In this document: one piece after another, positions 1 through 10,854 of the stretch
How positions within the stretch are numbered: the first letter of the stretch is position 1
Layout of the letters: every line of letters starts with the position of its first letter
UHGV virus genome: UHGV-0142836
Source: a virus
Reading direction: 5' to 3' (one strand)
Length of the DNA stretch: 10,854 nt
Position numbers and translations under genes: made by a program
Notes under the pieces: generated by a model
Seen by the model: the letters and a program-made list of their open reading frames with translations, nothing else
Databases searched by the model: none
What the model was told of the DNA's origin: nothing

Positions 1-692
1 TCATAGTTCCTTCGTAGTTCCTCTTAAAAAATCACTTACAGACACCTTAATATCTATACAGATTTCACGTAGAACACGATTAGTGCGTAAAACAGCTATT
101 ATGTTAAAAACACACTGTATACGTATCAGTACTGATTTATAAGGGTTTTGTGTATTTGAAGATAAGAGGCTATACAGCACCTTGAGAGCATGTCTTCTAA
201 GTCATTGATACATAAGGTCACAGAAGTTTGTGTCTGTTACAGAGAAAACTGGATAGGACTTCACAGAACTACAAAATGTTACAGCTATTGATAGGTGAAA
301 TCTTCTTGATAGATGCTTTGAAGTGTGGTGAAGGTTTCTTGAGGTGGAATTAACAGATGCTATGAAGAAAGTCAATAGTTGGTTATAGATATTTTAACTG
401 CTTTTGCAAAGGGGGTGCTATATCGTGAATCTGGGGTACTTAACAGCCATCAATCATGAGGTAGATTCTACCGAATCAACTGTGTAGATATTTTTAAGAT
501 TATCGGTGAAGGGGGAATGCAGAGGGGGTACTACGATTTTTATAAAAATTTTCAGAAGCTAAATAACTACTGTACAGATTTTATACAACTCTACCAAACA
601 TCATAGAAAGCTCTGTAGCGAGTTTTAACCCCATTTTTAGGGGTAGTCTATAGGTATGTACCGCCCACCTTTAAATAAAGGGGTAAAATCGC

Positions 693-723
693 TTAGAATG
701 CGTTACAGAGCGTCTGAGAAGCT
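693..723. repeat. Solo copy of an R2 arm (see R2 copies at 1949-2047 and 3622-3750)
   Basis: 'ttagaatgcgttacagagcgtctgagaagct' matches the reverse complement of 3622-3652 with about 4 central mismatches, and also resembles the R2 right-arm core 'cgttacagagcg'. Confidence 0.5.
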
Positions 724-1490
724 ATATTCACAGATTTTACTAAAACCTCAGACTTTCTAAGTGGTCTTTTTAACAGGAGGGTTCTTTCTCATGTATCACC
801 CTCTCTTCCCACTGAGTAAGCTACACAGACCTAGAGAACATGCCTTCACAACACCTATATAGGTCAGATTTAGAGGGTTTTGATAGAATCTTCAAAGGTA
901 CTTGACAGATAACTATGAAGTTGTTAGGAAGGAGTGTTTAACGGGGGAAGAGATACGATATAACCCGAAGGGGAGAGTATCATCTTAACAGTGATTGTAA
1001 GAGTAAAACTGAAAAGATACTTAACAGAACTACCAAGAGGGAGCGATAAGACCAGAGGTAGTGACCTTGTTAAACAGTTCGTTTCAAAGCTCTTAAGAAT
1101 CTGTTAAGTAAGGTCATGTGAACAATCTTACCATTTTGTCAATGCTTTTGTCTTTGACCTAAATCAATAAAATGTATCGTTTGATATGTTTTTAAACAAA
1201 ATAGTTAAAAATCTTTTTAGAGGTGCGCTTCGCTTGTGTCACCAATATCATTCTTCCCTGTCTAAGAGGGAAGTTACAGGGCATTTCAAAGCCCTCAATA
1301 GGCAAACCGAGGAATACGGAAAACCGAGGGAAGAAAAACTATTGTGATTACCTTGAACAAGGTCTGTAAAGGTCGTTTAAGAGGTCGGTTAAGAAGGGAG
1401 CTTCCCTTTCTTGGGTGTCGCTCTTCTCCCGCTTAGTGGATTGATTAAGAAGACCTCTGAAGTTTCTCTGTGAAGGTGCTGAACAGCTAT

Positions 1491-1543
1491 TATATTGGGT
1501 GATTACAACTTATTGAAAAATAAGAACTTTTATAAGTTACTGT
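1491..1543. repeat. 53-bp direct repeat, copy 1, containing palindrome 'cttattgaaaaataag' (1509-1524)
   Basis: First 42 bp are identical to 1585-1626, then 2 mismatches in the next 11 bp; internal 6-bp inverted repeat CTTATT/AATAAG around GAAA, followed by AACTT-ttat-AAGTT. Confidence 0.7.
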
Positions 1544-1584
1544 TAAGGTTACAGAGTTAACTGTGAAGAGACTTGTCAGTCTTA

Positions 1585-1637
1585 TATATTGGGTGATTAC
1601 AACTTATTGAAAAATAAGAACTTTTAGAAATTACTGT
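1585..1637. repeat. 53-bp direct repeat, copy 2 (94 bp downstream of copy 1)
   Basis: Same sequence as 1491-1543, including the internal palindromes. Confidence 0.7.
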
Positions 1638-1719
1638 CAGAGAGGTGAATACTTGATAGATACAGCTTTCCGGTTCTGTCAAGCTATTTTTTAATAGATA
1701 GCACAAAATGCTAAAGATA

Positions 1720-1749
1720 CCCCCCTATACATCTCGTACAGGGGGTTTT
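1720..1749. terminator. Probable bidirectional intrinsic terminator
   Basis: GC-rich hairpin 'cccccctatac-atctc-gtacaggggg' (about 9 of 10 bp paired) followed by TTTT on the plus strand and by a T-rich run on the minus strand; lies 10 bp beyond the stop of the minus-strand gene at 1759. Confidence 0.45.
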
Positions 1750-1758
1750 GGAGGGGGT

Positions 1759-1935
1759 TTAGCGGGGGTCTGTATGGTCATTATCCTTAAGGTCAAGCGT
1801 CCATGTACGACCGAACAGTTTAAAGACAACAAGCACCCTGACGAGGACGTAGCGAAGTAGCAGACCTGCAATAAGTCCAATACCTCCACCAGCCCACACA
1901 TCAGGTGACCCCAATTCCTGAGGGAGATTTACCAT
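1759..1935 (-). CDS. Small hydrophobic membrane protein, 58 aa (MVNLPQELGSPDVWAGGGIGLIAGLLLRYVLVRVLVVFKLFGRTWTLDLKDNDHTDPR)
   Basis: The six-frame ORF runs 1759-1977 from a TTG; the in-frame ATG at 1935-1933 is preceded by AAGGA about 7 nt upstream. One predicted transmembrane stretch (GGGIGLIAGLLLRYVLVRVLVVF). Terminator immediately downstream. Function not recognised. Confidence 0.4.
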   Translation of the reverse strand: MVNLPQELGSPDVWAGGGIGLIAGLLLRYVLVRVLVVFKLFGRTWTLDLKDNDHTDPR

Positions 1936-1948
1936 TAGTTTTCCTTGT

Positions 1949-2047
1949 AAGACGCTCTCAATCGCATTCTGACACAAAAAGTATCTGACCTTATGAGTTG
2001 ACCTGAAGAGGCCGTTTAACTCGTTACAGAGCGATTGAAGAGGTCTG
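1949..2047. repeat. R2 element copy 1: inverted-repeat arms (1951-1970 and 2014-2047) around a ~40-bp spacer
   Basis: Left arm 'gacgctctcaatcgcattct' and right arm 'gtttaactcgttacagagcgattgaagaggtctg' are near-identical to the arms at 3631-3650 and 3717-3750; the arms are imperfect reverse complements of each other (GCGATTGA core). Confidence 0.6.
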
Positions 2048-2079
2048 TGTGCAATGCAATAACCATGTGACCAAATACA

Positions 2080-2118
2080 TAGTTGATTCGGTTAGTTGGG
2101 ATTGTACCAACCCCTATC
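2080..2118. repeat. att-like composite repeat (left copy): 18-bp part A at 2080-2097 fused to 26-bp part B at 2093-2118
   Basis: 'tagttgattcggttagtt' is identical to 10825-10842; 'tagttgggattgtaccaacccctat' matches 10529-10554 with 2 mismatches. A degenerate A-like sequence 'catagttccttcgtagttcc' also sits at 2-21. Confidence 0.45.
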
Positions 2119-2204
2119 GAATAAACCTCATAGCCACGCCTTTATATTTTACTCTCCCCATAAACCCATTATACCACAGATGTTAATAAAATGTTAAAAA
2201 ATAC

Positions 2205-2233
2205 TTGACATTAGCCTTTGAAAATGCTAGGAT
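2205..2233 (+). promoter_or_regulatory. Sigma70-like promoter P1: TTGACA, 17-bp spacer, TGcTAGGAT (extended -10)
   Basis: TTGACA at 2205-2210 and TAGGAT at 2228-2233 with TG at 2225-2226; followed by 'ttgtatatat', which is shared with promoter P2 at 4197-4225. Confidence 0.4.
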
Positions 2234-2283
2234 TGTATATATGAGTTAACAGAGAATTAACAATTATAAGGGCCAGCTTATGA

Positions 2284-2835
2284 ATGAACGACAGAGAATT
2301 TCAAAAGTTTCTTGAAGAATCCAAGAGACGCAACAGACACAACGGTTACAGCCACACAAACAACCCCACCAGATACGAAGTCCCAGCCTTTACCAAATCC
2401 GAACGTAAAAACATTGAAGCGGTCATTCGTAGCATTACGCCACGAGACAGATTTATGCCAGCACGCAAAGAAAAAGAGAATACTTTAAAAACTTTCTTGA
2501 TGGGCTTTGATTCTTACGAGCAACTGCCAGCAAAAATTGAAGATTTAATTATCGGCACTTGTCGCAGCTTTGGAAGAGATAATTATCACCGAAAAGTTTT
2601 CTATTTACTACGAAATATTGACAAGATTAGCTCAAGCACAATAACAAGTCATCTACAGCGTCAAGCGACCCGATTAAGCCATGAGCTACCAAGCGATAAA
2701 TATTGCGCTAACTTAGCCACTATTTGCATGAAAGTTATTGAGACAATTAATCATCATGCGGAAATGGGAAATATCAGCCTTACGACAAGTGAGCCAGACT
2801 TTGAGTTTGACCCGTATATTTTGGAGGAATTTTAA
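2284..2835 (+). CDS. Hypothetical protein, 183 aa
   Basis: Intact ORF downstream of P1; its stop is 1 nt before the next start. No recognisable motif; weak Shine-Dalgarno. Confidence 0.55.
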   Translation: MNDREFQKFLEESKRRNRHNGYSHTNNPTRYEVPAFTKSERKNIEAVIRSITPRDRFMPARKEKENTLKTFLMGFDSYEQLPAKIEDLIIGTCRSFGRDNYHRKVFYLLRNIDKISSSTITSHLQRQATRLSHELPSDKYCANLATICMKVIETINHHAEMGNISLTTSEPDFEFDPYILEEF

Positions 2836-2836
2836 A

Positions 2837-3115
2837 ATGAATAAACACACTCTAACCCGTATTTCAGAGGAAGCTTTTAACGAGCTTAACAGAATTAAAC
2901 GAGCGACTAACCTGCCTCATCAGACTATTATGCAGCTTGCAATTGCTAAAGAGGTCACTGAGTCGGATTTACTGAAATATCCAGTTTCTAAAGGTCGCAG
3001 ACACATCAGAATTACTAAGAACGCTCTGGCTACTCTGAAGGAACTGAACAACTTTAAAATTGATATTGCCCGACTATTGAGCATCAAGATTCACAAGCTA
3101 TCGATGGGGGTTTAA
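2837..3115 (+). CDS. Putative small DNA-binding protein, 92 aa, possibly ribbon-helix-helix
   Basis: GGAGG at 2823-2827 sits 9 nt before ATG 2837. The track ORF (2738-3115) extends upstream inside the previous gene, so the internal ATG is preferred. N-terminus 'HTLTRISEEAFNELNRIKRATNLPHQTIMQLAIAKE' fits a strand-helix-turn-helix RHH pattern (inference only). Confidence 0.45.
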   Translation: MNKHTLTRISEEAFNELNRIKRATNLPHQTIMQLAIAKEVTESDLLKYPVSKGRRHIRITKNALATLKELNNFKIDIARLLSIKIHKLSMGV

Positions 3116-3318
3116 TGCTATGCATTACCTTTGAATACCACACAGATAAAATGATTCGCTACATCTCCGACCTCCTGATTAAAGGAAACGGATTCGGTGA
3201 CATCCATAACTCAAAAGATATTTTCATTAAAGCCATTGGCCCAAATGAAACACTGAAAACAGCAGTTAAACCGGAATGGTTTGAACGTCATAAGATTGAA
3301 TTAGGTTATTGGGGGTGA
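3115..3318 (+). CDS. Hypothetical protein, 67 aa
   Basis: Start overlaps the previous stop (TAATG at 3113-3117), indicating translational coupling. No recognisable motif. Confidence 0.45.
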   Translation: MLCITFEYHTDKMIRYISDLLIKGNGFGDIHNSKDIFIKAIGPNETLKTAVKPEWFERHKIELGYWG

Positions 3319-3327
3319 GGAGGTTTT

Positions 3328-3615
3328 ATGAAACCTTGGCATGAAGATGTTAGAAGATATTTTGCAGAACACCTTATCTATGATGAATCCAGTGATTCCC
3401 TGTGCTGGTCTGATGGAGAGTCAGTCACGATAAATACCGACGACTACGGCAACAAAACATTTAATATAGGTCGATACACATTCTATGTGAAATATGTTGT
3501 CTGGTTCCTTTATCATGGCTATCAATCCAATAAGCAAATTATCCATCGAAATGGTAACAGAGCCGATACCAGACCAAAAAACCTTATGCAAGTCCGAGAC
3601 TTTAAGAGAAATTAG
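3328..3615 (+). CDS. Small HNH-family endonuclease, 95 aa
   Basis: GAGGAGG immediately upstream of ATG 3328. C-terminal 'YVVWFLYHGYQSNKQIIHRNGNRADTRPKNLMQV' matches the phage HNH pattern (HRlvw...H-x-dGn-x-dNr-x-NL). Confidence 0.55.
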   Translation: MKPWHEDVRRYFAEHLIYDESSDSLCWSDGESVTINTDDYGNKTFNIGRYTFYVKYVVWFLYHGYQSNKQIIHRNGNRADTRPKNLMQVRDFKRN

Positions 3616-3621
3616 AAAAAC

Positions 3622-3750
3622 AGCTTCTCAGACGCTCTCAATCGCATTCTAACGCAAAAAACTACCTTGTTTTAGGGTGGGTAATACCACTGTACAGGCT
3701 ACCCCTGAAAAAGACTGTTTAGCTCGTTACAGAGCGATTGAGGAGGTCTG
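3622..3750. repeat. R2 element copy 2: arms at 3631-3650 and 3717-3750 around a ~66-bp spacer containing hairpin GGGTA...TACCC and palindrome CTGTACAG
   Basis: Arms near-identical to copy 1 while the spacer is unrelated; the element ends 5 nt before the AAGGAG Shine-Dalgarno of the gene at 3772. Confidence 0.6.
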
Positions 3751-3771
3751 GTAAAAAGGAGATTTTAAGAA

Positions 3772-4095
3772 ATGAACAATTACGAATTACAGATTTTCGT
3801 TGATGCCGACACTGCTATGATGATTCAGGCTTTCAGTGATTCCGGTGTATCAATTGACTTTGATAAATTACTAAAGCTGATGGCTGATAATGCAGAAAAC
3901 ATCTCTGACTTTATTCAGTCGGTGGAGTTTAACGAGCCTCGAATGATGCTACCAATTACAGACTCAAACATGAAAAGATTGGTTATTGAGCAAACGAACA
4001 AATACAGTATTTCCCCAGAGCAATTTTTGAAAGGTGCTGTGACAATCCTGTACAGCGATAATATTTTGGTGACGGATTCTGTGAGGATTCACTAA
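3772..4095 (+). CDS. Hypothetical protein, 107 aa
   Basis: AAGGAG sits 10 nt upstream of ATG 3772; intact ORF; no recognisable motif. Confidence 0.55.
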   Translation: MNNYELQIFVDADTAMMIQAFSDSGVSIDFDKLLKLMADNAENISDFIQSVEFNEPRMMLPITDSNMKRLVIEQTNKYSISPEQFLKGAVTILYSDNILVTDSVRIH

Positions 4096-4172
4096 TGACG
4101 TTAATTGTATTATGGACGCTGCTAGGGCTATTTGTTGGTTGCTGGATGGGTAACACAGTAAATAAGAATTGA
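4095..4172 (+). CDS. Candidate 25-aa hydrophobic micropeptide (MTLIVLWTLLGLFVGCWMGNTVNKN)
   Basis: ATG overlaps the upstream stop (TAATG at 4093-4097), the same coupling geometry as at 3113-3117; single hydrophobic helix. Below the ORF-track size cutoff, hand-translated. Confidence 0.25.
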   Translation: MTLIVLWTLLGLFVGCWMGNTVNKN

Positions 4173-4196
4173 TGTTACCAATCTGTTAAAAAGCTG

Positions 4197-4225
4197 TTGA
4201 CAAATAACATTGAGCATGACATAAT
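4197..4225 (+). promoter_or_regulatory. Sigma70-like promoter P2: TTGACA, 17-bp spacer, CATAAT
   Basis: TTGACA at 4197-4202 and CATAAT at 4220-4225, followed by 'ttgtatatat' exactly as in P1. Confidence 0.4.
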
Positions 4226-4232
4226 TGTATAT

Positions 4233-4416
4233 ATAGGGAGAGCAATTCTCTCTTATTTTCTTTCAATAATCCGATGGATGGATATTCTGAGTTGGAAAGG
4301 TGCAATGCTTTTCGTCATGGCCTTTCAGTTTAGTCTGAGAGGCTATCTCAAAAAGTGCTTAATCATTCATTGAACCCTTTACAGCTTTGCCCTAACTCAT
4401 GATTAGGGCTTTCTTT
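4233..4416 (+). ncRNA. Candidate small RNA or structured leader transcribed from P2, ending at the first terminator
   Basis: About 185 nt between the predicted start site and the terminator at 4389-4416; no ORF with a ribosome-binding site; hairpin GAGAG-caatt-CTCTC directly after the predicted start. Confidence 0.25.
4389..4416 (+). terminator. Intrinsic terminator T1
   Basis: Perfect 7-bp stem GCCCTAA / TTAGGGC with a 7-nt loop, followed by TTTCTTT. Confidence 0.5.
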
Positions 4417-4485
4417 AAGAGTTTTTAAACAGAGCTTTTAAAGAAAGTTTTTCCTGAAACTTCGTTAACGTTAAAGCAAACCTTC

Positions 4486-4519
4486 AAAGCCCTTCACAGA
4501 TTATGTTTAGGGCTTTTTT
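4486..4519 (+). terminator. Intrinsic terminator T2
   Basis: Stem 'aaagccct' / 'agggcttt' with a 15-nt loop, followed by a T-run; its 3' half 'tttagggcttt' repeats T1. Confidence 0.45.
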
Positions 4520-4629
4520 CAGCTTTTAAAAAGCATACTTGGCAAACCGCCTTTTAAGCCTCTTCTAAGTTCGTAGGATGTCAGGTGTGCTTTTTAAAAA
4601 CTGAATATTACTTAGAAGAGGAAAATGAA

Positions 4630-5337
4630 ATGGAAAATCTATATATTAGCGGTAGAAAGGTTGATAGCTTCGGTGACTGGTCGCCACAGACTGAACATCC
4701 AGCTATCACTATTCAGCGTCAAGAGCATGACAAGCGCATTGAGCTTGAGCAATCGCTAAAGATGTCACCAAAAACAACCATCTTTGTGTCTCCTGAACCT
4801 CAAGAGATGCCTGATGTTTGCAAGGGTGAAGCATTACTTGAGCTTGAAAAGAAATATTACCCACTGCTGAAAGCACAAAGAATTAAACTTGATGACGCTT
4901 ACAGCAAAGTTACCCTGATGCAATCAGCTATTGAGCCATCAGAATTTGAGATTCAGGATGAATTGTCACAGAAACCATTTGTCTATTACCAATACGAAGA
5001 CAATGATGGTTTTGGTACTTTTCCTGAGAATATCCCAGACGTGATTAATAATCTTCCTGATGGATATCGAATTGTGAAAATGATTGGAGCTTCAAGAGGT
5101 GATGGTCAGTTTATTTACATGACCAATAAGAGCGATGAAGAACTCCGTGAAATTGCCAGACAGAACATCTTAGCATCACGTAACAAGCAACTTGAAAATG
5201 TTAAGTTGTGTCTCTTAAGAGAGCTTCAGGCTATGAAAGACCTTATTTCTGCATATGAAACGCAGAAGAAGATTGCTATGCAGGCTGATATTGAGCAGTT
5301 AGTGAAGATTTCTCAGAAGTATAGCAAGGTACTTTAA
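4630..5337 (+). CDS. Hypothetical protein, 235 aa, with a predicted coiled-coil C-terminus
   Basis: The six-frame ORF begins at GTG 4585; the in-frame ATG at 4630 has a GAGGA Shine-Dalgarno about 8 nt upstream. No recognisable domain. Confidence 0.55.
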   Translation: MENLYISGRKVDSFGDWSPQTEHPAITIQRQEHDKRIELEQSLKMSPKTTIFVSPEPQEMPDVCKGEALLELEKKYYPLLKAQRIKLDDAYSKVTLMQSAIEPSEFEIQDELSQKPFVYYQYEDNDGFGTFPENIPDVINNLPDGYRIVKMIGASRGDGQFIYMTNKSDEELREIARQNILASRNKQLENVKLCLLRELQAMKDLISAYETQKKIAMQADIEQLVKISQKYSKVL

Positions 5338-5361
5338 CTAATAATTAAAAGGAGGTGATGA

Positions 5362-5577
5362 ATGATTGATTTGCAACAGCGTTATGAAACTATTAAGTCG
5401 GCTTGCAAAAACTTAAAGTTACAAACTAAGCCAGCCTTAAGAATTAAAACCAAACGTCAAGTTATCACCTCACACAAACCAAAAACACGCAAGATTCCAA
5501 AGTGGTGTATCGACCGTATCCCTTCTGATGCCCAAATCATAGGTGAAACGGAATTACATTATCTTGTCAGACATTAA
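5362..5577 (+). CDS. Hypothetical basic protein, 71 aa
   Basis: Strong Shine-Dalgarno AAGGAGGTGA before ATG 5362; Lys/Arg-rich; terminator follows. Confidence 0.5.
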   Translation: MIDLQQRYETIKSACKNLKLQTKPALRIKTKRQVITSHKPKTRKIPKWCIDRIPSDAQIIGETELHYLVRH

Positions 5578-5624
5578 AAAGATTGGTTGGGTGTATGAGA
5601 TAGGTTCTATCGAATCTATAACAC

Positions 5625-5668
5625 GGGGAGAGATTATCGATATTATTCGGTAGTTTCTCCCTTTTTTG
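5625..5668 (+). terminator. Intrinsic terminator after the 71-aa gene
   Basis: Stem GGGAGA (5626-5631) / TCTCCC (5656-5661), extendable with G-U pairs, followed by TTTTTT at 5662-5667. Confidence 0.5.
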
Positions 5669-5684
5669 TATATGAGATAGTCTT

Positions 5685-5769
5685 CTATCGAATCCTATGT
5701 GCTACGTGAAATCTTCTGAACAGATATACCCACCAAAAATTATTTTTTACGTAGCTCACGCTTAACAGA
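5685..5769 (+). repeat. R1 element copy a: conserved stem-loop (GCTACGTGAA 5701-5710 pairing with TTTACGTAGC 5745-5754) plus box 'tcacgcttaacaga', 16 nt before ATG 5785
   Basis: About 85% identical over ~85 bp to 7957-8034, with the same spacing to the downstream start codon. Confidence 0.65.
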
Positions 5770-5784
5770 GGTGAAATATGAACA

Positions 5785-7875
5785 ATGGCACAATTTAAAG
5801 TTGATAGTTTTATCGTTGAGCTAGGCTTCAGCGAGAGCGTTATTAAGGGCTTGCAAAGAGTTGAAAAGGCAGCTTTGCAGTCAGCACAAAGAATTGAAAA
5901 GAACCTAAATAAAGGTTTTAGGATTAATACAAAGCAGCTTGATAGTAATTTAACGGCTTCTTTAGGGCAGCTTGAAAGAAAGTTTAATAAGACTTTTGAT
6001 AAGATTGAACAGAGAGCAAGAAATACTAAAGCTTTCCAGTTTACAACCAGATTTAATGACACTGTTAATCCTCCAAAACAATCAAGGCAACCACGAATTA
6101 GCGGAAACAGAGCAATCACAGCAGCGCATAGCGTGAATATGTCTAAGCTTGGTGATATTAATCCGCTGATGGCTAAAATGTTTAAAGCACAGTATTACAG
6201 CTTAAGCGGTAAGGCTGGTAATATTGGAAGTGAAAAGTTTAACGCTGAACTTGCAAAATTAAATCAATCTCTTCGTGAAACGTTGAATAAACTCAGGTCA
6301 CAGACAAAGACCACCAGCAAAAACAATCACAGTGAAAATGCTTCGAATGGTCTGGATGTATTAGCTACGAGTGCAATCAAAGCAGGTACAGCCATTTATA
6401 GTTTTCAGACAGCCTTAGAAGCTTACAAGAAGGTTATGGAGGTTGGTCTGAAAAAAGAAGCATCACAACGAGCGGCACAATTCGTTTTAGGTGATGAAGG
6501 TGCTAAACGAGCTACAGAATTTGTGAAGAATCTTGCTAATAATACAGGTGTTGACCAGATTGAGACATTAAGCAGCTTTGCTAAGTTTTCCGCTGGTGCT
6601 GGTGATATGAATGCAGACCAGAAAGAATCCTTATTTAGTAATGTGATTGGTACATCCCGACTAATGGGTTTAAGCACTGATGAGATTAACGGGATTCTAA
6701 AAGCTTTCGAGCAGATGGCTTCTAAAGGGAAGATTCAGGCTGAAGAGCTACGTGGTCAATTAGGGGACAGAATGGCAGGTGCTTTTCAGTTATTTGCCAG
6801 AAGCCTTGGGATGACTACAGAGCAATTAGATGCAGCTATGAAGAACGGTAAAGTTCTTTCTAAAGATGTTCTTCCTAAAGTATCCGCTGAAATGGGAAGG
6901 ATGATTGATAAAGCTGGTGGATGGGAAAAGATTATTAACTCTACTCAGACGCAGTTAGGCCGCCTTTCTAATTCATGGAATAATAATCTGGCCTTAATGT
7001 TCGATGGTTCACAGGAAGGTTTAACAGACTTTACAAGGTCACTGACTAATTTACTTAATTCGCTAGGTGGGCAATCTAAAAATCTTGGTGAACATTTTGG
7101 CGACTTGATGAAAAGTATGTCAAACGGTATTGATGATTTAACCACGATTAGCTACCGAGTGCAGGGATTCTTTGACAGAGTGACCCTTGCTTACAGAGAA
7201 TTAAATGACACTCAAAAAGCTGTAGCTGATGGTATCGCAAATGGCCTGTTAAGTGCATTAAAGGGACTTGCTGGTATTGTTGCTGTAAGGTCTGGTATTG
7301 GTGCTGTAGGTGGCATCTGGAACTTAATTAGGGCTATTTCCACGCTTGGAAATGTAGCAAATACAGCAGCGGGAAGAATCAATTCACGTTCTGGTACTGG
7401 TAGTGTTGAAGGTGGTAAAGGAAAATTATCTGTAGCTGATGCAATTACCAAAGTAATGATTGTTGGTATGGCAACTGATGTGATTAACTCCATTGTTAAA
7501 CCGTTCTATGAACGTCAGATGAGTAAGTCAGATAATCCAATTGACAAAGTTGTAAGGTCAAAGGTGGAACCCACAGACCAAGCATTGACTGGTGACATGA
7601 ACTCTTTAGCTGCTGTTTTATGGGCTATGGTTCAGGGCAAATCAAAGGATGTTCCACAGCTTTCACCTGAAGCATTAAATAATCTGAAAGGTCGAGTGGA
7701 AACATTCACACAAGATTTAAAGGTTATCAAGCCGTCAGTAAACATTCAGCCTCAGACAATCAATATCACAACTCAGACGGTACTTGATGGAAAGGTTATT
7801 GATGAAAGAACCACATCGCATATTAATCGTATGCAGGAAGATACCTTGATTAGCTCAGCTTACCCAGAGGAATAA
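5785..7875 (+). CDS. Protein with a phage tail tape-measure-like domain, 696 aa
   Basis: The segment 'FEQMASKGKIQAEELRGQLGDRMAGAFQLFARSLGMTTEQLDAAMKNGKVLSKDVLPKV' resembles the conserved tape-measure domain of lambda-like phages; Gly/Ala-rich hydrophobic stretch 'GLLSALKGLAGIVAVRSGIGAVGG'. Unusually short for a tape measure and lacking neighbouring tail genes. Confidence 0.5.
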   Translation: MAQFKVDSFIVELGFSESVIKGLQRVEKAALQSAQRIEKNLNKGFRINTKQLDSNLTASLGQLERKFNKTFDKIEQRARNTKAFQFTTRFNDTVNPPKQSRQPRISGNRAITAAHSVNMSKLGDINPLMAKMFKAQYYSLSGKAGNIGSEKFNAELAKLNQSLRETLNKLRSQTKTTSKNNHSENASNGLDVLATSAIKAGTAIYSFQTALEAYKKVMEVGLKKEASQRAAQFVLGDEGAKRATEFVKNLANNTGVDQIETLSSFAKFSAGAGDMNADQKESLFSNVIGTSRLMGLSTDEINGILKAFEQMASKGKIQAEELRGQLGDRMAGAFQLFARSLGMTTEQLDAAMKNGKVLSKDVLPKVSAEMGRMIDKAGGWEKIINSTQTQLGRLSNSWNNNLALMFDGSQEGLTDFTRSLTNLLNSLGGQSKNLGEHFGDLMKSMSNGIDDLTTISYRVQGFFDRVTLAYRELNDTQKAVADGIANGLLSALKGLAGIVAVRSGIGAVGGIWNLIRAISTLGNVANTAAGRINSRSGTGSVEGGKGKLSVADAITKVMIVGMATDVINSIVKPFYERQMSKSDNPIDKVVRSKVEPTDQALTGDMNSLAAVLWAMVQGKSKDVPQLSPEALNNLKGRVETFTQDLKVIKPSVNIQPQTINITTQTVLDGKVIDERTTSHINRMQEDTLISSAYPEE

Positions 7876-7899
7876 ACAATGTTAGAACTACTAATATTT

Positions 7900-7917
7900 A
7901 TTGCCACACATGGCAAT
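7900..7917. repeat. Perfect palindrome ATTGCCA-caca-TGGCAAT just downstream of the 696-aa gene
   Basis: 7-bp arms with a 4-nt spacer; possible weak terminator or operator. No clear T-tract. Confidence 0.3.
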
Positions 7918-7956
7918 CTATTAATCTTTATCTAGTATGACGATTCAACTATGAAT

Positions 7957-8034
7957 AGTCGAATGCTACGTGATTTCTTCTGAACAGATACCAACATCAA
8001 AAATTAGATTTCACGTAGCTCACGCTTAACAGAA
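7957..8034 (+). repeat. R1 element copy b: stem GCTACGTGA (7965-7973) / TCACGTAGC (8011-8019), box 'tcacgcttaacaga' (8020-8033), 15 nt before ATG 8049
   Basis: Perfect 9-bp stem with a 37-nt loop whose sequence ('tcttctgaacagata...caaaaatta') is conserved with copy a. Confidence 0.65.
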
Positions 8035-8048
8035 TAGGAATAACAACA

Positions 8049-8819
8049 ATGTTTGACACAAAGCAAATTAGATACTCAGGTAAAGATGGTATCTATTTTC
8101 ACCTTAGAGATAATGTAGAATCTTTTCTTGCCTTAACAGCTACTGAACAGATGGACTATGACAGCCCTATGATGGTGACAACTCAGGCTATGCAATCAGG
8201 GCAAACCGTCACAGATAATGTTCAGAGAGCACCTAAGACCATCTCTATTAGCGGTGTTGTAGTGGTTGATTCGACGGGTTCAATTCTATTAACCAGACAG
8301 GGGCAACTTGTAGAGACCTTTATTTCTACGGTTGAACAATGGCGAGACCAGAAGCAAATCATCACTATTGTTTGTAGAGATGGAATAGCTATCACTGATA
8401 GTATCATTACTCAGTTTAAAGCGAGTAAAGAGCATACCATTGCTAATGGTCTTCGTATTCAGATGACCTTCCAAGGTGTAGAATTTCGTTCAATCGTAGG
8501 TCAAACTGATATTTCGGCTGCAACTGGAAAAGCCGCGACTACGAATGATGGTGGTGCTACCAGTAAAAAGAATACAGGGAATACTACGACAAGTTTAGGT
8601 AATGGTATGTTGCTGTGTCAGGAGTTATATAATCGCTCTACGAGTGAACTCACTAATGAGCAACTTCAAGCCCGTATCAATTGTGGTAGAAGTGTCAAAG
8701 TTGAGAACGGAAAAAGCACCTTCTCAGATGCCGCTAATGAGCAGGCTTCAAAAGTGCTTAAGTCGGGTAATGCTTTACGGAAATTTAGTGTGAATCCGAA
8801 TAAGAAGGGCACTTATTGA
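8049..8819 (+). CDS. Hypothetical protein, 256 aa, with a Thr/Gly/Ser-rich central region
   Basis: Intact ORF immediately after R1b; no recognisable motif. A distal-tail or other structural role is conceivable only from its position after the tape-measure-like gene. Confidence 0.55.
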
Positions 8820-8828
8820 GACATAAAA

Positions 8829-8846
8829 AGGGGCTTCATAGCCCCT
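8829..8846. terminator. Bidirectional terminator between the convergent 256-aa gene and the recombinase gene
   Basis: Perfect stem AGGGGC / GCCCCT with a 6-nt loop, flanked by AAAAA upstream (a T-run on the minus strand, so it reads as a terminator for the recombinase transcript). Confidence 0.5.
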
Positions 8847-8851
8847 GAAAA

Positions 8852-10372
8852 TTACAGTTGATAAGCGTCAATATCCAGTAGCTCTTTATCAGCAATTTCA
8901 AAGATTGGTGACCCATCATTTAGCGGTAACGGGTTTGTAGGTATGGTGATTTTAGTGTCGTTCTGTAGCGTTACAGTTACCGAATCCTTACCCAATGTAA
9001 GCCCTTTTAGATGTTTGGACAAAATCAACTGACACTCGACACGACCTGCTTTAGTTGTCAGGTCAATATCTTTAAGCTGGGGTAGTTCCTTATCAGTGAG
9101 TGAAGCCTTACGCCTCATGTTATCAATCGTGGTCTGTAGCTCTGTGCGCTTCTGGTTAAGTCCCTTCACCTGTGTTTTCAACTCTGTAATATCATCCATT
9201 TCAAGAAGTAGGGCGGTAGCTTTCTTGATTCTAGCTGTGACAATTTCAACCTCATGCTGTAACGCTGCAATCTTCCTCTCTGATTCTCCATCATTCCCCA
9301 CGTCAATCATCCCCAGAAAATTATCAATCATCCATCGGTCAAACGGTTTACGCTTCAACGGTGGAACATCACAGCGACCGTCAGGATTGTTATTGCACCT
9401 GTAAACTCCTGCATACTTATTCTTAGTCCCTGTAGGGTGAACACTAGCCCCACACTGACACCGGAATAATCCCTTGAAGATGTTAATCGTTAATGGGTTA
9501 TCACTTGCAGGTGTACGGCCTTTACGATTTTTATCGAGGATTTCTTGAGCTTTATTGAACGTTGCAGCATCTATAGCGGCTTCGTAGTAGTTCGGTATAG
9601 CGGGGCGGTCATTGCGCTGTGATGCTGGTAACGTGCCTATTGTTGTCTCCGACCTTAAGATGGTGCGTACAGAGTGGACACTAAACCCGTTAGCATCTTT
9701 ACGCCGTGAGAATGAACTAATGTTATTAGCCTGTAGGTGACGTGCAATGTTATGTAGACTTTCACCATCTAGCAGCAGTTTGAAAATCAGTCTTACAGTC
9801 TCAGCGTGTTCATTGACTTCAAAAGTCTCAGGGTCAATCCATCCGGGGACCATCTTTGTTAAACGTTGTTTACCAGCAAGGGCAAGTTTTGCACGTTGCC
9901 CCCATTTCTGAGAAACACGGAAAGACTTCTGTTTACTCTCCTGATGCGCTAGGTAGCTTTTAACCCGCTGAATGATTGAGATTCCTAAATCATCGGATAG
10001 AGCATCCCTTGTGTAGATTAGCCCATCCTGTAGAGTGTGAATCTCGATACCATGAGCAATAATGCGGTTCATCAAGGCTTCTGTTTCAAGGTGTTCTAAG
10101 CGGCCTATACGGTCGATACTCTCAACAAGCAAAATCGTACCTTTTGAAAACTCCCCAGACTCAATACGGGCTAACATGTCACCAAACTGACCAGTAAGGT
10201 GCTTACCTTTGTAACCGGATAGACCCTCATCACTGAAAGACGCTACTACTTGAGCATCGCTATTCTTCTTCAACCATTGCTTGAACAGGTCATTTTGTCG
10301 TCTGGTTGAATCTGCACCTTCAGCGCCTTGTATGGCTGAACTGTACCGAAGGTATGTAATTACGCTTCTCAT
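8852..10372 (-). CDS. Large serine recombinase (phage or element integrase), 506 aa
   Basis: N-terminal resolvase-type catalytic domain (YLRYSS...Q with the Ser nucleophile, DEGLSGYKG, IDRIGR); a Cys cluster (CQCGASVH...YRCNNNPDGRCD) consistent with a zinc ribbon; C-terminal coiled-coil segment. Confidence 0.9.
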   Translation of the reverse strand: MRSVITYLRYSSAIQGAEGADSTRRQNDLFKQWLKKNSDAQVVASFSDEGLSGYKGKHLTGQFGDMLARIESGEFSKGTILLVESIDRIGRLEHLETEALMNRIIAHGIEIHTLQDGLIYTRDALSDDLGISIIQRVKSYLAHQESKQKSFRVSQKWGQRAKLALAGKQRLTKMVPGWIDPETFEVNEHAETVRLIFKLLLDGESLHNIARHLQANNISSFSRRKDANGFSVHSVRTILRSETTIGTLPASQRNDRPAIPNYYEAAIDAATFNKAQEILDKNRKGRTPASDNPLTINIFKGLFRCQCGASVHPTGTKNKYAGVYRCNNNPDGRCDVPPLKRKPFDRWMIDNFLGMIDVGNDGESERKIAALQHEVEIVTARIKKATALLLEMDDITELKTQVKGLNQKRTELQTTIDNMRRKASLTDKELPQLKDIDLTTKAGRVECQLILSKHLKGLTLGKDSVTVTLQNDTKITIPTNPLPLNDGSPIFEIADKELLDIDAYQL

Positions 10373-10528
10373 GGTGATAAACTCTCATGCAATTGATTAT
10401 CATTTAAAGATAAGCTTATAACCGTTATGGCTAATGCTACAATGCCGAATAGCTACAATACAATGACCCTTGAATGAAGTCTATTCGGTTTTCTAAGAGA
10501 CCTGTTAAAAACAGGACAATATCAGGTG

Positions 10529-10554
10529 TAGTTGGGCTTGTTCCAACCCCTATG
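10529..10554. repeat. att-like repeat part B (right copy), containing hairpin GTTGG-gcttgtt-CCAAC
   Basis: 'tagttgggcttgttccaacccctat' matches 2093-2118 with 2 mismatches; lies about 155 bp upstream of the recombinase start. Confidence 0.4.
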
Positions 10555-10824
10555 ACTATGCAATTTTCCAAGTATCTAAGCAGTTTTACACAGATTCTAT
10601 GCAGTATCGGTATAGTCCCTTTTTATCATAACTTATTGAAATATATAAAGAATATGTGAAGTCCCTTTTCAGGGTAAACTGTATCGTGTTAGTCGTCCCT
10701 CTCCAGACTCCTAGAAAAGTGCTATATACAGGAGTATATAACGCTATATAGATGTTTGGTCACCATACGTTACAGTTGCAAGAGATAACAATCAGCTATG
10801 TGAAAGTTAGGAGGTGATGGTTAT

Positions 10825-10842
10825 AGTTGATTCGGTTAGTTC
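10825..10842. repeat. att-like repeat part A (right copy), 18 bp identical to 2080-2097
   Basis: Exact 18-bp direct repeat about 8.75 kb from its partner; flanking sequence differs on both sides, as expected for a recombination junction. Confidence 0.45.
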
Positions 10843-10854
10843 TAGGAATCAACC

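What the first reader, a model, noticed from the sequence alone, without database searches (positions are those of the whole stretch)
1..1758. 1.75 kb stretch with no ORF of 60 aa or more, dense in hairpins, direct repeats and G-runs
Mobile elements and phages are normally coding-dense, yet no frame on either strand carries an ORF of 60 aa or more here. The stretch holds the 53-bp direct repeats (1491-1543, 1585-1637), adjacent perfect hairpins (CTTCCCT-gtctaag-AGGGAAG at about 1263-1283; AGGGC-atttcaaa-GCCCT; AAGGGA-gct-TCCCTT at about 1393-1407), an AT-rich block (about 1130-1240), G5 runs (411-415, 508-531, 945-975), a solo R2 arm (693-723) and a degenerate R1 fragment (58-96). Candidate explanations: one or more large structured non-coding RNAs, a replication origin or packaging region with iteron-like repeats, or a decayed remnant of a related element. 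All three stop codons recur in every frame, so stop-codon reassignment does not rescue an ORF.
Basis: seen in the sequence. Interest (0 to 1): 0.65.

Follow-up and report, generated by a model that had tools for sequence, protein, structure and literature searches.

The report
Satellite control region mimicking helper-phage ends
The gene-free stretch is real non-coding DNA in a small circular element that probably parasitises Felix O1-type phages, and parts of it copy the DNA at the ends of those phages' genomes, most likely so that the phage packages the element.

Summary
Window 1-1758 is non-coding. It belongs to a 2.24-kb gene-free region (10373 through the circular junction to 1758) of a complete circular 10,854-bp element. 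That element carries a large serine recombinase and copies of the tape-measure and baseplate genes of Felix O1-like (Ounavirinae) phages. It is integrated in about 10% of complete E. coli genomes.

No small ORF stays intact in relatives. No remnants of the cargo genes of relatives are present. There is no Rfam hit, no general excess of RNA folding stability and no covariation.

Two patches are homologous to the ~600-bp direct terminal repeat (DTR) of the presumed helper phages:
- 354-588 matches the DTR right end, which is mapped experimentally in phage UAB_Phi87, plus the adjacent unique flank.
- 1027-1133 matches an island inside the DTR.

Both patches match the best-conserved islands of the helper DTR. 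A version of the DTR-end patch is found in all 11 family members compared. Blocks 1040-1240 and 1585-1720 are 91-99% identical between relatives, against about 80% at four-fold degenerate sites.

Best reading: a cis-acting hub holding a packaging-site mimic, a possible origin, attP, cargo slots and terminators. It is not a large RNA and not decayed genes. No experiment tests function. No paper describing this element was found.

The parts
1..1758 (.). Main part of the gene-free region (the finding)
   Evidence: No conserved ORF. PGAP annotates nothing in the homologous stretch of E. coli genomes.
10373..10854 (.). Rest of the same gene-free region across the circular junction. It holds the attP crossover at about 10461-10494 and cargo slot 1 at about 10494-10564.
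   Evidence: Window 10560-10834 lies directly left of window 3-583 in integrated copies. Matches to integrated copies end at 10473. The assemblies are circular.
354..443 (+). Homologue of the last ~90 nt of the helper DTR, including the TTTTGCAAAGGGGG box at 402-415. The predicted helper-type terminus lies at 442/443.
   Evidence: 74.8% identity by blastn to Ounavirinae phages. Alignments A1 and A3. The UAB_Phi87 DTR sequence was determined by Bal31 digestion and run-off sequencing (PMC4837284 Fig S1). A 544-bp DTR in the MET-P1-301 record ends within a few nt of the same place. A helper profile matches window 354-451 with E 1.8e-5.
444..588 (+). Homologue of the unique helper DNA just inside the DTR. 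It holds the 27-nt core CATGAGGTAGATTCTACCGAATCAACT (455-481) and the palindrome TTTTATAAAAATTTT (about 537-551).
   Evidence: nhmmer with satellite block 360-600 gives E 1e-8 to 1e-10 against four enterobacterial helper sequences and 1.6e-4 against an Erwinia phage. The core is 100% conserved in L005 and L014, whose flanks are only about 70% identical.
592..723 (-). Diverged inverted copy of the R2 palindromic element, located at cargo slot 3 (583/802)
   Evidence: 69% identity in inverted orientation to R2 in L003 and L014. Fold z -4.5. Relatives carry AP2/ERF or Dam genes at this position.
1027..1133 (+). Homologue of a conserved island inside the helper DTR (UAB_Phi87 DTR positions about 232-350)
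   Evidence: Smith-Waterman z of about 10 against shuffles for three helper sequences. nhmmer E 2.8e-5 to 1e-3. The reverse helper profile gives E 1.4e-7. The island is 0.9-0.95 identical among three helper genera.
1082..1231 (.). Best-conserved non-coding block, AT-rich, with inverted repeats GGTCA...TGACC and ATCAA...TTGAT. Candidate origin or protein-binding platform.
   Evidence: 95-100% identity across 10 relatives. Block 1040-1240 is 93-99% identical, against 79-82% at four-fold degenerate sites of the genes.
1370..1394 (+). Tandem 12-13-nt unit GGTCGGTTAAGAA, 2 copies here and 3-4 in relatives
   Evidence: TRF. Alignment.
1491..1678 (+). 94-bp tandem duplication that carries the two 53-bp repeats. 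Each repeat holds the palindrome CTTATTgaaaAATAAG.
   Evidence: D4. Single copy in L002, L013 and L014. Related 20-mers at 8811 and 10631 (D5 and D9).
1585..1720 (.). Second strongly conserved block, with inverted repeats CTTGATAGA...TCTGTCAAG and TAGCA...TGCTA
   Evidence: 91-97% identity to relatives, against about 80% at synonymous sites.
1721..1745 (-). Intrinsic terminator that closes the leftward small gene and bounds the gene-free region
   Evidence: Stem of 11 pairs followed by a T-rich tail. The stem is kept in relatives.
1759..1935 (-). Small (58 aa) hydrophobic protein gene, the first real gene to the right of the region
   Evidence: Called in metagenome contigs and by PGAP in relatives. 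tblastn gives 69% identity.
2168..2233 (.). Divergent sigma-70-like promoters: leftward TTAACA-18-TATAAT and rightward TTGACA-17-TAGGAT

Best explanation
The stretch is the larger part of a 2.24-kb cis-acting, non-coding hub in a 10.85-kb integrative element. That element looks like a satellite of virulent Felix O1-like (Ounavirinae) myoviruses.

Shown by the analysis:
- The element is circular in metagenome assemblies and integrated at several E. coli chromosomal sites.
- It has a large serine recombinase and phage-like tape-measure and baseplate genes. No capsid, terminase or DNA-replication gene was recognised.
- Window 354-588 is homologous to the right boundary of the helper phages' ~600-bp direct terminal repeat (DTR) plus the adjacent unique DNA.
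- Window 1027-1133 is homologous to a conserved island inside that repeat.
- Blocks 1040-1240 and 1585-1720 are under purifying selection.
- Relatives insert cargo genes at three fixed slots in this region.

Inferred, not shown:
- During helper infection the element excises and replicates, perhaps from the conserved AT-rich block at 1082-1231 using helper enzymes.
- Its concatemers are then recognised and cut by the helper terminase at the DTR-junction mimic, with the predicted cut near 442/443, so the element is packaged into helper capsids.
- The remaining repeats (R2 copy, 53-bp duplication, 13-nt tandem, palindromes) would be regulator binding sites, terminators and recombination boundaries.
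For: Element identity:
- Pfam and PHROG assignments of the genes.
- About 75% nt identity of the tape-measure and baseplate genes to Ounavirinae phages.
- Matches in 570 of 5,426 complete E. coli genomes, always chromosomal, at different sites such as yecE, yciI/tonB and ymdF.
- Circular 10,909-bp contigs with a 55-nt overlap.

Non-coding status:
- No ORF of 25 aa or more is intact in more than 6 of 10 relatives.
- Relatives carry frameshifting indels in the 53-aa ORF.

Helper homology:
- Direct similarity and alignments.
- Profile searches in both directions.
- Shuffle control with z of about 10.
- The UAB_Phi87 DTR was mapped experimentally (PMC4837284). A 544-bp DTR in the MET-P1-301 record has the same boundaries to within a few nt. 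A 581-bp DTR is reported for Pr103Blw (PMC8303462).
- The DTR right end is the only part of the 1.6-kb helper gap that is conserved as far as Erwinia phages.
- The two satellite patches coincide with the best-conserved helper islands.
- All 11 family members match the helper DTR-end profile despite being mosaic.
- A 27-nt core is present or absent in both satellites and helpers.

Constraint:
- Non-coding blocks are 91-99% identical, against 79-82% at four-fold degenerate sites.
Against: - There are no experimental data on induction, packaging or termini of this element.
- No homologue of the helper DTR left boundary was found in the window. Relatives give only weak hits, E 1e-3 to 1e-2.
- The two helper-like patches are not in helper order.
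- The TGTTAAG array that precedes the helper DTR end is not reproduced upstream of the satellite copy.
- Four of ten relatives lack the 27-nt core.
- Identity of blocks 371-600 and 800-1040 is about neutral, 77-82%, except that L005 is 94.6% identical over 800-1040.
- The homology could be a relic of the same capture event that brought in the tail genes.
- No replication initiator or small terminase was recognised among the element's proteins.
Confidence: 0.6

Rival explanations
1. One or more large structured non-coding RNAs (GOLLD-, ROOL- or OMEGA-like, or an intron) are transcribed from the stretch.
For: - GC skew is positive on the + strand across 1-1600.
- Windows 601-750, 1151-1300 and 1601-1750 have fold z of about -4.5.
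- A weak TTGACA-N17-TAGGAA site lies at 903-932, paralogous to the real promoter at 2205 (D7).
Against: - No Rfam family matches at gathering score, and the best E-values are about 4.
- Most 150-nt windows have z near 0.
- RNAalifold finds no consistent structure and no covariation benefit.
- The negative-z windows are explained by an R2 palindrome copy and a terminator.
- The TTGACA at 903 is not conserved in L002, L003, L004 or L012.
Confidence: 0.07
2. The stretch is decayed coding sequence, that is, pseudogenes of cargo or core genes.
For: Relatives carry intact genes inside the homologous region: AP2/ERF-domain protein, Dam methylase, small serine recombinases and hypothetical proteins.
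Against: - tblastn with eight of these proteins finds nothing in the window's gene-free region. The best E is 0.76, apart from the real small gene.
- The cargo genes are insertions at three discrete slots, not aligned to window sequence.
- The blocks between slots are conserved above synonymous-site level.
Confidence: 0.04
3. The helper-like patches are inert relics of the recombination that brought in the tail genes. The region is mainly a transcription-control and cargo-integration platform (promoters, operators, terminators, recombination boundaries), and packaging is directed elsewhere or does not occur. On this reading the element would be a defence island rather than a satellite.
For: - Mosaic module boundaries lie at about 380, 588, 768-802 and 928.
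- R2 copies sit at cassette borders.
- YTTAACAG occurs 14 times against 1.3 expected, and copies lie just upstream of three genes.
- The 12-mer ACCGAATCAACT occurs 3 times against 0.05 expected.
- Blocks 371-600 are only about 80% identical.
Against: - The patches coincide with the most conserved helper islands.
- The DTR-end patch is retained in all 11 members, in two divergent versions.
- The 27-nt core is 100% conserved in otherwise divergent flanks.
- Circular copies are abundant enough in metagenomes to assemble as closed contigs.
Confidence: 0.2
4. The stretch encodes several very small proteins (under 60 aa).
For: - ORFs of 53-59 aa exist.
- A strong AGGAGG lies 10 nt upstream of an ATG at 792.
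Against: - None of the ORFs of 25 aa or more inside 1-1758 is intact in more than 6 of 10 relatives, and most are intact in 0-2.
- Indels of 1-2 nt occur in the 53-aa ORF.
- The sequence after the AGGAGG is variable, with indels.
Confidence: 0.04

Closest known systems
P4 satellite cos region, which mimics the P2 helper cos
   Same: A small (~11 kb) integrative element without capsid or terminase genes carries a copy of the helper's genome-end recognition sequence in a non-coding region. (From my own knowledge of P4/P2.)
   Different: - The helper here is a virulent DTR-type myovirus, not a temperate cos phage.
- The mimic is of a DTR boundary plus flank, at about 74% identity.
- The integrase is a large serine recombinase.
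- The element carries tail genes (tape measure, baseplate) rather than capsid-size or transactivation genes.
PLE of Vibrio cholerae, a satellite of the virulent phage ICP1
   Same: - It parasitises a virulent phage.
- It has a large serine recombinase.
- Its GC content is low and matches the helper's.
- It has a sizeable non-coding region with repeats.
(PLE features come from the abstracts listed and from my own knowledge.)
   Different: - No protein similarity to PLE genes was seen.
- PLE has its own RepA, with iterons in its non-coding region. Here no initiator was recognised, and the 53-bp repeats are a polymorphic duplication.
T7/T3 concatemer-junction packaging signals
   Same: In short-DTR phages the sequences needed for cutting and packaging lie in and next to the terminal repeat, and plasmids carrying the junction are packaged as multimers. 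(My own knowledge, not tested here.)
   Different: Nothing is known experimentally about packaging signals in Felix O1-like phages. The analogy is the basis of the inference, not evidence for it.
The 1.6-kb non-coding gap of Felix O1-like phages
   Same: - It is gene-free and bounded by terminators of converging genes.
- It is rich in short repeats.
- It contains the DTR.
- It shares two homologous patches with the window.
   Different: - The helper gap has arrays of TGTTAAG/TTGTTA: 7 and 14 copies in 1.64 kb, 12-15 times the genome average. The window does not reproduce these.
- The order of the shared patches differs.

Membership tests
Phage satellite (integrative, helper-dependent element) | Site-specific integrase and chromosomal integration with an att site | tested here: met
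   Large serine recombinase gene. Integrated copies interrupt yecE or lie next to yciI/tonB or ymdF, and the junction lies at about 10461-10494.
Phage satellite (integrative, helper-dependent element) | Lacks a full set of virion and replication genes but shares some genes or sites with a specific helper | tested here: met
   Only the tape-measure and baseplate proteins have phage structural assignments. No capsid, terminase or polymerase gene is found. These two genes and two non-coding patches match Ounavirinae.
Phage satellite (integrative, helper-dependent element) | Exists as an excised, free form | tested here: met
   Two independent 10,909-bp contigs with 55-nt end overlap, in different permutations, 100% identical to the window.
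Phage satellite (integrative, helper-dependent element) | Helper-dependent induction, packaging and transfer | not testable with these tools
   Needs infection experiments. No paper on such an element was found.
Helper packaging-site mimic (P4 cos type) | Sequence homology to the helper DNA at its mapped genome terminus | tested here: met
   Window 354-588 against the DTR right boundary of UAB_Phi87, MET-P1-301, SFPB and others.
Helper packaging-site mimic (P4 cos type) | Cleavage or packaging by the helper terminase at that site | not testable with these tools
   No virion-DNA end data exist for the element.
Iteron-type replication origin | Three or more phased short direct repeats next to an AT-rich stretch, bound by an element-encoded initiator | tested here: not met
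   The AT-rich conserved block is present. The 53-bp repeats are two copies of a 94-bp duplication and are single in 3 of 10 relatives. The only tandem array is 2 x 12 nt. No Rep-like protein was recognised.
Known large structured RNAs (GOLLD, ROOL, OMEGA/HEARO, group I and II introns and other Rfam families) | Covariance-model match | tested here: not met
   0 matches at gathering score over the whole window. The best E-values are 3.8-7.4, to unrelated miRNA and sRNA models.
Known large structured RNAs (GOLLD, ROOL, OMEGA/HEARO, group I and II introns and other Rfam families) | Excess folding stability and compensatory base changes | tested here: not met
   z is near 0 for most windows. The alifold covariation term is near zero or positive, and few pairs are compensatory. 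Power is limited: 11 sequences at 75-95% identity.
Pseudogene remnant | Residual similarity to intact genes at the homologous position in relatives | tested here: not met
   tblastn with eight cargo proteins finds no hit.
Invertible segment (Hin/Gin type) | Inverted repeats flanking a segment found in both orientations, with an invertase | tested here: not met
   Inverted 12-mers lie at 470-481 and 10825-10836. No relative has the segment inverted, and the window has no small recombinase. Three relatives do carry one in this slot.

The most novel reading that the evidence does not exclude
The stretch is the cis-acting hub of an undescribed, widespread family of satellites of virulent Felix O1-like phages. 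On this reading:
- The helper terminase is captured by a mimic of the DTR boundary.
- The presence or absence of the 27-nt core matches satellite variants to helper variants.
- The 10.85-kb genome is packaged as head-to-tail multimers. Eight copies are 86.8 kb, about the size of the helper genome.
- The multimers are resolved to monomers after injection.
Probability: 0.3. Interest if true: 0.8.

Novelty: new variant of a known kind. Interest (0 to 1): 0.62.

Why it matters
Satellites of virulent phages are known in few systems, for example PLE with ICP1 and PICMI in vibrios. An element in about one in ten E. coli genomes that copies the genome-end signals and tail genes of Felix O1-type phages matters in three ways:
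- It would affect how these widely used typing, biocontrol and therapy phages perform.
- It would be a route of gene transfer, because relatives carry cargo genes in this region.
- It would point to where the still unmapped packaging signals of Ounavirinae lie, because the parts of the 1.6-kb phage gap that the satellite keeps are the candidates.

The claim can be tested directly with existing strains and phages.

Tried and rejected
- Rfam at gathering and at E-value thresholds, and ARAGORN: nothing.
- Plasmid collection: no match.
- Genome-contig scan with the 183-aa protein: one fragment only.
- Small-ORF coding: rejected.
- Cargo-gene remnants: rejected.
- Physical ends from database records:
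  - The KMM2 record ends are only a 64-bp assembly overlap.
  - The UAB_Phi87 and mistaenkt records are not opened at the physical ends.
  - Only the paper's supplement and the MET-P1-301 record were informative.
- R1, R2 and the 53-bp repeat have no counterpart in the helper genome SFPB.
- YTTAACAG/CTGTTAAR is not enriched genome-wide in SFPB.
- The sigma-70-like site at 903 is not conserved.
- Inversion of segment 10837-469 was not seen.
- The 235-aa protein that NCBI names 'transposase':
  - No Pfam, PHROG or NCBIfam hit.
  - Only 20 representatives among 1.8 billion proteins.
- Contig ends in a high-coverage sample map to 315, 3937-3991 and 5373, not to the predicted terminus. They are probably strain-variant branch points.
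Full report
OBSERVATION

Window 1-1758 has no complete ORF of 60 aa or more; the longest are 59 and 57 aa. The 53-bp direct repeats are real: 96% identical and 94 bp apart. The three small hairpins, the G runs and the AT-rich block are all in the sequence. The first hairpin is at 1253-1273, not 1263-1283.

Two statistical points temper the description:
- 24% of shuffles of the same composition also lack an ORF of 60 aa or more.
- Fold z-scores of 150-nt windows are near zero over most of the stretch, so it is not generally dense in stable hairpins.

The window is a circular permutation:
- In integrated relatives, window 10560-10834 lies directly left of window 3-583.
- Two metagenome contigs of 10,909 bp are 100% identical to the window, start at different points and carry a 55-nt end overlap.

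The gene-free region therefore runs from the recombinase start at 10372, through the junction, to 1758. That is 2,240 bp, a fifth of the element.

WHAT THE ELEMENT IS

Its genes are:
- a 183-aa protein;
- a 92-aa protein, read as an overlapping 125-aa ORF from an upstream TTG, with a weak DndE/RHH-like hit;
- a 67-aa protein;
- an HNH_3 endonuclease;
- 107-, 235- and 71-aa proteins;
- a tape-measure protein and a Dit-like baseplate protein;
- a large serine recombinase on the other strand.

No capsid, terminase or replication gene was recognised. The tape-measure and baseplate genes are about 75% identical at the DNA level to those of Felix O1-like phages (Ounavirinae), and the GC content of 38% matches those phages.

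The element is found in 570 of 5,426 complete E. coli genomes, always on the chromosome and at several sites. Homologous proteins occur in Salmonella, Shigella, Citrobacter and other Escherichia species. Many contigs of 11-12 kb carry these proteins, and one is named 'MAG TPA Caudoviricetes sp.'. This is the profile of a phage satellite. I found no paper describing one for Felix O1-like phages.

THE STRETCH IS NEITHER CODING NOR DECAYED CODING SEQUENCE

I aligned ten relatives across the region.
- No ORF of 25 aa or more is intact in more than 6 of the 10, and most are intact in 0-2.
- The 53-aa ORF at 1186-1347 has 1-2-nt indels in relatives.
- Relatives carry intact cargo genes (AP2/ERF-domain protein, Dam methylase, small serine recombinases, hypothetical proteins). 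These are insertions at three slots: about 10494/10564, about 10828/385-486 and 583/802.
- tblastn with these proteins finds no trace of them in the window.

The window is a cargo-free variant.

IT IS NOT A LARGE STRUCTURED RNA, AS FAR AS THESE TESTS REACH
- No Rfam family matches, and there is no tRNA or tmRNA.
- There is no general excess of folding energy.
- RNAalifold on the few negative-z windows gives no covariation benefit.
- Those windows are explained by other features. 592-723 is a diverged inverted copy of the R2 palindromic element that also occurs at 1944-2047 and 3624-3750. 1721-1745 is the terminator of the leftward 58-aa gene, which is driven from divergent promoters at 2168-2233.

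HOMOLOGY TO THE HELPER GENOME ENDS

Window 371-504 matches 33 Ounavirinae genomes at about 74% identity, in unannotated DNA near record ends. In these phages the match lies in a 1.6-kb gene-free gap between converging gene blocks.

The helper terminal repeat is mapped:
- For phage UAB_Phi87 a 608-bp direct terminal repeat (DTR) was determined by Bal31 digestion and run-off sequencing, and its sequence is in the supplement of PMC4837284.
- The MET-P1-301 record carries a 544-bp repeat at both ends, with the same boundaries to within a few nucleotides.
- A 581-bp DTR is reported for Pr103Blw.

Aligned to these, window 354-443 corresponds to the last ~90 nt of the DTR, including the invariant TTTTGCAAAGGGG box. 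The boundary falls at window 442/443. Window 444-588 corresponds to the unique DNA just inside the repeat.

A second patch, 1027-1133, matches an island inside the DTR:
- Smith-Waterman z of about 10 against shuffles.
- nhmmer E 3e-5 to 1e-3.
- The reverse helper profile gives E 1.4e-7.

Profile searches in both directions find nothing comparable elsewhere in the 88.5-kb SFPB genome.

The shared patches are the constrained parts of the helper gap:
- The DTR right end is the only part conserved as far as Erwinia phages.
- The interior island and the DTR end are 0.9-0.97 identical among three genera.

All 11 satellite copies match the DTR-end profile, in two divergent versions.

A 27-nt core next to the boundary, CATGAGGTAGATTCTACCGAATCAACT at 455-481, behaves as follows:
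- It is 100% conserved in L005 and L014, whose flanks are about 70% identical to the window.
- It is missing, as a clean indel, from four relatives.
- It is likewise present in some helpers (SFPB, KMM2, and IMG/VR contigs whose lengths match the Moogle, SP116, VpaE1 and BPS17W1 genomes) and absent from others (finno, mistaenkt).

CONSTRAINT WITHIN THE SATELLITE FAMILY

Against four relatives, four-fold degenerate sites of four genes are 79-82% identical, and codon positions 1 and 2 are 90-93% identical.
- Block 1040-1240 is 93-99% identical and block 1585-1720 is 91-97% identical.
- Blocks 371-600 and 800-1040 are about neutral apart from the core; L005 is the exception for 800-1040, at 94.6%.

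The first conserved block joins the DTR-interior homologue to an AT-rich segment with inverted repeats. The second holds one 53-bp repeat and two further inverted repeats.

The 53-bp repeats are a 94-bp tandem duplication that is single in L002, L013 and L014. A 12-13-nt unit at 1370-1394 varies from 2 to 4 copies.

MECHANISM

Shown: the homology, the conservation, the circular form, the integration, and the absence of coding and of RNA-structure signals.

Inferred:
- The DTR-junction copy lets the helper terminase recognise and cut satellite concatemers, as the P4 cos site does with P2.
- The conserved AT-rich block next to the DTR-interior homologue may be an origin or a loading platform used by helper proteins.
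- The other repeats serve regulation and cassette exchange.

Weak points:
- No DTR left-boundary homologue was found in the window.
- The two patches are not in helper order.
- The helper TGTTAAG array is not reproduced.
- Four relatives lack the core.
- No initiator or small terminase was recognised. The 235-aa protein that NCBI calls 'transposase' has no family hit, and its model matches only coiled coils.

VERDICT

The large-RNA and decay options are not supported.

The kind of feature is known: a satellite's cis-acting region that mimics helper genome ends. This combination was not found in the papers searched:
- a virulent helper that packages with DTRs;
- a mimic of a repeat boundary;
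- tail genes on the satellite;
- about 10% prevalence in E. coli.

Noticed in passing
window 1-10854 (whole): The window is a complete circular 10,854-bp element. It has a large serine recombinase, an HNH endonuclease and Felix O1-like tape-measure and baseplate genes. It is integrated in 570 of 5,426 complete E. coli genomes at several sites. No paper on it was found.
   Followed up: partly
window 5700-5787 and 7964-8051 (R1): An 88-nt repeat lies directly upstream of the tape-measure and baseplate genes. It holds a 17-nt-arm inverted repeat (GCTACGTGAAATCT...AGATTTCACGTAGC) followed by CTTAACAG and the ribosome-binding site. It is absent from the helper genome SFPB.
   Followed up: partly
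window-wide, e.g. 439, 769, 984, 1020, 2885, 5761, 7020, 8025, 8132 (+): The octamer YTTAACAG occurs 14 times against 1.3 expected, 9 of them on the + strand. Copies (exact, or GTTAACAG at 2245) lie 24-39 nt upstream of the start codons of the 183-aa, tape-measure and baseplate genes. It is not enriched in the helper genome.
   Followed up: partly
window 470-481 (+), 2081-2092 (-), 10825-10836 (-): The 12-mer ACCGAATCAACT, the 3' half of the helper-junction core, occurs 3 times against 0.05 expected. The two minus-strand copies sit in a 19-nt direct repeat, ATAGTTGATTCGGTTAGTT.
   Followed up: partly
window 2078-2134: This short segment is absent from most relatives. It is related to 10529-10553 near attP (D16), and in L005 it lies near the left end of the element.
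   Followed up: no
L002 6877-7401; L003 6469-7044; L014 1737-2279; L015 1490-2038; L010 527-1192; L013 186-1106: Relatives carry variable cargo genes inside the gene-free region at three fixed slots: AP2/ERF-domain protein, Dam methylase, small serine recombinases and unknown proteins. Their functions are unknown and were not examined.
   Followed up: partly
L001 4045-5682 (Shigella phage SFPB) and other Ounavirinae: The helper phages themselves have a 1.6-kb gene-free gap between converging genes. It contains the DTR and arrays of TGTTAAG/TTGTTA motifs at about 10-nt spacing just before the DTR right end. I found no functional study of it.
   Followed up: partly
window 455-481 versus L002, L004, L012, L013 and phages finno, mistaenkt: The same 27-nt core next to the DTR boundary is present or absent as a clean indel in both the satellite family and the helper phages. 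This suggests matching specificity, or exchange between the two.
   Followed up: partly
window 4630-5337 (+): The 235-aa protein is named 'transposase' in many NCBI records. It has no Pfam, NCBIfam or PHROG hit and only 20 representatives in 1.8 billion proteins. Its model is a long helical hairpin plus a small alpha/beta domain.
   Followed up: partly
window (size): Eight copies of 10,854 bp make 86,832 bp, close to the 86-88-kb helper genome. This may be coincidence, or it may hint at packaging as multimers.
   Followed up: no
L034, L021 (ENA ERZ652298): Fragments 100% identical to the window assemble at about 1,500x coverage in one sample. Contig breaks fall at window 315, 3937-3991 and 5373, so the element is very abundant there.
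   Followed up: no

Follow-up and report, generated by a model that had tools for sequence, protein, structure and literature searches.

An over-represented octamer in an integrative enterobacterial island resembles the terminal-repeat word of Felix O1-like phages

Packaging signals are shared with a helper phage by several satellites, among them P4, with its P2-type cos site, and the cos- and pac-type SaPIs and PICIs. These are small integrative elements with few morphogenesis genes, which carry a copy of the helper packaging region and are thereby packaged by the helper terminase. Short-repeat arrays are known from terminase recognition regions, namely the R sites of lambda cosB, the pac hexamers of P1 and the pac boxes of SPP1, and T7 has short repeats in its terminal repetition and concatemer junction. 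The PICMI satellites of virulent vibriophages are small integrative elements of about one-eighth of the helper genome without capsid-remodelling genes, and are packaged as concatemers of about eight units in full-size heads; they encode AlpA, an integrase and a primase, integrate next to fis, and have random (headful-like) ends with no identified packaging site (PMC10803314). For the PLE satellites of the virulent vibriophage ICP1, two reports describe, among other things, replication on infection and deployment of an anti-phage nuclease effector (PMC9638900, PMC9410903).

The window analysed here (the whole stretch of 10,854 nt, UHGV virus genome UHGV-0142836) is, judging by its attP (Table 1), the circularised form of an integrative, satellite-like enterobacterial island of approximately 10.9 kb; the attP marks it as the excised, circular (or tandem) form. 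Integrated copies (L020, L021 and L023), situated at the 5' end of tonB, are flanked on both sides by the 13-nt attP core, and in the integrated EA2 island window positions 10500-10854 and 22-1155 form one continuous stretch. Searches of viral and metagenome collections did not find the attP-joined form, and there was therefore no independent sign of excision or packaging. DNA matching the window occurs in about 570 of 5,426 complete E. coli genomes, and the sizes of the island family are tight despite variable cargo (10.85-11.27 kb, about one-eighth of the helper genome). Recognised genes are confined to those for the tape-measure protein (TMP), a Dit-like protein, an HNH protein and a serine recombinase; with Pfam, PHROGs and NCBIfam, no capsid, terminase or replication gene (Rep, primase, helicase), no hallmark gene of P4, PICI or PLE, and no sigma factor or RNA polymerase was recognised. 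The tape-measure gene has DNA similarity to Felixounavirus (28% overall amino acid identity to the Felix O1 TMP), and the Dit-like protein (PHROG 3721, E 6e-129) is 68% identical to its Felix O1 homologue. A long non-coding block runs from about 10373 to 10854 and then from 1 to about 1720. Many repeat families other than the word treated below are present throughout the window.

Like P4, SaPIs and PICIs, the island is small and integrative, is missing most morphogenesis genes and is proposed to carry a helper-like copy of a packaging region. It differs from them in its proposed signal, which is the direct terminal repeat (DTR)/concatemer junction of a virulent myovirus, whereas theirs is the cos or headful pac site of a temperate phage; in the patchiness of the similarity (65-80%, not a near-identical site); and in having tail genes (TMP, Dit) in place of capsid-size or terminase-redirection genes. 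PICMIs provide a precedent for 8-mer packaging that suits the size of the island relative to a helper-type genome of 86-90 kb, but the island differs in its large serine recombinase, its tail genes, its DTR-like block and its lack of a recognisable primase, and its packaging is putative. The PLEs resemble it as integrative islands with a large serine recombinase that parasitise a virulent myovirus, the parasitism being putative for the island; the latter has no recognised replication gene or nuclease effector, and no sequence relationship to the PLEs of those reports was seen. Felix O1-type phages have in common with lambda, P1, SPP1 and T7 a short word repeated many times beside the site where genome ends form. 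The CTTAACA-type word of the Felix O1-type phages, which occurs in inverted orientation at the two ends, 5-8 nt within each putative DTR boundary, is unrelated to the words of lambda, P1, SPP1 and T7; no small terminase subunit has been recognised in Felix O1-type phages (PMC3185647).

Over-representation of the octamer CTTAACAG, claimed in an earlier note on this DNA, was measured against 200 dinucleotide-preserving shuffles of the window. Ten exact copies are present (seven on the plus and three on the minus strand) for 0.58 expected, and the largest count in any shuffle was 3; the over-representation is real, and stronger than had been claimed. With one mismatch allowed, 38 matches were obtained (12.0 ± 3.5 expected), a number reached in none of the 200 shuffles. 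When the 8-mers of the window were ranked by first-order Markov expectation, CTTAACAG came first (10 versus 0.53, P about 3e-10), followed by its kin CGTTACAG (6 versus 0.19); on the same basis, the 7-mer TTAACAG is present 17 times for 2.4 expected. Non-coding DNA, about 3.9 kb in all, has seven of the copies, and the approximately 7.0 kb of coding DNA has the other three. All seven coordinates listed in the earlier note are exact matches, but the list was incomplete, since the copies at 2885 (+), 7246 (-) and 8132 (+) had been missed; the four near-matches that it named all appear on the one-mismatch list. An extended context, (g)gtACTTAACAG, had been ascribed to three copies: TA-CTTAACAG is indeed common to 439, 1020 and 1101(-), but ggtA occurs only at 439 and at the near-match at 901.

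Table 1. Positions of the word and of associated features in the window.
Feature	Position	Strand	Remarks
CTTAACAG box, non-coding	439-446	+	context GGGGTA-CTTAACAG-CC
CTTAACAG box, non-coding	984-991	+	
CTTAACAG box, non-coding	1020-1027	+	inverted pair with 1101-1108, flanking the DTR-core-like block
CTTAACAG box, non-coding	1101-1108	-	
CTTAACAG box, non-coding	1540-1547	-	end of first copy of 53-nt repeat 1491-1543
CTTAACAG copy	2885-2892	+	within orf92
CTTAACAG copy, coding	7246-7253	-	within tape-measure gene
CTTAACAG copy, coding	8132-8139	+	within Dit-like gene; drifts to CTTATCAG in diverged islands
Near-match	349-356		ATTAACAG
Near-match	769-776		TTTAACAG
Near-match	901-908		CTTGACAG
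Near-match	2245-2252		GTTAACAG
Segment colinear with phage DTR left boundary, both sides	371-590	+	
DTR-core-like block	988-1133	-	core 1039-1105 (AGGGAGCGATAAGACCAGAGGTAGTGACCTTGTTAAACAG...), bracketed by boxes 1020 and 1101
Degenerate third R1-like piece	36-105	+	AGATTTCACGTAGAACACGATTAG...; no ORF downstream; also in L015
Intrinsic-terminator-like hairpin and T run	5625-5662	+	between upstream operon and R1/tape-measure gene
R1 copy 1, ahead of tape-measure gene	5700-5768	+	ends in CTTAACAG box 5761-5768
Tape-measure protein gene, Felix O1-type	5785-7875	+	696 aa; Pfam TMP_3, E 7e-20
R1 copy 2, ahead of Dit-like gene	7964-8032	+	ends in CTTAACAG box 8025-8032
Dit-like distal tail/baseplate gene, Felix O1-type	8049-8819	+	256 aa; Pfam Dit_like, E 2e-17
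Large serine recombinase	8852-10372	-	506 aa; Pfam Resolvase + Recombinase + Zn_ribbon_recom
attP	10444-10490	.	inverted arms CCGAATAG / CTATTCGG around 13-nt core CAATGACCCTTGA (10461-10473)

In related islands, box 1101(-) is intact in all seven relatives, one of them the Citrobacter island with flanks about 81% identical, and box 1020 in six of seven, the Citrobacter island (L012) among them; AAAGATACTTAACAGA at box 1020 is invariant in a four-island alignment. Box 984 reads CTTAACAG in four of six relatives and CTTAACAA in the other two. Box 439 is kept in three of the four islands whose alignment extends to it (L021 has CTTAGCAG), and box 1540(-) is intact in three relatives, with the variants CTTAACAA and TTGACAG elsewhere. 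The Citrobacter island, with about 70% identity across window positions 807-1524, retains all three boxes 984, 1020 and 1101(-); by our own estimate, the chance of all 24 positions surviving at 70% identity is about 2e-4. As judged by this comparison, the three boxes are under purifying selection. The copy at 2885 is not conserved (CTTACCAG, CTTACCCG or CTTAACCG in five of six relatives) and is probably incidental. The non-coding boxes are conserved across diverged islands and are present on both strands. A sequence-specific protein-binding word is still the most reasonable reading of CTTAACAG, and to that extent the interpretation in the earlier note is supported.

The same word was counted 23 times in phage garuso (about 5 expected), seven copies being located in one 1.6-kb gene-free region between convergent genes; of the 21 copies in Felix O1, eight lie in the homologous region. 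The NBEco005 record has the same approximately 650 nt at its beginning and end, other phage records begin or end at the same two positions, and a DTR of 608 bp has been mapped experimentally in UAB_Phi87 (PMC4837284). By the record ends, the word-rich region holds the DTR (about 0.6 kb), its boundaries here being starts and ends of database records and not mapped termini of these particular phages. The DTR contains 15-18 TAACA[AG] words on one strand, with three or four inverted copies next to the right boundary. A CTTAACA-type word begins at 8 nt from the left end, and another stops at 5 nt from the right end, both within the repeat. Across four phages, 82% of the word columns are invariant versus 62% of the spacer columns (Fisher P 3.6e-5). 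A broader word family dominates the phage arrays, with CTTAACA ×12 and TAACAAG ×11 in garuso, and CTAACAAG ×7 beside only two CTTAACAG in Mordin.

Similarity to these DTRs was detected in the island non-coding block. Window positions 371-423 match the DTR interior of Felix O1 and Mordin at 77-78% (E 3e-5), and 538-590 match phage DNA 75-130 nt outside the DTR boundary at about 80%; box 439 lies within this colinear segment, whose equivalent in the Citrobacter island was aligned over 179 nt across the DTR left boundary (E 1e-11). Database-wide matches of 371-504 to Felix O1-type phages reached E 9e-13. The DTR-core-like block, which is conserved among islands and homologous to the middle of the phage terminal repeat, has its best match in the garuso genome at 49645-49777 (65% identity over 146 nt, 45.4 bits); it is 77% identical to Mordin across 69 nt (E 2e-6) and 86% identical to Felix O1 across 36 nt. 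A comparison of the island non-coding block with all of garuso, taken in bins of 1,650 nt, gave a maximum of 45.4 bits (183 summed) for the DTR bin, versus at most 34 bits in all other bins and 22.6-34 bits in shuffled controls. A search of 50,697 phage records with window positions 350-1140 matched 75 records; the strongest matches (E to 9e-13) were all to Felix O1-type genomes of 85-90 kb, the phage side being unannotated DNA, often at record ends. A 56-nt segment at the end of the EA2 island is 93% identical to an insertion in the NBEco005 DTR (E 1e-17), which shows that phage DTRs and islands have exchanged DNA. Overall, the similarity comes in patches of 40-180 nt at 65-80%, some of them rearranged or inverted, and no counterpart of the DTR right boundary was found in the island. 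TTAACAG is favoured in the island block (×9), and the island and phage word sets overlap without coinciding; no co-variation between island and helper words was seen, the Citrobacter island retaining CTTAACAG. Within the DTR the phage array keeps strictly to one strand, whereas the island boxes point both ways.

The conserved boxes 439, 984, 1020, 1101(-) and 1540(-) are embedded in this DTR-like block, and CTTAACAG looks like the island version of the DTR word of Felix O1-like virulent phages (CTTAACA with G or A after it, around the core TAACA). The best explanation, to which a probability of about 0.5 is assigned, is that the copies are cis-acting sites that mimic the terminal repeat of a helper phage and are handled, and likely packaged, by a Felix O1-like phage. 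On infection by such a helper, a phage DNA-handling protein whose normal targets would be the words at the phage concatemer junction would also recognise the island array, leading to processing of the island DNA and its packaging in helper particles. The candidate binder would most likely be the recognition component of the packaging machinery (terminase), or alternatively a replication or end-processing protein. Packaging may proceed as concatemers of about eight units, since 8 × 10.85-11.27 kb corresponds to the 86-90 kb phage genome. The enrichment, the circular form with its attP, the island family, the words arrayed in phage DTRs, the likeness of the island to those DTRs, box conservation and the variability of R1 are observations; the identity of the binder, the packaging or replication function and the helper dependence are what we infer in this scheme.

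Two further copies of the word belong to R1, a single 88-nt cassette present in duplicate (5700-5787 and 7964-8051, 82% identical). A fixed distance to two start codons had been proposed earlier: the box does stand exactly 16 nt before both ATGs (5785 and 8049), but a duplicated cassette represents one event and not two independent placements, and as a general rule the distance fails in relatives. R1 is precisely absent ahead of the tape-measure gene in five islands (copy 1 is an exact 69-nt insertion relative to L015), its box reads CTTAA-AG in several other islands, and before Dit some islands have 16 nt between box and ATG but others about 85 nt. Copy 2 precedes Dit in every island examined, with the box intact in 11 of 12 (CTTAACAT in Citrobacter). 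The inverted pair CTACGTGA / TTACGTAGC and a -10-like TATTTT are contained in copy 1, and an invariant TAnn(t)T is found in R1 directly upstream of ACGTAGC. The terminator directly upstream of copy 1 is conserved in relatives, where either R1 or the TMP ribosome-binding site follows it. No similarity of R1 to phage DNA was found (best E above 0.2), so that its boxes call for an explanation of their own or an additional one. R1 is an island-specific promoter/operator-like feature distinct from the DTR-like array, and is itself probably a promoter; its box may tie both tail genes to the binder of the array, or may be there by chance.

An island-encoded DNA-binding regulator, for example a small orphan protein of the 2284-4095 operon, might use the boxes as operators and control island transcription, including that of the R1-driven tail genes, with the DTR likeness reflecting shared ancestry or a regulator that acts on the phage as well. 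This is unlikely, albeit consistent with boxes on both strands that are paired or inverted (1020/1101-), as is often so in operators, and with the closing of each R1 cassette by a box directly upstream of the TMP and Dit ribosome-binding sites. Several small island proteins are unassigned; orf92 has a weak DndE-like match (E 0.002, far below the curated cut-off), and helix-rich, putatively DNA-binding segments were noted by eye in orf183 and orf107. No island protein, however, has a confident DNA-binding or regulator assignment, only GCTTAA is invariant in the R1 box (CTTAAAG in 6 of 21 cassettes), and R1 is dispensable before TMP. Operators would also leave unexplained the place of the boxes in DTR-homologous segments and the phage's array of the same word at its own DNA ends.

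Quite unlikely is a role as replication-origin iterons, which would mimic a phage origin in or near the terminal repeat and allow the T7-like replisome of the helper (DNA polymerase, primase-helicase) to copy the island. Replication would have to be borrowed, as Rep, primase and helicase are unrecognised in the island, and origins typically have repeated words within long non-coding blocks; one further conserved CTTAACAG is found in the divergent intergenic region between the phage DNA polymerase and gp22. The spacing of the island boxes (36, 81 and about 440 nt), however, is irregular and their orientation mixed, unlike classical iteron arrays, and the phage words hug both DTR termini in inverted orientation, for which end recognition or cleavage is the better fit.

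The earlier note had offered, among its readings, a promoter element for an alternative sigma factor or polymerase, which was not supported: no such gene was recognised in the island or reported in the Felix O1 genome paper (PMC3185647), and -10 scores are at background. That the boxes are the extended -35 (TTAACA) of sigma-70 promoters, or an element of a phage-redirected RNA polymerase, is improbable. TTAACA is one base from TTGACA (the near-match at 901 being CTTGACAG), a passable -10 is present at 16-18 nt for copies 439 and 1540(-), a similar -35 context, CTTTACA(G), occurs in phage early-gene cassettes, and R1, with its invariant TAnn(t)T and adjoining terminator, is probably a promoter. 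Across 14 CTT[AGT]ACAG sites, however, -10 scores 16-18 nt downstream were no better than at random positions, with only three reaching 5. The R1 box is located downstream of the -10-like hexamer, and 16 nt to the ATG is too short for a -10, a start site and a ribosome-binding site. Most of the enrichment is in the DTR-related non-coding block, and in the phage the array occupies a region between convergent genes, in which an mRNA promoter is unnecessary, and does not precede genes.

That the boxes are functionless by-products of duplicated segments and of AT-rich, repeat-rich DNA from a phage ancestor is highly improbable and already largely refuted by the conservation data: although two copies stem from one duplicated cassette (R1), the coding copies 2885 and 8132 are not conserved and the window is full of other repeat families, five independent non-coding copies stand against 0.58 expected in the whole window, the non-coding copies are intact in islands only 70-80% identical, and the word columns of the phage DTR are significantly more conserved than the spacers.

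Exact copies of the octamer CTTAACAG were counted on both strands of the window and compared with 200 dinucleotide-preserving shuffles. Seven copies were found on the plus strand and three on the minus strand, against 0.58 expected in 10,854 nt and a shuffle maximum of 3, so that the over-representation claimed in the earlier note is confirmed; all seven coordinates that it listed were correct, three further copies had been overlooked, and its four near-matches were all present among the 38 sites obtained with one mismatch allowed (12.0 ± 3.5 expected). An unbiased scan of all 8-mers likewise placed CTTAACAG in rank 1 (10 vs 0.53), the next-ranked related words including CGTTACAG (6 vs 0.19) and the 7-mer TTAACAG (17 vs 2.4). 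Of the ten copies of the octamer, seven fall in the non-coding part of the window (~3.9 kb) and three in the coding part (~7.0 kb). The conservation of each copy ("box") among related islands is collated in the table, together with the other features of the window. In the Citrobacter island, which is only ~70% identical over the region, boxes 984, 1020 and 1101(−) are all retained together.

Features of the window, with box conservation surveyed in 14 related islands (fractions count the relatives whose alignment reaches the box; TMP, tape-measure protein; DTR, direct terminal repeat of Felix O1-like phages)
Feature	Position	Strand	Location	Observation
Box	439	+	non-coding	intact 3/4
Box	984	+	non-coding	intact 4/6; other two CTTAACAA
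Box	1020	+	non-coding	intact 6/7
Box	1101	−	non-coding	intact 7/7
Box	1540	−	non-coding	intact in 3; others single-base variants
Box	2885	+	coding, orf92	drifts in diverged islands
Box	5761	+	R1 before TMP gene
Box	7246	−	coding, TMP	kept; uninformative, because the sequences compared are 92–99% identical
Box	8025	+	non-coding, R1 before Dit gene	intact 11/12
Box	8132	+	coding, Dit	drifts in diverged islands
DTR-like segment	371–423			matches DTR interior beside left boundary
DTR-like segment	538–590			matches DNA 75–130 nt outside left DTR boundary
DTR-like segment	988–1133 (core 1039–1105)			matches DTR centre; 77% over 69 nt to Mordin, E 2e-6
R1, degenerate copy	36–105
R1, copy 1	5700–5787		before TMP gene
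R1, copy 2	7964–8051		before Dit gene
Terminator-like hairpin	5625–5662		just upstream of R1 copy 1	strong
TMP gene	5785–7875			696-aa protein, TMP_3 (Pfam)
Dit gene	8049–8819			256-aa protein, Dit_like (Pfam)
HNH gene				95-aa protein, HNH_3 (Pfam)
Large serine recombinase gene	8852–10372	−		three Pfam domains
R2	1944–2047			MFE −31 kcal/mol
R2	3624–3750			MFE −45 kcal/mol
R2, partial copy	685–726
AGTTGATTCGGT-type site	470–486	−
AGTTGATTCGGT-type site	2079–2117	+
AGTTGATTCGGT-type site	10529–10553
AGTTGATTCGGT-type site	10823–10854	+

The same word is abundant in Felix O1-type phages, with 23 copies in garuso (~5 expected) and 21 in Felix O1. The excess is confined to one ~1.6-kb gene-free region between convergent genes, and no copies were found ahead of structural genes. 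This region contains the DTR. A DTR of 608 bp has been mapped experimentally for UAB_Phi87 (PMC4837284); because the GenBank record of that phage does not begin at the mapped terminus, the boundaries were inferred from the record of NBEco005, which carries the same ~650 nt at its beginning and end, and from several further records whose start or end coincides with one of those two positions. In four phages, each DTR of ~0.6 kb holds 15–18 TAACA[AG] words on one strand, with 3–4 inverted copies against the right boundary, and a CTTAACA-type word is located 5–8 nt inside either end (as judged from the record ends), reading inward. When the four DTRs were aligned, 82% of the columns in words were invariant as compared with 62% in spacers (P 3.6e-5). 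With the boundaries so placed, the word is clustered beside the genome-end sites of the phage, as in a terminase-recognition array of the pac or cos type.

The garuso genome was divided into 1,650-nt bins, and all of it was compared with the non-coding block of the island. For the bin holding the DTR the best match scored 45.4 bits and the matches together 183 bits; all other bins reached at most 34 and shuffled controls 22.6–34 bits. The similarity is specific but patchy and includes the left DTR boundary; a counterpart of the right boundary was not found in the island. The equivalent stretch of the Citrobacter island gave a 179-nt alignment straight across the DTR boundary (E 1e-11). When window 350–1140 was searched against 50,697 phage records, 75 were matched, of which the strongest (E down to 9e-13) were all Felix O1-type phages of 85–90 kb, and the matches fell in unannotated DNA, often at record ends. 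Furthermore, the EA2 island carries at its left end (L009, 5891–5946) a hairpin segment of 56 nt that is 93% identical to an insertion in the NBEco005 DTR (257–311, E 1e-17); the insertion is absent from garuso, Felix O1 and Mordin, and the match indicates that islands and phage DTRs exchange DNA. Co-variation of the word between island and helper lent support neither way: Mordin, a Citrobacter phage, mostly carries CTAACAAG, and in the Citrobacter island CTTAACAG is retained. When viral contigs were scanned for the invariant 15-mer AAGATACTTAACAGA, a pattern too short for the collection, only single chance matches in unrelated contigs resulted.

We read the boxes, with a probability of about one half, as cis-acting sites by which the island imitates the terminal-repeat or concatemer-junction region of its helper. 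A phage DNA-handling protein would recognise the sites of the island as well as its own; the most plausible recogniser would be the packaging recognition function, with replication or end processing as alternatives. The boxes might instead be operators of a regulator encoded by the island, a reading to which considerably less weight is given: that the octamer is a binding word, as the earlier note proposed, is likely, but neither a regulator nor a replication protein could be assigned with confidence in searches of Pfam, PHROGs, NCBIfam and PADLOC profiles and of PDB sequences. Iterons of a helper-dependent origin are rather unlikely; the word is repeated, but the spacing of the boxes is irregular, their orientation is mixed, and no initiator, primase or helicase was recognised. 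An origin of a different kind, also dependent on the helper, may yet be present.

The other part of the earlier proposal, that the boxes are promoter elements, is improbable, whether these are taken to be of the −35 type or those of a special polymerase. Hexamers of the −10 type located 16–18 nt downstream of all 14 CTT[AGT]ACAG sites scored no better than random background, on which ground the sigma-70 −35 reading was rejected; a promoter scan of the window gave a total of 28 as compared with a shuffle expectation of 27.6, and neither a sigma factor nor an RNA polymerase domain was recognised in the island. No sigma factor or RNA polymerase has been reported for Felix O1 (PMC3185647). The motif does stand ahead of two ATGs, at 16 nt in both cases, but both belong to one duplicated 88-nt cassette, R1 (82% identity between the copies), inside which alone it precedes genes, and before the Dit gene of the relatives the distance is 16 nt in some islands and ~85 nt in others. 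Hardly any credence is given to the last alternative, that the octamer is without function.

In the phage, the TMP and Dit genes adjoin directly, no intergenic DNA lying between them. In the islands, R1 was found only before these two genes, apart from the degenerate copy in the window. Before the TMP gene it is exactly absent in five islands, and its box reads CTTAA-AG in several others; before the Dit gene it is always present. The elements CTACGTGA, a −10-like TAnn(t)T, TTT-ACGTA and GCTTAA are invariant in 21 R1 cassettes. The two arms with an ACGT core vary independently (right arm ACGTACAAC with the left arm unchanged), as would be expected of DNA sites more than of a stem in RNA. An RNA structure in R1 was rejected on the basis of weak folding z-scores (−1.4 and −2.6) and of arm changes that do not compensate, and the window gave no Rfam matches at E up to 1. 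R1 as phage DNA or as a phage late promoter was rejected as well: no R1-like element was found in Felix O1 by fuzzy search with pieces of R1, sensitive blastn of three R1 copies against four phages gave a best E above 0.2, and inspection of all intergenic upstream regions of garuso disclosed neither an R1-like element nor a shared non-sigma-70 motif. The most fitting reading of R1 is a regulated promoter/operator cassette that would provide the captured tail genes with their own expression signal, and the box would then be located in the 5′ UTR. The TMP gene is bracketed by the R1 direct repeats (5700–8051), which could promote cassette exchange of this gene; the TMP protein is 28% identical overall to that of Felix O1 and 54–90% among islands at its N-terminus, and Dit is 68% identical to its phage counterpart.

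Beyond the short non-coding matches, DNA common to the window and known phages comprises only the TMP gene and the gene that follows it, in both of which the identity to Felix O1-like phages (genus Felixounavirus) is ~75%. Apart from the genes with Pfam domains collated in the table, the ORFs remain orphans when compared with Pfam, PHROGs, NCBIfam and PADLOC. No capsid, portal, terminase, sheath or tube genes were recognised in the 10.9 kb, functions that could hide, if diverged, in the orphan proteins; neither was a replication or capsid-redirection gene in the island, nor a tRNA in the window. Of 5,426 complete E. coli genomes, 570 (~10%) contain matching DNA, chromosomal in every case, and related copies were found in E. 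albertii, in a further Escherichia species and in Citrobacter. In an integrated copy, window 10500–10854 and 22–1155 are contiguous; copies with the same recombinase have window 10461 as their first and 10473 as their last position, and the 13-nt core CAATGACCCTTGA, found at the very start of tonB, stands at both of their ends and once in the joined recombination site (attP) of the window. The window therefore represents a ~10.9-kb integrative island in its joined form, circular or tandem. Most of its non-coding DNA forms one long block spanning the window ends (about 10373–10854 plus 1 to ~1720), the remainder being smaller intergenic stretches. The island thus combines the integration functions of a phage satellite (integrase, att sites, circularisation) with an incomplete set of virion and packaging genes. 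An exact junction search of viral and metagenome collections yielded no attP-joined form.

Satellites carrying the packaging site of their helper are known from P4 with P2 and from the cos and pac SaPIs. PICMI satellites have one-eighth of the helper genome size and are packaged as 8-mers (PMC10803314). The island, presumably helper-dependent, is most like these systems; it differs from them in that its presumed helper is a virulent myovirus and the signal a terminal-repeat region, and in that it carries tail genes and has no recognised replication, capsid-redirection or terminase genes. Despite differing cargo (methyltransferase, AP2-like, small recombinase), the window and four relatives (L009, L020, L021 and L023) fall within the narrow range of 10.85–11.27 kb (10,854–11,274 bp). 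Eight such units amount to 86.8–90.2 kb, the size of a Felixounavirus genome (86–90 kb), a relation that recalls the 8-mer packaging of PICMI and is taken as suggestive only. The island looks like a widespread, probably undescribed satellite-like element with a signature word in common with the Felix O1-type terminal repeat. A fuller reading is put forward more tentatively: that it represents an undescribed, widespread enterobacterial satellite family on virulent Felix O1-like phages (Ounavirinae), mimicking the DTR or concatemer junction, with CTTAACA(G/A) as the word of a candidate packaging or end-processing protein, concatemers of ~8 units, and its own TMP and Dit expressed from helper-responsive R1 promoters. 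No description of this island, of a tonB/yciI island, or of a Felix O1 or DTR-mimicking satellite was found in searches of the literature.

Phages of the Felix O1 type are widely used in Salmonella typing, biocontrol and therapy; neither a packaging signal nor a small terminase subunit nor a transcriptional programme has been described for them (PMC3185647). If the mimicry holds, the octamer would point to a cis-acting recognition word for DNA-end formation or packaging in these phages, a common E. coli island would be a likely satellite of virulent Ounavirinae that affects phage-therapy efficacy and gene transfer, and a terminal-repeat-mimicking satellite with tail genes would join the short list of virulent-phage satellites; boxes 984, 1020 and 1101, segment 371–590 and the R1 cassettes would be testable targets. 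If it is wrong, a well-conserved, repeated candidate protein-binding word in a widespread mobile element still stands.

Several further observations were made. The core CAATGACCCTTGA includes the start codon of tonB (ATG ACC CTT GA...; attP 10444–10490, L020, L021 and L023), so that tonB is left intact and all DNA upstream of it is swapped for island DNA (...GCTACAATA, with a −10-like hexamer TACAAT). Other islands of the family have a different recombinase and a site inside yecE. A perfect 15-nt palindrome, CCTGTTAAAAACAGG, adjoins attP at window 10500–10514 and is kept at the left end of integrated islands. The AGTTGATTCGGT(T/A)AG sites are repeated with right halves TAGTTGGG-TTGT-CCAACCCCTAT. 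At this region, relatives carry the gene of a small recombinase of ~190 aa in orientations that are opposite by strain (L020 3469–4044, L021 2023–2571, L023 2005–2574), a pattern suggesting that the segment can be inverted or deleted; in the window the sites are present and the gene is absent. A 53-nt direct repeat containing ACTTATTGAAAAATAAG (1491–1543 and 1585–1637, 96% identical, 94 nt apart) has a third, partial copy on the opposite side of attP (10625–10645).

In garuso (L002 and L003; record 43300–48700), each small early gene is preceded by a cassette consisting of CTTTACA(N)GGGGCTT ... AAGCCCC hairpin ... −10; its −35 context, CTTTACAG, is one base off the octamer and is enriched in Felix O1 (23 vs 5.2). 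Members of the second repeat family of the window, R2, fold into a long imperfect hairpin (GACGCTCTCAATCGC ... GCGATTGAGGAGGTC) and contain the enriched word CGTTACAGAGCG; one copy is located before orf107, the other upstream of divergent promoters at ~2170–2230. A small hydrophobic ORF (58 aa, 1725–1901, minus strand) in the "non-coding" block lies downstream of a strong leftward promoter-like site (2197–2168), and its counterpart in relatives is an annotated hypothetical protein, such as WP_000247742.1 in EA2. Finally, 43 nt at window 686–728 (AAATCGCTTAGAATGCGTTACAGAGCG...) recur at ~91% identity in unannotated DNA of ~35 T5-like Salmonella phages (Epseptimavirus), for example polluks (L144, 451–492), at ~0.5 kb from where the records begin; a second family of virulent phages, too, thus has a short element of its terminal region in common with the island.

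What the first reader, a model, noticed from the sequence alone, without database searches (positions are those of the whole stretch)
1491..1637. Paired 53-bp direct repeats with internal palindromes next to an AT-rich block
Two copies 94 bp apart are identical over the first 42 bp, and each contains the 16-bp palindrome CTTATTgaaaAATAAG plus AACTT-ttat-AAGTT. Iteron-like direct repeats carrying a dimer-binding palindrome near an AT-rich region (about 1130-1240) are typical of replication origins or partition sites.
Basis: inference. Interest (0 to 1): 0.45.

Follow-up and report, generated by a model that had tools for sequence, protein, structure and literature searches.

The report
Conserved tandem module in satellite-like island
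The two repeats are real: they are a tandem duplication of a strongly conserved non-coding DNA module in the gene-free control region of an apparently undescribed E. coli island related to Felix-O1-type lytic phages, and its job (an origin-like protein-loading site is my leading guess) is still unproven.

Summary
Observation confirmed. 1491-1543 and 1585-1637 match at 51/53 positions, and the first 42 are identical. They are the best-kept cores of a 94-bp tandem duplication (1462-1555 and 1556-1649).

The window is the circular form of a ~10.9-kb integrative island of E. coli, present in 570 of 5,426 complete genomes. It carries a large serine integrase, a tape-measure protein and a Dit-like tail protein related to Felix-O1-like phages (Ounavirinae), and a 2.66-kb gene-free region that holds the repeats.

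The module occurs in more than 50 related islands with 1, 2 or 3 copies. It is 91-96% identical across them, more conserved than second codon positions of neighbouring genes (85-92%).

The "dimer-binding palindromes" are not conserved. One arm is broken without compensation in about 40% of copies, including most single-copy islands. No Rep or Par protein was found. The AT-rich block is real; in relatives it sits directly upstream of a dam-like gene.

The island's gene-free region shares segments, and the octamer CTGTKAAG, with the gene-free region of Ounavirinae genomes. Three of its four plus-strand octamers lie in the tandem units, roughly in helical phase.

Best reading (confidence about 0.3): a DNA-level protein-loading module, origin-like, comparable to the non-coding region of the V. 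cholerae satellite PLE. Rivals are part of a plus-strand RNA, a promoter module, or a packaging site.

The parts
1462..1555 (.). Unit 1 of the 94-bp tandem duplication; it contains the first 53-bp copy, 1491-1543.
   Evidence: Global alignment of 1462-1555 with 1556-1649; D4 repeat.
1556..1649 (.). Unit 2 of the tandem duplication; it contains the second 53-bp copy, 1585-1637.
   Evidence: This is the copy kept in single-copy relatives together with its 3' flank CAGAGAGG.
1502..1543 (.). Conserved core of unit 1. Near-invariant blocks ATTACAAC, TTGAAAAATAA, TTTTAGAA and TTACTGT are separated by 1-4-nt variable spots.
   Evidence: Column composition of 76 distinct copies.
1596..1637 (.). Conserved core of unit 2, with the same blocks as unit 1.
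   Evidence: Identity to relatives is 0.95 outside the search pattern.
1509..1524 (.). Palindrome CTTATTgaaaAATAAG in copy 1. It is perfect in the window but not conserved.
   Evidence: The third pair is broken in 20/38 relatives with no compensation.
1603..1618 (.). Palindrome CTTATTgaaaAATAAG in copy 2.
   Evidence: The third pair is broken in 9/38 relatives. These columns lie partly inside the pattern used to find the relatives.
1468..1475 (+). Octamer CTGTGAAG, the motif type that fills the gene-free region of Ounavirinae genomes.
   Evidence: Motif counts and positions; near-invariant in all units.
1540..1547 (+). Octamer CTGTTAAG at the junction of the two units.
   Evidence: It lies 72 nt from the previous octamer and 21 nt from the next one, close to whole helical turns.
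1561..1568 (+). Octamer CTGTGAAG of unit 2.
1650..1719 (+). Best-conserved block of the gene-free region. It has two candidate plus-strand hairpins, 1659-1680 and 1683-1702.
   Evidence: Identity is 96% across 56 loci. 99% of cells are paired, and all variation is one-sided and wobble-compatible on the + strand.
1720..1750 (.). Bidirectional intrinsic terminator shared by the plus-strand unit and the small minus-strand ORF.
   Evidence: Terminator scan for the minus strand. On the + strand the stem is followed by TTTT. Pairs are kept in relatives.
1759..1935 (-). Small ORF of 58 aa with one hydrophobic helix, convergent with the repeats.
   Evidence: ORF list and reading of the sequence. It is annotated as a hypothetical protein in an O55:H7 genome.
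1091..1240 (.). The AT-rich block. In relatives it lies directly upstream of a dam-like methyltransferase/HTH gene that the window lacks. 1038-1133 is homologous to phage non-coding DNA.
   Evidence: GC content; L052 sequence and Pfam hits; homology to the JH2, BPS15Q2 and KMM2 gene-free regions.
902..930 (+). Sigma-70-like promoter TTGACA-17-TAGGAA with an extended TG. It points towards the repeats.
   Evidence: Repeat family D7, shared with the scanned promoter at 2205-2233.
2205..2233 (+). Promoter TTGACA-17-TAGGAT of the main operon, which starts at 2284.
   Evidence: Promoter scan, 10/12 matches plus TG.
1..2283 (.). Main part of the gene-free region. It continues from 10475-10854 across the window ends, for 2,663 bp in all.
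   Evidence: No long ORF under any genetic code. The window end is contiguous with the window start in relatives.
10462..10474 (.). attP core CAATGACCCTTGA, identical to the start of tonB.
   Evidence: Junction comparison of K-12 with two island-bearing genomes.
8852..10372 (-). Large serine recombinase, the integrase of the island.
   Evidence: Pfam Resolvase + Recombinase + Zn_ribbon_recom.

Best explanation
The two 53-bp repeats are the well-preserved cores of a tandem duplication of a ~94-bp module. The module lies in the 2.66-kb gene-free control region of a ~10.9-kb integrative island of E. coli, and the window is that island's circular form. The island looks like a satellite of Felix-O1-like (Ounavirinae) lytic phages.

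I read the module as a cis-acting DNA element on which proteins assemble. It has a ~45-bp core at 26% GC, rich in A-tracts, made of four near-invariant blocks. The core is flanked by copies of the octamer CTGTKAAG, roughly in helical phase. The same octamer type is stacked at 11-bp intervals in the gene-free region of the phages.

The most likely use is origin-like. A DNA-binding protein, possibly supplied by the helper phage because the island has no recognisable initiator, would load on the phased sites and conserved blocks and open or bend the AT-rich core. This would allow helper-dependent replication of the excised circle, as the non-coding region does in the V. cholerae satellite PLE.

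Shown:
- the repeat and its conservation;
- the variable copy number;
- the island context;
- the kinship with phage non-coding DNA;
- the non-conservation of the palindromes.

Inferred:
- action at the DNA level;
- the identity of the binding protein;
- replication as the process served.

The duplication itself is dispensable; one copy is enough in many islands.
For: - **Real and conserved.** The tandem module is present in 52 metagenome loci, 2 viral contigs and 409 of 5,426 complete E. coli genomes.
- **Under constraint.** Identity to the window is 0.91 for copy 1, 0.95 for copy 2 outside the search pattern and 0.96 for 1638-1720. Second codon positions of neighbouring genes are at 0.85-0.92 and third positions at 0.69-0.81.
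- **Island context.** There is a large serine integrase. The attP core equals the tonB start, and the island is inserted between yciI and tonB. The window ends are contiguous in relatives.
- **Kinship with Ounavirinae.** The Dit-like protein is 72% identical and the tape-measure protein ~30% identical to theirs. GATC is absent from both the island and phage SUSP2: 0 against 38 and 313 expected. Segments 305-588 and 1038-1133 are homologous to the phages' 1.7-kb gene-free region, E 1e-8 to 1e-24.
- **Shared octamer.** CTGT[TG]AAG is found 4+/4- in the island's gene-free region (0.1 expected per strand) and 7, 6 and 2 times on one strand of three phage gene-free regions (about 0.05 expected). 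Three of the island's four plus-strand copies are in the units, at spacings of 72 and 21 nt.
- **Helical periodicity.** Variability along unit 2 plus the downstream block has an ~11-nt period, permutation p about 0.002. This is what one-face protein contact on DNA would give.
- **AT-richness.** The units are among the most AT-rich spots of the window.
- **Precedent.** PLE has a 2.7-kb non-coding region with four repeat types. One of them is the origin iteron, a semi-palindromic repeat converging on a poly-A tract (PMC7145576).
- **No RNA support for the repeats.** There is no Rfam match and no covariation for hairpins in the repeats.
Against: - No initiator gene was found: no Pfam, PHROG, NCBIfam, PADLOC or PDB sequence hits for the six unassigned ORFs.
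- The AF2 model of the 183-aa protein (pLDDT 68) has no PDB fold match.
- One to three copies at a 94-bp period is unlike classical iterons.
- The palindrome is not maintained.
- No DnaA box or IHF consensus occurs near the units.
- The module itself has no counterpart in the phage gene-free regions examined or in 50,697 phage records. Mimicry of a helper site is therefore not shown for the core.
- The region lies between a plus-strand promoter and a plus-strand terminator, so it is probably transcribed, and an RNA role is not excluded.
- The periodicity test is liberal: permutation destroys clustering and several regions were tried.
- High conservation could partly reflect recombination among islands.
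Confidence: 0.3

Rival explanations
1. RNA-level element. The units are part of a plus-strand transcript, either a 3' UTR or a processed or primary small RNA, that ends at the intrinsic terminator 1720-1750. The conserved single-stranded blocks would act as pairing or protein-binding sequences.
For: - A sigma-70-like promoter at 902-930 points towards the units. In relatives a dam-like gene lies just upstream.
- A terminator with a U-tract on the + strand follows.
- In hairpins 1659-1680 and 1683-1702 and the terminator, 99% of cells are paired. The consensus has several G-U pairs, and all changes are wobble-compatible only on the + strand.
- GTTACAG occurs 10 times on the + strand and once on the - strand.
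Against: - No compensatory (two-sided) change occurs anywhere; the covariation term is -1.36 and the shuffle control is uninformative.
- The hairpins inside the repeats are not conserved.
- There is no Rfam match, even in a permissive scan.
- A small hairpin module at 1385-1420 may terminate upstream transcripts (reading of the sequence).
- The ~11-nt periodicity of variability fits DNA better than RNA.
Confidence: 0.22
2. Promoter module. Each unit is a copy of the upstream (UP-element plus -35) part of a phage-early-type promoter. Only the last unit keeps a -10-like box (CTGTCA-17-TAGATA with TG, 1634-1662). It would drive an ~80-nt RNA ending at the terminator.
For: - The island promoters at 902-930 and 2205-2233 have the style TACTTGACA-N14-TGN-TAGGAT, as do phage early intergenic promoters, TTTACA-N14-TGC-TAGTAT.
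- The unit core resembles the upstream part of one phage promoter by eye: CAACTTAC-AAAAAA-CTTTCAAAAATTACTTGAC against CAACTTATTGAAAAATAAGAACTTTTAGAAATTACTGTCAG.
- The region is AT-rich with A-tracts.
Against: - The promoter scan does not find it on the + strand.
- The -10 lacks the final T in every relative, and the TG is lost in four.
- The resemblance to the phage promoter is not recovered by BLAST or nhmmer.
- Internal units have no -10.
Confidence: 0.13
3. Packaging recognition site. The module is where a helper terminase, or an island protein that redirects it, binds to package the island.
For: - A satellite must be packaged by its helper.
- The site is strongly conserved across islands that differ in integrase and cargo.
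- The island's gene-free region is homologous to the phage gene-free region, and many phage records begin or end there. This is consistent with phage genome ends lying in that region; direct terminal repeats are reported for Felixounavirus phages by PhageTerm (PMC11737134).
Against: - The module has no counterpart in any phage record.
- The only record end I checked (KMM2) is a 64-bp assembly overlap, not a physical end.
- No terminase gene is present in the island.
Confidence: 0.12
4. No function of its own. The pair is a neutral slippage or unequal-crossover duplication inside a conserved region, and its conservation reflects hitch-hiking and frequent recombination among islands.
For: - Copy number varies from 1 to 3.
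- The two alleles (GTG/CTA and AAC/CAT/TAT) are shuffled between copy 1 and copy 2 in different islands, as gene conversion would do.
- The gene-free region is mosaic.
Against: - At least one copy is present in every related locus retrieved through a protein match rather than through the repeat pattern: L001, L002 and the genome loci L057, L058.
- The core blocks are near-invariant in 76 distinct copies, while flanking genes diverge to 65% protein identity.
Confidence: 0.1
5. Partition (centromere-like) site for stable inheritance of the excised circle.
For: Only the form: direct repeats with internal dyads.
Against: - No ParA/ParB/ParM/ParR-type gene is present.
- The element is chromosomally integrated in all 1,117 places found, never on plasmids.
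- One copy suffices.
Confidence: 0.02

Closest known systems
Non-coding region and origin iterons of the Vibrio cholerae satellite PLE (Barth et al. 2020, PMC7145576)
   Same: - An integrative island with a large serine recombinase that is tied to a lytic myovirus.
- A ~2.7-kb gene-free region holding several repeat families.
- In the window, semi-palindromic direct repeats whose arms converge on an A-tract.
   Different: - PLE encodes its own RepA_N initiator, which binds the iteron. No initiator is recognisable here.
- The dyad is not conserved among relatives.
- The period is 94 bp with 1-3 copies.
- No sequence similarity to PLE was tested or seen.
- Replication of this island has not been observed.
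Iteron-type origins of plasmids and phages (lambda ori; P4 ori with its cis replication region crr of two long direct repeats; recalled from general knowledge)
   Same: Direct repeats next to AT-rich DNA. For P4 crr, a pair of long (~120-bp) direct repeats that carry shorter binding motifs, in a satellite.
   Different: - No cognate initiator, DnaA boxes or IHF site.
- The short motif CTGTKAAG occurs only 3-4 times.
- A single unit is enough in many islands.
Gene-free region of Ounavirinae genomes (SUSP2 70.7-72.4 kb; JH2; BPS15Q2; KMM2)
   Same: - Homologous segments (window 305-588 and 1038-1133).
- The same octamer family (TGTTAAG/CTGTKAAG).
- The same small hairpin module (AGTTGGGATTGTACCAACCCCT against AGTGGTATTGTTACCAATCCCT).
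- The same total lack of GATC.
   Different: - The phages carry more than 20 octamers at strict 11-bp phase; the island has a few scattered ones.
- The 45-bp core of the finding has no phage counterpart.
- I found no reported function for the phage region.
Convergent type I toxin-antitoxin loci that share a bidirectional terminator and direct repeats (par of pAD1, Fst/RNA II; recalled from general knowledge)
   Same: A small hydrophobic ORF (1759-1935, minus strand) convergent with a plus-strand non-coding unit, a shared bidirectional terminator, and direct repeats nearby.
   Different: - No copy of the repeat lies in the 5' part of the small ORF's transcript, so the repeat-based pairing that defines par is absent.
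- Toxicity is untested.

Membership tests
Iteron-type replication origin | Three or more short (about 17-22 bp) direct repeats, usually in helical phase. | tested here: not met
   The 53-bp cores belong to a 94-bp unit present 1, 2 or 3 times. The short octamer CTGTKAAG occurs 3 times in the units, at spacings of 72 and 21 nt. That is suggestive but is not an iteron array.
Iteron-type replication origin | A cognate initiator (Rep) gene in the same element. | tested here: not met
   No Rep family appears in Pfam, PHROGs, NCBIfam or PADLOC. There is no PDB sequence match. The AF2 model of the 183-aa protein has no fold match. The fold of the other small ORFs is untested or of poor quality.
Iteron-type replication origin | An AT-rich, easily unwound region next to the repeats. 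| tested here: met
   GC is 0.265 in 1491-1637 and 0.297 in 1130-1240, against 0.394 overall.
Iteron-type replication origin | Host factor sites (DnaA boxes, IHF). | tested here: not met
   The only DnaA-box consensus match is at 10584, and the only IHF consensus match is at 198 on the - strand. Neither is near the units.
Iteron-type replication origin | Supports replication in vivo. | not testable with these tools
   This needs copy-number or marker-frequency measurements after phage infection.
RepA_N-type iteron (as in PLE) | A semi-palindromic direct repeat whose inverted arms converge on a poly-A tract and which is bound by a RepA_N protein. | tested here: inconclusive
   The form is present in the window (CTTATT-GAAA-AATAAG). 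However, one arm is broken in 33 of 76 distinct copies (20/38 first and 9/38 second copies), and no RepA_N-like protein was detected.
Partition site (parS/parC) | Adjacent ParA/ParB or ParM/ParR genes and an extrachromosomal lifestyle. | tested here: not met
   No such genes are present. All 1,117 places in complete E. coli genomes are chromosomal.
Phage satellite of the PLE type (filing of the whole island) | An integrase with att sites and an excisable circle. | tested here: met
   There is a large serine recombinase. The 13-bp core is shared by attP and tonB. The window ends are contiguous in relatives.
Phage satellite of the PLE type (filing of the whole island) | Sequence ties to a specific helper phage. 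| tested here: met
   The tape-measure and Dit-like proteins, the homology of the gene-free regions and the absence of GATC are all shared with Ounavirinae.
Phage satellite of the PLE type (filing of the whole island) | Helper-dependent excision, replication and transfer. | not testable with these tools
   No experimental data are available, and no paper on this island was found.
Known structured RNA family (Rfam) | A match to a curated covariance model. | tested here: not met
   The whole window gives nothing at E <= 1. 1380-1800 at E <= 10 gives only eukaryotic noise hits.
Hairpin-forming element (terminator or operator dyad) at the two palindromes | Base pairs maintained across relatives, with compensatory changes. 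| tested here: not met
   87% of cells are paired, no better than the shuffle control. Key pairs are broken in 20/38, 27/38 and 23/38 sequences, and there is no compensation.

The most novel reading that the evidence does not exclude
The island is a previously undescribed family of E. coli satellites of strictly lytic Felix-O1-like phages, an enterobacterial counterpart of the V. cholerae PLE. The tandem module would be the cis site through which the island captures the helper's replication or packaging machinery without encoding an initiator of its own.
Probability: 0.25. Interest if true: 0.8.

Novelty: new variant of a known kind. Interest (0 to 1): 0.55.

Why it matters
If the reading holds, about one E. 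coli genome in ten carries one or more copies of a small island that parasitises or interferes with Felix-O1-type lytic phages. These phages are widely used for typing, biocontrol and therapy.

The tandem module and the conserved block after it are the most constrained DNA of that island. That makes them the natural handle for testing how the island is switched on, copied or packaged. It would also give the cholera PLE system a tractable E. coli parallel.

If the module proves to be only a neutral duplication, the finding itself is ordinary. The island around it would still deserve a look.

Tried and rejected
- **Alternative genetic codes** for the gene-free 1-2283: dropping any one stop codon opens no convincing ORF.
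- **tRNA, tmRNA and Rfam families**: none.
- **Direct similarity of the repeats or flanks to plasmids or phages**: none.
- **Profile search (nhmmer) of the repeat region** against SUSP2, JH2, BPS15Q2 and KMM2: no hit.
- **RNA hairpins in the repeats**: not conserved. The long-range pairing between the two copies predicted by RNAalifold has no covariation and follows from the dyads.
- **Invertible segment driven by the small recombinase of some relatives**: the recombinase regions of L057 and L058 are simply unrelated cargo, not inversions.
- **attP for the integrase**: the real core is at 10462-10474, 1.9 kb away.
- **res or hix-like recombination site, lambda nut-like boxA/boxB, CRP site**: these resemblances, seen by eye, are too weak or not conserved.
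- **Homology of the 183-aa protein to the same-sized phage gene next to the phage gene-free region**: none.
- **Tail-chaperone homology of the 250-aa and 71-aa ORFs**: none.
- **Ribbon-helix-helix assignment of the 92-aa ORF**: only sub-threshold hits, and the single-sequence AF2 model was poor.
- **Physical genome ends of the phages in the gene-free region**: the one record end I checked was a 64-bp assembly overlap.
- **Type I toxin-antitoxin with repeat pairing**: no repeat copy lies in the small ORF's leader.

Full report
**1. The observation**

The two copies are real. The repeat finder reports 1491-1543 and 1585-1637, 53 nt, 51/53 identical, 94 nt apart. Reading the sequence shows the first 42 nt are identical.

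CTTATTgaaaAATAAG is in both copies (1509-1524 and 1603-1618). AACTT-ttat-AAGTT is perfect only in copy 1; copy 2 has AACTT-ttag-AAATT.

A chance origin is excluded. The 17-mer core with up to 3 mismatches is expected 0.16 times and occurs 4 times.

The repeat is longer than reported. With weaker identity the homology runs from 1462 to 1555 and from 1556 to 1649, so this is a head-to-tail duplication of a 94-bp unit.

The AT-rich block is real, at GC 0.297 against 0.394 for the window. The repeats are even more AT-rich, at 0.265.

**2. What the window is**

Positions 1-2283 have no long ORF, and no change of genetic code opens one. Downstream lie six unassigned ORFs and an HNH endonuclease, then a tape-measure protein (5785-7875), a Dit-like tail protein (8049-8819) and, on the minus strand, a large serine recombinase (8852-10372).

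The tape-measure protein is ~30% identical and the Dit-like protein 72% identical to proteins of Felix-O1-like myoviruses, subfamily Ounavirinae.

In almost all relatives the last ~400 nt of the window lie directly upstream of its first nt; in L008 the two are contiguous. The window is therefore a circular permutation.

Megablast against complete E. coli genomes finds the element in 570 of 5,426 genomes. It is always chromosomal, with a median of 2 places per genome.

In strains A0 34/86 and O55:H7 TB182A it is an ~11-kb insert between yciI and tonB. Comparison with K-12 shows a 13-bp core, CAATGACCCTTGA, at both junctions. This is window 10462-10474, and it contains the tonB start codon. Other relatives sit next to rutG or yecN.

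The window is thus the excised form of an integrative island. The repeats lie in its 2,663-bp gene-free region (10475-10854 plus 1-2283), 1.9 kb from attP.

**3. The repeat in relatives**

One pattern scan of metagenome contigs returned 52 loci. Two viral contigs, found through the neighbouring 183-aa protein, also carry the repeat.

- **Copy number.** Among the loci that could be scored there are 10-13 with one unit, 36-38 with two and one with three. A complete, closed genome (WP8-S17-ESBL-08) has a single unit, so the variation is not an assembly artefact.
- **Conserved blocks.** In 76 distinct copies the blocks TGG, ATTACAAC, TTGAAAAATAA, TTTTAGAA and TTACTGT are nearly invariant. They are separated by 1-4-nt variable spots.
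- **Degree of conservation.** Identity to the window is 0.91 for copy 1, 0.95 for the part of copy 2 outside the search pattern, and 0.96 for the 83 nt that follow. Neighbouring genes show 0.85-0.92 at second and 0.69-0.81 at third codon positions. The module stays at about 90% identity even in L001, where the adjacent protein has dropped to 65%.
- **Conclusion.** The region is under constraint, or is homogenised by recombination.

**4. The palindromes**

They are not maintained.

- The third pair of CTTATT/AATAAG is T-to-C in 33 of 76 distinct copies, with the partner A invariant.
- On the 38-sequence alignment that pair is broken in 20/38 first copies and 9/38 second copies.
- The closing pair of the second palindrome is broken in 27/38.
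- No two-sided compensation occurs, and the paired fraction (87%) equals the shuffle control.
- Seven of ten single-copy islands carry the broken form.

A symmetric dimer site or an RNA hairpin is therefore not the selected feature.

**5. RNA tests**

Rfam gives nothing, and there are no tRNAs. RNAalifold on 38 two-copy sequences gives a covariation term of only -1.36.

The block after the units does carry two hairpins (1659-1680 and 1683-1702) and a terminator (1720-1750). In these, 99% of cells pair. All variation is one-sided and, because the consensus holds several G-U pairs, compatible only with a plus-strand RNA. This keeps an RNA role alive for the downstream block but does not prove it.

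A sigma-70-like promoter at 902-930 points towards the region. The terminator has a U-tract on both strands.

**6. The AT-rich block**

In L052 the same block is followed at once by a GTG-initiated gene for a Dam-like methyltransferase fused to a resolvase-type HTH. The window has lost this gene; only its first few nucleotides remain near 1237. Part of the block's left flank (1038-1133) is homologous to phage non-coding DNA.

The block's position suggests it is a gene leader. Nothing specifically marks it as an unwinding element.

**7. Kinship of the gene-free region with phage DNA**

- **Homologous segments.** blastn of window 1-900 against 50,697 phage records hits 145 records, nearly all Salmonella, Escherichia and Citrobacter phages; the top 25 hits all lie in an unannotated stretch. 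The three fetched (JH2, BPS15Q2, KMM2) are Ounavirinae. A sensitive comparison shows 305-588 and 1038-1133 are homologous to the ~1.7-kb gene-free region that lies between convergent gene blocks in JH2, BPS15Q2 and KMM2, with E 1e-8 to 1e-24. There are weaker clustered matches in SUSP2.
- **Octamer arrays in the phages.** The phage region is packed with TGTTAAG-type octamers at 11-bp phase. TGTTA[AG] occurs 21-24 times on one strand against about 1.7 expected.
- **Octamers in the island.** CTGT[TG]AAG occurs 4+/4- in the island's gene-free region against 0.1 expected. Three of the four plus-strand copies (1468, 1540, 1561) lie in the tandem units, at spacings of 72 and 21 nt, close to 7 and 2 helical turns. 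The 94-bp unit is close to 9 turns.
- **Other shared features.** Both share a small hairpin module and a promoter style. Most strikingly, both lack GATC completely: 0 sites in the window (38 expected), 0 in most related islands, and 0 in 87 kb of SUSP2 (313 expected).
- **What is island-specific.** The 45-bp core of the finding has no counterpart in any phage.

**8. Proteins**

None of the six unassigned ORFs matches a Rep, Par, terminase or defence family or a solved structure by sequence.

- The 183-aa protein has 1,062 homologues. All of the best 120 that carry a source name are called hypothetical, and the named ones come from Escherichia, Shigella, Salmonella and Citrobacter. Its AF2 model (pLDDT 68, all-alpha) has no PDB fold match.
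- A 92-aa ORF (2837-3115) gives sub-threshold ribbon-helix-helix and DndE hits. Its single-sequence model is too poor to use.

**9. Interpretation**

The module is a conserved, dispensably duplicated cis element in the control region of an island that has the hallmarks of a satellite of lytic Ounavirinae.

Variability along unit 2 and the following block has an ~11-nt period (permutation p about 0.002, a liberal test). Together with the phased octamers and the extreme AT content, this points to proteins contacting one face of the DNA.

The nearest precedent is the PLE satellite of V. cholerae. It has a large serine integrase, a lytic myovirus helper and a 2.7-kb non-coding region with four repeat families. 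One of these is the origin iteron, a semi-palindromic repeat converging on a poly-A tract (PMC7145576).

I therefore commit to an origin-like protein-loading site, at a confidence of only about 0.3. There is no initiator, no iteron array and no experimental datum.

The alternatives remain open, as set out under rival explanations:

- part of a plus-strand RNA;
- a phage-early-type promoter module;
- a packaging site;
- a neutral duplication.

A partition site has no support.

**10. Novelty**

Five literature searches found no description of this island or of a satellite of Felix-O1-like phages. The held library is incomplete, so this is absence of evidence only.

The repeat as such is a new variant of a known kind of element. 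The island around it is the more interesting object.

Noticed in passing
window 10462-10474 and both window ends: The window is a circular permutation of an ~10.9-kb integrative island. Its attP core CAATGACCCTTGA contains the tonB start codon, so insertion between yciI and tonB rebuilds the tonB 5' end but displaces the tonB promoter by 11 kb.
   Followed up: yes
whole window; L056+L060+L061 (phage SUSP2); L058, L013, L052, L001: GATC is completely absent: 0 sites against 38 expected in the window, 0 in most related islands, and 0 against 313 expected in 87 kb of the Ounavirinae phage SUSP2. Flanking E. coli DNA has normal counts. Some relatives nevertheless carry a Dam-like methyltransferase gene.
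   Followed up: partly
window 305-588 and 1038-1133; L063 2533-2993; L062 281-735; L060 44400-46070: Parts of the island's gene-free region are homologous to a ~1.7-kb gene-free region of Felixounavirus, Mooglevirus and Suspvirus genomes. That phage region is packed with more than 20 TGTTAAG-type octamers at 11-bp phase, and I found no reported function for it.
   Followed up: partly
window 236, 278, 702, 1273, 1548, 2023, 2345, 3726, 8970, 10769: The heptamer GTTACAG occurs 10 times on the + strand and once on the - strand. Seven of the plus-strand copies are in the 2.66-kb gene-free region. TTAACAG shows a weaker bias of the same kind (11 to 6).
   Followed up: partly
window 5700-5787 and 7964-8051; partial copies at 60-82 and 289-314: An 88-nt module, 82% identical between its two copies, lies immediately upstream of the start codons of the tape-measure and Dit-like genes. 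It contains a long dyad (GCTACGTGAAATCT ... AGATTTCACGTAGC). It has no match in the 24.8-kb structural-gene stretch of SUSP2 that was searched.
   Followed up: partly
window 1944-2047 and 3624-3750; inverted partial copy at 685-726: A ~100-nt module (CTTGTAAGACGCTCTCAATCGCATTCT ... CGTTACAGAGCGATTGAAGAGGTCTG) occurs twice in direct orientation and once partly inverted. One copy lies upstream of the small minus-strand ORF and one between the HNH gene and the next ORF.
   Followed up: no
window 1759-1935 (-): A conserved 58-aa ORF with one hydrophobic helix (MVNLPQELGSPDVWAGGGIGLIAGLLLRYVLV...) is convergent with the repeat region and shares its bidirectional terminator. It may be a small membrane-active protein.
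   Followed up: no
window 902-930 and 2205-2233; L060 38504-43026 intergenic regions: The two island promoters share TACTTGACA-N14-TGN-TAGGA(T/A). This is the same style as the repeated ~87-bp intergenic promoter modules of the phage early region (TTTACA-N14-TGC-TAGTAT).
   Followed up: partly
between window 588 and 768-928, and between 1242 and 1354, in relatives (L002 3537-4085; L057 4469-5044; L058 4023-4571; L052 8768-9436): The gene-free region of the window is the stripped-down version. Relatives carry cargo genes at two slots: unrelated small serine recombinases at one, and a Dam-like methyltransferase with an HTH at the other.
   Followed up: partly
window 2093-2117 and 10529-10553; L060 44619-44643 and 45236-45260: A small hairpin module, TAGTTGGGNTTGTNCCAACCCCTAT, occurs twice in the island. 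It resembles CTAAGTGGTATTGTTACCAATCCCT, which occurs twice in the SUSP2 gene-free region. Next to it the motif GTTGATTCGGT occurs three times in the island (470-486 inverted, 2081-2092, 10824-10835) and once in the phage region.
   Followed up: no
window 3328-3615: An HNH endonuclease gene sits among the small ORFs. Its position and neighbours differ among relatives, and some have an AP2-type protein as well, as expected of a mobile homing-endonuclease gene.
   Followed up: no
window 8811-8827 and 10631-10647: Two further partial copies of the core 17-mer (ACTTATTGAGACATAAA and ACTTATTGAAATATATA, 3 mismatches each) flank the integrase gene. One lies between the Dit and integrase stop codons, the other 160 bp from the attP core.
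   Followed up: no

What the first reader, a model, noticed from the sequence alone, without database searches (positions are those of the whole stretch)
1720..2050. Convergent small membrane protein gene with structured 5' region and G-rich 3' end
The 58-aa single-helix protein is encoded opposite to every other gene on the left side, has its own Shine-Dalgarno and terminator, and its upstream region on the minus strand is R2 copy 1. Three G5 runs (1741-1772) overlap its 3' end and terminator. Small hydrophobic proteins in this arrangement are often holin-like, superinfection-exclusion or type I toxin proteins; the R2 hairpin could be the control point.
Basis: inference. Interest (0 to 1): 0.4.

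Follow-up and report, generated by a model that had tools for sequence, protein, structure and literature searches.

The report
Small membrane protein of satellite-like island
This is a real, conserved gene for a 58-residue single-helix membrane protein with its own promoter and terminator, next to the control region of a phage-satellite-like island of E. coli; its function is unknown, and the hairpin proposed as its control point is an optional insert.

Summary
The ORF at 1935..1759 (minus strand) is a genuine gene. It is intact in all 18 related islands examined (Escherichia coli, E. albertii, Citrobacter). It is the only frame open in all 10 islands tested, with pooled dN/dS 0.22 and indels of 3 and 12 nt. 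It encodes one long helix with a GxxxGxxxG motif and invariant R28, Y29 and R33. It has no detectable relatives outside this island family.

The gene forms its own unit: a strong sigma-70-type promoter (2197..2168), a conserved Shine-Dalgarno, the ORF, and a C/G-clamped hairpin at 1721-1745. It is divergent from the island's main operon rather than convergent with protein genes, because the 1.7 kb to its left holds no supported protein-coding gene.

R2 copy 1 is a ~101-nt palindromic insert that is precisely missing from islands with an intact ORF. It leaves the Shine-Dalgarno unpaired, so it is not an essential control point. Conserved TTAACA-N5-TTAACA operator-like repeats overlapping the promoter are a better candidate. 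Two of the three G5 runs are not conserved.

Function is inferred only. I favour a carrier-state inner-membrane accessory protein that excludes phage, analogous to HK97 gp15. Type I toxin and holin readings are weaker. Interest is moderate to low; the surrounding island is the more interesting object.

The parts
1759..1935 (-). Coding sequence of the 58-aa protein MVNLPQELGSPDVWAGGGIGLIAGLLLRYVLVRVLVVFKLFGRTWTLDLKDNDHTDPR; the TAA stop is at 1759-1761.
   Evidence: Intact with an ATG start in 18 of 18 related loci. It is the only frame open in 10 of 10 islands, with pooled dN/dS 0.22. Indels are 3 and 12 nt, and variable columns per codon position are 20/6/29. PGAP annotates it in some genomes, e.g. 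WP_044863321.1.
1940..1946 (-). Shine-Dalgarno AAGGAAA, 4 nt upstream of the ATG.
   Evidence: Conserved in all islands that carry R2. AGGAAA or GAAGG takes its place where R2 is absent. It is unpaired in the minimum-free-energy folds.
1936..2161 (-). Inferred 5' UTR of about 226 nt. The transcription start is inferred from the -10 element, not measured.
   Evidence: By the same inference, the UTR is about 125 nt in L010 and about 75 nt in Citrobacter L016.
1944..2047 (.). R2 copy 1, a ~101-nt imperfect palindrome. Its boundaries are ambiguous by 2-3 nt because of a flanking CT repeat. In the mRNA it forms a long hairpin ending 5 nt upstream of the Shine-Dalgarno.
   Evidence: Repeat families D2 and D3. 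Fold energy -35 kcal/mol, z = -1.96. Precisely absent in L010, L011, L015 and L016. Covariation is not significant.
2076..2130 (.). A second optional hairpin insert in the 5' UTR (approximate limits). It has a near-copy at 10529-10553, at the same distance upstream of the integrase start codon.
   Evidence: Present or absent between islands in the alignment. Repeat D16. Alignment.
2168..2197 (-). Promoter of the small gene: TTAACA, 18-nt spacer, TGgTATAAT (extended -10 with a consensus -10).
   Evidence: Matches 11 of 12 consensus positions plus the TG. Both hexamers are conserved in the E. coli islands aligned, and the same TTAACA...TATAAT arrangement is present in L010 and Citrobacter L016.
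2181..2197 (-). Operator-like direct repeat TTAACA-N5-TTAACA. One half-site is the -35 element of the small-gene promoter.
   Evidence: Six matches at up to 1 mismatch against 0.17 expected by chance. The exact pattern is present in 16 of the 17 loci held at that point, including Citrobacter L016.
2246..2262 (+). Mirror-image TTAACA-N5-TTAACA repeat on the other side of the main-operon promoter.
2205..2233 (+). Divergent promoter of the main operon: TTGACA, 17-nt spacer, TGcTAGGAT.
1721..1745 (.). Terminator-like hairpin with a 10-bp stem clamped by C5/G5. It is usable on both strands.
   Evidence: -23.3 kcal/mol for the 76-nt stretch 1690-1765, z = -3.1 on the mRNA strand. Present 13-19 nt after the stop in every Escherichia island. 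Inverted in L008, with an insert in its loop in L009, and absent in Citrobacter.
1741..1768 (+). Three G5 runs at 1741-1745, 1753-1757 and 1764-1768.
   Evidence: Present in the window. Only the first run, which is the terminator stem, is conserved.
3624..3750 (+). R2 copy 2, in the same orientation as copy 1, between the HNH gene and the 107-aa gene.
   Evidence: Fold energy -46.5 kcal/mol, z = -3.6. Not found in L003 and L008, which lack the 67-aa gene and have a weak (L003) or no (L008) match to the window's HNH gene.
616..735 (-). R2 copy 3, inverted and with a diverged second arm.

Best explanation
The locus is a self-contained expression unit: a strong sigma-70-type promoter, a variable 5' UTR, a good Shine-Dalgarno, a 58-62 codon ORF and a hairpin terminator. 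It sits in a mosaic E. coli/Citrobacter integrative island whose tape-measure and adjacent tail genes are homologous to those of Felixounavirus phages.

Shown: the product is a single-pass protein carrying a glycine zipper (G16xxxG20xxxG24).

Inferred:
- The topology is N-terminus outside, C-terminus inside, because all Lys and Arg residues lie on the C-terminal side.
- The protein is made by host RNA polymerase in the uninfected carrier cell. It acts at the inner membrane through specific contacts of its conserved periplasmic (NLPxELGS) and cytoplasmic (FGxxWxxDLK) tails.
- The most likely role is a phage-directed accessory factor that interferes with genome entry of incoming phages or satellites. 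This would resemble HK97 gp15, a 62-aa moron protein that excludes superinfecting phage.
- Control is exerted at the promoter, through the TTAACA-N5-TTAACA operator-like repeats it shares with the main operon. Where the R2 hairpin is present it is at most an accessory leader element, for example an RNA stabiliser or processing site.
For: Gene reality:
- The ORF is intact in 18 of 18 loci.
- It is the only open frame in the 10 islands tested, with pooled dN/dS 0.22.

Membrane helix:
- Hydropathy supports a membrane segment.
- AlphaFold2 predicts a single helix, with pLDDT about 90 over residues 21-40.
- 32 of 58 positions are invariant, including both tails.

Autonomous unit:
- The promoter matches 11 of 12 positions with a TG extension, is conserved across the E. 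coli islands aligned, and the same hexamers are present in L010 and Citrobacter L016.
- The Shine-Dalgarno is unpaired in the predicted folds.
- A terminator-like hairpin follows the ORF in every Escherichia island.

Control:
- Operator-like repeats occur 6 times against 0.17 expected. They flank both sigma-70-type promoters of the island and are conserved in Citrobacter.

Context:
- The island's tape-measure gene and the gene after it are homologous to adjacent Felixounavirus tail genes.
- The small ORF is found only in this island family. All hits lie on chromosomes (401 of 5426 E. coli genomes), with none in the phage collection; the whole window, ORF included, found nothing in the plasmid collection.

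Analogue:
- HK97 gp15 is 62 aa with one N-terminal hydrophobic segment. In the HK97 record it is annotated as a moron product with a putative terminator after it, and it lies next to the tape-measure gene.
- Its exclusion role is named in the titles of Cumby et al. 2012 and 2015, seen in the reference list read.
Against: - There is no sequence similarity to gp15 (hhalign probability 1.6%) or to any Pfam, PHROG, NCBIfam, PADLOC or PDB entry.
- Expression in uninfected cells is inferred from a consensus promoter match only.
- A constitutive block of helper-phage entry would work against a satellite lifestyle.
- The two alleles of the small ORF do not track the tape-measure type. L012 pairs an A-type small protein with a tape-measure protein only 48% identical, which argues against a strict pairing between the two.
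- Two invariant arginines inside the hydrophobic segment are unusual for a plain membrane anchor.
Confidence: 0.35

Rival explanations
1. It modulates lysis timing during helper infection. It would work like LidI of the Vibrio PLE satellite, or as a holin or antiholin-like protein, changing when the infected cell lyses to the island's advantage.
For: LidI of PLE1 and PLE2 is a 66-aa protein with a transmembrane domain and no known homologues, and it was previously unannotated. It belongs to a satellite of a lytic phage and is sufficient to collapse lysis inhibition (PMC7182436). The present protein is similar in size, has one transmembrane helix and carries a charged C-terminal tail.
Against: LidI is detectable only late in infection. 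This gene instead has a consensus-like host promoter and lacks the GCTACGTGAAATCT motif found upstream of the island's tail genes. No endolysin or spanin gene is present. No similar protein was found in 50,697 phage records.
Confidence: 0.15
2. It is a type I toxin or a post-segregational killing module. The small hydrophobic peptide would damage the membrane unless an antisense RNA held it in check, thereby stabilising the island.
For: The hydrophobic ORF is shorter than 60 codons. The leader is long and structured in many islands. The left flank is conserved and has no supported protein-coding gene. It has a plus-strand promoter-like site at 902-930 and a hairpin supported by compensatory changes. 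An RNA from there could converge on the ORF and share the hairpin at 1721-1745, as in fst/RNAII-type loci. That comparison rests on my background knowledge.
Against: The Shine-Dalgarno and AUG are unpaired in the predicted folds. No plus-strand promoter was detected between 700 and 2205 at the scan threshold. No direct repeat links the leader to the left-hand RNA region, apart from the palindromic R2 copy upstream of that promoter. The structured leader is dispensable. The promoter is strong. Conservation across the whole protein, including both soluble tails, fits specific partner binding better than generic membrane damage.
Confidence: 0.12
3. It is a regulatory or sensing component of the island switch. 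A membrane-tethered peptide would hold or release an island regulator, or sense membrane disturbance caused by phage injection, and so couple infection to island induction.
For: The gene occupies the position next to the divergent, operator-laden promoter region, where satellites and prophages usually place their maintenance gene. Its -35 element is itself an operator half-site. No conventional repressor gene was recognised in the island.
Against: The cytoplasmic tail is only about 20 residues. I know of no precedent for so small a protein controlling a satellite switch. There is no direct evidence.
Confidence: 0.1
4. It is a host-physiology small protein, modulating a transporter or sensor kinase, and is carried as cargo unrelated to phage.
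For: From background knowledge, many bacterial single-pass small proteins act this way. The gene assorts independently of the other island modules.
Against: It occurs only within this island family, always at the same position beside the switch region.
Confidence: 0.08

Closest known systems
HK97 gp15 (moron-encoded superinfection exclusion protein)
   Same: Similar size (62 aa against 58-62 aa). One hydrophobic helix plus a short hydrophilic tail. The gene is followed by its own terminator (annotated as putative in the HK97 record). Both lie in an element that also carries a tape-measure gene.
   Different: There is no sequence similarity. In gp15 the hydrophobic segment starts at the very N-terminus, whereas here a conserved 13-residue tail precedes it. 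gp15 lies inside the tail operon, whereas this gene lies beside the switch region. The exclusion phenotype has not been tested here.
LidI of Vibrio cholerae PLE satellites
   Same: A small membrane protein (66 aa) with no known homologues, encoded by a satellite of a lytic phage (PMC7182436). PLE integrates with a large serine recombinase according to the PLE papers listed; I did not read them.
   Different: LidI is made only late in ICP1 infection. This gene has a host-type promoter outside the phage-responsive part of the island.
Type I toxins (hok, tisB, fst and similar)
   Same: A short hydrophobic ORF on a mobile element, with a long leader in some copies and a possible convergent non-coding RNA.
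   Different: The ribosome-binding site is accessible, no antisense promoter lies opposite the ORF, the leader structure is dispensable, and the soluble tails are strongly conserved.

Membership tests
Type I toxin-antitoxin | Small (under 60 aa) hydrophobic membrane peptide | tested here: met
   58-62 aa with one helix; the best Kyte-Doolittle 19-mer scores 2.29.
Type I toxin-antitoxin | Antisense or partly complementary antitoxin RNA gene with its own promoter | tested here: inconclusive
   No plus-strand promoter lies between 700 and 2205 at the scan threshold. However, a conserved plus-strand promoter-like site at 902-930, followed by a structured region, could produce an RNA that converges on the shared hairpin at 1721-1745. 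RNA-seq is needed.
Type I toxin-antitoxin | Toxin mRNA kept translationally inert by sequestering the Shine-Dalgarno or AUG | tested here: not met
   The Shine-Dalgarno is unpaired in the minimum-free-energy and centroid folds of the window leader. The leader hairpin is absent in L010, L011, L015 and L016.
Type I toxin-antitoxin | Toxicity or membrane depolarisation on expression | not testable with these tools
   Requires an experiment.
Holin | Located in a lysis cassette with endolysin and spanin genes | tested here: not met
   No lysis enzyme was recognised among the island proteins. The only 'endolysin' PHROG hit belongs to the Dit-like tail protein, whose far better match is an unknown-function tail-module family.
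Holin | At least one transmembrane domain and a charged hydrophilic C-terminus | tested here: met
   The C-terminal 20 residues carry 4 Lys/Arg and 4 Asp.
HK97 gp15-type exclusion moron | Sequence homology to gp15 | tested here: not met
   hhalign probability 1.6%.
HK97 gp15-type exclusion moron | Autonomous cassette of promoter, ORF and terminator encoding a single-pass inner-membrane protein | tested here: met
   This rests on prediction only, with no expression data.
HK97 gp15-type exclusion moron | Blocks phage genome entry | not testable with these tools
   Requires plating-efficiency and injection assays.
PLE LidI | Sequence homology to LidI | not tested
   The LidI sequence is not held in the available text.
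PLE LidI | Expressed only during helper infection and collapses lysis inhibition | not testable with these tools
   The host-type promoter argues against infection-only expression, but this is inference.

The most novel reading that the evidence does not exclude
The small protein is the carrier-state membrane component of an undescribed family of satellite-like islands that depend on Felixounavirus phages. It would act as an inner-membrane gatekeeper that recognises or blocks tape-measure-mediated genome entry. In doing so it would either exclude competing particles or couple phage injection to induction of the island.
Probability: 0.1. Interest if true: 0.7.

Novelty: new member of a known kind. 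Interest (0 to 1): 0.35.

Why it matters
About 7% of complete E. coli genomes (401 of 5426) carry this gene, and automated annotation calls it only inconsistently. It is the one island gene, apart from the integrase, that reads away from the main operon. Its promoter is strong and host-type, so it is the best candidate for whatever the island does to its host before a phage arrives. If it excludes phage or changes lysis timing, it would affect the susceptibility of clinical and food-borne E. coli to Felix O1-like phages, which from my background knowledge are used for typing and therapy. It would also add a new family of small anti-phage membrane proteins. On present evidence it is a well-supported small gene with no known relatives and an unknown function.

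Tried and rejected
- Homology searches found nothing outside the island family. Libraries searched: Pfam, PHROGs, NCBIfam and PADLOC; 5.8 billion proteins by word index; a profile search of 1.84 billion cluster representatives; tblastn against 50,697 phage records at E <= 10; PDB sequences; and Rfam over the whole window.
- R2 as an antisense pair. The leader copy 1 could pair with copy 2 in the operon mRNA, as in P4-like RNA immunity. I rejected this as a general mechanism. Copy 1 occurs without a detected copy 2 in L003 and L008, and copy 2 occurs without copy 1 in L010 and L011.
- R2 as a genome-wide mobile repeat. It occurs only in genomes that carry this island family: 400 genomes have R2 and 401 have the ORF.
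- Covariation in the R2 leader hairpin is not significant: 228 of 500 shuffles do as well, with one compensatory pair. The helix does pair better in the mRNA sense (97.7% against 87.6% of cells), but the structure was derived from that sense.
- G-quadruplex: only three G5 runs, two of them not conserved, and on the mRNA they read as C runs.
- The 72-aa form starting at TTG is rejected, because the extension lies inside R2, which is absent in L010 and L016.
- The overlapping ORFs at 1725-1901 (minus) and 1708-1860 (plus) are rejected. Those frames contain stops in 9-10 of 10 islands, and the codon-position pattern of substitutions fits only the chosen frame.
- Double-glycine microcin leader: the spacing does not fit, and the island has no exporter or immunity genes. 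This was judged by inspection.
- Co-variation of small-protein alleles with tape-measure type shows no clear association.
- RNAalifold on the terminator region failed because MAFFT misaligned the two arms. Per-sequence folds were used instead.
- Literature searches found no description of this island family.

Full report
**What is at the coordinates**

The minus strand carries an ORF from ATG 1935 to the TAA stop at 1759-1761. It encodes 58 aa: MVNLPQELGSPDVWAGGGIGLIAGLLLRYVLVRVLVVFKLFGRTWTLDLKDNDHTDPR.
- AAGGAAA (1940-1946) lies 4 nt upstream of the ATG.
- A C5/G5-clamped 10-bp hairpin at 1721-1745 begins 14 nt after the stop codon.

**Is it a gene?**

Yes.
- Related DNA occurs in 570 of 5426 complete E. 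coli genomes, and the ORF itself in 401, always on the chromosome.
- The ORF is intact, starts with ATG and is 58-62 codons long in all 18 related loci fetched. These come from E. coli, E. albertii, viral-contig collections and a Citrobacter strain with only 59% amino-acid identity.
- In 10 E. coli islands whose synonymous divergence reaches about 0.65, pairwise dN/dS is 0-0.40.
- Indels are 3 and 12 nt, and variable columns per codon position are 20/6/29.
- It is the only one of six frames open in all ten islands. Pooled dN/dS is 0.22; the other five frames give 0.29-6.3.
- The upstream TTG start that would give 72 aa lies in sequence missing from some islands, so the 58-aa form is the product.
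- PGAP annotates the gene in some genomes and not in others.

**The protein**

- Hydropathy gives a clear membrane segment. The best 19-mer covers residues 19-37, with a Kyte-Doolittle mean of 2.29.
- AlphaFold2 with the family alignment predicts one continuous helix over residues 11-51, with pLDDT about 90 over 21-40.
- 32 of 58 positions are invariant across the family. They include an N-terminal NLPxELGS motif, W14, a GxxxGxxxG glycine zipper (16-24), R28, Y29 and R33 inside the hydrophobic stretch, and a C-terminal FGxxWxxDLK motif.
- All Lys and Arg residues lie C-terminal to residue 27, and the N-terminal tail has net charge -2. An N-out, C-in topology therefore follows from the positive-inside rule. 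This is inference.
- There is no lipobox and no signal-peptide n-region.
- No homologue was found outside this island family in any search.

**The transcription unit**

- The best promoter match in the left 4.6 kb is on the minus strand at 2197..2168: TTAACA, 18-nt spacer, TGgTATAAT.
- It stands back to back with a plus-strand promoter at 2205-2233 (TTGACA, 17-nt spacer, TGcTAGGAT) that faces the first gene of the main operon at 2284.
- Both promoters are conserved across the E. coli islands aligned, and the same promoter hexamers are present in L010 and Citrobacter L016.
- The small gene is therefore divergent from the island's main operon.
- To its left, window 1-1700 has no supported protein gene, so 'opposite to every other gene on the left' is not an accurate description.
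- The hairpin after the stop codon is present in every Escherichia island. It is inverted in L008, carries a loop insert in L009 and is missing in Citrobacter.
- It pairs slightly better on the mRNA strand. It is followed by UUUU on the other strand, so it could terminate transcription from both directions.

**The proposed control point, R2**

R2 is a 100-125-nt imperfect palindrome with three copies in the window: 1944-2047, 3624-3750, and an inverted, diverged copy at 616-735.
- As part of the leader, copy 1 folds into a long hairpin of about -35 kcal/mol that ends 5 nt before the Shine-Dalgarno. The Shine-Dalgarno and AUG remain unpaired.
- Copy 1 is precisely absent, as a 101-nt indel between short CT repeats, in L010 and L011. 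It is also absent in E. albertii L015 and Citrobacter L016. All four keep the promoter, a Shine-Dalgarno and the ORF.
- In complete E. coli genomes about 213-235 carry a copy-1-type R2, against 401 that carry the ORF.
- Copy 2 was likewise not found in L003 and L008, which lack the 67-aa gene and have at best a weak match to the window's HNH gene.
- Substitutions in copy 1 are somewhat more compatible with pairing in the mRNA sense: 97.7% of cells paired against 87.6%, with one U-A to U-G to C-G series.
- The formal covariation test is not significant.
- A second leader hairpin at about 2076-2130 is also an indel between islands.

R2 is therefore an optional palindromic module specific to this island family. 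It is not an essential regulator of the small gene.

**A better candidate for control**

- TTAACA-N5-TTAACA occurs exactly at 2181-2197 (minus) and 2246-2262 (plus), bracketing the main promoter. One half-site is the -35 element of the small-gene promoter.
- Further copies with one mismatch sit at 4173-4200, next to a second strong plus-strand promoter at 4197-4225.
- In total there are six matches at up to one mismatch against 0.17 expected by chance.
- The exact pattern is present in 16 of the 17 loci held at the time, and both copies are present in Citrobacter L016.
- The regulator that binds these sites was not identified.

**G-rich 3' end**

- Run 1 is the terminator stem.
- Run 2 reads GGGAG or GGAG in most islands.
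- Run 3 encodes the terminal Pro-Arg and varies between islands.
- G5 runs are not significantly enriched in the window as a whole.
- On the mRNA the runs read as C runs, so no G-quadruplex role is supported.

**Context**

- The window is an integrative island of about 11 kb. Relatives lie between yciI and tonB, or inside yecE.
- It carries a large serine recombinase, seven small genes that include an HNH endonuclease, and a tape-measure gene followed by a Dit-like gene. The last two correspond to adjacent genes of Felixounavirus phages.
- Those two genes show 74-76% nucleotide identity to the phage genes in patches. The tape-measure proteins are 29% identical overall, with conserved ends.
- The islands are mosaic. 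Each gene shows its own pattern of identity between islands.
- The two alleles of the small protein (58 aa, and 62 aa with an RTRT-type insert) do not track the tape-measure type.
- I found no paper that describes this island family.

**How it most likely works**

Shown: a conserved, purifying-selected, single-helix protein, encoded between a strong host-type promoter match (with an accessible ribosome-binding site) and a terminator-like hairpin, beside the island's switch region.

Inferred: it is produced in the uninfected carrier cell, inserts N-out/C-in, and works through specific contacts of its conserved tails and its glycine zipper.

Readings, in order of preference:
1. A phage-directed accessory function at the inner membrane, most simply exclusion of incoming genomes (confidence 0.35). 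HK97 gp15 is the analogue: 62 aa, one hydrophobic helix, annotated in the HK97 record as a moron product with a putative terminator, and adjacent to a tape-measure gene. There is no sequence similarity, so this claims 'works like', not membership.
2. A LidI-like modulator of lysis timing (0.15). This is plausible because PLE satellites encode a comparable 66-aa protein. The host-type promoter and the position outside the phage-responsive genes count against it.
3. A type I toxin (0.12). The accessible ribosome-binding site, the lack of an antisense promoter, the dispensable leader and the conservation of the tails all weaken it. A probable plus-strand non-coding RNA converging on the shared terminator keeps it alive.
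4. A sensing role in the island switch (0.10).
5. A host-physiology role (0.08).

**Verdict**

It is a new family with no known relatives, of a familiar kind: a small membrane protein of a mobile element. Interest in the gene itself is moderate to low. The surrounding island is the more notable object. It looks like an undescribed satellite-like or tail-interference element of Felix O1-like phages, with RNA and operator features of its own.

Noticed in passing
window 1-10854 (whole window); L001, L002, L010: The window is an integrative island of about 11 kb that I could not find described. It carries a large serine recombinase, seven small genes, and a tape-measure plus Dit-like gene pair homologous to adjacent Felixounavirus tail genes. 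Related DNA is in 570 of 5426 complete E. coli genomes, between yciI and tonB or inside yecE. It looks like a satellite or tail-interference island of Felix O1-like lytic phages.
   Followed up: partly
window 5700-5787 and 7964-8051; also 60-73 and 290-303: An 88-nt repeat lies directly upstream of both the tape-measure and the Dit-like genes. Each copy is a hairpin built from GCTACGTGAAATCT and its complement. The motif occurs 5 times at up to 2 mismatches against 0.08 expected, including two copies in the left flank. It may be a helper-responsive expression signal. It was not found in the 10.7-kb tail region of phage garuso.
   Followed up: partly
window 2181-2197, 2246-2262, 4173-4200, 1091-1107: TTAACA-N5-TTAACA repeats with 11-bp phasing flank both strong sigma-70-type promoters of the island. 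There are 6 matches against 0.17 expected, and the pattern is conserved in Citrobacter. They look like operators of an unidentified island regulator.
   Followed up: partly
window ~770-1745: The left flank has no supported protein-coding gene but is conserved: 80-92% identity in E. coli, 70% to Citrobacter, and blocks at 1121-1200 and 1507-1745 at 93% mean column identity or more. That exceeds the conservation of synonymous sites in the small ORF. A promoter-like TTGACA-17-TGtTAGGAA sits at 902-930 on the plus strand and is a paralogue of the main promoter. It is followed at about 948-990 by a hairpin with three fully compensated stem variants (GAUAC/GUAUC, GAACC/GGUUC, GUAAC/GUUAC). This is probably a plus-strand non-coding RNA converging on the small gene. 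There was no Rfam match.
   Followed up: partly
window 616-735, 1944-2047, 3624-3750: R2 is a palindromic module specific to this island family. It has three copies, one of them inverted, and occurs only in genomes that carry the island. Copy 2 directly follows the HNH endonuclease gene and was not found in L003 and L008, which lack the 67-aa gene and have at best a weak match to the window's HNH gene. Its function is unknown; candidates are an RNase III site, a mobile insert, or a protein-binding site.
   Followed up: partly
window 1491-1543, 1585-1637, 10625-10645; 2093-2117 and 10529-10553: A 53-nt unit is repeated 94 bp apart. L010 has only one unit, and there is a partial third copy near the integrase promoter. 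Separately, a 25-nt hairpin core occurs 158 nt upstream of the small-ORF ATG and again 157 nt upstream of the integrase ATG.
   Followed up: no
L001 3469-4044, L002 2023-2571, L004, L005, L006, L009, L016 7389-7958: Many related islands carry a small serine recombinase of about 190 aa (resolvase or invertase type) in the left arm, in either orientation relative to the rest of the island. The window has none. This may mark an invertible or variable cargo segment.
   Followed up: no
L008 ~2575-2600 (equivalent to window 1721-1745): In one island the terminator hairpin is the exact reverse complement of the usual sequence. This is a small inversion that preserves the stem-loop.
   Followed up: no
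window 5785-7875 against phage garuso gp118 (L018 4002-6209): The island tape-measure protein (696 aa) is only 29% identical overall to the phage protein (735 aa). It keeps a nearly identical first ~40 residues, a conserved central block and a similar C-terminal end. This pattern suggests that contacts with phage partners are retained while the rest has diverged.
   Followed up: partly

What the first reader, a model, noticed from the sequence alone, without database searches (positions are those of the whole stretch)
2205..3615. Translationally coupled four-gene operon combining an RHH-like protein and a small HNH nuclease with two unknown proteins
P1 is followed by genes of 183, 92, 67 and 95 aa with 1-nt gaps or overlapping stop-start codons (TAATG at 3113-3117), which implies fixed stoichiometry. 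The 95-aa HNH protein is too small to carry its own targeting domain, so the unknown partners may provide specificity. Candidate roles: early-region nuclease or regulatory module, or a defence or anti-defence cassette.
Basis: partly seen in the sequence, partly recalled or inferred. Interest (0 to 1): 0.5.

Follow-up and report, generated by a model that had tools for sequence, protein, structure and literature searches.

The report
Mobile-element control operon with optional mini-HNH
The four genes are real and tightly coupled, but they are the promoter-proximal operon of an 11-kb excisable E. coli element (probably a phage satellite). The small "HNH nuclease" is an optional, truncated, horizontally spreading cassette, not a fixed partner of the other three proteins.

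Summary
Observation confirmed. A near-consensus sigma-70 promoter (2205-2233) precedes genes of 183, 92, 67 and 95 aa, with a 1-nt gap, a TAATG overlap and a 9-nt gap. The 9-nt gap comes from an extra G in this copy; relatives overlap by ATGA.

The 92-aa protein is predicted with high confidence to be a single-chain tandem ribbon-helix-helix protein (TraY/DndE/AvtR type). The 95-aa protein matches Pfam HNH_3.

The "fixed-stoichiometry nuclease complex" reading is not supported:
- Among 70 related elements, 26 lack any HNH gene, 20 carry this allele after gene 3, and 24 carry a 40%-identical allele before gene 3.
- Both alleles are about 98% identical in DNA across backbones that are only 75-83% identical.
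- Both stop just after the NL motif, so the last seven HNH_3 profile positions are unmatched (by my reading, the metal-binding helix). One allele has Phe at the catalytic His.
- All 49 copies are intact, with an excess of synonymous changes.

The 183-aa protein is a hallmark of related islands carrying a serine recombinase and a tape-measure gene, and has no known fold. The 67-aa slot is swapped for an unrelated 128-aa protein in about 40% of elements.

The window is a complete 10,854-bp circle carrying Ounavirinae-like tail genes. Related DNA occurs in about 10% of complete E. coli genomes. I found no paper describing this element family.

The parts
2168..2197 (-). Leftward promoter-like site (TTAACA-18-TATAAT, TG), back to back with P1
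   Evidence: 11 of 12 matches. The CCATTATACC and TGTTAA elements are conserved in the family alignment.
2181..2262 (.). Four TGTTAA/TTAACA hexamers at 2181 and 2192 (+) and 2246 and 2257 (-). They are 11 bp apart within each pair and symmetric about 2221.5, bracketing the P1 core. Candidate operators.
   Evidence: One search gives the positions (26 copies in the window against 11.2 expected). Conservation in 64 distinct upstream regions. Binding by g2 is inferred, not shown.
2205..2233 (+). Promoter P1 (TTGACA-17-TAGGAT, extended -10 TG)
2284..2835 (+). g1, 183 aa. Core gene and hallmark of the element superfamily. Helical core at about residues 61-160, acidic-aromatic C-terminal tail. Function unknown.
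2837..3115 (+). g2, 92 aa. Single-chain tandem ribbon-helix-helix DNA-binding protein. Core gene.
   Evidence: AF2 pLDDT 89.9, pTM 0.81, E4-10/H11-24/H28-36 and E54-60/H61-70/H77-91. Foldseek best matches: F-plasmid relaxosome chains E/F/G, DndE 4lrv and AvtR 4hv0, prob up to 0.98, TM 0.5-0.64. Strand residues HTLTR and HIRI are invariant in 20 sequences down to 52% identity.
3115..3318 (+). g3, 67 aa (71 aa in relatives). Small protein confined to this element family. The slot is variable.
   Evidence: 35 homologue clusters, all in Enterobacteriaceae apart from one metagenome bin labelled Streptococcus thermophilus. No family or phage hit. Replaced by an unrelated 128-aa protein with a sub-threshold C-terminal HTH in 27 of 70 elements. 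Extra G at 3311-3315 shortens it.
3316..3592 (+). Inserted mini-HNH cassette (allele A) relative to the empty site ...TATTGG|TA|GTCCGAGAC...
   Evidence: Filled against empty junction alignment. It carries its own GGAGG and ATG.
3328..3615 (+). HNH_A, 95 aa. Truncated HNH_3-type protein. Its last 7 codons (VRDFKRN) and stop are encoded by the pre-existing flank.
   Evidence: Pfam HNH_3 E=1.8e-8, profile 2-39 of 46. PHROG HNH families. Alignment with allele B and a full HNH-AP2 protein. Junction. 20 of 20 copies intact, 20 synonymous against 12 nonsynonymous codon variants.
3628..3751 (+). Long imperfect hairpin between the HNH stop and the next gene. No U-tract. Right-hand limit of the high-identity block.
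   Evidence: RNA fold -44.9 kcal/mol, z -3.4, 0 of 200 shuffles as stable. 97-98.5% conserved in elements of both HNH types. Paralogous copies at 1944-2047 and, partial, about 640-740 on the minus strand.
3115..3750 (+). High-identity exchange block (g3 allele A + HNH_A + hairpin)
   Evidence: Mean pairwise nt identity 93-99% inside the block against 59-86% in the flanks, among 19 HNH_A-bearing elements.
3772..4095 (+). g5, 107 aa. Probably co-transcribed, because no promoter-like site or intrinsic terminator lies between the HNH stop (3615) and 3772.
   Evidence: Always present after the hairpin or slot-3 gene. Co-transcription is inferred.

Best explanation
The locus is the promoter-proximal regulatory operon of a mosaic, integrative and excisable element of about 11 kb in Enterobacteriaceae. 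The element carries a large serine recombinase and tail genes like those of Ounavirinae (FelixO1-type) phages, and is most likely a phage satellite.

Core of the operon: g1, g2 and a variable 'slot 3' gene, probably followed by g5.

- g2 is a monomeric tandem ribbon-helix-helix protein. Its two invariant strands are expected to read DNA. I infer that it binds the four conserved TGTTAA hexamers that symmetrically bracket P1, and so autoregulates the otherwise near-consensus promoter and the back-to-back leftward promoter.
- g1 is the family hallmark, a helical protein of unknown fold. I infer that it is a DNA-binding control or replication-initiation factor of the element.
- The 95-aa 'HNH' gene is not a subunit of a fixed complex. 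It is a truncated cassette derived from a homing-endonuclease-type HNH_3 gene. It has entered the operon at two different gene junctions as two alleles, and it moves between otherwise divergent elements, here together with g3 and a conserved hairpin. It is kept as an intact, translationally coupled ORF under purifying selection.
- Its match lacks the end of the HNH_3 profile, and one allele lacks the catalytic His. Its retained role is therefore more likely non-catalytic or auxiliary (DNA or protein binding, or help in its own spread) than autonomous DNA cleavage.

Shown: gene layout, coupling, promoter conservation, predicted RHH fold, presence/absence and two insertion sites of HNH, exact insertion junction, identity discontinuity, intactness, circular form of the element.

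Inferred: g2-operator binding, g1 role, activity of the mini-HNH, satellite lifestyle.
For: Layout.
P1 and hexamers conserved in 64 distinct upstream regions.
g2 fold. F TraY is described as a monomer holding the whole RHH-dimer fold, binding as a train of two direct copies plus one inverted copy.

HNH optional and at two positions. Counts among 70 elements:
- g2-g3-HNH_A: 20
- g2-HNH_B-g3: 14
- g2-HNH_B-g3long: 7
- g2-HNH_B-weak g3: 3
- no HNH: 26
RefSeq annotation of L001-L006 agrees.

Identity discontinuity:
- HNH_A 98.1% and HNH_B 97.9% nt, against g1 77%, g2 81-83% and g5 75-79% in the same elements.
- Block limits about 3115-3750.

Exact empty and filled site.
Intactness 49 of 49, with synonymous excess.
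Catalytic-site comparison.
g1 distant homologues in other recombinase + tape-measure islands.

Element context:
- Related DNA in 570 of 5,426 complete E. coli genomes, chromosomes only.
- Circular permutation relative to integrated copies.
- 10,909-bp metagenome contigs equal 10,854 bp plus a 55-nt terminal repeat.
- A head-to-tail dimer contig.
- Tail genes match Ounavirinae.
Against: - No experiment or expression data. P1 activity and operon extent rest on consensus and conservation.
- The Foldseek E-values for g2 are weak (0.05-0.6). The case rests on model confidence, topology, and the fact that the top three target families are all single-chain double-RHH proteins.
- Hexamer-g2 binding is untested. 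TGTTAA also overlaps the -35 of the leftward promoter, which could by itself explain the conservation of that copy.
- HNH_A keeps the His and could still nick DNA with a partner.
- The 98% identity could partly reflect frequent recombination of a favoured module rather than endonuclease-driven homing.
- Satellite status is circumstantial. No helper, no packaging signal and no induction were shown. The tape-measure protein is only 29% identical to that of phage garuso.
Confidence: 0.6

Rival explanations
1. The four proteins form a fixed complex in which g1, g2 or g3 target the small HNH nuclease to specific DNA, for example helper-phage DNA, acting as an early nuclease or a defence/anti-defence effector.
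For: - Tight translational coupling, conserved in the family.
- The HNH lacks a DNA-binding domain.
- g2 belongs to the TraY/DndE structural type, and TraY works beside a DNA-nicking enzyme. That DndE binds nicked DNA is from my own knowledge.
- HNH_A retains the His.
- ORFs are under purifying selection.
Against: - 26 of 70 elements have g1-g2-slot3 with no HNH.
- The HNH sits at two different junctions and beside three different slot-3 genes.
- Its history differs from that of g1 and g2.
- Allele B has Phe for the catalytic His. Both alleles match only to position 38-39 of the 46-position HNH_3 profile.
- No PADLOC match.
Confidence: 0.12
2. The HNH genes are active free-standing homing endonuclease genes. 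They are purely selfish, cut HNH-less alleles of the operon, and spread by repair with co-conversion of flanking DNA. They have no function for the element.
For: - Presence/absence polymorphism at precise intergenic junctions.
- About 98% identity across divergent backbones, and a sharply bounded high-identity tract around HNH_A.
- From my own knowledge, HNH_3 is a family typical of phage homing endonucleases.
- A full-length HNH-AP2 gene, 99-100% identical, also occurs in the cargo region of several elements.
Against: - No DNA-recognition domain.
- The end of the HNH_3 profile is unmatched in both alleles. His is replaced by Phe in allele B (29 of 29 copies); the Asp before His is lost in both.
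- Excess of synonymous change and 49 of 49 intact copies argue for selection on the protein, beyond what a transiently invading selfish gene shows.
- The hairpin at the right edge of the tract is equally conserved in elements that lack HNH_A. Part of the 'co-conversion tract' therefore has another cause.
Confidence: 0.15
3. RHH antitoxin plus HNH toxin. The operon is a toxin-antitoxin or abortive-infection module.
For: - From my own knowledge, RHH proteins are common antitoxins and autoregulate their operons.
- In allele-B elements the HNH gene directly follows g2.
- A weak PADLOC hit of g2 to PDC-S26 (E=0.0038).
Against: - g2 is a self-contained tandem RHH. The model shows nothing C-terminal to the second RHH repeat (its last helix runs to residue 91 of 92), so there is no separate tail that could neutralise a toxin.
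- g2 is always present while the HNH is optional. In this window g3 separates them.
- The HNH looks catalytically impaired.
- No TA or defence family hit above noise.
Confidence: 0.04
4. The HNH is a packaging cofactor, like the HK97 gp74-type HNH proteins that stimulate terminase cutting. It would redirect the helper's terminase to the element's DNA.
For: - Small size, and residence in a phage-related element that has no terminase of its own.
- The circular and concatemeric forms imply that DNA processing is needed.
Against: - From my own knowledge, the gp74-type cofactors belong to the classical HNH family PF01844, not HNH_3. Here only HNH_3 is matched, and incompletely.
- The gene is absent from 37% of elements, which otherwise look complete.
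- It is not adjacent to any packaging gene.
Confidence: 0.04

Closest known systems
Single-chain tandem RHH proteins: F-plasmid TraY, archaeal-virus regulator AvtR, DndE
   Same: g2 is predicted to hold two strand-helix-helix repeats in one roughly 90-residue chain. That is the fold of an RHH dimer in a monomer. These three protein families are its best structural matches. Like TraY sites (two direct copies plus one inverted), the candidate sites at P1 are direct pairs in inverted arrangement, 11 bp apart.
   Different: No detectable sequence similarity: PDB profile search is empty, and the DndE model gives only 18.5 bits against a cut-off of 71.85. No relaxase, oriT or dnd genes nearby. The context is a promoter, not a nick site.
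Free-standing HNH_3 homing endonucleases of phages (I-HmuI type; HNH-AP2 proteins such as WP_000258747 in sister elements)
   Same: Same N-terminal region and HNH_3 motif, 37% identity to the HNH-AP2 protein. Intergenic insertion, presence/absence polymorphism, and near-identity across divergent hosts.
   Different: About 90 aa, with no AP2 or NUMOD DNA-binding domain. The ORF ends 2-4 residues after 'NL', with the tail supplied by flanking DNA. Asp-His becomes Ile-His (allele A) or Ile-Phe (allele B). It is translationally coupled inside an operon, and under purifying selection.
PLE of Vibrio cholerae, a satellite of the lytic phage ICP1 (per the abstracts listed). The further PLE details below are from my own knowledge.
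   Same: A small chromosomal island with a large serine recombinase. Signs of excision and amplification. Genes related to a virulent myovirus group rather than a temperate phage. Nuclease-type genes and mosaic exchange are features of that conflict.
   Different: No sequence homology to PLE was tested or seen. This element carries tape-measure and Dit-like tail genes and no recognisable replication or capsid-remodelling genes. The helper is unknown and induction is unproven.
RHH-autoregulated operons (Arc/Mnt of P22, CopG, omega, antitoxins); comparison from my own knowledge
   Same: A small RHH gene sits in the operon it would control, and repeated short sites overlap the promoter.
   Different: Here the RHH is second in the operon and is a fused pseudo-dimer. 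The sites flank the core promoter instead of lying over it. Nothing has been tested.

Membership tests
HNH endonuclease, Pfam HNH_3 (PF13392) | Significant match to the family profile above the curated cut-off | tested here: met
   Window protein 34.3 bits against a cut-off of 24.8, E=1.8e-8. Allele B scores 23.5 bits, just below the cut-off.
HNH endonuclease, Pfam HNH_3 (PF13392) | Complete beta-beta-alpha-metal motif, including the C-terminal helix with its metal-ligand Asn/His | tested here: not met
   Only profile positions 2-39 of 46 are matched. The ORF ends 10 residues after 'NL', and the last 7 residues are encoded by the flank of the insertion site. Allele B ends 4 residues after 'NL'. 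That the missing part is the metal-binding helix is my reading of the fold. No structure model of the HNH protein was made.
HNH endonuclease, Pfam HNH_3 (PF13392) | Catalytic His (general base) preceded by Asp | tested here: inconclusive
   In an ungapped alignment with a canonical HNH-AP2 protein, WIDHIDGD aligns with QIIHRNGN (allele A: His kept, Asp replaced by Ile) and KIIFRDGN (allele B: His replaced by Phe). Activity was not tested.
Free-standing homing endonuclease gene (HEG) | Presence/absence polymorphism at a precise site between conserved genes | tested here: met
   Empty site TATTGG|TA|GTCCGAGAC against the filled site. 26 of 70 elements lack the gene.
Free-standing homing endonuclease gene (HEG) | Evidence of horizontal spread: identity far above that of the surrounding genome, with a bounded tract | tested here: met
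   98% against 75-83%. Block 3115-3750. Caveat: the hairpin at the right edge is conserved independently of the cassette.
Free-standing homing endonuclease gene (HEG) | Sequence-specific cleavage of the cassette-less allele; a DNA-recognition domain | tested here: not met
   No AP2, NUMOD or other DNA-binding domain in the 95 aa. Cleavage itself cannot be tested with these tools.
Ribbon-helix-helix superfamily (tandem, single-chain type) | Strand-helix-helix topology, twice in one chain, forming the pseudo-dimer | tested here: met
   AF2 pLDDT 89.9, pTM 0.81, E-H-H ... E-H-H. Best PDB matches are F-relaxosome chains E/F/G, DndE and AvtR. I did not verify that chains E/F/G are TraY; the paper reports three TraY copies.
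Ribbon-helix-helix superfamily (tandem, single-chain type) | Sequence membership in a curated RHH family | tested here: not met
   RHH_3 13.2 bits against 21.6; DndE PF08870 13.7 against 25; TIGR03184 18.5 against 71.85.
Ribbon-helix-helix superfamily (tandem, single-chain type) | Binding of repeated DNA sites through the strand pair | not testable with these tools
   Candidate sites exist, and the strand residues HTLTR and HIRI are invariant.
Known anti-phage defence systems (PADLOC-DB) | Match of any of the four proteins to a defence-system model | tested here: not met
   Only noise-level hits: g2 to PDC-S26 at E=0.0038, HNH to MTase_II at E=0.014.
Type II toxin-antitoxin module | Obligate pairing of the antitoxin gene with an adjacent toxin gene | tested here: not met
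   g2 is present in every element whose operon is resolved, whereas the HNH is absent from 26 of 70. In the window g3 separates them.
Phage satellite (PLE/PICI-like) | Integrase-bearing island, much smaller than a phage, lacking a full virion and replication gene set | tested here: met
   10,854 bp. Large serine recombinase, tape-measure and Dit-like genes only. No capsid or terminase hit. Integrated at yciI/tonB or inside the DUF72 gene.
Phage satellite (PLE/PICI-like) | Excised, amplified extrachromosomal form | tested here: met
   Window circularly permuted relative to integrated copies. Contigs with 55-nt terminal repeats. Head-to-tail dimer contig. A contig name states coverage 1478. This comes from assemblies, not a controlled experiment.
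Phage satellite (PLE/PICI-like) | Helper-dependent induction, packaging and transfer | not testable with these tools
   Only indirect links to Ounavirinae: Dit-like protein 67% aa identical to a phage garuso protein, tape-measure protein 29%, and short matches to the non-coding region of Mooglevirus KPS64.

The most novel reading that the evidence does not exclude
The window is a complete member of an undescribed, widespread family of E. coli/Shigella/Salmonella/Citrobacter phage satellites that parasitise virulent FelixO1-type (Ounavirinae) phages. It would be an enterobacterial counterpart of the Vibrio PLE-ICP1 system. The operon studied here would be its control module. Within that module, domesticated, catalytically reduced mini-HNH cassettes derived from homing endonucleases circulate among satellites, and act in the satellite-helper or satellite-satellite conflict, not as ordinary nucleases.
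Probability: 0.35. Interest if true: 0.8.

Novelty: new variant of a known kind. Interest (0 to 1): 0.5.

Why it matters
Taken alone, the operon combines known kinds of parts: an RHH regulator and a homing-endonuclease-derived gene.

What is unusual is a truncated HNH gene that lacks the end of the HNH_3 motif, and in one allele the catalytic His. It is nevertheless kept intact, coupled into an operon, and spread at about 98% identity among divergent elements. That makes it a candidate case of a homing endonuclease domesticated into something else.

The larger value lies in the context. This is an 11-kb element seen in circular form. Related DNA is present in roughly one in ten complete E. coli genomes. 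It carries tail genes of virulent Ounavirinae phages, and I found no description of it in the literature library. If it is a satellite of FelixO1-like phages, it offers a genetically tractable E. coli model for satellites of lytic phages. It would also bear on phage therapy and phage typing, which use these phages.

Tried and rejected
- Rfam (E up to 1) and tRNA scans of the whole window found nothing.
- A PDB sequence search with the HNH protein gave only spurious scFv hits.
- PDB profile searches with the g1 and g2 alignments found nothing meaningful.
- tBLASTn of g2 and g3 against 50,697 phage records: no match. g1: one hypothetical protein in an Aeromonas phage. HNH_A: only a 30% match in a Sulfitobacter phage.
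- The genome-contig scan with g1 gave a single short locus. The diverse g1 alignment was too variable for a metagenome scan, so a closer alignment was used instead.
- Test for helper mimicry of regulatory DNA. The intergenic elements were searched against phages and gave one 38-nt hit, in Mooglevirus KPS64.
  - A local comparison then found several short matches to that phage's 1.7-kb non-coding region.
  - None were found to Felixounavirus garuso. TTAACAGA is not clearly enriched genome-wide there (10 found, 5.4 expected), although 3 of the 10 fall in its 1.65-kb non-coding region.
- g3 and the alternative 128-aa slot-3 protein are unrelated by BLASTP.
- Seven literature searches for a description of this island family found none. 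The library is incomplete, so this does not prove novelty.
- Rejected readings: a toxin-antitoxin pair, a known defence system, a terminase-cofactor HNH, and decaying pseudogenes (49 of 49 copies are intact).
Full report

Yes. The six-frame ORF list and the sequence give four genes.
- g1 is at 2284-2835 (183 aa).
- g2 is at 2837-3115 (92 aa), starting from the ATG one base after the g1 stop.
- g3 is at 3115-3318 (67 aa), with TAATG at 3113-3117.
- The fourth gene is at 3328-3615 (95 aa).

The window as a whole holds no more promoter-like sites than shuffled sequence does. The consensus match alone is therefore weak evidence.

The stronger evidence is conservation. An alignment of 64 distinct upstream regions from related elements shows this stretch to be almost invariant, although the g1 protein behind it varies down to 57% identity.

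The g3/HNH junction is a 9-nt gap, not a 1-nt gap or an overlap. That is specific to this copy: an extra G in a G-run (GGGGG against GGGG in four relatives) ends g3 four codons early. In relatives g3 is 71 aa and overlaps the HNH start by ATGA.

**2. What the window is**

Related DNA occurs in 570 of 5,426 complete E. coli genomes, always on chromosomes and never in the plasmid collection.

Annotated copies are islands of about 11-12 kb. They are inserted between yciI and tonB, or inside the DUF72 gene next to yecD and aspS. A 506-aa large serine recombinase sits at one end, with a tape-measure gene and a Dit-like 'baseplate' gene beside it (Pfam and PHROG).

The window is circularly permuted relative to these integrated copies. 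Positions 10461-10854 align to the left end of the islands, and positions up to 10473 align to the right end next to the recombinase.

Gut-metagenome contigs that encode exactly the same g1 protein are 10,909 bp long, which is 10,854 bp plus a 55-nt terminal direct repeat. One of them is an exact rotation of the window. Another element gives an 11,178-bp circle. A 23,009-bp contig consists of two head-to-tail 11,477-bp units that differ at one base.

The window is therefore a complete excised or replicating form of the element.

Links to Ounavirinae phages:
- The tape-measure and Dit-like genes match Felixounavirus and other Ounavirinae phages at 73-79% nt identity in patches.
- At protein level the Dit-like protein is 67% identical to its counterpart in phage garuso, and the tape-measure protein 29%.
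- No capsid, terminase or recognisable replication gene is present.

The most economical reading is a phage satellite of virulent FelixO1-type phages. Helper dependence is not shown. Seven literature searches found no description of the family. The exact g2 protein is deposited as part of a 'MAG TPA Caudoviricetes sp.' record, under the name DndE.

**3. The 92-aa protein (g2)**

Family models give only sub-threshold hints: RHH_3, DndE and HTH_26.

Homologues are confined to this element family: 97 clusters, down to 52% identity. The alignment shows two repeats whose putative strands, HTLTR and HIRI, are invariant.

AlphaFold2 with that alignment gives pLDDT 89.9 and pTM 0.81. The topology is strand-helix-helix, a short helix, then strand-helix-helix.

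The best PDB matches are:
- three chains of the F-plasmid relaxosome structures;
- DndE;
- the archaeal-virus regulator AvtR.
Their probabilities reach 0.98 and TM-scores are 0.5-0.64, with weak E-values of 0.05-0.6.

The relaxosome paper states that F TraY is a monomer holding the whole RHH-dimer fold in one polypeptide. It binds as a train of three copies, two direct and one inverted. I did not verify that chains E/F/G are TraY, but three copies fit.

So 'RHH-like' is upheld and sharpened: g2 is a single-chain tandem RHH.

**4. Candidate sites for g2**

The hexamer TGTTAA occurs at 2181 and 2192 on the plus strand and at 2246 and 2257 on the minus strand. The two copies of each pair are 11 bp apart. 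The whole set is symmetric about 2221.5, the middle of the P1 spacer.

The hexamers are conserved across the family. One of them is also the -35 of a back-to-back leftward promoter, TTAACA-18-TATAAT at 2197-2168.

I infer that g2 autoregulates this divergent promoter region. This is an inference only.

**5. The 183-aa protein (g1)**

g1 matches no Pfam, PHROG, NCBIfam or PADLOC family.
- Close homologues are many: 1,062 clusters, and those listed are Escherichia, Shigella, Salmonella and Citrobacter.
- An exhaustive HMMER scan of 1.84 billion representative proteins found only 20 proteins.
- The distant ones, at 23-30% identity, share a conserved core.
- They sit in other islands that also carry a large serine recombinase and a tape-measure gene. 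One set is inserted in the same DUF72/aspS position in another organism.

g1 is therefore the hallmark gene of a wider island superfamily.

The function stays open. I lean to a DNA-binding control or initiator role, because it is the one universal non-structural gene and the element has no other candidate.

**6. The 67-aa protein (g3)**

g3 has 35 homologue clusters. All are from Enterobacteriaceae, apart from one metagenome bin labelled Streptococcus thermophilus. There is no family hit and no phage hit.

The slot is variable. In 27 of 70 elements it holds an unrelated 128-aa protein with a sub-threshold C-terminal helix-turn-helix. In three elements it holds a third arrangement.

**7. The HNH gene**

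I collected 79 metagenome loci with a g1 alignment. To these I added the six RefSeq loci, two IMG/VR loci and the window.

In 70 of these elements the g2-to-g5 interval is resolved. Its order is:

| Order | Elements |
|---|---|
| g2-g3-HNH_A-g5 | 20 |
| g2-g3long-g5 | 20 |
| g2-HNH_B-g3-g5 | 14 |
| g2-HNH_B-g3long-g5 | 7 |
| g2-g3-g5 | 6 |
| g2-HNH_B-weak g3-g5 | 3 |

So 37% have no HNH gene. The rest carry one of two alleles, 40% identical to each other, at two different junctions.

*Sequence identity.*
- Within the HNH_A group, mean pairwise nucleotide identity is 98.1% for the HNH gene and 96.5% for the adjacent g3. It is 77%, 81% and 75% for g1, g2 and g5.
- In the HNH_B group the HNH gene is 97.9% identical, against 77-83% for the neighbours.
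- A sliding profile puts the high-identity block at about 3115-3750, with sharp edges.

*Insertion site.* It can be read to the base. Empty sites read …TATTGG|TA|GTCCGAGAC…. The window reads …TATTGG|GGGTGAGGAGGTTTTATG…TGCAA|GTCCGAGAC…. The last seven codons and the stop of the 95-aa ORF are therefore flanking DNA.

*Truncation.* Both alleles end 2-4 residues of their own sequence after the 'NL' of the motif. The Pfam match covers only positions 2-39 (allele A) or 1-38 (allele B) of the 46-position profile, whereas the full HNH-AP2 protein of sister elements covers 2-45. By my reading of the fold, the missing part is the helix that completes the beta-beta-alpha-metal site.

*Catalytic residues.* In an ungapped alignment, the canonical Asp-His is Ile-His in allele A and Ile-Phe in allele B.

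*Selection.* All 20 + 29 full-length copies are intact. Distinct codon variants are 20 synonymous to 12 nonsynonymous in allele A, and 17 to 16 in allele B. With about three nonsynonymous sites per synonymous site, that is a rough dN/dS of 0.2-0.3.

*Other links.* No close relative exists in 50,697 phage records or in phage garuso.

**8. Reading of the HNH gene**

The pattern is that of a cassette derived from a homing-endonuclease gene:
- it is optional;
- its insertion is precise;
- it has two entry points;
- it is near-identical across divergent backbones.

It has not behaved as a decaying selfish gene, because it is maintained.

It is not an obligate subunit of a complex with g1-g3. Translational coupling here says only that the cassette adopted the operon's expression signals. 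The HNH_B cassette ends in GGAGATTTAATG, which mimics the g2 3' end it displaced.

Whether allele A still nicks DNA, alone or with a partner, cannot be decided here. Allele B almost certainly does not use the canonical mechanism.

A caution on the 'co-conversion tract'. The hairpin at its right edge (3628-3751; -44.9 kcal/mol, z -3.4) is also 97-98% conserved in HNH_B-g3 elements. It has two paralogues elsewhere in the window. It is thus constrained, or exchanged, in its own right.

**9. Extent of the operon**

There is no promoter-like site and no intrinsic terminator between 3615 and the next start at 3772. The hairpin has no U-tract. g5 (107 aa) is always next.

I therefore think P1 transcription continues into g5, up to the terminator-like hairpins at 4235-4253 and 4389-4409. 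This is inferred.

**10. Rivals**

That DndE binds nicked DNA is from my own knowledge.
- A purely selfish active homing endonuclease fits the population pattern but not the protein.
- Toxin-antitoxin, known defence systems and terminase-cofactor readings each fail a defining feature (see the membership table).

**11. Verdict**

Its central inference, a fixed partnership, is wrong.

The operon itself is a new variant of known kinds of parts.

The surrounding element is the more notable result. It is a widespread, apparently undescribed, circularising 11-kb element with Ounavirinae tail genes. It deserves experimental follow-up as a candidate satellite of lytic coliphages.

Noticed in passing
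window 1-10854 (attP about 10461-10473): The window is a complete circular or concatemeric element. It is circularly permuted relative to integrated copies. ENA contigs of 10,909 bp equal 10,854 bp plus a 55-nt terminal repeat. Another element gives an 11,178-bp circle (L030). Contig OOBX01000469.1 (L070/L071) is a head-to-tail dimer of an 11,477-bp unit with one mismatch.
   Followed up: yes
window 5785-7875 and 8049-8819; whole element: The tape-measure and Dit-like genes are related to virulent Ounavirinae (FelixO1-type) phages. The element has a large serine recombinase but no capsid, terminase or replication genes. Related DNA is in 570 of 5,426 complete E. coli genomes. This is a candidate undescribed satellite family; no paper was found. 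Eight units of 10.85 kb equal 86.8 kb, close to the 84-90 kb genomes of these phages. That last point is speculative.
   Followed up: partly
window 10473-10854 + 1-2160: About 2.6 kb has no ORF above 72 aa, yet is 84-93% conserved between elements. In sister elements this region holds cargo that the window lacks: an HNH-AP2 gene, a Dam methylase, a small resolvase-type recombinase, or other genes.
   Followed up: partly
window 1491-1543 and 1585-1637: Two 53-nt direct repeats, 96% identical and 94 nt apart, lie in the ORF-poor region. They look like iterons and are a candidate replication origin.
   Followed up: no
window 350, 1021, 1100(-), 2246, 2886, 4182(-), 5762, 7021, 8026: The 8-mer TTAACAGA occurs 9 times against 0.72 expected, and 0 of 200 shuffles reach that number. 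Copies lie just after the P1 -10 and shortly upstream of the tape-measure and Dit-like start codons. In phage garuso, 3 of 10 copies fall in its 1.65-kb non-coding region. This is a possible regulator or phage-promoter motif.
   Followed up: partly
window 5700-5787 and 7964-8051 (partial copy about 60-82 and 289-314): An 88-nt repeat (82% identical) with an internal 14-17-bp inverted repeat (TGCTACGTGAAATCT … AGATTTCACGTAGC) directly precedes both the tape-measure and the Dit-like gene.
   Followed up: no
window 456-477, 5594-5619, 5671-5698; also 371-588 and 1020-1107; L099 3500-5125: The imperfect palindrome TATGAGATAG(n)TTCTATCGAATC flanks the strong terminator at 5625-5662. It also occurs three times in the 1.7-kb non-coding region of Mooglevirus KPS64. 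Several further short collinear matches link the element's ORF-poor region to that phage region. None link it to Felixounavirus garuso. This may be mimicry of cis-acting helper sites.
   Followed up: partly
window 1759-1935 (-): A small ORF (MVNLPQELGSPDVWAGGGIGLIAGLLLRYVLVRVLVVFKLFGRTWTLDLKDNDHTDPR) with a hydrophobic segment lies downstream of the leftward promoter. It is conserved at protein level in L001 and L002. Gene callers instead annotate an overlapping, poorly conserved 58-aa frame. A hairpin paralogue (1944-2047) lies in its leader.
   Followed up: no
window 3311-3315: An extra G in a G-run truncates g3 from 71 to 67 aa and uncouples it from the HNH start. The same variant is present in independent metagenome contigs L010-L012.
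   Followed up: yes
all loci L001-L098: The family is extremely mosaic. Every gene (g1, g2, g5, g6, g7, tape measure, Dit-like, integrase) exists as several alleles, 26-100% identical, shuffled independently. At least three integrase types go with different insertion sites.
   Followed up: partly
L013-L017: Distant g1 homologues mark larger or different islands in other bacteria. One type of about 20 kb has a fuller tail module (TAC, tape measure, Dit, Pam3_gp18-like). Another is inserted in the same DUF72/aspS position.
   Followed up: no

What the first reader, a model, noticed from the sequence alone, without database searches (positions are those of the whole stretch)
4093..4172. Unannotated 25-aa hydrophobic micropeptide coupled to the 107-aa gene
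The reading frame starts on the TAATG stop-start overlap, the same geometry used between the genes at 3113-3117, and encodes a single hydrophobic helix. Such peptides fall below standard ORF cutoffs and are easily missed.
Basis: seen in the sequence. Interest (0 to 1): 0.35.

Follow-up and report, generated by a model that had tools for sequence, protein, structure and literature searches.

The report
Conserved unannotated 25-aa membrane micropeptide gene
A 78-base reading frame that no annotation pipeline calls is a real, selected gene for a 25-residue membrane-type peptide, the last gene of an operon in a phage-satellite-like island found in about a tenth of complete E. coli genomes; what the peptide does is unknown.

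Summary
TAA (4093-4095) of the 107-aa gene overlaps ATG (4095-4097) of a 25-codon frame ending at 4172 (MTLIVLWTLLGLFVGCWMGNTVNKN). On one sequence this is not beyond chance. Comparison settles it.

- Of 119 assessable related loci (Escherichia, Citrobacter, metagenomes, IMG/VR), 117 keep an intact hydrophobic ORF at this spot.
- All intact copies overlap the stop of the preceding gene (TAATG or ATGA) and have a Shine-Dalgarno motif inside that gene.
- pN/pS is 0.32 in this frame, against 0.93-1.36 in four other frames and 0.48 in one antisense frame that has no conserved start. The neighbouring 107-aa gene gives 0.38.
- Leu10 is invariant through six codons. W7, G11, G15, C16 and N20 are invariant within the main allele.
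- Three alleles (25, 21 and 22 aa) all encode one hydrophobic helix with a small-xxx-small motif.

The ORF is absent from RefSeq annotations, from a 15-billion-protein collection, and from Pfam, NCBIfam, PHROGs and PADLOC. It is coupled to whatever gene precedes it, not specifically to the 107-aa gene, which models as a tandem ribbon-helix-helix fold.

Function is inferred only. It is the island's only membrane-type product apart from a borderline tape-measure segment. The closest precedent is LidI of the Vibrio PLE satellite. This is a new member of a known kind, of moderate interest.

The parts
3772..4095 (+). 107-aa gene that precedes the micropeptide gene; modelled as a single-chain tandem ribbon-helix-helix (beta-alpha-alpha twice) DNA-binding fold
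4083..4086 (+). Shine-Dalgarno motif (GAGG) for the micropeptide, inside the last codons of the 107-aa gene, 8 nt before the ATG
   Evidence: Sequence. An SD-like motif lies in the -16..-5 window in 118 of 118 loci with an ORF, across five unrelated upstream 3' ends: GAGG, GGTGG, GAGG (..PYSEVM class), GGAG (97-aa class) and GAGGG (74-aa gene). In the predicted RNA fold the motif sits in a small GUGA/UCAC hairpin.
4093..4097 (+). TAATG stop-start overlap (TAA of the 107-aa gene, ATG of the micropeptide gene)
   Evidence: TAATG in 114 related loci and the equivalent ATGA overlap in 4.
4095..4172 (+). Micropeptide gene, 25 codons plus TGA: MTLIVLWTLLGLFVGCWMGNTVNKN. Hydrophobic residues 1-19 with W7, L10, G11xxxG15xxxG19, then a polar tail NTVNKN
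   Evidence: 117 of 119 relatives intact. pN/pS 0.32 against 0.93-1.36 in four other frames and 0.48 in one antisense frame. Leu10 is invariant through 6 codons, G11 and G15 through 3 codons each. Alleles B (MELVIICFVLIGMIAGASIKV) and C (MTLIILWVLLGIVLSFAISMER) occupy the same slot.
4173..4200 (+). Nearly invariant spacer between the ORF and the next promoter, holding three TGTTNA repeats in 11-bp phase (4173, 4184, 4195). Possible binding site for a regulator; this is an inference
   Evidence: Sequence. The distance from the ORF stop to TGTTGACA is fixed at 22 nt (allele A), 23 nt (B) and 19 nt (C). This stretch was used as the search pattern, so its conservation in the pattern-selected loci is partly by construction. 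It is also kept in loci found through the upstream protein.
4197..4225 (+). Strong sigma-70-type promoter, TTGACA-17-CATAAT with TG extension, pointing away from the micropeptide gene towards the 235-aa, 71-aa, tape-measure and baseplate genes
   Evidence: 11 of 12 consensus matches; kept in all relatives.
4235..4253 (+). Hairpin followed by a T-run, about 60 nt after the micropeptide stop. Candidate terminator of the upstream operon and/or a 5' stem-loop of the transcript from the 4197 promoter
   Evidence: Terminator-like site. The stem is kept through different sequence versions among 64 distinct sequences: GGGAGAG/CTCTCT, GAGGATAG/CTATCC, GGAAGAG/CTCTTCC, GGGGAAG/TTCCCC.

Best explanation
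4095-4172 is a real protein-coding gene for a 25-residue single-helix membrane peptide. SHOWN BY COMPARISON: (1) The frame, ATG, length and hydrophobic character are under purifying selection. (2) The start always overlaps the stop codon of the preceding gene, with a Shine-Dalgarno motif inside that gene. (3) The gene is always the last cistron before the island's strong promoter. INFERRED: (4) Ribosomes finishing the upstream gene (here a tandem ribbon-helix-helix protein) restart at the overlapping AUG, so the peptide is made whenever this operon is translated. (5) Residues 1-19 insert into the inner membrane. In most alleles the only basic residue sits in the last three positions and acidic or neutral residues sit at position 2, so the favoured orientation is N-terminus out, C-terminus in. 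(6) The invariant W7, L10 and G11xxxG15 residues could form a helix-packing face. (7) The peptide is the only product of the island clearly hydrophobic enough for the membrane, and the island looks like a satellite of virulent Felix-O1-type phages. I therefore think the peptide is the island's membrane effector during helper infection. It would pack against itself or against a phage or host membrane protein to change the membrane potential or the timing of lysis (or DNA entry), as the once-unannotated LidI protein does for the Vibrio PLE satellite. My confidence in steps 1-3 is about 0.9, in 4-6 about 0.6, and in 7 about 0.25-0.3.
For: Selection: 82 copies of allele A give 55-56 distinct nucleotide sequences and 31 peptides. 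pS is 0.51, pN 0.16 and pN/pS 0.32. The other two forward frames carry stops in all sequences and give 1.04 and 1.36. The adjacent 107-aa gene gives 0.38 and the peptide gene in the same loci 0.30. Leu10 uses TTA, TTG, CTG, CTC, CTA and CTT; G11 and G15 use three codons each. Integrity: 117 of 119 loci are intact; the loci were chosen by the downstream promoter motif or by the upstream protein, never by the ORF. Independence from neighbours: homology to some genomes begins exactly at 4093 (H74-H79), where the upstream gene is only 26% identical. With a 74-aa gene inserted, the peptide gene is coupled to that gene. Alleles B and C differ in sequence but keep the overlap, the hydrophobic helix and a small-xxx-small motif (G12xxxG16; G11xxxS15xxxS19). 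The antisense ORF 3983-4156 has no conserved start or length, ranging from 0 to 57 aa. Sole membrane product. Island context: tape measure protein (PF20155), Dit-like baseplate protein 72% identical to Felixounavirus and Suspvirus proteins, large serine recombinase; relatives in 570 of 5426 complete E. coli genomes. Precedent: LidI genes were unannotated transmembrane ORFs found by synteny in PLE and are expressed on ICP1 infection (PMC7182436).
Against: There is no direct evidence of translation or membrane location; none can be obtained with these tools. No dedicated TM predictor was run, only hydropathy scales. In a Citrobacter freundii lineage (L126, the same context in 24 contigs) a 12-nt in-frame deletion removes the ATG and leaves ATT, so the gene can be lost or weakened. 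Two other copies are broken (L070, L097). The C. amalonaticus allele ends NAANGN with no basic residue, and allele C ends ER, which weakens the topology argument. Twelve of 25 second-codon positions vary, so the constraint is on character plus a few residues rather than the whole sequence. The pairwise pN/pS counts are not phylogenetically independent. GxxxG motifs are common in membrane helices. No endolysin, holin or spanin gene lies in the island, and no relative of the peptide was found in phages or plasmids, so the lysis or entry role rests on analogy only.
Confidence: 0.7

Rival explanations
1. The peptide is the toxin of a toxin-antitoxin-like addiction or abortive-infection pair. In this reading the upstream ribbon-helix-helix protein is the antitoxin or repressor, and the overlapping downstream hydrophobic peptide damages the membrane when the balance is lost.
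For: The gene order and the 1-base overlap match the usual antitoxin-then-toxin layout (own knowledge of type II systems). The 107-aa model's structural neighbours include many RHH antitoxins (TacA, MazE, ParD, KacA). The peptide resembles type I toxins in size and hydropathy (own knowledge of IbsC, ShoB, TisB).
Against: The pairing is not obligatory. A 74-aa gene can sit between the two, and the peptide gene is then coupled to it. The upstream gene can diverge to 26% identity while the peptide stays over 80% identical, which is the opposite of co-evolving partners. The whole 107-aa chain is taken up by the two RHH repeats, leaving no obvious toxin-binding tail. There is no antisense promoter over or beside the ORF. 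PADLOC and NCBIfam give no hit. The one deletion seen removes both genes together (L070), which is neutral evidence.
Confidence: 0.13
2. The ORF is a lipoprotein signal peptide. Residues 12-16 (L-F-V-G-C) would form a lipobox, and cleavage before Cys16 would release a lipidated 10-residue peptide, CWMGNTVNKN.
For: L12-F13-V14-G15-C16 fits the lipobox pattern (own knowledge of PROSITE PS51257). G15 and C16 are invariant in allele A.
Against: No allele has a basic residue in the N-terminal region; position 2 is T, G, M, A, D or E. Alleles B and C have no Cys at that place (B has only Cys7, not preceded by G, A or S; C has none), yet they occupy the same slot. Basic residues lie at the C-terminus, which favours the opposite orientation.
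Confidence: 0.05
3. The frame is translated, but the peptide itself does nothing. Translation to 4172 would only keep ribosomes on the end of the operon mRNA, protecting it from Rho or RNases, or influence the promoter and hairpin just downstream.
For: The fixed 19-23 nt distance from the stop codon to the -35 element. The proximity of the hairpin at 4235-4253.
Against: A purely positional role does not explain amino-acid-level selection: pN/pS 0.32, six Leu codons at position 10, glycines kept through three codons. It also does not explain why three different alleles all encode a hydrophobic helix.
Confidence: 0.05
4. The ORF is a chance reading frame. The DNA would be conserved for another reason, such as a protein-binding site, an upstream promoter element, or an antisense gene.
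For: Short hydrophobic ORFs and TAATG are both common in this AT-rich window. The antisense frame 2 is open over the core in all 56 sequences, with pN/pS 0.48.
Against: The region is not conserved as DNA (pS 0.51), and the changes are concentrated in synonymous positions of this frame only. The antisense ORF has no conserved start codon or length, 0-57 aa, and never an ATG. Allele replacement is bounded exactly by the ORF's start and stop. The SD motif is kept in five unrelated upstream contexts.
Confidence: 0.03

Closest known systems
LidI of the Vibrio cholerae PLE satellite (lysis-inhibition disruptor; PMC7182436)
   Same: A small transmembrane protein encoded by an integrative satellite of a virulent myovirus. 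It was missed by annotation, recognised through synteny, and has no homology to known families. It is the closest precedent for what a satellite's small membrane protein can do.
   Different: LidI is 66 or 121 aa against 21-25 aa here. The genomic position differs. Sequence similarity was not tested here. That the present island is a satellite, and that the peptide affects lysis, are both inferences.
Type I toxin peptides of enterobacteria (IbsC 19 aa, ShoB 26 aa, TisB 29 aa, Ldr 35 aa; own knowledge)
   Same: Size, a single hydrophobic helix, a short polar or charged C-terminal end, and frequent omission from annotation.
   Different: Those genes have their own promoter, a structured leader and an antisense RNA antitoxin. 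This ORF is the translationally coupled last cistron of an operon with no antisense promoter and no NCBIfam hit.
Chromosomal small inner-membrane proteins of E. coli that modulate larger membrane proteins (AcrZ, MgtS, CydX, MgrB; own knowledge)
   Same: Single-pass peptides under 50 aa that act by helix-helix contacts in the inner membrane, with conserved small residues on one face.
   Different: No sequence relation. Those are core-genome genes with their own translation signals. This one is confined to a mobile island and comes in cassette-like alleles.
Glycine-zipper / GxxxG helices of pinholins and other oligomerising membrane peptides (own knowledge: Russ & Engelman 2000; Kim et al. 2005)
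   Same: G11xxxG15xxxG19 in allele A, G12xxxG16 in B and G11xxxS15xxxS19 in C. G11 and G15 are invariant within allele A.
   Different: Holins are 60 aa or longer, have at least one further domain, and sit beside an endolysin gene. None of this applies here.
Stop-start overlapped (TAATG / ATGA) translationally coupled gene pairs
   Same: A one-base or four-base overlap with a Shine-Dalgarno motif inside the upstream gene, used twice in this operon (3113 and 4093).
   Different: Nothing unusual, except that the coupled product is only 25 residues and the upstream partner is interchangeable.

Membership tests
Protein-coding gene (as opposed to a chance ORF) | Reading frame, start codon and length kept in relatives chosen without reference to the ORF | tested here: met
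   117 of 119 assessable loci are intact, with one frameshift and one deletion. Three of four further Citrobacter loci are intact; one has lost its ATG.
Protein-coding gene (as opposed to a chance ORF) | Excess of synonymous over non-synonymous change in this frame only | tested here: met
   pN/pS is 0.32, against 1.04, 1.36, 0.93, 0.48 and 1.30 in the other five frames. The flanking 107-aa gene gives 0.38. Leu10 is encoded by six different codons.
Protein-coding gene (as opposed to a chance ORF) | Ribosome occupancy or a detectable product | not testable with these tools
   No expression data are available. The peptide strings are not found in the searchable literature.
Translationally coupled overlapping cistron | Start codon overlaps the stop codon of the preceding gene, with a Shine-Dalgarno motif 5-10 nt upstream | tested here: met
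   TAATG in 114 loci and ATGA in 4. An SD-like motif is present in 118 of 118 loci, in five unrelated upstream gene ends.
Single-pass small membrane protein | A hydrophobic stretch of about 17-20 residues sufficient to span the bilayer | tested here: met
   19-residue Kyte-Doolittle mean 1.93. Simple Hessa sums of -0.5 to -2.9 kcal/mol across five allelic variants. These are hydropathy scales only; no TM predictor or experiment.
Type I toxin-antitoxin toxin | Antisense or divergent small RNA antitoxin with its own promoter | tested here: not met
   No promoter-like site on the - strand over or next to the ORF. The nearest, at 4085-4058, scores 9 of 12 and points away. No Rfam family in the window. 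A consensus scan cannot exclude a weak promoter.
Type I toxin-antitoxin toxin | Own promoter and a long structured leader that controls translation | tested here: not met
   The ORF starts on the stop codon of the preceding gene in every locus.
Type I toxin-antitoxin toxin | Toxic when over-expressed | not testable with these tools
   This needs an experiment.
Holin / pinholin | Located in a lysis cassette with endolysin (and spanin) genes; typically 60 aa or longer | tested here: not met
   No lysis gene is recognised in the window. The only 'endolysin' label is a secondary PHROG hit of the Dit-like baseplate protein. The peptide is 21-25 aa.
Bacterial lipoprotein precursor | Lipobox [LVI][ASTVI][GAS]C | tested here: inconclusive
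   Allele A has L-F-V-G-C with G15 and C16 invariant. Alleles B and C have no such Cys.
Bacterial lipoprotein precursor | Basic N-terminal region before the hydrophobic core | tested here: not met
   No K or R occurs before the last three residues in any of about 40 variants.
PLE LidI family | Sequence homology to LidI | not tested
   LidI sequences were not retrieved. The paper reports 66-aa and 121-aa forms with no homology to other genes. The resemblance is functional and contextual only.
Ribbon-helix-helix DNA-binding proteins (applies to the 107-aa neighbour, not the peptide) | beta-alpha-alpha unit forming a two-stranded antiparallel ribbon, here two units in one chain | tested here: met
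   [not shown]

The most novel reading that the evidence does not exclude
The peptide is the single membrane effector of an undescribed family of E. coli and Citrobacter satellites that parasitise virulent Felix-O1-type (Ounavirinae) phages. In this reading its helix docks, through the W7/L10/GxxxG face, onto a helper-phage membrane protein (holin or antiholin) or onto the inner-membrane route used by the incoming tape measure protein and DNA. It would thereby reset lysis timing or exclude superinfecting helper phage. The cassette-like allele replacement bounded exactly by the ORF (alleles A, B, C, and mosaic halves within A) would record an arms race with that partner.
Probability: 0.2. Interest if true: 0.7.

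Novelty: new member of a known kind. Interest (0 to 1): 0.42.

Why it matters
Small membrane peptides are systematically missed because gene finders discard ORFs this short. This one lies in an island family whose relatives occur in roughly one complete E. coli genome in ten, yet it appears in no protein database. It adds a well-supported case with three natural alleles, clear invariant residues to mutate, and a clean start-codon mutation that does not touch the neighbouring gene. If the island is a satellite of Felix-O1-type phages, which are used for Salmonella and E. coli typing, biocontrol and therapy, then its only membrane-type product is a first candidate for how it interferes with those phages. 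Even without a function, the gene should be added to annotations of these islands.

Tried and rejected
1. Family searches for the peptide found nothing usable. Pfam, NCBIfam and PADLOC gave no hit; PHROGs gave one insignificant hit (E 0.027).
2. tblastn against 50,697 phage and 72,556 plasmid records gave no match.
Distribution outside this island family is therefore untested.
4. Rfam on the whole window gave no family and ARAGORN found no tRNA.
5. The antisense ORF 3983-4156 was rejected because it has no conserved start or length.
6. A programmed frameshift fusing the peptide to the 107-aa protein was considered. I saw no slippery heptamer in the last 30 nt of the upstream gene and no fused homologue in the listed hits. 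This was by eye only.
7. Base-pairing between the 3' end of the ORF and the downstream transcript (4157-4167 with 4251-4261) was considered as an RNA antitoxin-like contact. It is AT-rich and does not visibly co-vary in variants, so I did not pursue it.
8. The first AlphaFold2 run, on close homologues only, gave pLDDT 42.7 and was discarded.
9. Profile search of the 107-aa family against PDB sequences gave only chance-level hits.
10. Internal-repeat detection by hhalign was not significant.
11. Literature searches found no description of the island or of the peptide.

Full report
**1. What is in the window**

The 10.85-kb window (37-45% G+C) carries a string of + strand genes:
- a 183-aa gene (2284-2835)
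- a 92-aa gene (2837-3115)
- a 67-aa gene (3115-3318)
- a 95-aa HNH endonuclease (3328-3615)
- the 107-aa gene (3772-4095)
- a roughly 235-aa gene (4630-5337)
- a 71-aa gene
- a 696-aa tape measure protein (PF20155)
- a 256-aa Dit-like baseplate protein (PF21821)
- on the - strand, a 506-aa large serine recombinase

The tail genes resemble those of Felix-O1-type phages. The DNA is about 75% identical, and the Dit-like protein is about 72% identical to proteins of Felixounavirus and Suspvirus phages.

Related islands are chromosomal and occur in 570 of 5426 complete E. coli genomes. In strain A0 34/86 the island lies between yciI and tonB. I read the element as a candidate phage satellite. That is an inference, and I found no paper describing it.

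**2. The observation**

TAA 4093-4095 ends the 107-aa gene. ATG 4095-4097 opens a 25-codon frame that ends with TGA at 4170-4172 and encodes MTLIVLWTLLGLFVGCWMGNTVNKN. The same TAATG geometry joins the genes at 3113-3117.

Residues 1-19 are hydrophobic, with a Kyte-Doolittle mean of 1.93. No other product of the window reaches the usual membrane-helix level; the tape measure protein peaks at 1.58.

On this sequence alone the ORF is unremarkable:
- The window holds 48 ATG-ORFs of 20-40 aa, and this one ranks second in hydropathy.
- There are 19 TAATG on the + strand.

**3. The comparative test**

I collected relatives in ways that do not depend on the ORF:
- 17 RefSeq E. coli loci, by blastn of the surrounding 941 nt or of the whole window.
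- 4 genome loci and 81 metagenome loci, by a pattern in the downstream promoter region.
- 13 IMG/VR loci, through the upstream protein.
- 10 loci, through divergent homologues of the upstream protein.

Of 122 promoter sites in the first 121 loci plus the window, 3 are too close to a contig end and 119 can be assessed. Of those 119:
- 117 have an intact hydrophobic ORF.
- 1 has an 11-nt deletion (L097).
- 1 has lost the 107-aa gene and most of the ORF through a deletion between GGGTGGGTAA microhomologies (L070).

Every ORF starts on the stop codon of the preceding gene: TAATG in 114 loci and ATGA in 4. Every one has an SD-like motif 5-16 nt upstream.

In Citrobacter, the C. braakii and C. amalonaticus copies are intact. 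A C. freundii lineage has a 12-nt in-frame deletion between two GTAAT repeats that removes the ATG.

**4. Codon-level evidence**

The 82 copies of the main allele give 55-56 distinct nucleotide sequences and 31 peptides.

| Frame or gene | pS | pN | pN/pS |
|---|---|---|---|
| ORF frame | 0.51 | 0.16 | 0.32 |
| Forward frame +2 (stops in all sequences) | 0.24 | 0.25 | 1.04 |
| Forward frame +3 (stops in all sequences) | 0.19 | 0.26 | 1.36 |
| Antisense frames 1 and 3 | – | – | 0.93 and 1.30 |
| Antisense frame 2 (open in all sequences) | 0.41 | 0.19 | 0.48 |
| Neighbouring 107-aa gene | 0.45 | 0.17 | 0.38 |
| Peptide gene in those same loci | 0.51 | 0.15 | 0.30 |

The antisense frame that stays open has no conserved start or length, ranging from 0 to 57 aa with no ATG.

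Leu10 is invariant although six different Leu codons are used. G11 and G15 are kept through three codons each, N20 through two. W7, C16 and N25 are also invariant. Replacements elsewhere are mostly I/V/L/M/A/F. These counts come from pairwise comparisons and are not phylogenetically independent. The frame control and the neighbouring-gene control share that weakness and still separate cleanly.

**5. Alleles and neighbours**

Three alleles occupy the same slot:
- A, 25 aa: the window's form.
- B, 21 aa: MELVIICFVLIGMIAGASIKV. It is bounded exactly by the start and stop codons, with identical flanks.
- C, 22 aa: MTLIILWVLLGIVLSFAISMER. It occurs in a more divergent island and uses an ATGA overlap.

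A and C share M1, L3, W7, L10 and G11. All three keep a small-xxx-small motif.

The upstream gene is interchangeable:
- In several genomes homology to the window begins exactly at 4093. There the upstream gene is a 101-102-aa homologue only 26% identical, while the peptide stays over 80% identical.
- In other islands a 74-aa gene is inserted, and the peptide gene is TAATG-coupled to that gene.

The peptide gene is therefore an independent unit. It is always the last cistron, 19-23 nt before the -35 element of the next promoter.

**6. The surroundings**

- *Downstream.* There are three TGTTNA repeats in 11-bp phase (4173, 4184, 4195) and a near-consensus promoter, TTGACA-17-TG-CATAAT, at 4197-4225. 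A hairpin at 4235-4253 is kept through different stem sequences. Two more terminator-like hairpins precede the 235-aa gene.
- *Antisense strand.* No promoter-like site covers the ORF. No Rfam family is present in the window.

**7. What it most likely is and does**

Shown by comparison: this is a selected protein-coding gene for a hydrophobic single-helix peptide, expressed through a conserved stop-start overlap with an internal SD motif.

Inferred:
- Translation occurs by reinitiation after the upstream gene.
- The peptide inserts into the inner membrane.
- The orientation is probably N-terminus out and C-terminus in, because basic residues occur only in the last three positions of most alleles. 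Exceptions are the C. amalonaticus form ending NAANGN and allele C ending ER.
- The W7/L10/G11xxxG15 residues could provide a helix-packing face.

The role is a guess from context. It is the island's only clearly membrane-type product. The best precedent is LidI of the Vibrio PLE satellite, a transmembrane ORF that was also unannotated until found by synteny and that is expressed on infection by the helper phage ICP1 (PMC7182436). I give about 0.25-0.3 to a lysis-timing, membrane-potential or entry-exclusion role.

**8. Rivals**

- *Toxin of a toxin-antitoxin-like pair with the RHH protein (0.13).* The layout and the RHH fold fit. The interchangeable and separable upstream partner, and the absence of co-variation, argue against it.
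- *Lipoprotein signal peptide (0.05).* Allele A has an L-F-V-G-C lipobox-like motif with invariant G15 and C16. No allele has a basic N-terminus, and alleles B and C have no Cys at that place.
- *Translation matters but the peptide does not (0.05).* This does not explain amino-acid-level selection or three hydrophobic alleles.
- *Chance ORF or DNA-level constraint (0.03).* This is contradicted by pS of 0.51 with frame-specific selection.

**9. Novelty and score**

The peptide belongs to no described family and is absent from about 15 billion predicted proteins. The kind of thing it is, a small unannotated membrane peptide on a mobile element, is well known. I call it a new member of a known kind and score interest at 0.42. 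It is solidly real, easy to test genetically, and sits in an island that appears undescribed, but it is not surprising in itself and its function is open.

Noticed in passing
window 1-10854 (recombinase 8852-10372 on the - strand; tape measure 5785-7875; Dit-like 8049-8819): The whole window is an integrative island with a large serine recombinase and only two recognisable structural genes. Both are close to Felix-O1-type (Ounavirinae) phage genes: about 75% at the DNA level and 72% at the protein level for the Dit-like gene. Relatives occur in 570 of 5426 complete E. coli genomes, and in Citrobacter and E. albertii. I found no paper describing it. It is a candidate undescribed satellite, or tail-interference element, of virulent Ounavirinae.
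   Followed up: partly
window 4173-4260: A near-consensus promoter (TTGACA-17-TG-CATAAT, 4197-4225) is preceded by three TGTTNA repeats in 11-bp phase. It is followed right at the start site by a hairpin (4235-4253) whose stem is kept by different sequences in 64 variants, only some of which have a T-run. Two further terminator-like hairpins (4389-4409, 4486-4516) lie before the 235-aa gene. This looks like a constitutive promoter held in check by attenuation or antitermination, in the manner of lambda Q. The neighbouring tandem-RHH protein could bind the repeats.
   Followed up: partly
window 3626-3750, 1944-2050, and a partial inverted copy at 640-760: A repeated element of about 125 nt folds into a long imperfect stem (CAGACGCTCTCAATCGC pairing with GCGATTGAGGAGGTCTG) with an inner GGGTGGG/CTACCCC hairpin. 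The z-score is -4.0 for the copy before the 107-aa gene, and the right arm contains a GAGGAGG. Each + strand copy precedes a gene block. Function unknown.
   Followed up: partly
window 1-2284: Over 2 kb has no convincing ORF. It contains a 53-nt direct repeat (1491-1543 and 1585-1637, 96% identical) and two promoter-like copies of ACTTGACA..TAGGA (880-929 and 2183-2232). The equivalent stretch is also unannotated in RefSeq (L001 4044-6073). It could hold an origin, a packaging site or RNA genes.
   Followed up: no
window 4559-4570 and 4610-4621; also 4518-4544 and 4579-4605: A perfect 12-nt inverted repeat (CCTCTTCTAAGT / ACTTAGAAGAGG) would sequester the Shine-Dalgarno motif of the 235-aa gene (ATG 4630). 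A 27-nt, 85% complementary inverted repeat surrounds it. This suggests translational control of the first gene after the 4197 promoter.
   Followed up: no
[not shown]
   Followed up: yes
L120 3327-3551, L121 718-942, L122 1825-2049, L126 1822-2046: Some islands carry an extra 74-aa gene (MKVQIDE..KRGIL, no family) between the RHH-like gene and the micropeptide gene. The upstream part of the operon is a variable region that holds an HNH endonuclease, a Dam methylase or genes of 130-258 aa in different islands.
   Followed up: partly
L126 around 2046-2060 (Citrobacter freundii); L070; L097: Three natural lesions of the micropeptide gene were seen. A 12-nt in-frame deletion between GTAAT repeats removes the ATG; the same gene context was reported for 24 contigs (23 similar places not shown). 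A deletion between GGGTGGGTAA microhomologies removes the 107-aa gene plus most of the ORF. An 11-nt deletion between GCTTGG repeats shifts the frame.
   Followed up: partly
window 4630-5337 (235-aa gene): PGAP names homologues of this protein 'transposase' in some genomes and 'hypothetical protein' in others. Pfam, NCBIfam, PHROGs and PADLOC give no support, and tblastn finds nothing in phages. The label looks unfounded.
   Followed up: partly

What the first reader, a model, noticed from the sequence alone, without database searches (positions are those of the whole stretch)
4197..4629. Consensus promoter followed by a ~400-nt untranslated leader with two related terminators before the 235-aa gene
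P2 is almost a copy of P1 (TTGACA, 17 bp, -10, then 'ttgtatatat') but is followed by hairpins and two intrinsic terminators (4389-4416, 4486-4519) that share 'tttagggcttt', before the gene at 4630. This fits either a discrete ~185-nt small RNA or an attenuation or antitermination leader that gates expression of the downstream genes.
Basis: seen in the sequence. Interest (0 to 1): 0.5.

Follow-up and report, generated by a model that had tools for sequence, protein, structure and literature searches.

The report
Terminator-gated RNA leader in phage satellite
A near-perfect promoter in a small, widespread E. coli phage-satellite-like island makes a conserved, highly folded untranslated RNA that mostly stops at built-in terminators, and any read-through meets a second lock on the ribosome-binding site of the next gene; the design is familiar, but this RNA matches no described family.

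Summary
P2 (4197-4225) is the best sigma-70 match in the window. It is followed by about 400 nt with no conserved ORF, a 5' stem-loop, a core hairpin and intrinsic terminators T1 (4389-4416) and T2 (4486-4519).

Homologous DNA occurs in 478 of 5,426 complete E. coli genomes. I compared 38 distinct leaders. All keep the promoter, the core hairpin (compensatory changes, G.U pairs on the + strand only) and at least one terminator.

New findings:
- T1 and T2 look like a ~100-nt duplication.
- A third terminator-like hairpin lies between them.
- A 27-bp hairpin (4518-4605) carries in its loop a 12-nt perfect complement (4559-4570) of the Shine-Dalgarno region (4610-4621). Three unrelated sequence versions keep this pairing.

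The window is the complete circular form of a ~10.85-kb island with tape-measure and Dit homologues of Felix O1-like phages.

Best reading: a cis-acting leader that gates the downstream genes by termination and by Shine-Dalgarno sequestration, with short RNAs as the default product. What opens the gate is unknown.

Leader-peptide attenuation, type III toxin-antitoxin and all Rfam families were tested and not met. A trans-acting small RNA is not excluded. Interest is moderate.

The parts
4173..4202 (+). Three 11-bp-phased TGTT(A/G)(A/C) repeats (4173, 4184, 4195). The third overlaps the -35. This is a possible UP element or operator and is shared with P1 (2180-2212).
   Evidence: Read from the sequence. 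Kept in all P2 homologues, including a divergent Citrobacter copy whose spacers differ. P1 has the same layout. Function is inferred.
4197..4225 (+). Promoter P2: -35 TTGACA, 17-bp spacer, TG at 4217-4218, -10 CATAAT. The predicted start is about 4231-4233.
   Evidence: Best promoter match in the window. The -35, spacing and TG are invariant in 38 homologues. The start site is inferred.
4235..4253 (+). 5'-proximal stem-loop (AGGGAGA / UCUCUCU), probably a 5' stabiliser.
   Evidence: Folds at -6.9 kcal/mol. The stem covaries (GGGAGAG/CTCTCT, GGAAGAG/TTTTTCC, AGGAGA/TCTCCT, AGAGAG/CTCTCT). The following U run is not conserved.
4295..4314 (+). Near-invariant 20-mer GAAAGGTGCAATGCTTTTCG. It looks like a Shine-Dalgarno sequence plus ATG (4305-4307). 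Role unknown.
   Evidence: Unchanged in 20 of 22 BLAST-collected sequences; the other two have a one-base indel. The ORF from this ATG is not conserved in frame or length.
4308..4355 (+). Core hairpin: outer helix CUUUUCG/CAAAAAG, apical helix 4317-4328/4335-4346, loop 4329-4334.
   Evidence: The apical helix has 10-13 bp in 14 distinct sequences with compensatory changes at four positions and frequent G.U pairs. On a covariance-model alignment of 31 distinct sequences (this hairpin plus T1), 94.7% of cells pair, 7 pairs change on both sides, 0 of 500 shuffles reach this, and slid controls give 36-53%.
4389..4416 (+). Intrinsic terminator T1 (stem 4389-4395/4403-4409, then UUUCUUU).
   Evidence: The stem is conserved. 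The whole hairpin is found reverse-complemented in many homologues. It is absent from single-terminator variants.
4409..4452 (+). Terminator-like hairpin T1b. The U tract of T1 pairs with 4435-4447, and UUUUU follows at 4448-4452.
   Evidence: Inverted repeat I2 is 92% complementary. It folds at -17.8 kcal/mol and is present in the minimum-energy fold of the whole leader.
4486..4519 (+). Intrinsic terminator T2 (AAAGCCCU/AGGGCUUU with a 15-nt loop, then a U run).
   Evidence: Its loop tolerates 11- to 30-nt insertions, and one homologue has the hairpin inverted.
4518..4605 (+). Long hairpin: arms 4518-4544 and 4579-4605, loop 34 nt. Its 5' arm starts in the U tract of T2.
   Evidence: Inverted repeat I1. 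It folds at -30 to -42 kcal/mol in 33 unique variants belonging to three unrelated sequence types.
4559..4570 (+). Anti-Shine-Dalgarno sequence CCUCUUCUAAGU in the loop of the long hairpin.
   Evidence: It is a 12-nt perfect complement of 4610-4621. The duplex is -19.0 kcal/mol against -7.2 for shuffled loops (z = -6.3). The pairing is kept in all three hairpin types.
4610..4621 (+). Shine-Dalgarno region ACUUAGAAGAGG of the 235-aa gene (start codon 4630).
   Evidence: The predicted probability that it is unpaired is 0.73 with the 5' arm present and 0.14 with the arm removed. Other types behave the same way.
4630..5337 (+). The gated gene: a 235-aa protein predicted to form an antiparallel coiled coil with a small alpha/beta domain. 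Function unknown.
   Evidence: No hit in Pfam, PHROGs, NCBIfam or PADLOC. AlphaFold2 mean pLDDT is 73.5, and no fold match is significant.

Best explanation
Region 4173-4629 is the promoter and cis-acting 5' leader of the rightward unit of a ~10.85-kb phage-satellite-like island. That unit holds the 235-aa gene, the 71-aa gene, and most likely the tape-measure and Dit genes.

P2 fires at about 4232. The RNA carries a 5' stem-loop, a conserved core hairpin and then one to three intrinsic terminators. The default products are therefore short RNAs of roughly 185, 220 and 290 nt.

Polymerases that pass the terminators transcribe a 27-bp hairpin whose loop holds an anti-Shine-Dalgarno sequence. With the hairpin intact, the ribosome-binding site is predicted to be open. 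If the 5' arm is removed or occupied, the anti-Shine-Dalgarno sequence closes it. Expression is thus gated at termination and at translation initiation.

Shown here: conservation, structure, terminator signals and the complementarity. Inferred: that P2 is active, that the terminators work, and what opens the gate. I favour a factor that makes RNA polymerase ignore terminators, supplied by the island or by an infecting Felix O1-like helper phage (sub-claim about 0.3). The long hairpin may in addition be an RNase III processing site.
For: - P2 is the best promoter match and is invariant in 38 leaders.
- The leader is 331-515 nt in every copy, with no conserved ORF.
- Folding: z = -6.2.
- The core hairpin and T1 covary: 94.7% of cells paired, 7 pairs changed on both sides, 0 of 500 shuffles. 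Manual register gives 10-13 bp in 14 variants, with G.U pairs that work only on the + strand.
- Every copy keeps at least one hairpin-plus-U-tract between the core and the gene.
- The long hairpin and the anti-Shine-Dalgarno pairing are kept in three sequence-unrelated versions. The predicted switch is shown.
- A further conserved, covarying terminator lies 20-35 nt before the tape-measure start codon in 6 of 17 islands, leaving no room for a promoter. Late genes must therefore be reached by terminator read-through.
- The Felix O1 genome paper notes many internal terminators whose bypass is unexplained (PMC3185647).
Against: - No transcript data are available.
- No antiterminator was identified. 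No island protein tested hits a named regulator family in Pfam or NCBIfam, and the PHROGs and PADLOC scans also gave nothing relevant. The AlphaFold2 model of the 183-aa protein was unusable (pLDDT 50.8).
- No Rfam match and no motif shared with the one helper-like phage examined.
- That phage also has a terminator inside its tail operon, so leaky termination that merely sets expression ratios would explain the layout without any switch.
- The hairpin state leaves the ribosome-binding site open by default, so the trigger for closure is hypothetical.
- The near-invariance of 4295-4314 is not explained by a purely cis role.
- P2 may be repressed through the TGTTA repeats rather than constitutive.
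Confidence: 0.5

Rival explanations
1. The main product is a stand-alone, trans-acting small RNA (P2 to T1 or T2). It would pair with host, island or helper-phage mRNAs. The downstream gene is then only weakly and incidentally linked to it.
For: The region has a near-consensus promoter, a 5' stem-loop, a covarying core hairpin and a terminator with a U tail, which is the usual build of a bacterial small RNA. The 20-mer 4295-4314 is almost invariant although its predicted pairing partners vary. That pattern suggests a sequence-specific contact.
Against: No complementarity beyond chance was found to the island or to phage EcSzw-2: the longest Watson-Crick runs are 10-12 nt, against 9-15 nt for shuffles. 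blastn found no phage hit of note. The RNA is always followed by the same protein family and the same Shine-Dalgarno-sequestering hairpin. Short seeds cannot be detected by the methods used.
Confidence: 0.2
2. The region is a passive attenuator and insulator with no conditional control. T1 and T2 end the upstream P1 operon, which has no terminator of its own, and bleed a fixed small fraction of P2 transcripts into the downstream genes.
For: No terminator lies between the end of the P1 operon (4172) and T1. The number of terminators varies from one to three between copies, and T1/T2 look like a ~100-nt duplication. That is easier to tolerate for a dosage device. The helper-like phage also has an internal terminator in its tail operon.
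Against: It does not explain the conserved anti-Shine-Dalgarno pairing in three sequence types, the covarying core hairpin, or why a near-consensus promoter sits directly before strong terminators.
Confidence: 0.2
3. An immunity RNA of the phage P1 c4 / satellite P4 CI type. The long hairpin would be cut out of the leader and its loop would then block the ribosome-binding site of other transcripts in trans, keeping the downstream genes silent.
For: The anti-Shine-Dalgarno sequence sits at the apex of a stable hairpin upstream of its target on the same transcript, in all three types. The stem (27 bp) and the linker to the Shine-Dalgarno region (5-15 nt) make pairing in cis sterically unlikely while the hairpin is intact. 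This last point is an inference.
Against: No Rfam match to the C4 family or any other, even at E up to 10. No sign of processing is available. The hairpin lies downstream of the terminators, so it would be made only by read-through transcripts, which is an odd source for a repressor.
Confidence: 0.07
4. Leader-peptide (ribosome-mediated) attenuation using the small ORF that starts at ATG 4305.
For: GAAAGG plus ATG looks like a ribosome-binding site and is nearly invariant. In the window the ORF stops at 4371-4373, 15 nt before T1.
Against: Among homologues the ORF is about 11, 12, 22 or 31 codons long. One copy is frameshifted, and stop positions range from inside the core hairpin to inside T1. 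No conserved antiterminator alternative to T1 or T2 was seen. The match to Rfam His_leader scores 21.9 bits against a threshold of 49.
Confidence: 0.03

Closest known systems
Lambda late promoter PR' with its 6S RNA, terminator tR' and antiterminator Q (from general knowledge)
   Same: A strong promoter makes a short terminated transcript of about 190 nt by default. Structural genes lie beyond it and beyond further terminators, so they need terminator read-through.
   Different: No Q-family protein and no recognisable Q-binding or pause element were found. There are tandem terminators here. A Shine-Dalgarno-sequestering hairpin follows, which lambda lacks. There is no sequence homology.
Phage P1/P7 c4 RNA and satellite P4 CI RNA (Rfam C4 family; from general knowledge)
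   Same: A structured RNA in the leader of the operon it controls. A hairpin loop is complementary to a ribosome-binding site further down the same transcript. P4 is a satellite with RNA-based control of premature termination.
   Different: No match to the C4 model. No evidence of processing. Here the complementary loop lies downstream of the terminators.
Salmonella Gifsy-1 IsrK (short small RNA plus long, translationally inactive read-through mRNA; from general knowledge)
   Same: One promoter gives a short terminated RNA and a longer mRNA whose translation depends on leader structure.
   Different: I found no complementarity between the short RNA and the region that sequesters the Shine-Dalgarno sequence. 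There is no Rfam match.
Internal attenuating terminators of phage structural operons
   Same: A hairpin plus U tract between co-transcribed genes with no promoter after it, as upstream of the island's tape-measure gene and inside the tail operon of phage EcSzw-2.
   Different: Here the terminators sit in a long untranslated leader directly after a promoter and are combined with a translational lock.

Membership tests
Intrinsic (Rho-independent) terminator | G+C-containing hairpin followed directly by a U-rich tract on the transcribed strand | tested here: met
   T1 was found by the scan. T1, T1b and T2 fold at -9.2, -17.8 and -11.6 kcal/mol and carry U-rich tails. The stems are conserved or covary.
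Intrinsic (Rho-independent) terminator | Transcripts actually end there | not testable with these tools
   Needs Term-seq, Northern blots or in vitro transcription.
Lambda-type Q antitermination unit | Promoter followed by a short terminated transcript, with late genes beyond several terminators | tested here: met
   P2, T1/T2, and a further conserved terminator 20-35 nt before the tape-measure start codon in 6 of 17 islands.
Lambda-type Q antitermination unit | A Q-family protein encoded next to the promoter | tested here: not met
   No antiterminator family hit for any island protein tested in Pfam or NCBIfam, with Pfam taken up to E = 10 for five of them. PHROGs and PADLOC gave nothing relevant.
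Lambda-type Q antitermination unit | Q-binding element and a sigma-dependent promoter-proximal pause site | tested here: inconclusive
   The A+T-rich TGTATATAT after the -10 is shared with P1 but is not conserved in homologues. No consensus exists to test against.
P1 c4 / P4 CI antisense RNA (Rfam C4) | Similarity to the family's covariance model | tested here: not met
   No hit at the gathering threshold or at E up to 10.
P1 c4 / P4 CI antisense RNA (Rfam C4) | Hairpin loop complementary to a ribosome-binding site downstream on the same transcript | tested here: met
   4559-4570 against 4610-4621: 12 of 12 complementary, z = -6.3, kept in three sequence types.
P1 c4 / P4 CI antisense RNA (Rfam C4) | Excision of the RNA from the leader by RNase P or other nucleases | not testable with these tools
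   Needs mapping of RNA ends.
Type III toxin-antitoxin (ToxIN-like) | Array of tandem ~36-nt repeats before a terminator and the toxin gene | tested here: not met
   Only a 13-nt, 2.5-copy A/T-rich repeat was found at 4420-4452.
Type III toxin-antitoxin (ToxIN-like) | ToxN/AbiQ-type endoribonuclease downstream | tested here: not met
   The 235-aa protein has no Pfam or PADLOC hit and is predicted to be a coiled coil.
Leader-peptide attenuator (trp, his, pyrBI type) | Conserved leader ORF and mutually exclusive antiterminator and terminator pairings | tested here: not met
   The frame, length and stop position of the ORF vary. No conserved competitor for the T1 or T2 stems was found. His_leader scores 21.9 bits against a threshold of 49.
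Riboswitch or other Rfam cis-regulatory family | Match to a curated covariance model | tested here: not met
   There were 0 matches at gathering thresholds. All 24 weaker matches lie far below threshold.
Shine-Dalgarno sequestration switch | Conserved complement of the Shine-Dalgarno sequence, and an alternative fold that frees or blocks it | tested here: met
   the probability that the site is unpaired is 0.57-0.86 with the 5' arm and 0.01-0.17 without it. The in vivo effect was not tested.

The most novel reading that the evidence does not exclude
The leader is the island's sensor for its helper phage. P2 idles, producing short RNAs. An antitermination activity brought in by an infecting Felix O1-like phage, whose own operons contain many unexplained internal terminators, lets RNA polymerase run through T1, T1b, T2 and the terminator before the tape-measure gene. 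The satellite's tape-measure and Dit genes are then switched on only when a helper is present. The long hairpin serves as a processing or translation checkpoint.
Probability: 0.2. Interest if true: 0.75.

Novelty: new variant of a known kind. Interest (0 to 1): 0.5.

Why it matters
The RNA is unannotated, has no Rfam family, and DNA homologous to it occurs in about 9% of complete E. coli genomes (478 of 5,426).

It sits at the control point of an island that I could not find described. The window is the island's closed circular form, it occurs as ~11-kb circular metagenome contigs, and it carries copies of the tape-measure and Dit genes of virulent Felix O1-like phages.

If read-through is conditional, this would show how a satellite of a virulent phage times its late genes. 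It could also point to the unknown way in which Felix O1-like phages pass their own terminators. Even as a passive attenuator, it is a clean natural example of termination and Shine-Dalgarno sequestration stacked in one leader. It also gives a covariance model that can be used for annotation.

Tried and rejected
- **Rfam.** Gathering-threshold scan of the whole window and an E up to 10 scan of 4150-4680. Nothing useful; the His_leader and PyrR resemblances are only the terminator.
- **Phage and plasmid DNA searches.** megablast and blastn of the leader against 50,697 phage records gave no real hit. The plasmid collection gave none.
- **Targets for the short RNA.** Complementary runs to the island and to phage EcSzw-2 are no longer than for shuffled RNA. 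A duplex-energy scan timed out.
- **Island motifs in EcSzw-2.** Absent. The covariance model finds nothing in that phage.
- **Leader peptide, type III toxin-antitoxin, boxA/boxB-like elements.** Not conserved or not present. The boxA/boxB check was by eye only.
- **Function of the 235-aa protein.** No family hit and no significant fold match. The 'transposase' label in RefSeq has no support here.
- **183-aa protein as a possible regulator.** The alignment is too shallow and the AlphaFold2 model is unusable.
- **Ribbon-helix-helix nature of the 92-aa protein.** Only sub-threshold hints, E about 0.09.
- **Alignment register.** MAFFT mis-registers the hairpin types. I therefore used a manual register and a covariance-model alignment.
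- **Literature.** No paper on this island or this RNA, and none that prints its sequence.

Full report
**1. What the window is**

The 10,854-bp window is the complete circular form of a small mobile island. The 235-aa protein is identical to a protein named 'MAG TPA Caudoviricetes sp.'. It lies on 10,909-bp metagenome contigs that are circular permutations of the window.

The genes are as follows:
- five small genes behind promoter P1 (183, 92 and 67 aa, an HNH nuclease, and 107 aa);
- the finding itself;
- a 235-aa and a 71-aa gene;
- a tape-measure protein;
- a Dit-like baseplate protein;
- on the other strand, a large serine recombinase.

The Dit-like protein is about 70% identical to proteins of Felix O1-like phages (Ounavirinae). 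In phage EcSzw-2 the homologue follows the tape-measure gene, in the same order as here.

Related DNA is chromosomal in 570 of 5,426 complete E. coli genomes. In strain WCHEC025985 it interrupts the DUF72 gene between yecN and yecD. I found no paper describing the island.

**2.

P2 is TTGACA, 17 bp, TG-n-CATAAT, and is the best promoter match in the window. The leader folds far better than shuffled sequence (z = -6.2). P1 and P2 share 43 of 64 positions, including two upstream TGTTA repeats at 11-bp spacing.

Three corrections:
- A 25-codon hydrophobic ORF (4095-4172) overlaps the stop codon of the 107-aa gene and is conserved at the protein level. The non-coding stretch therefore starts at 4173.
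- A third terminator-like hairpin (4409-4447 plus UUUUU) uses the U tract of T1 as its 5' arm.
- The hairpin at 4235-4253 is a 5' stem-loop, not a terminator.

**3. Comparative evidence**

The 601-nt query 4100-4700, which spans the leader, matches 478 complete E. coli genomes at 77-99% identity. I collected 38 distinct leaders of 331-515 nt from E. coli, E. albertii and viral or metagenome contigs, and the promoter region of a Citrobacter copy. One caveat applies: loci L022-L039 were fetched by exact match to a 20-mer of the core, so its invariance should be judged only on the BLAST-derived set.

All 38 leaders keep these features:
- P2.
- A covarying 5' stem-loop.
- A core hairpin. Its apical helix has 10-13 bp in 14 distinct sequences, with compensatory changes at four positions and many G.U pairs, which work only in + strand RNA. 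A covariance-model alignment of this hairpin plus T1 gives 94.7% paired cells and 7 pairs changed on both sides. None of 500 shuffles reaches this, and slid controls give 36-53%. That alignment leans toward the model.
- At least one intrinsic terminator.

Nine copies lack the T1-T2 module or fuse it into a single terminator. In the window, the 3' half of T1 plus what follows parallels the 3' half of T2 plus what follows, at a spacing of 101-104 nt. The 'two related terminators' are therefore most simply a duplication. Both hairpins occur reverse-complemented in some copies.

**4. A second lock**

Right after T2 comes a 27-bp hairpin (4518-4544 with 4579-4605) that starts in the U tract of T2. 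Its loop contains CCUCUUCUAAGU (4559-4570). This is a perfect complement of ACUUAGAAGAGG (4610-4621), the Shine-Dalgarno region of the 235-aa gene.

The hairpin exists in three versions with unrelated arm sequences. All fold at -30 to -42 kcal/mol. All keep a loop-to-Shine-Dalgarno duplex of -13 to -22 kcal/mol, against about -7 to -9 for most shuffled loops.

With the 5' arm present, the ribosome-binding site is predicted to be open (0.57-0.86 unpaired). Without the arm it is closed (0.01-0.17). A classical pseudoknot seems sterically excluded, because only 5-15 nt link the 27-bp stem to the Shine-Dalgarno region; this is an inference. The two states therefore look like alternatives. What removes or occupies the 5' arm is unknown. 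RNase III cleavage of the long duplex is one obvious candidate.

**5. What gates transcription**

I found no conserved antiterminator pairing. The only candidate leader ORF (ATG 4305, preceded by GAAAGG) varies in frame, length and stop position. Classical attenuation is therefore unlikely.

The island as a whole depends on terminator read-through. A conserved, covarying terminator lies only 20-35 nt before the tape-measure start codon in 6 of 17 islands, which leaves no room for a promoter. In the window a ~100-nt mobile insert widens this gap.

This fits an antitermination-controlled late unit like lambda PR'-tR'-Q. The Felix O1 genome paper notes many internal terminators with no known bypass (PMC3185647). 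However, no antiterminator was identified. The helper-like phage also has a terminator inside its tail operon, so fixed, leaky termination remains a serious rival.

**6. A small RNA in its own right?**

The build of the RNA and the near-invariant 4295-4314 fit a trans-acting RNA. I found no target in the island or in one Ounavirinae genome beyond chance, and no similarity in phage records. Short seeds would escape these tests.

**7. Verdict**

This is a real, conserved, strand-specific structured RNA region with no Rfam family.
- Best reading (0.5): a cis-acting leader that gates the downstream genes by termination and by Shine-Dalgarno sequestration, with short RNAs as the default product.
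- The trigger is not known. Helper- or island-driven antitermination is my favoured guess (about 0.3 as a sub-claim).
- The regulatory logic is of known kinds. The RNA, and its setting in a satellite-like island of virulent Felix O1-like phages, appear to be undescribed.

Noticed in passing
window 1-10854; L042, L043: The window is the whole circular form of a ~10.85-kb satellite-like island. It has tape-measure and Dit homologues of Felix O1-like phages and a large serine recombinase, but no capsid, terminase or recognisable replication gene. Related DNA is in 570 of 5,426 complete E. coli genomes, and I found no paper on it.
   Followed up: partly
window 4095-4172 (+): An unannotated 25-codon ORF (MTLIVLWTLLGLFVGCWMGNTVNKN) overlaps the stop codon of the 107-aa gene (TAATG). 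It is conserved at the protein level across homologues and probably encodes a small membrane peptide.
   Followed up: partly
window 2180-2243 and 4173-4235: P1 and P2 share two TGTTA repeats at 11-bp spacing upstream of the -35 and are identical at 43 of 64 positions. The repeats persist in a divergent Citrobacter copy. This may be a common operator. The 92-aa protein shows only sub-threshold ribbon-helix-helix hints.
   Followed up: partly
window 456-483, 5596-5625, 5671-5771, 7935-8030; leader homologues L002, L006-L009, L013, L016, L021: Small mobile inserts occur here. One class is 28-30-nt units such as GAGGATAGTCTTCTATCCGAAGTCTATA. The other is a ~70-100-nt unit with ends TGCTACGTGAAAT...ACGTAGCTCACGCTTAACAG. 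They are present or absent at several sites between copies of the island, including three positions inside the leader. Part of the motif (TCGAATC) recalls a tRNA T-loop.
   Followed up: partly
window 5625-5668: A strong, covarying terminator directly precedes the tape-measure gene. In six islands only 20-35 nt separate its U tract from the start codon, so the tape-measure gene must be reached by read-through.
   Followed up: yes
window 1944-2047 and 3624-3750 (partial inverted copy at 685-726): A repeated element of ~105-125 nt (88-89% identity over its two conserved ends). Its ends can pair (CTCAATCGC with GCGATTGAG). One copy follows the HNH gene and the other precedes P1. It may be another structured RNA or a mobile unit.
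   Followed up: no
window 2076-2120, 10525-10553, 10820-10854: Three related sites look like recombined attachment half-sites. 2076-2120 joins the left part of 10820-10854 to the right part of 10525-10553, and the last two are each partly palindromic. They may be substrates of the serine recombinase.
   Followed up: no
window 1-2200 and 10400-10854: About 2.6 kb has no convincing ORF. It is rich in repeats: a 94-nt tandem at 1491-1637 and many copies of TTAACAG. It is a candidate origin or packaging region.
   Followed up: no
window 4389-4409 and 4486-4516 versus homologues: Both terminator hairpins occur as exact reverse complements in some copies (T1 in many, T2 in L012). Palindrome flips of this kind keep terminator function.
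   Followed up: partly
window 4630-5337: RefSeq calls many homologues of the 235-aa protein 'transposase'. No family or fold search supports this. A second family at this position (234 aa, starting MSIRNEHEM) is 27% identical to it.
   Followed up: yes

Follow-up and report, generated by a model that had tools for sequence, protein, structure and literature searches.

The window (the whole stretch of DNA analysed, 10,854 nt) is a circularly permuted 10.85-kb island. Among the 5,426 complete E. coli genomes, around 570 contain it, for example those of strains A0 34/86 (NZ_CP120567) and O103:H2 strain 129 (NZ_AP038976). Its genes include a large serine recombinase and, as the only structural genes, those for a tape-measure protein (TMP) and a Felixounavirus-related tube initiator; tube, sheath and capsid genes were absent from the island in Pfam and PHROG searches and in the comparison of related loci. 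Confident annotations (Pfam, PHROG, NCBIfam) were limited to the HNH, TMP, Dit-like and recombinase genes, with the other ORFs remaining below threshold, and the 71-aa and 235-aa ORFs showed no similarity to phage tail chaperones. The island looks like a parasite of Felix-O1-type phages and would presumably behave as a satellite; no report linking Felixounavirus with satellites was found in the literature searched.

The window TMP is 29% identical overall to that of phage garuso, the first 45 or so residues being near-identical and the C-terminal end conserved. The following gene, encoding a 256-aa Dit-like protein, shares about 75% nucleotide identity with the gene after the TMP gene in Felixounavirus. 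In phage Bas63 the product of the gene following the TMP gene is the tube initiator, gp18 (PMC12609058).

A palindromic cassette of about 75 bp, here termed R1, lies once before each of these two tail genes. Its 9-nt inverted arms enclose a loop of 37 nt and are followed by TCACGCTTAACAGA, the Shine-Dalgarno (SD) sequence and the ATG. The features of the two junctions, all on the + strand, are as follows.

5625..5662, +: strong intrinsic terminator t3, a 16-bp stem then TTTTTTG, located after the 71-aa gene and before R1 copy 1 (terminator scan)
5698..5768, +: R1 copy 1, before the tape-measure gene (repeat search, pattern match, alignment columns mapped)
5701-5709, +: left arm of copy 1, GCTACGTGA
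5710-5746, +: loop of copy 1, 37 nt
5741-5746, +: -10-like TATTTT of copy 1
5747-5755, +: right arm of copy 1, TTACGTAGC
5756-5761, +: TCACGC of copy 1
5762-5768, +: TTAACAG of copy 1
5769..5774, +: Shine-Dalgarno GAGGTG of the tape-measure gene (comparison with R1-less islands)
5785..7875, +: tape-measure protein gene, 696 aa (Pfam TMP_3, E = 7e-20; PHROG 4036, E = 5e-98)
7884..8053, +: 170-bp intergenic insertion carrying R1 copy 2 (comparison with R1-less islands and phages)
7962..8032, +: R1 copy 2, before the tube-initiator/Dit-like gene (repeat search, pattern match)
7965-7973, +: left arm of copy 2
7974-8010, +: loop of copy 2
8005-8010, +: -10-like TAGATT of copy 2
8011-8019, +: right arm of copy 2, TCACGTAGC
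8020-8025, +: TCACGC of copy 2
8026-8032, +: TTAACAG of copy 2
8049..8819, +: tube-initiator/Dit-like baseplate gene, 256 aa (Pfam Dit_like, E = 2e-17; PHROG 3721, E = 6e-129)
60..82, +: relic of the R1 right half, AGATTTCACGTAGAACACGATTA, lacking a left arm (repeat family, match count and nhmmer)

The initial annotation had described a repeated stem-loop element upstream of both genes, bracketing the 696-aa gene as direct repeats, and both points were borne out: a repeat search and alignment of the window gave a direct repeat of 88 nt (5700-5787 against 7964-8051) with 82% identity and a start-to-start spacing of 2264. The pattern GCTACGTGA-N(30-45)-YACGTAGC matched at 5701-5755 and 7965-8019 and in none of 200 dinucleotide-preserving shuffles. 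Several details needed correction. The paired arms are present, but the right arm of copy 1, TTACGTAGC, places G.T where a G-C pair had been claimed; the enclosed loop is 37 nt between the 9-nt arms rather than about 35; and homology begins near 5698 and 7962 instead of at 5685, positions 5685-5697 belonging to a different small module. A degenerate third copy had been proposed near 58-96. It is real, matching AGATTTCACGTAGCTCACGCTTA at 20 of 23 positions, with 0 such matches expected (nhmmer E = 0.06), but consists of a right-half relic only. Both window copies have the hairpin as their minimum-free-energy fold (-17.6 and -19.6 kcal/mol), although these are only modestly stable (z = -1.4 and -2.6).

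Copy 1 comes after a strong terminator and copy 2 after a weak hairpin. Terminator t3 is kept in all related islands, whether R1 is present or absent. At the TMP junction, R1-less islands read t3-TTTTTTGTATGAGGTGAA(T)ATG or contain GTATATGAACGCTTAACAGAGGTG, and the GAGGTG belongs natively to that junction and lies outside the R1 insertion. At the TMP/tube-initiator junction the R1-less islands L050, L028 and L029 read GAGGAATAAACAATG joined to TTTGACACA, and in Felixounavirus phages the stop and start codons overlap there. In the window an 8-bp direct repeat, ACAATGTT, flanks the 170-bp insertion (7876-7883 and 8046-8053), which also holds a weak hairpin at 7900-7917 and has left a residual 18-codon ORF at 7879-7935.

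Distribution of R1 among islands and phages

Among the related loci searched, R1 was seen in this island family alone and nowhere but at the two junctions. No island carries more than two copies, with one additional relic in the window, and none was found elsewhere in the islands. R1 matches occurred in 448 E. coli genomes, at a median of one place each, and the three weakest matches examined still sit at the TMP/baseplate junction. Membership of the dispersed palindromic repeats or MITEs (REP, ERIC) was rejected, R1 not being scattered in E. coli chromosomes. A BLAST search of R1 against 50,697 phage records returned a single chance match of 22 nt, blastn-short comparison of every R1 variant with garuso and with six phage loci yielded nothing above chance level, and 252 Felixounavirus records had neither R1 nor any spacer at the junction. 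The gapped pattern CTACGTGA-N(30-45)-YACGTAG proved too loose for the viral collection; those of its listed matches that were examined were chance or unrelated coding sequence, about half of them belonging to one 59-nt coding family.

Within the family the element is conserved, intergenic, in one orientation and directly upstream of both genes in dozens of related islands, in agreement with the initial suggestion of a cis-regulatory module. It is also optional: L050 has R1 at neither junction, L063 only at the TMP junction and 36 loci only at the tube-initiator junction, where around 95% of islands hold a copy. Both copies were found in 25 of the 71 loci in which both junctions could be read, and copies in the same island usually differ in loop type. 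The near-identical spacing to the SD and ATG noted initially is in fact identical in the window, both start codons (5785 and 8049) lying exactly 29 nt past the right arm, but in around one third of related islands R1 is followed by a further module of 60 nt before the SD is reached, and the R1-to-ATG distance differs between islands by that amount. The modules M1, R1 and M3 assort combinatorially among islands.

Constraint on sequence and on pairing

The conservation set comprised 46 distinct R1 sequences of five loop types (A-E). Alignment columns 10-16, 54, 56 and 58-60 are invariant in all 46, and the arm cores, inverted relative to each other, read TACGTGA and T[C/T]ACGTA. Every one of the five loop types has 38 nt between the arms, with 39 nt in three loci and one variant with a 65-nt insertion, although type E and types A-D have hardly any loop sequence in common. 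One putative recognition sequence occurs twice, at a fixed distance and conserved as sequence (invariant cores, 38-nt gap), as expected of a paired operator.

It had been proposed that covariation in the stem across R1 relatives would reveal a structured RNA. None was detected: compensatory change was seen in none of the seven predicted pairs, and no covariation measure exceeded that of shuffles, even for an extended stem of 17 pairs. In the same loci, the leader hairpin upstream of the 235-aa gene served as a control and had compensatory double changes at 10 of 18 predicted pairs. This difference argues that the constraint on R1 acts on sequence and not merely on pairing. On the earlier question of operator versus RNA leader, the comparative data therefore lean towards recognition of DNA by a protein.

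The strongest rival is nevertheless that R1 acts as an RNA hairpin in read-through transcripts of an operon running from a strong promoter at 4197 through the 235-aa, 71-aa, TMP and tube-initiator genes, where it would form ahead of each tail-gene segment, with a sequence-specific RNA-binding protein or a nuclease setting processing, stability or antitermination of those segments. We regard this as somewhat unlikely. The hairpin is the minimum-free-energy fold of all 46 variants, and the only polymorphisms in the 7-bp core are C-to-T changes opposite G, compatible with G.U pairing on the + strand, in 24 of 46 sequences; the left-arm G opposite these sites never changes. Such asymmetry is also expected of an RNA stem and counts against a DNA reading. 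A T.T mismatch at columns 7/63 becomes a pair in ten variants through four kinds of change (A-U three times, U-A six times, U-G once). The orientation of R1 is fixed and its site is always a leader or intercistronic, the same operon uses a structured RNA leader before the 235-aa gene, and the TMP/initiator junction of the related phage contig L085 also has a hairpin, of 10 bp and with a GAAA loop (no further L085-like phages with a junction hairpin were found). Moreover, the interval from t3 to the SD in R1-less islands is too short to fit a promoter, suggesting that the tail genes are normally expressed by read-through.

Against an RNA hairpin stands the lack of compensated pairs while a neighbouring RNA stem covaries heavily over the same divergence. 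A frequent right-arm variant, GC to CA, breaks two pairs without compensation, and the inner stem extension is mismatched in the commonest tube-initiator variant. A loop conserved in length at 38 nt is unusual for a simple stabiliser hairpin, and an Rfam 15 scan of the whole window (E up to 1) gave no match. The + strand fold is only 0.6 kcal/mol more stable than that of the - strand, a difference that is uninformative. R1 is not a terminator, as it has no U-tract: its loop measures 37-38 nt, TCACGCTTAAC comes after the stem, and the terminator scan calls t3 and not R1. A boxA/nut-like reading of CGCTTAACA was likewise rejected, its spacing departing from the consensus.

Candidate functions of the cassette

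Our preferred reading, put forward tentatively, is that R1 is a portable, activator-dependent promoter/operator cassette acting mainly on DNA. A sequence-specific protein (encoded by the island or the host, or made on helper-phage infection) would bind both arms, which bracket an A/T-rich segment ending in a putative -10-like TAnnnT directly against the right arm. The bound protein would control a weak internal promoter lacking a -35 element, and the tape measure and tube initiator would gain their own regulated start downstream of terminators, rather than depend on read-through of the upstream operon alone. That R1 is active as a promoter, that a binding protein exists and what it is, and that a helper phage is needed are points that we infer.

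In four of the five loop types the right arm is immediately preceded by the TAnnnT hexamer. T48 and A49 are each at least 90% conserved and T53 is 100% conserved, while positions 50-52 vary; the three conserved positions coincide with the informative positions of a -10 hexamer. Felix O1 and garuso have repeated promoter-like stem-loops of 57 bp with the same layout, TAAAGT being followed directly by AAGCCCC. Loop type E has no TAnnnT beside the right arm, with GTGAAA-16-TATAAC further upstream. No recognisable -35 element was found: a promoter scan at a threshold of 9/12 called no site in either window copy, the best sigma-70 match by manual count was 8/12 (TGAACA-18-TAGATT/TATTTT), and types C and D lack a -35 altogether. 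Since R1 is missing at one or both junctions in some islands, the putative internal promoters are not required.

The presumed activator may come from several sources. A helper late promoter copied by the satellite was rejected, there being no R1-like sequence in garuso or the six related phage loci. The arm 7-mer occurs nine times in the phage genome against about 10.5 expected; this lack of enrichment makes a late activator of the helper, shared between R1 and the phage's own promoters, unlikely. The regulation of Felix O1 late transcription is unknown (PMC3185647). Sites for host factors (CRP, DnaA box, IHF, NarL, TorR, MotA box), sought by eye, matched only in part and not consistently from one loop type to another. 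Within the island, the 92-aa ORF had sub-threshold RHH/DndE/HTH matches in profile searches, and on inspection of the sequence both it and the 107-aa ORF look like tandem ribbon-helix-helix (RHH) proteins, making them candidate binders. Sequence searches of the PDB for a candidate binding protein gave no match, and a single-sequence AlphaFold model of the 92-aa ORF was uninformative (pLDDT 53).

An extension of the promoter/operator reading, which we consider unlikely, is that R1 is a switch timing the satellite's tape measure and tube initiator, in which the bound palindrome pair would switch on a -35-less internal promoter only in the presence of a helper phage, giving chimeric tails as shown for PLE/ICP1 in Vibrio. 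The binder would then be an island regulator, such as a tandem RHH-like protein, or an infection-induced factor.

R1 may instead be a passenger palindromic insertion, spread by illegitimate or homologous recombination and retained by founder effect with little or no regulatory role. Presence and absence are polymorphic at both junctions with sharp boundaries, the 170-bp insertion is flanked by ACAATGTT and neighbouring small modules by short duplications (TATGAG), and the free combination of M1, R1 and M3 is as would be expected. Decayed copies also occur before the TMP gene, as a deletion in L058 and as a 27-nt insertion with a degenerate right arm in L003, in addition to the relic at 60-82. 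However, the cores are invariant and the spacing constant over five loop types and among islands whose proteins are 33-80% identical, which argues for purifying selection. The near-universal occupancy of the tube-initiator junction points the same way, and a mobile repeat should scatter, whereas R1 is found nowhere else in the islands or E. coli genomes. A mere passenger is, in our judgement, quite unlikely.

Still less probable is that the copies serve mainly as recombination linkers, like the PeSLs (promoter-early stem-loops) of T4-type phages, allowing the bracketed TMP gene to be swapped or lost. The copies are direct repeats around that gene, loop types are found at both positions (type B, for example, at the tube-initiator site in L044), and the N-terminal region of the TMP is mosaic among islands (50-100% identity) compared with 97% for the tube-initiator N-terminus. 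PeSLs have been documented to mediate such shuffling (PMC2839356). Yet none of the 71 loci with both junctions readable lacks a TMP gene between R1 copies, only 25 of these carry both copies, and the mosaic breakpoints fall inside the TMP gene and not at R1. The differing loop types within islands give no sign of frequent exchange. An attC-like or serine-recombinase att site was rejected, with no second matching half-site; the att core of the island is at about 10461-10473.

The RNA role first suggested in translation, with R1 pairing with or exposing the downstream SD, is largely refuted and is highly improbable: the identical SD/ATG spacing of the window copies, a small hairpin that TCACGC of copy 1 can form with GAGGTG, and pairing of ATTTCTTCTG with CAGAATAGGAAT in the commonest tube-initiator variant (-8.5 kcal/mol) are set against a mean of -5.3 kcal/mol (z = 0.0) for the loop with its own ribosome-binding region, no different from non-cognate combinations, the 60-nt module that intervenes before the SD in many islands, and a positive control, the 235-aa gene's structured leader at 4518-4605 with its anti-SD loop, which scores -16 kcal/mol (z = -3.8) in the same test.

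Resemblance to known systems and biological meaning

One close likeness is to the PeSL cassettes of T4-type phages, which combine an A/T-rich stretch, promoter elements and a stem-loop (PMC2839356; PMC4122927). Like R1, these are short intergenic composite modules reaching the SD and ATG of the next gene, their stem can overlap or flank the -10 element, and their copies flank genes as direct repeats tied to modular shuffling. The R1 arms bracket an A/T-rich TAnnnT segment that is intergenic at both sites, and repeated promoter-like stem-loop units of PeSL style are present in Felix O1 and garuso. PeSLs, however, have consensus sigma-70 -35 and -10 elements spaced 16-18 nt apart, whereas R1 reaches at most 8/12 and has no -35 in two loop types. 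PeSL stems are G/C-rich and terminate transcription, while R1 has no terminator tail. There are dozens of PeSLs per genome, mostly in hyperplastic regions and with variable stems, compared with at most two R1 copies with invariant arms, and R1 encloses the whole putative promoter instead of sitting beside it.

The late promoters of satellite P4 and its helper P2 (Psid/PLL, Ogr/Delta) and of Mu (C, Mor) have a weak or absent -35 and need a protein at a dyad-symmetric sequence preceding the -35 region. Assuming a transcript start 5-9 nt after TAnnnT, the left arm of R1 would fall at about -52 to -44. Those sites are single compact dyads, whereas the R1 arms are 46 bp apart centre to centre and the second arm would cover the predicted start site; nor was an Ogr/Delta/C-like protein detected in the island by profile searches, and the arm is not enriched in the presumed helper. 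Intercistronic mRNA hairpins such as REP-type stabilisers and T7 RNase III sites have compensatory stems or long duplexes. A stem-loop between late-operon cistrons could similarly set segmental mRNA stability or processing, but the R1 stem is 9-14 bp and frozen in sequence, shows no covariation and encloses a large loop whose length stays constant, and unlike REP it is not dispersed in the genome.

As regards context rather than R1 itself, the Vibrio cholerae PLEs encode partial tail modules (TAC, TMP, BhuB) giving chimeric tails (PMC12987554). Both are small chromosomal islands with a large serine recombinase that apparently parasitise a virulent myovirus, with their own tape measure and hub or initiator and no tube, sheath or capsid genes. 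The host and helper family differ, the satellite behaviour of the E. coli island is presumed, and PLEs have no described R1-like element, their known regulation involving the sRNA SviR and phage-triggered excision.

If R1 is a passenger insertion, the finding is an ordinary one. If it is a regulated promoter/operator, it would be the control point for the island's only two structural genes. The frozen sequence of R1 and the covarying stem and anti-SD loop of the neighbouring leader would represent two regulatory logics in one small operon. The satellite would substitute its own tail-length ruler and tube initiator for those of the helper, which until now has been demonstrated for the Vibrio PLEs alone, and R1 would offer a 75-bp handle on the sensing of a virulent Felix-O1-type phage by an E. 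coli satellite. Should the switch reading hold, it would point to an E. coli satellite family of Felix-O1-type phages not described before.

The island and the distribution of R1

The 696-aa ORF of the window was identified as the tape-measure protein (TMP), the 256-aa ORF as a Dit-like baseplate protein and the 506-aa minus-strand ORF as a large serine recombinase. The tail genes share about 75% DNA identity with Felixounavirus phages, in which TMP and the next gene abut without a spacer, the stop codon of the first overlapping the start codon of the second; in Felixounavirus Bas63 the gene after TMP encodes the tube initiator (TI) (PMC12609058). Island and phage TMPs are 29% identical overall, the N-terminal ~45 residues being near-identical and the C-terminal end conserved. 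In the Citrobacter island L005 (1868-5990) the TMP matches are split by about 2 kb, which could mean an interrupted or a far longer gene.

The ~11-kb element is present in 570 of 5,426 complete E. coli genomes (~10%) at varied chromosomal integration sites, and occurs also in E. albertii and Citrobacter. The window end and start (10355-10854 and 1-500) are contiguous in a chromosomal copy (L003), which shows that the window sequence is circularly permuted relative to the island. The attachment core lies near 10461-10473, where the two island ends meet beside the recombinase gene in a related locus (L002), and the window has the appearance of an excised or circular island bearing attP. Repeated TAGTTGATTCGGT and TAGTTGGG.TTGT.CCAACCCCTAT motifs, direct and inverted, were noted at 470-486, 2076-2117 (apparently a hybrid of the two types), 10529-10553 and 10826-10843; these may be recombinase sites or mark an invertible segment, and some related islands have a small recombinase gene in this region.

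Gene order (107-aa ORF, 235-aa ORF, 71-aa ORF, the terminator t3, TMP, TI, recombinase) is kept across islands whose recombinases are only ~33% identical. The element encodes the large serine recombinase, an HNH endonuclease and the Felixounavirus-related TMP and TI, with no capsid, tube or sheath genes. We infer a satellite, resembling an undescribed PLE-like family: in architecture the island is similar to the Vibrio PLEs, which supply a TAC, a TMP and a hub protein of their own and assemble chimeric tails on ICP1, a virulent myovirus (PMC12987554). A literature search returned no publication connecting Felixounavirus with satellites.

Among ~95 related loci gathered from E. coli genomes, one-genome-per-species contigs, IMG/VR and metagenomes, a profile search found the palindromic cassette R1 only directly 5' of TMP and directly 5' of TI, with none elsewhere in islands and none in phage loci. 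Both junctions were readable in 71 loci: R1 precedes TI only in 36, both genes in 25 and TMP only in one, and is at neither junction in nine (eight phage loci, representing six distinct phages, and the island L050). R1 alone matched 448 E. coli genomes at a median of one place per genome, and the three weakest matches examined all lay at the TMP/baseplate junction of an island. No counterpart was found in 50,697 phage records or in phage garuso, and the TMP/TI junctions of 252 Felixounavirus records contain no R1. In a metagenomic Felixounavirus-like phage contig (L085, 3955-3999) the TMP and initiator genes are separated by a 45-nt spacer, in which a 10-bp hairpin with a GAAA loop precedes TTAACTACAGAGG; none of the 252 sequenced Felixounavirus isolates carries such a spacer.

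Anatomy and insertion of R1

Features of R1 in the window (copy 1 before TMP, copy 2 before TI)
5701-5709 (copy 1) and 7965-7973 (copy 2): left arm, GCTACGTGA, 9 nt
Between left and right arms, both copies: A/T-rich loop, 37 nt
5741-5746 and 8005-8010: -10-like hexamer
5747-5755: right arm of copy 1, TTACGTAGC
8011-8019: right arm of copy 2, TCACGTAGC
3' of the right arm, both copies: TCACGCTTAACAGA, then the Shine-Dalgarno (SD), then ATG

The repeat upstream of both genes reported in the initial annotation is present as an 88-nt direct repeat (5700-5787 and 7964-8051) of 82% identity, and its two-armed pattern did not occur in any of 200 dinucleotide-preserving shuffles. The degenerate right half placed near 58-96 proved to be a non-random 23-nt relic at 60-82 (20 of 23 matches; none expected). 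The near-identical SD and ATG spacing also described holds within the window, where ATG lies exactly 29 nt past the right arm in both copies, but not across islands, since an independent 60-nt hairpin module may intervene between R1 and SD.

From comparison of the junctions, R1 is judged to be an insertion. The TMP/TI junction of R1-less islands reads GAGGAATAAACAATG|TTTGACACA, and that of the window contains 170 inserted bp (7884-8053) with a direct repeat, ACAATGTT, on both flanks. The original initiator start codon is kept, now opening an 18-codon hydrophobic ORF (7879-7935; MLELLIFIATHGNLLIFI, as read from the sequence). In the minimal 5' arrangement of TMP, t3 is followed at once by TTTTTTGTATGAGGTGAA(T)ATG; the insertions, R1 and further small modules, lie between the t3 T-run and the SD. 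As well as the 60-nt module, an 85-nt upstream module assorts independently of R1. The leader region is a hotspot for small palindromic modules with short flanking duplications. The terminator t3 is itself flanked by a ~28-nt direct repeat (TATGAGATAG..TTCTATCGAATC..TAT; 5593-5620 and 5668-5698), each forming a small hairpin, and the number of these repeats present in related islands ranges from none to both.

Constraint on R1 and on the leader of the 235-aa gene

In a gap-free, 83-nt alignment of 46 distinct R1 sequences, the arm cores are invariant (columns 10-16, 54, 56 and 58-60). Five types of enclosed sequence, A to E, can be distinguished, of which E shares almost nothing with A-D. The arm-to-arm gap is nevertheless 38 nt in all five, with the exceptions of three loci at 39 nt and one variant with a 27-nt insertion.

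The stem covariation that had been proposed as a check was absent. None of the seven pairs predicted by RNAalifold has a compensatory change, and no covariation measure for an extended 17-pair stem exceeded shuffles. Core polymorphisms are solely C-to-T changes opposite G, and a common right-arm variant (GC to CA) breaks two pairs without compensation.

The leader of the 235-aa gene (true ATG 4630; leader 4518-4621) served as a control, with sequences drawn from the same loci. Its 27-nt inverted repeat (4518-4544/4579-4605) forms a hairpin of 18 predicted pairs, 10 with compensatory double changes and many G.U. The loop CCTCTTCTAAGT (4559-4570) is perfectly complementary to the SD region ACTTAGAAGAGG (4610-4621), and in islands with the SD GAGGTGAA the loop motif becomes TTCACCTC. 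Loop-SD duplexes average -16 kcal/mol (z = -3.8), and this hairpin is a genuine RNA-level element of translational control. The same test gave -5.3 kcal/mol for R1 (z = 0.0), cognate pairs scoring as swapped pairs. This goes against the suggested role of R1 as a leader controlling translation; an anti-SD element is ruled out and direct occlusion of the SD is essentially excluded.

The leader stem has drifted by compensation whereas the R1 arms are frozen over the same divergence; the constraint on R1 is therefore one of sequence and geometry, and suggests that a protein recognises it.

Promoter-like features and readings of R1

In types A-D, a hexamer (TAGATT, TATTTT, TAGAAT, TAATTT or TAGTTT) abuts the right arm; with T48, A49 and T53 conserved and variable positions in the middle, it has the information profile of a -10 element. 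A -10-like hexamer abutting the right arm of a stem is likewise the layout of the promoter-like repeat units in Felix O1 and garuso. Type E has no such hexamer, no conserved -35 element was found in R1 (best match 8/12), and a promoter scan made no call. Copy 1 lies downstream of a strong terminator (5625-5662).

The 3' flank of R1, TTAACAG, is an instance of a motif that recurs in the window: TTAACAG (17 against 2.6 expected) and GTTACAG (11 against 1.5) are strongly over-represented, mostly on the + strand. The (C)TTAACAG/GTTACAG motifs are concentrated in 1-2100, ~2 kb without a convincing ORF. Garuso has 17 CTTAACA copies in a 1.1-kb non-coding region of converging transcription units (L016 4400-5500; garuso 49400-50500), and the island repeats may mimic phage iterons (an origin or other protein-binding array). 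As TTAACAG is also a native component of the TMP leader in R1-less islands, it falls outside the R1 insertion itself.

Two strong sigma-70-like promoters (2205-2254 and 4197-4253) share TTGACA-N17-(TAGGAT/CATAAT)-TGTATATAT. A terminator hairpin (4235-4253) comes directly after the second promoter and a further one lies at 4389-4409, a layout resembling a late promoter under antitermination control. A second repeated long-range stem (1944-2047 and 3624-3750) pairs AGACGCTCTCAATCGC with GCGATTGAGGAGGTCT over ~60-86 nt around GTTACAGAG; its second copy ends 23 nt 5' of the ATG (3772) of the 107-aa gene.

The best-supported reading, tentatively preferred, is that R1 is a portable DNA-level control cassette. 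The main rival, which seems rather unlikely, is that the R1 hairpin is recognised sequence-specifically as RNA in read-through transcripts. Native junctions without R1 leave no room for a promoter, and read-through alone can express the tail genes. The hairpin is the RNA fold of both copies but is only modestly stable (z = -1.4 and -2.6), the two strands have almost the same folding energy, and an Rfam search of the whole window gave no family match. That R1 is a passenger insertion is less probable still: truncated or decayed copies do occur 5' of TMP in related islands, set against the invariant arm cores. A recombination linker, as the direct repeat had suggested, would not exclude the other readings and is more doubtful again, R1 standing at both junctions in only 25 of the 71 loci.

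For a DNA-level cassette, two small island ORFs that look like tandem ribbon-helix-helix proteins are candidate binders, at sub-threshold scores and with an unreliable structure model. Because the arm sequence is not enriched in the phage, it is unlikely that R1 responds to a late activator of the helper that also works on phage promoters. A pair of invariant recognition sequences, set a constant distance apart, would bracket a weak internal promoter without a -35 element; with a start 5-9 nt past the hexamer, the left arm would span roughly -52 to -44 and the right arm roughly -6 to +2. R1 would in this way supply a regulated start for both tail genes of the island.

Follow-up and report, generated by a model that had tools for sequence, protein, structure and literature searches.

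The window analysed here, i.e., the whole 10,854-bp stretch of UHGV virus genome UHGV-0142836, is a full circular mobile element with nothing beyond it. Its sequence corresponds exactly, after rotation, to a circular metagenome scaffold of 10,909 bp with a 55-bp terminal overlap, and the element holds the following features:

1491..1637, plus strand: two non-coding 53-nt direct repeats (family D4, from a repeat search), 96% identical and 94 nt apart
1745-1721, minus strand: terminator-like hairpin of the 58-aa gene, from a terminator scan
1759..1935, minus strand: gene for a small hydrophobic protein of 58 aa, called in L017 and L018, annotated in L002 and kept in variants
2205..2233, plus strand: sigma-70-like promoter (TTGACA-17-TAGGAT, repeat family D7) upstream of the rightward operon
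2284..2835, plus strand: 183-aa ORFan heading the rightward operon, with no match in Pfam, PHROG, NCBIfam or PADLOC
2837..3115, plus strand: 92-aa protein with below-threshold matches to DndE (0.0021) and PDC-S26 (0.0038), called as a gene in L017
3115..3318, plus strand: 67-aa ORFan kept across the family
3328..3615, plus strand: stand-alone HNH endonuclease of 95 aa (Pfam HNH_3, 1.8e-08; PHROG 99, 1.5e-08)
3772..4095, plus strand: 107-aa ORFan, from the ORF list, the L017 calls and family comparison
4630..5337, plus strand: 235-aa island-specific protein, modelled by AlphaFold2 as a long helical hairpin with a small alpha/beta domain (mean pLDDT 78)
5362..5577, plus strand: 71-aa ORFan directly upstream of the tape measure unit
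5625..5662, plus strand: strong intrinsic-terminator-like hairpin (16-bp stem and T run) between the upstream operon and the tape measure cassette
5700..5787, plus strand: 88-nt regulatory cassette copy 1, ending at the ATG of the tape measure gene (direct repeat family D1, 82% identical to copy 2)
5785..7875, plus strand: tape measure protein (TMP) of 696 aa, homologue of Felixounavirus gp17 by Pfam, NCBIfam, PHROG and PDB matches
7964..8051, plus strand: 88-nt regulatory cassette copy 2 (repeat family D1), ending at the ATG of the tube initiator gene
8049..8819, plus strand: tail tube initiator (Dit_like fold) of 256 aa, homologue of Felixounavirus gp18 by Pfam, PHROG and PDB matches
8829..8846, minus strand: terminator-like hairpin between the converging tube initiator and recombinase genes
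8852..10372, minus strand: large serine recombinase (integrase) of 506 aa (Resolvase, 2.6e-16; Recombinase, 8.8e-17; Zn_ribbon_recom, 5.4e-06; PHROG 95, 4.7e-79)
10461..10473, plus strand: attP core CAATGACCCTTGA; the identical 13 bp terminates attL and attR of the integrated islands L001 and L002

The three open reading frames on which the preliminary description was based are indeed located at 5785-7875 (+, 696 aa), 8049-8819 (+, 256 aa) and 8852-10372 (-, 506 aa). The homologues of the 183-aa protein are all 'hypothetical' and free of domains, with one weak phage match. In variant L024, the same slot is occupied by a 322-aa protein that matches PHROG replication initiators (8.8e-11) and Pfam HTH_36 and is of the O-like/DnaD-like initiator type; from its position only, the 183-aa ORFan of the window may likewise have a role in replication. 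The 92-aa protein is possibly a small DNA-binding protein, and the D4 repeats are a candidate origin or operator. A related copy of the sigma-70-like promoter lies at about 903-931 (repeat family D7).

The 235-aa protein has just 20 representatives, of island type, among 1.84 billion proteins (exhaustive HMMER search) and is absent from 50,697 phage records. It has no family match in Pfam, PHROGs, NCBIfam or PADLOC, and its model has no Foldseek match below E = 0.03 in the PDB or BFVD. The name 'transposase', assigned to it by the NCBI pipeline, is not supported by any family match. Two candidates for a tail chaperone were rejected, namely the 235-aa protein (hhalign against the phage chaperone, 0.1% probability) and the 71-aa protein (no BLASTP alignment with the phage's 79-aa chaperone-extension protein), and no match to a tail chaperone was obtained in the element with Pfam or PHROG. 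No tRNAs or known non-coding RNAs were found in the window.

Integration, excision and spread

The same circle was recovered from a second metagenome sample and a third contig crosses the junction, with the caveat that a tandem integrated dimer could produce a circular assembly as well and that excision might be spontaneous. Across the 13-bp att core of the window, the right end of the chromosomal islands meets the left end, which constitutes the attP junction, and this core overlaps the start codon of tonB. The compact integrative element, which belongs to Escherichia and close relatives, is thereby seen in its excised, circular form; the large serine recombinase integrates and excises it at the 13-bp core. 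The other element-length contigs (L023, L024 and L026) are non-circular, with ends at or just past the island boundaries. Circular assemblies of other variants were rejected, as L023, L024 and L026-L028 are linear contigs ending at or beyond the island borders.

Integrated relatives are islands of ~11 kb with host genes on both sides, i.e., yciI/tonB, yecE or adjoining wrbA, and each of the three integration sites (tonB, yecE, wrbA) is served by a different serine recombinase. The recombinase of the window is 94-95% identical to the one adjoining tonB in E. coli islands. The preliminary description had allowed for a conventional tail operon in the extended sequence; none exists, the window being the whole circle and the integrated copies being flanked by host genes. 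The islands compared have mosaic alleles and carry variable cargo at the left end.

The TMP-tube initiator pair is present in 495 of 5,426 complete E. coli genomes (~9%, ~1 in 11) and is chromosomal in every case. Element hosts are Escherichia, Shigella, Salmonella and Citrobacter, taxa that match the phage host range. A DNA-pattern scan of one genome per species recovered E. albertii alone, because a single-sequence query reaches close relatives only. A plasmid origin was rejected, with no match among 72,556 plasmids, and conjugation or mobilisation genes were not detected in the element with Pfam and NCBIfam. Furthermore, profile searches and the comparison with phage garuso show that sheath, tube, chaperone, capsid, portal and terminase genes are absent throughout the element.

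The tape measure protein and the tube initiator

Judged from its sequence, the ORF at 5785-7875 encodes a genuine TMP. It matches Pfam TMP_3 (7.4e-20, 71.9 bits, curated cut-off 41), NCBIfam tape_meas_nterm (TIGR02675; 1.2e-15, 57.6 bits, cut-off 21.35), PHROG 4036 (tail length tape measure; 5.4e-98) and the solved TMP gp17 of Felixounavirus Bas63 (PDB 9ndy_F; 1.4e-72). The tape-measure motif noticed earlier is thus well past chance, and profile and structure-database searches assign it to TMPs rather than to a different family. The alignment to 9ndy_F spans residues 1-51 and 204-696, including the last 25-30 residues; in the Bas63 structure, the last 25 TMP residues sit in the hub (PMC12609058). 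Identity to the TMP of garuso amounts to 86% over residues 1-29, ~59% over residues 291-377 and 48% over the last 29 residues, compared to 15-30% over the remainder. The island TMP is accordingly phage-like at its ends and in the central TMP_3 domain, and diverged in its body.

Most island TMPs have a length of 682-710 aa (one variant has 725 aa) compared to 735-742 aa in related phages, so that most are ~25-60 residues shorter. The TMP of the window is ~40-50 residues (~5-6%) shorter than the phage TMPs, and the short tail that had been derived from its 696 aa is therefore an overstatement.

Whether the 256-aa protein is Dit-like had been posed as a question, and profile and structure-database searches show that it is: it matches Pfam Dit_like (2.4e-17, 63.7 bits, cut-off 24.2), PHROG 3721 (5.6e-129) and the Bas63 'Tube initiator protein (gp018)' (PDB 9ndy_A; 3.9e-107, residues 4-256). 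The Bas63 initiator is a hexamer that acts as an adaptor between hub and tube (PMC12609058). The island protein is 67% identical to garuso_119 and 67-73% identical to phage copies, and its relatives in the phage collection are confined to Ounavirinae-type phages (60-73% identity). The earlier statement that other tail genes are missing holds for major tail, chaperone and capsid genes, but not for this neighbour, which is itself a tail/baseplate gene.

Both proteins are under purifying selection. Among island copies, dN/dS is 0.15-0.32 for the TMP and 0.13-0.29 for the initiator, and, with contig-end fragments excluded, the TMP is full-length in 11 of 11 and the initiator in 10 of 10 full-length island copies compared.

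According to whole-genome tblastn and blastn comparison with garuso, the TMP and the tube initiator are the sole genes shared between this window and the phage. No packaging-region DNA common to the two was found by blastn, and nothing in the element could be recognised as a terminase small subunit, a pac/cos mimic or a capsid-size factor. The element has a GC content of 39.4%, the phage one of 38.9% and the host flanks one of 49%. An HNH-AP2 gene and a 39-nt non-coding stretch that is 97% identical are additional signs of exchange with the phage.

In the phage, the TMP and initiator genes abut and follow the chaperone genes inside a full tail operon, whereas on the island each has its own 88-nt upstream cassette, with a terminator in front. 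There is no spacer between the phage TMP gene and its downstream neighbour, which have a boundary base in common, and the 88-nt cassettes are therefore island-specific. Cassette copy 1 holds an inverted repeat, GCTACGTGAAATCT...ACGTAGC, plus the motif TTAACAG, and lies upstream of the TMP gene in many, though not all, family variants; the hairpin at 5625..5662 is kept directly upstream of the TMP gene across family variants. A phage regulatory site as the identity of the cassette was rejected, the inverted repeat being missing from the garuso genome. The TTAACAG motif also occurs in a phage non-coding region, which is only suggestive.

The Felixounavirus Bas63 tail core (PDB 9NDY, PMC12609058) contains direct homologues of both proteins, gp17 and gp18, in the same gene order as on the island. 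Shared with these are the N-terminus, TMP_3 core and hub-binding C-terminus of the TMP and, in the initiator, the tube-like domain as well as the C-terminal end. Unlike in the Bas63 module, the island genes are each preceded by a cassette and the TMP body is diverged and shorter, by ~40-46 residues in the variant of the window.

A putative tail-hijacking satellite and competing readings

The element has the general features of a satellite, being a discrete integrative element with att sites, an integrase and an incomplete virion gene set. An excised circular form is represented by circular scaffolds in at least two samples and by the attP junction. Its only virus-like genes are two Felix-O1-like tail-core parts, and it therefore most likely rides on those phages via hybrid tails. 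Taken together, the element is probably a PLE-like satellite of virulent Felix-O1-like myoviruses (Felixounavirus and relatives) that builds chimeric tails with its own TMP and initiator. A satellite that brings its own tape measure to the tail of a helper was among the readings proposed earlier and is the one favoured by the evidence, with the satellite behaviour, i.e., helper dependence, packaging and incorporation into tails, being presumed. The precedent is found in V. cholerae, where PLEs replace the TMP, chaperone and hub of ICP1, yielding chimeric tails that are ~10 nm shorter (2026; PMC12987554), and where loss of the PLE tmp lowers transduction by 96-99.9% (PMC12987554).

Upon infection by a Felix-O1-like phage, the element would excise and replicate, probably via its own replicon module, after which the TMP and tube initiator would be expressed from their private regulatory cassettes. 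The conserved C-terminus of the TMP and the initiator's tube-like domain could serve for docking on the phage hub, and the island proteins would then nucleate tails made of phage tube, sheath, baseplate and fibres. Such chimeric tails are predicted to be slightly shorter, by roughly 4-7 nm. Packaging would have to be carried out by the phage machinery, because capsid and terminase genes are missing from the element, and may involve a concatemer of ~eight copies in a full-size head. Tail-core parasitism would also cut phage yield, and the element would therefore protect the host population. A more specific proposal, to which we give slightly less than an even chance, is that the element represents a hitherto undescribed, abundant family of minimalist satellites (~11 kb) that exploit virulent Felix-O1-like phages, and which hijack the helper solely by replacing its TMP and tube initiator and are presumably packaged as ~eight-copy concatemers in full-size heads. 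No paper was found in the literature searched that describes the element family or links satellites with Felixounavirus.

Several of these observations would also fit a mobile defence island, in which the diverged TMP and initiator serve as dominant-negative decoys that lead to dead-end tails, and which is not transduced by the phage but spreads otherwise. The homology and the conserved docking ends are consistent with entry into the Felix-O1-like tail nucleation complex, the element has no packaging, capsid or chaperone genes, and its variable left-end cargo resembles the defence hotspots of mobile elements. Moreover, defences that block tail assembly are documented for the Tai systems (PMC11364771) and for Rta of PLE11 (PMC12987554). 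However, a decoy need not keep both proteins full-length with all interface regions under purifying selection, and in the sole tested precedent the satellite TMPs are functional tail parts. The circular form in several metagenomes suggests an amplified extrachromosomal stage, and one variant carries a replication-initiator-like gene. In addition, PADLOC-DB v2 gave no convincing match, with only the 92-aa protein marginally matching the candidate PDC-S26 (0.0038). A defence island is for these reasons considered unlikely, and the decoy reading overlaps with the satellite reading, since satellites interfere with their helpers too.

It is more doubtful still that the element is another kind of integrative element, or depends on an unknown helper such as a temperate phage outside the collections, with the TMP-initiator pair, captured from a Felix-O1-like phage, serving a use other than hijacking the tail of that phage. 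All its other genes are ORFans without a phage counterpart, which would agree with this, as would the pipeline name of the 235-aa protein, for which no family match speaks. Yet the initiator relatives in the phage collection are restricted to Ounavirinae-type phages, the TMP termini that have been conserved are the ones in contact with phage parts, the same phage group is indicated by GC content and by several independent exchange traces, and conjugation or mobilisation genes were not detected. A repurposed domain, also considered previously, is without support. That two tail genes alone lie beside a recombinase had further suggested a decaying remnant of a prophage tail module, a reading effectively excluded by virulent related phages that lack an integrase, by a discrete unit with precise att sites and a circular excised form, by a gene set that is the same at all three integration sites and occurs in 9% of E. 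coli genomes, by an intact, widespread TMP and initiator under purifying selection (dN/dS 0.13-0.32), and by flanks that are host rather than phage genes.

Relation to known satellites and implications

Like the V. cholerae PLEs, the putative satellite occupies a small island in the chromosome, one end of which holds a large serine recombinase (the similarity being at domain level only), and its alleles are modular and mosaic. In both cases, the related phage is a virulent myovirus whose TMP is longer than that of the island, and the island carries its own diverged TMP and a protein of the tail nucleation complex, without sheath, tube or fibre genes. The PLE proteins have been shown to replace those of the phage in chimeric tails, whereas the proteins described here are predicted to do so. 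Unlike in PLEs, no chaperone was found and the second protein is a gp18-like tube initiator instead of the hub protein BhuB; the initiator is also nearer to its phage counterpart (67-73% identity) than PLE BhuB is (41%). RepA_N, a TcaP-like capsid scaffold and a counterpart of NixI, all of which belong to PLEs, were not recognised in the element with Pfam and PHROGs. Past shared domain families, no sequence relationship between PLEs and the element was recognised with Pfam and PHROGs, and the element is here treated, as a working designation, as PLE-like and not as a member of the PLE family.

PICMIs are minimalist satellites of virulent vibriophages that are not known to have capsid-remodelling genes and are packaged as concatemers. 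Like PICMIs and the PICI, cf-PICI and P4-like satellites, the element is a small integrative island without a full virion gene set. The hallmarks of PICI, cf-PICI and P4-like satellites (alpA, pri-rep, terS, sid/psu/delta/alpha, capsid module) were not found in the element with Pfam, PHROG and NCBIfam. Putative tmp genes have been reported in some cf-PICIs only, and not in PICMIs, classical PICIs or P4-like satellites (PMC12987554, Extended Data Fig. 10 legend).

The element also resembles the Inny/Muut-type putative satellites of E. coli (Barth et al., 2023 preprint, PMC10055350), which are att-flanked islands defined by bioinformatics, with a putative TMP and a baseplate component but with most tail genes missing, and some of which carry a serine recombinase as well (PMC10055350). 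Unlike the element, they mostly use a tyrosine integrase beside tRNA genes and are tied to a different phage group, and their genes include those for a major capsid protein, for a decoration protein and for a RepA_N initiator (PMC10055350). None of these is found in any ORF of the element with Pfam, PHROG and NCBIfam. The Tai systems (PMC11364771) and Rta of PLE11 have in common with the element that their target is phage tail assembly and that their genes lie on mobile elements; as described, they are small inhibitors and not homologues of tail parts, whereas the candidates of the element are full-length structural homologues.

The building of chimeric tails by a satellite has been shown only for V. 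cholerae PLEs (2026). If the satellite reading is true, an unrelated E. coli element uses the same trick, which would mean that the strategy evolved repeatedly and is general among satellites instead of being peculiar to the PLEs of Vibrio. Such an element, being open to genetic work and having a helper virion of solved structure (Bas63, PDB 9NDY), could also be used to address how a satellite biases tail nucleation toward its own TMP, a question left open by the PLE study.

Felix-O1-like phages are in wide use for the typing of Salmonella and E. coli and for biocontrol and therapy directed at them. If the reading holds, a sizeable share of natural E. coli (~1 genome in 11) parasitises or blocks the tail assembly of these phages, predictions of phage efficacy and host range would be affected, and the variable cargo of the element could be mobilised. 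Finally, insertion at the tonB start codon may change the regulation of iron uptake in carriers.

Gene content, circular form and integration

The ORF map places the main recognisable genes at the coordinates reported in the preliminary description:

5785-7875, + strand: tape measure protein (TMP), 696 aa; Pfam TMP_3 7.4e-20, 71.9 bits against a cut-off of 41
8049-8819, + strand: Dit-like tail tube initiator, 256 aa; Pfam Dit_like 2.4e-17, PHROG 3721 5.6e-129
8852-10372, - strand: large serine recombinase, 506 aa; Resolvase, Recombinase and Zn_ribbon_recom domains, PHROG 95 integrase 4.7e-79

The first of these also matches the NCBIfam model tape_meas_nterm (1.2e-15) and PHROG 4036 'tail length tape measure protein' (5.4e-98), and together the Pfam, NCBIfam and PHROG matches identify a true TMP where previously a tape-measure-like motif had been noted. 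The Dit_like match likewise answers in the affirmative whether the 256-aa protein is Dit-like. In the remaining window ORFs, no tail, capsid, portal or terminase family is matched with Pfam, PHROGs and NCBIfam, and the sole further gene recognisable with these collections and PADLOC encodes a 95-aa HNH endonuclease. Five of the ten genes have no functional match by profile, exhaustive-sequence and fold searches. The 235-aa protein (4630-5337) is labelled 'transposase' by NCBI's pipeline in many genomes, a label that finds no support here, as neither a transposase family nor a transposase fold matches; its predicted structure consists of a small alpha/beta domain and a long helical hairpin.

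The exact TMP sequence is present on several 10,909-bp metagenome scaffolds, two of which have a directly repeated overlap of 55 bp at their ends, as is typical of circular assemblies. Once this overlap is trimmed, one scaffold and the 10,854-bp window are exact rotations of each other, and the junction is also spanned by a Logan contig from a different run. The source metagenomes are ENA assemblies ERZ28651577 and ERZ28650946 and run SRR8090899. GenBank lists the proteins of the element as 'MAG TPA: ... [Caudoviricetes sp.]'. In A0 34/86 and O55:H7 TB182A, an island of ~11.2 kb lies between yciI and tonB with ordinary host genes on both sides. Compared with these tonB islands, the window is circularly permuted: the right island end aligns with 3591-10473 and the left with 10461-10747, the two stretches sharing 13 bp. 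This 13-bp core, CAATGACCCTTGA (window 10461-10473; 23170-23182 and 12001-12013 in L001, a locus with an integrated island), lies at the end of both attL and attR; in the window the two island ends meet across it, forming the attP junction. Since the window is a rotation of a circular scaffold and contains attP, it is the complete excised circular element, although a tandem integrated dimer could in principle give a circular assembly. As the window is thus the whole element, no conventional tail operon lies beside the TMP gene, and the second refuting condition named earlier does not apply; the finding itself is real.

The att core includes the tonB start codon and the first three codons, with attR reading ...CAATGACCCTTGATTTACCTCGC (MTLDLPR). 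Integration leaves the tonB ORF intact and island DNA substitutes all sequence upstream of the ATG. In carrier strains, tonB is therefore severed from its own promoter region.

The TMP-initiator pair and its counterparts in Felix-O1-like phages

A tblastn search of 50,697 phage records yields full-length matches to the TMP at ~30% identity, the best 25 records all being Felix-O1-like myoviruses of the genus Felixounavirus, virulent phages of ~86 kb of Escherichia and Salmonella. The initiator gene is 74-76% identical at the DNA level to the gene located directly 3' of the TMP gene in Felix-O1-like phages. Both proteins match chains in the solved structure of Felixounavirus Bas63 (PDB 9NDY), namely 9ndy_A, 'Tube initiator protein (gp018)', for the initiator (3.9e-107) and 9ndy_F, 'Tape measure protein (gp017)', for the TMP (1.4e-72). 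In Bas63, gp18 forms a hexamer through which the six-fold tube is fitted to the three-fold hub, and the last 25 residues of the TMP touch the hub as well as gp21, the spike (puncturing) protein at the hub tip (PMC12609058). The whole genome of the Felix-O1-like phage garuso was reassembled (85,798 bp) and compared with all island ORFs and island DNA; TMP and initiator are the only genes that it shares with the window. The GC content is 39.4% for the element, 38.9% for the phage and 49% for the host flanks.

In the island copies compared (11 for TMP and 10 for the initiator, fragments at contig ends being excluded), both genes are full-length. Pairwise dN/dS against the window, with the phage copy included, amounts to 0.15-0.32 for TMP and 0.13-0.29 for the initiator. 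The identity of the island TMP to garuso TMP is distributed as follows:

Residues 1-29: 86%
Residues 291-377 (TMP_3 core): ~59%
Last 29 residues: 48%
All other regions: 15-30%

The conserved C-terminus corresponds to the segment that the Bas63 structure places inside the hub. Furthermore, the initiator keeps its tube-like N-terminal domain and its extreme C-terminus, and part of its C-terminal extension varies. Judged from these sequence comparisons, both proteins appear to be functional, with their docking surfaces retained.

Island TMPs are mostly 682-710 aa long, with one variant of 725 aa, compared to 735 aa in garuso and 742 aa in Bas63, and TMP matches in other Felixounavirus records cover ~734-750 codons; the length gap lies mostly within the N-terminal third. 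By the textbook value, a TMP acting as a ruler specifies ~1.5 Å of tail length per residue. A deficit of 40-50 residues therefore predicts a tail that is only ~4-7 nm, or one to two tube rings, shorter, and the 'short tail' of the preliminary description is overstated.

Satellite and alternative readings

The element is rather probably a satellite of Felix-O1-like phages that swaps the tail-core pair and builds chimeric tails, and a satellite-style element supplying its own TMP is the best of the readings put forward earlier. A Felix-O1-like phage would act as the helper upon which the element is induced and replicated, and the element would be packaged, possibly as concatemers (85.8 kb / 10.85 kb = 7.9). 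The island TMP and initiator would be built into the tails, and the phage would suffer interference.

The closest mechanistic precedent is the PLE family of V. cholerae. Mathur et al. (Nature 2026, PMC12987554) showed that PLEs encode their own TMP, a tail chaperone and, in some variants, a baseplate hub; in PLE virions, PLE-encoded tail proteins replace those of ICP1 and the tails are ~10 nm shorter, while deletion of the PLE tmp lowers transduction by 96-99.9%. The same study notes putative tmp genes in some cf-PICIs as well as in PLE-like elements from further Vibrio species. The element resembles PLEs in its serine recombinase, its virulent-myovirus relative and its private TMP with a nucleation-complex protein. 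However, a chaperone is not found in the element, and neither RepA_N nor a capsid scaffold is detected with Pfam and PHROGs. Barth et al. (PMC10055350) reported 224 putative satellites of E. coli that encode a TMP and a baseplate component. These have capsid and decoration genes and a RepA_N gene in addition, rely for the most part on tyrosine integrases located at tRNA genes, and involve a different phage group. The capsid genes of that family are missing from the element, as are all hallmark genes of PICI, cf-PICI and P4. Because its logic is PLE-like but it lacks the PLE chaperone, the capsid genes of the Barth satellites and the hallmark genes of PICI/cf-PICI/P4, the element is treated as one that would work like a PLE and belong to a separate family.

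The chimeric-tail concept is not new since the PLE work. The family itself looks undescribed, widespread and very compact, in the best-studied bacterium; no literature linking satellites to Felixounavirus or describing the island was found, which, coverage being incomplete, is absence of evidence only. Its putative target is a phage genus of practical importance, for which a solved helper virion is at hand.

As the main rival account, the island might serve in defence, with TMP and initiator acting as dominant-negative decoys that recall Tai systems (PMC11364771) and Rta. PADLOC defence models match none of the remaining window ORFs, and we consider this account unlikely; it overlaps with the satellite reading, however, and does not exclude it. 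Relatives of the initiator in the phage collection are confined to Ounavirinae-type phages (253 records in the 60-80% identity range, the highest value being 73%), the more distant ones being found in Erwinia and Pectobacterium phages, and it is improbable that the element depends on some other, unknown helper or serves another use. A prophage tail remnant, as suggested earlier for a TMP gene without other tail genes, has to be set against the full-length island copies and is effectively excluded.

Family mosaicism, regulation and a putative replicon module

Among 5,426 complete E. coli genomes, 570 contain DNA related to the element (80-95% identity) and 495 contain the TMP-initiator pair, chromosomal without exception; in plasmids no related DNA was found. 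Further family sites are situated inside yecE/DUF72 (18895-19371 and 6671-7018 in the family locus L003) and adjoining wrbA-yccJ (6957-9505 in L028). Each site has its own large serine recombinase, giving at least three integration modules, with recombinases of 506 aa (tonB 5' end), 507 aa (yecE; ~34% identical to that of the window) and 547 aa (wrbA-yccJ). The core order is constant: the first operon gene, 3-4 small ORFs including HNH, a 107-aa ORF, a ~235-aa ORF, a ~70-aa ORF, TMP, the initiator and, on the opposite strand, the recombinase. Nearly all genes occur as several diverged alleles, with identities of 48-95% for TMP, 59-95% for the initiator and 26-86% for the 235-aa protein. The left-end cargo varies between a small serine recombinase/invertase, a Dam methylase, an HNH-AP2 endonuclease and a PHROG 13369 protein:

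L003 7112-9401; L004 9543-10211; L001 12469-13044; L023 186-1744: left-end cargo regions in family loci

The small recombinase is oriented oppositely in L001 and L002, both loci with integrated islands. Homologues of island-specific proteins are found in E. coli, Shigella, E. albertii, E. fergusonii, E. marmotae, Salmonella and Citrobacter, and these genera, minor Escherichia species excepted, recur among the hosts of the matching phages.

In garuso, the chaperone genes are located directly 5' of the TMP gene, which in turn overlaps the initiator gene by a boundary base, with no spacer. The non-coding features of the window are:

5625-5662: strong terminator-like hairpin, dividing the TMP unit from the upstream operon
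5700-5787 and 7964-8051: 88-nt cassette copies, 82% identical, one before TMP and one before the initiator
350, 440, 770, 985, 1021, 2246, 5762 and 8026: examples of TTAACAG sites, often 20-40 nt upstream of start codons
1491-1543 and 1585-1637: pair of 53-nt direct repeats, 96% identical at a spacing of 94 nt, both containing a palindrome

Each cassette ends at an ATG and contains the word TTAACAG and a 14-nt inverted repeat (GCTACGTGAAATCT ... ACGTAGC) flanking a weak promoter-like stretch. Because this inverted repeat is absent from the garuso genome, the regulator acting on it is probably an island or host product. Some family variants are without a cassette upstream of TMP, and in these only ~35 nt separate the T run of the terminator from the TMP start, a spacing which suggests that TMP expression needs read-through or antitermination. 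Partial cassette copies are present at 60-82 and 289-314.

TTAACAG occurs 17 times in the window compared to 2.6 expected, a count reached in none of 200 shuffles. A 1.65-kb non-coding region of garuso (48952-50603) is dense in [CT]TAACA[AG], with 15 per 500 nt on one strand, which is suggestive of a possible shared DNA-binding factor (origin or regulator mimicry). The 53-nt repeats, a candidate origin or operator, sit in a ~2-kb non-coding region and have shorter related copies at 8811-8830 and 10625-10650. Downstream of this region, the 183-aa ORFan (2284-2835) occupies the same slot as a replication-initiator-like gene in the variant L024 (1980-2948), which matches PHROG replication-initiation families (8.8e-11) and Pfam HTH_36. 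This first operon gene is exchangeable between variants: its product has 183 aa in the window but 322 aa in L024, and L023 and L027 encode versions of 247 aa and 338 aa, respectively. From its position, the region of the 183-aa gene would be the replicon module of the window.

The HNH-AP2 cargo gene shows 43% identity over 91 aa to an HNH gene of garuso, and a non-coding stretch of 39 nt, not present in the window's own variant, is 97% identical between the island variants L010 (1770-1808) and L002 (11833-11867) and the garuso_12/garuso_13 intergenic region (5651-5689). These similarities are apparently further traces of exchange with Felix-O1-like phages. A conserved 58-aa gene at 1759-1935 (- strand), to which the terminator-like hairpin 1745-1721 belongs, encodes a hydrophobic product that is probably a single-pass membrane protein and might conceivably act as a toxin or in exclusion or lysis.
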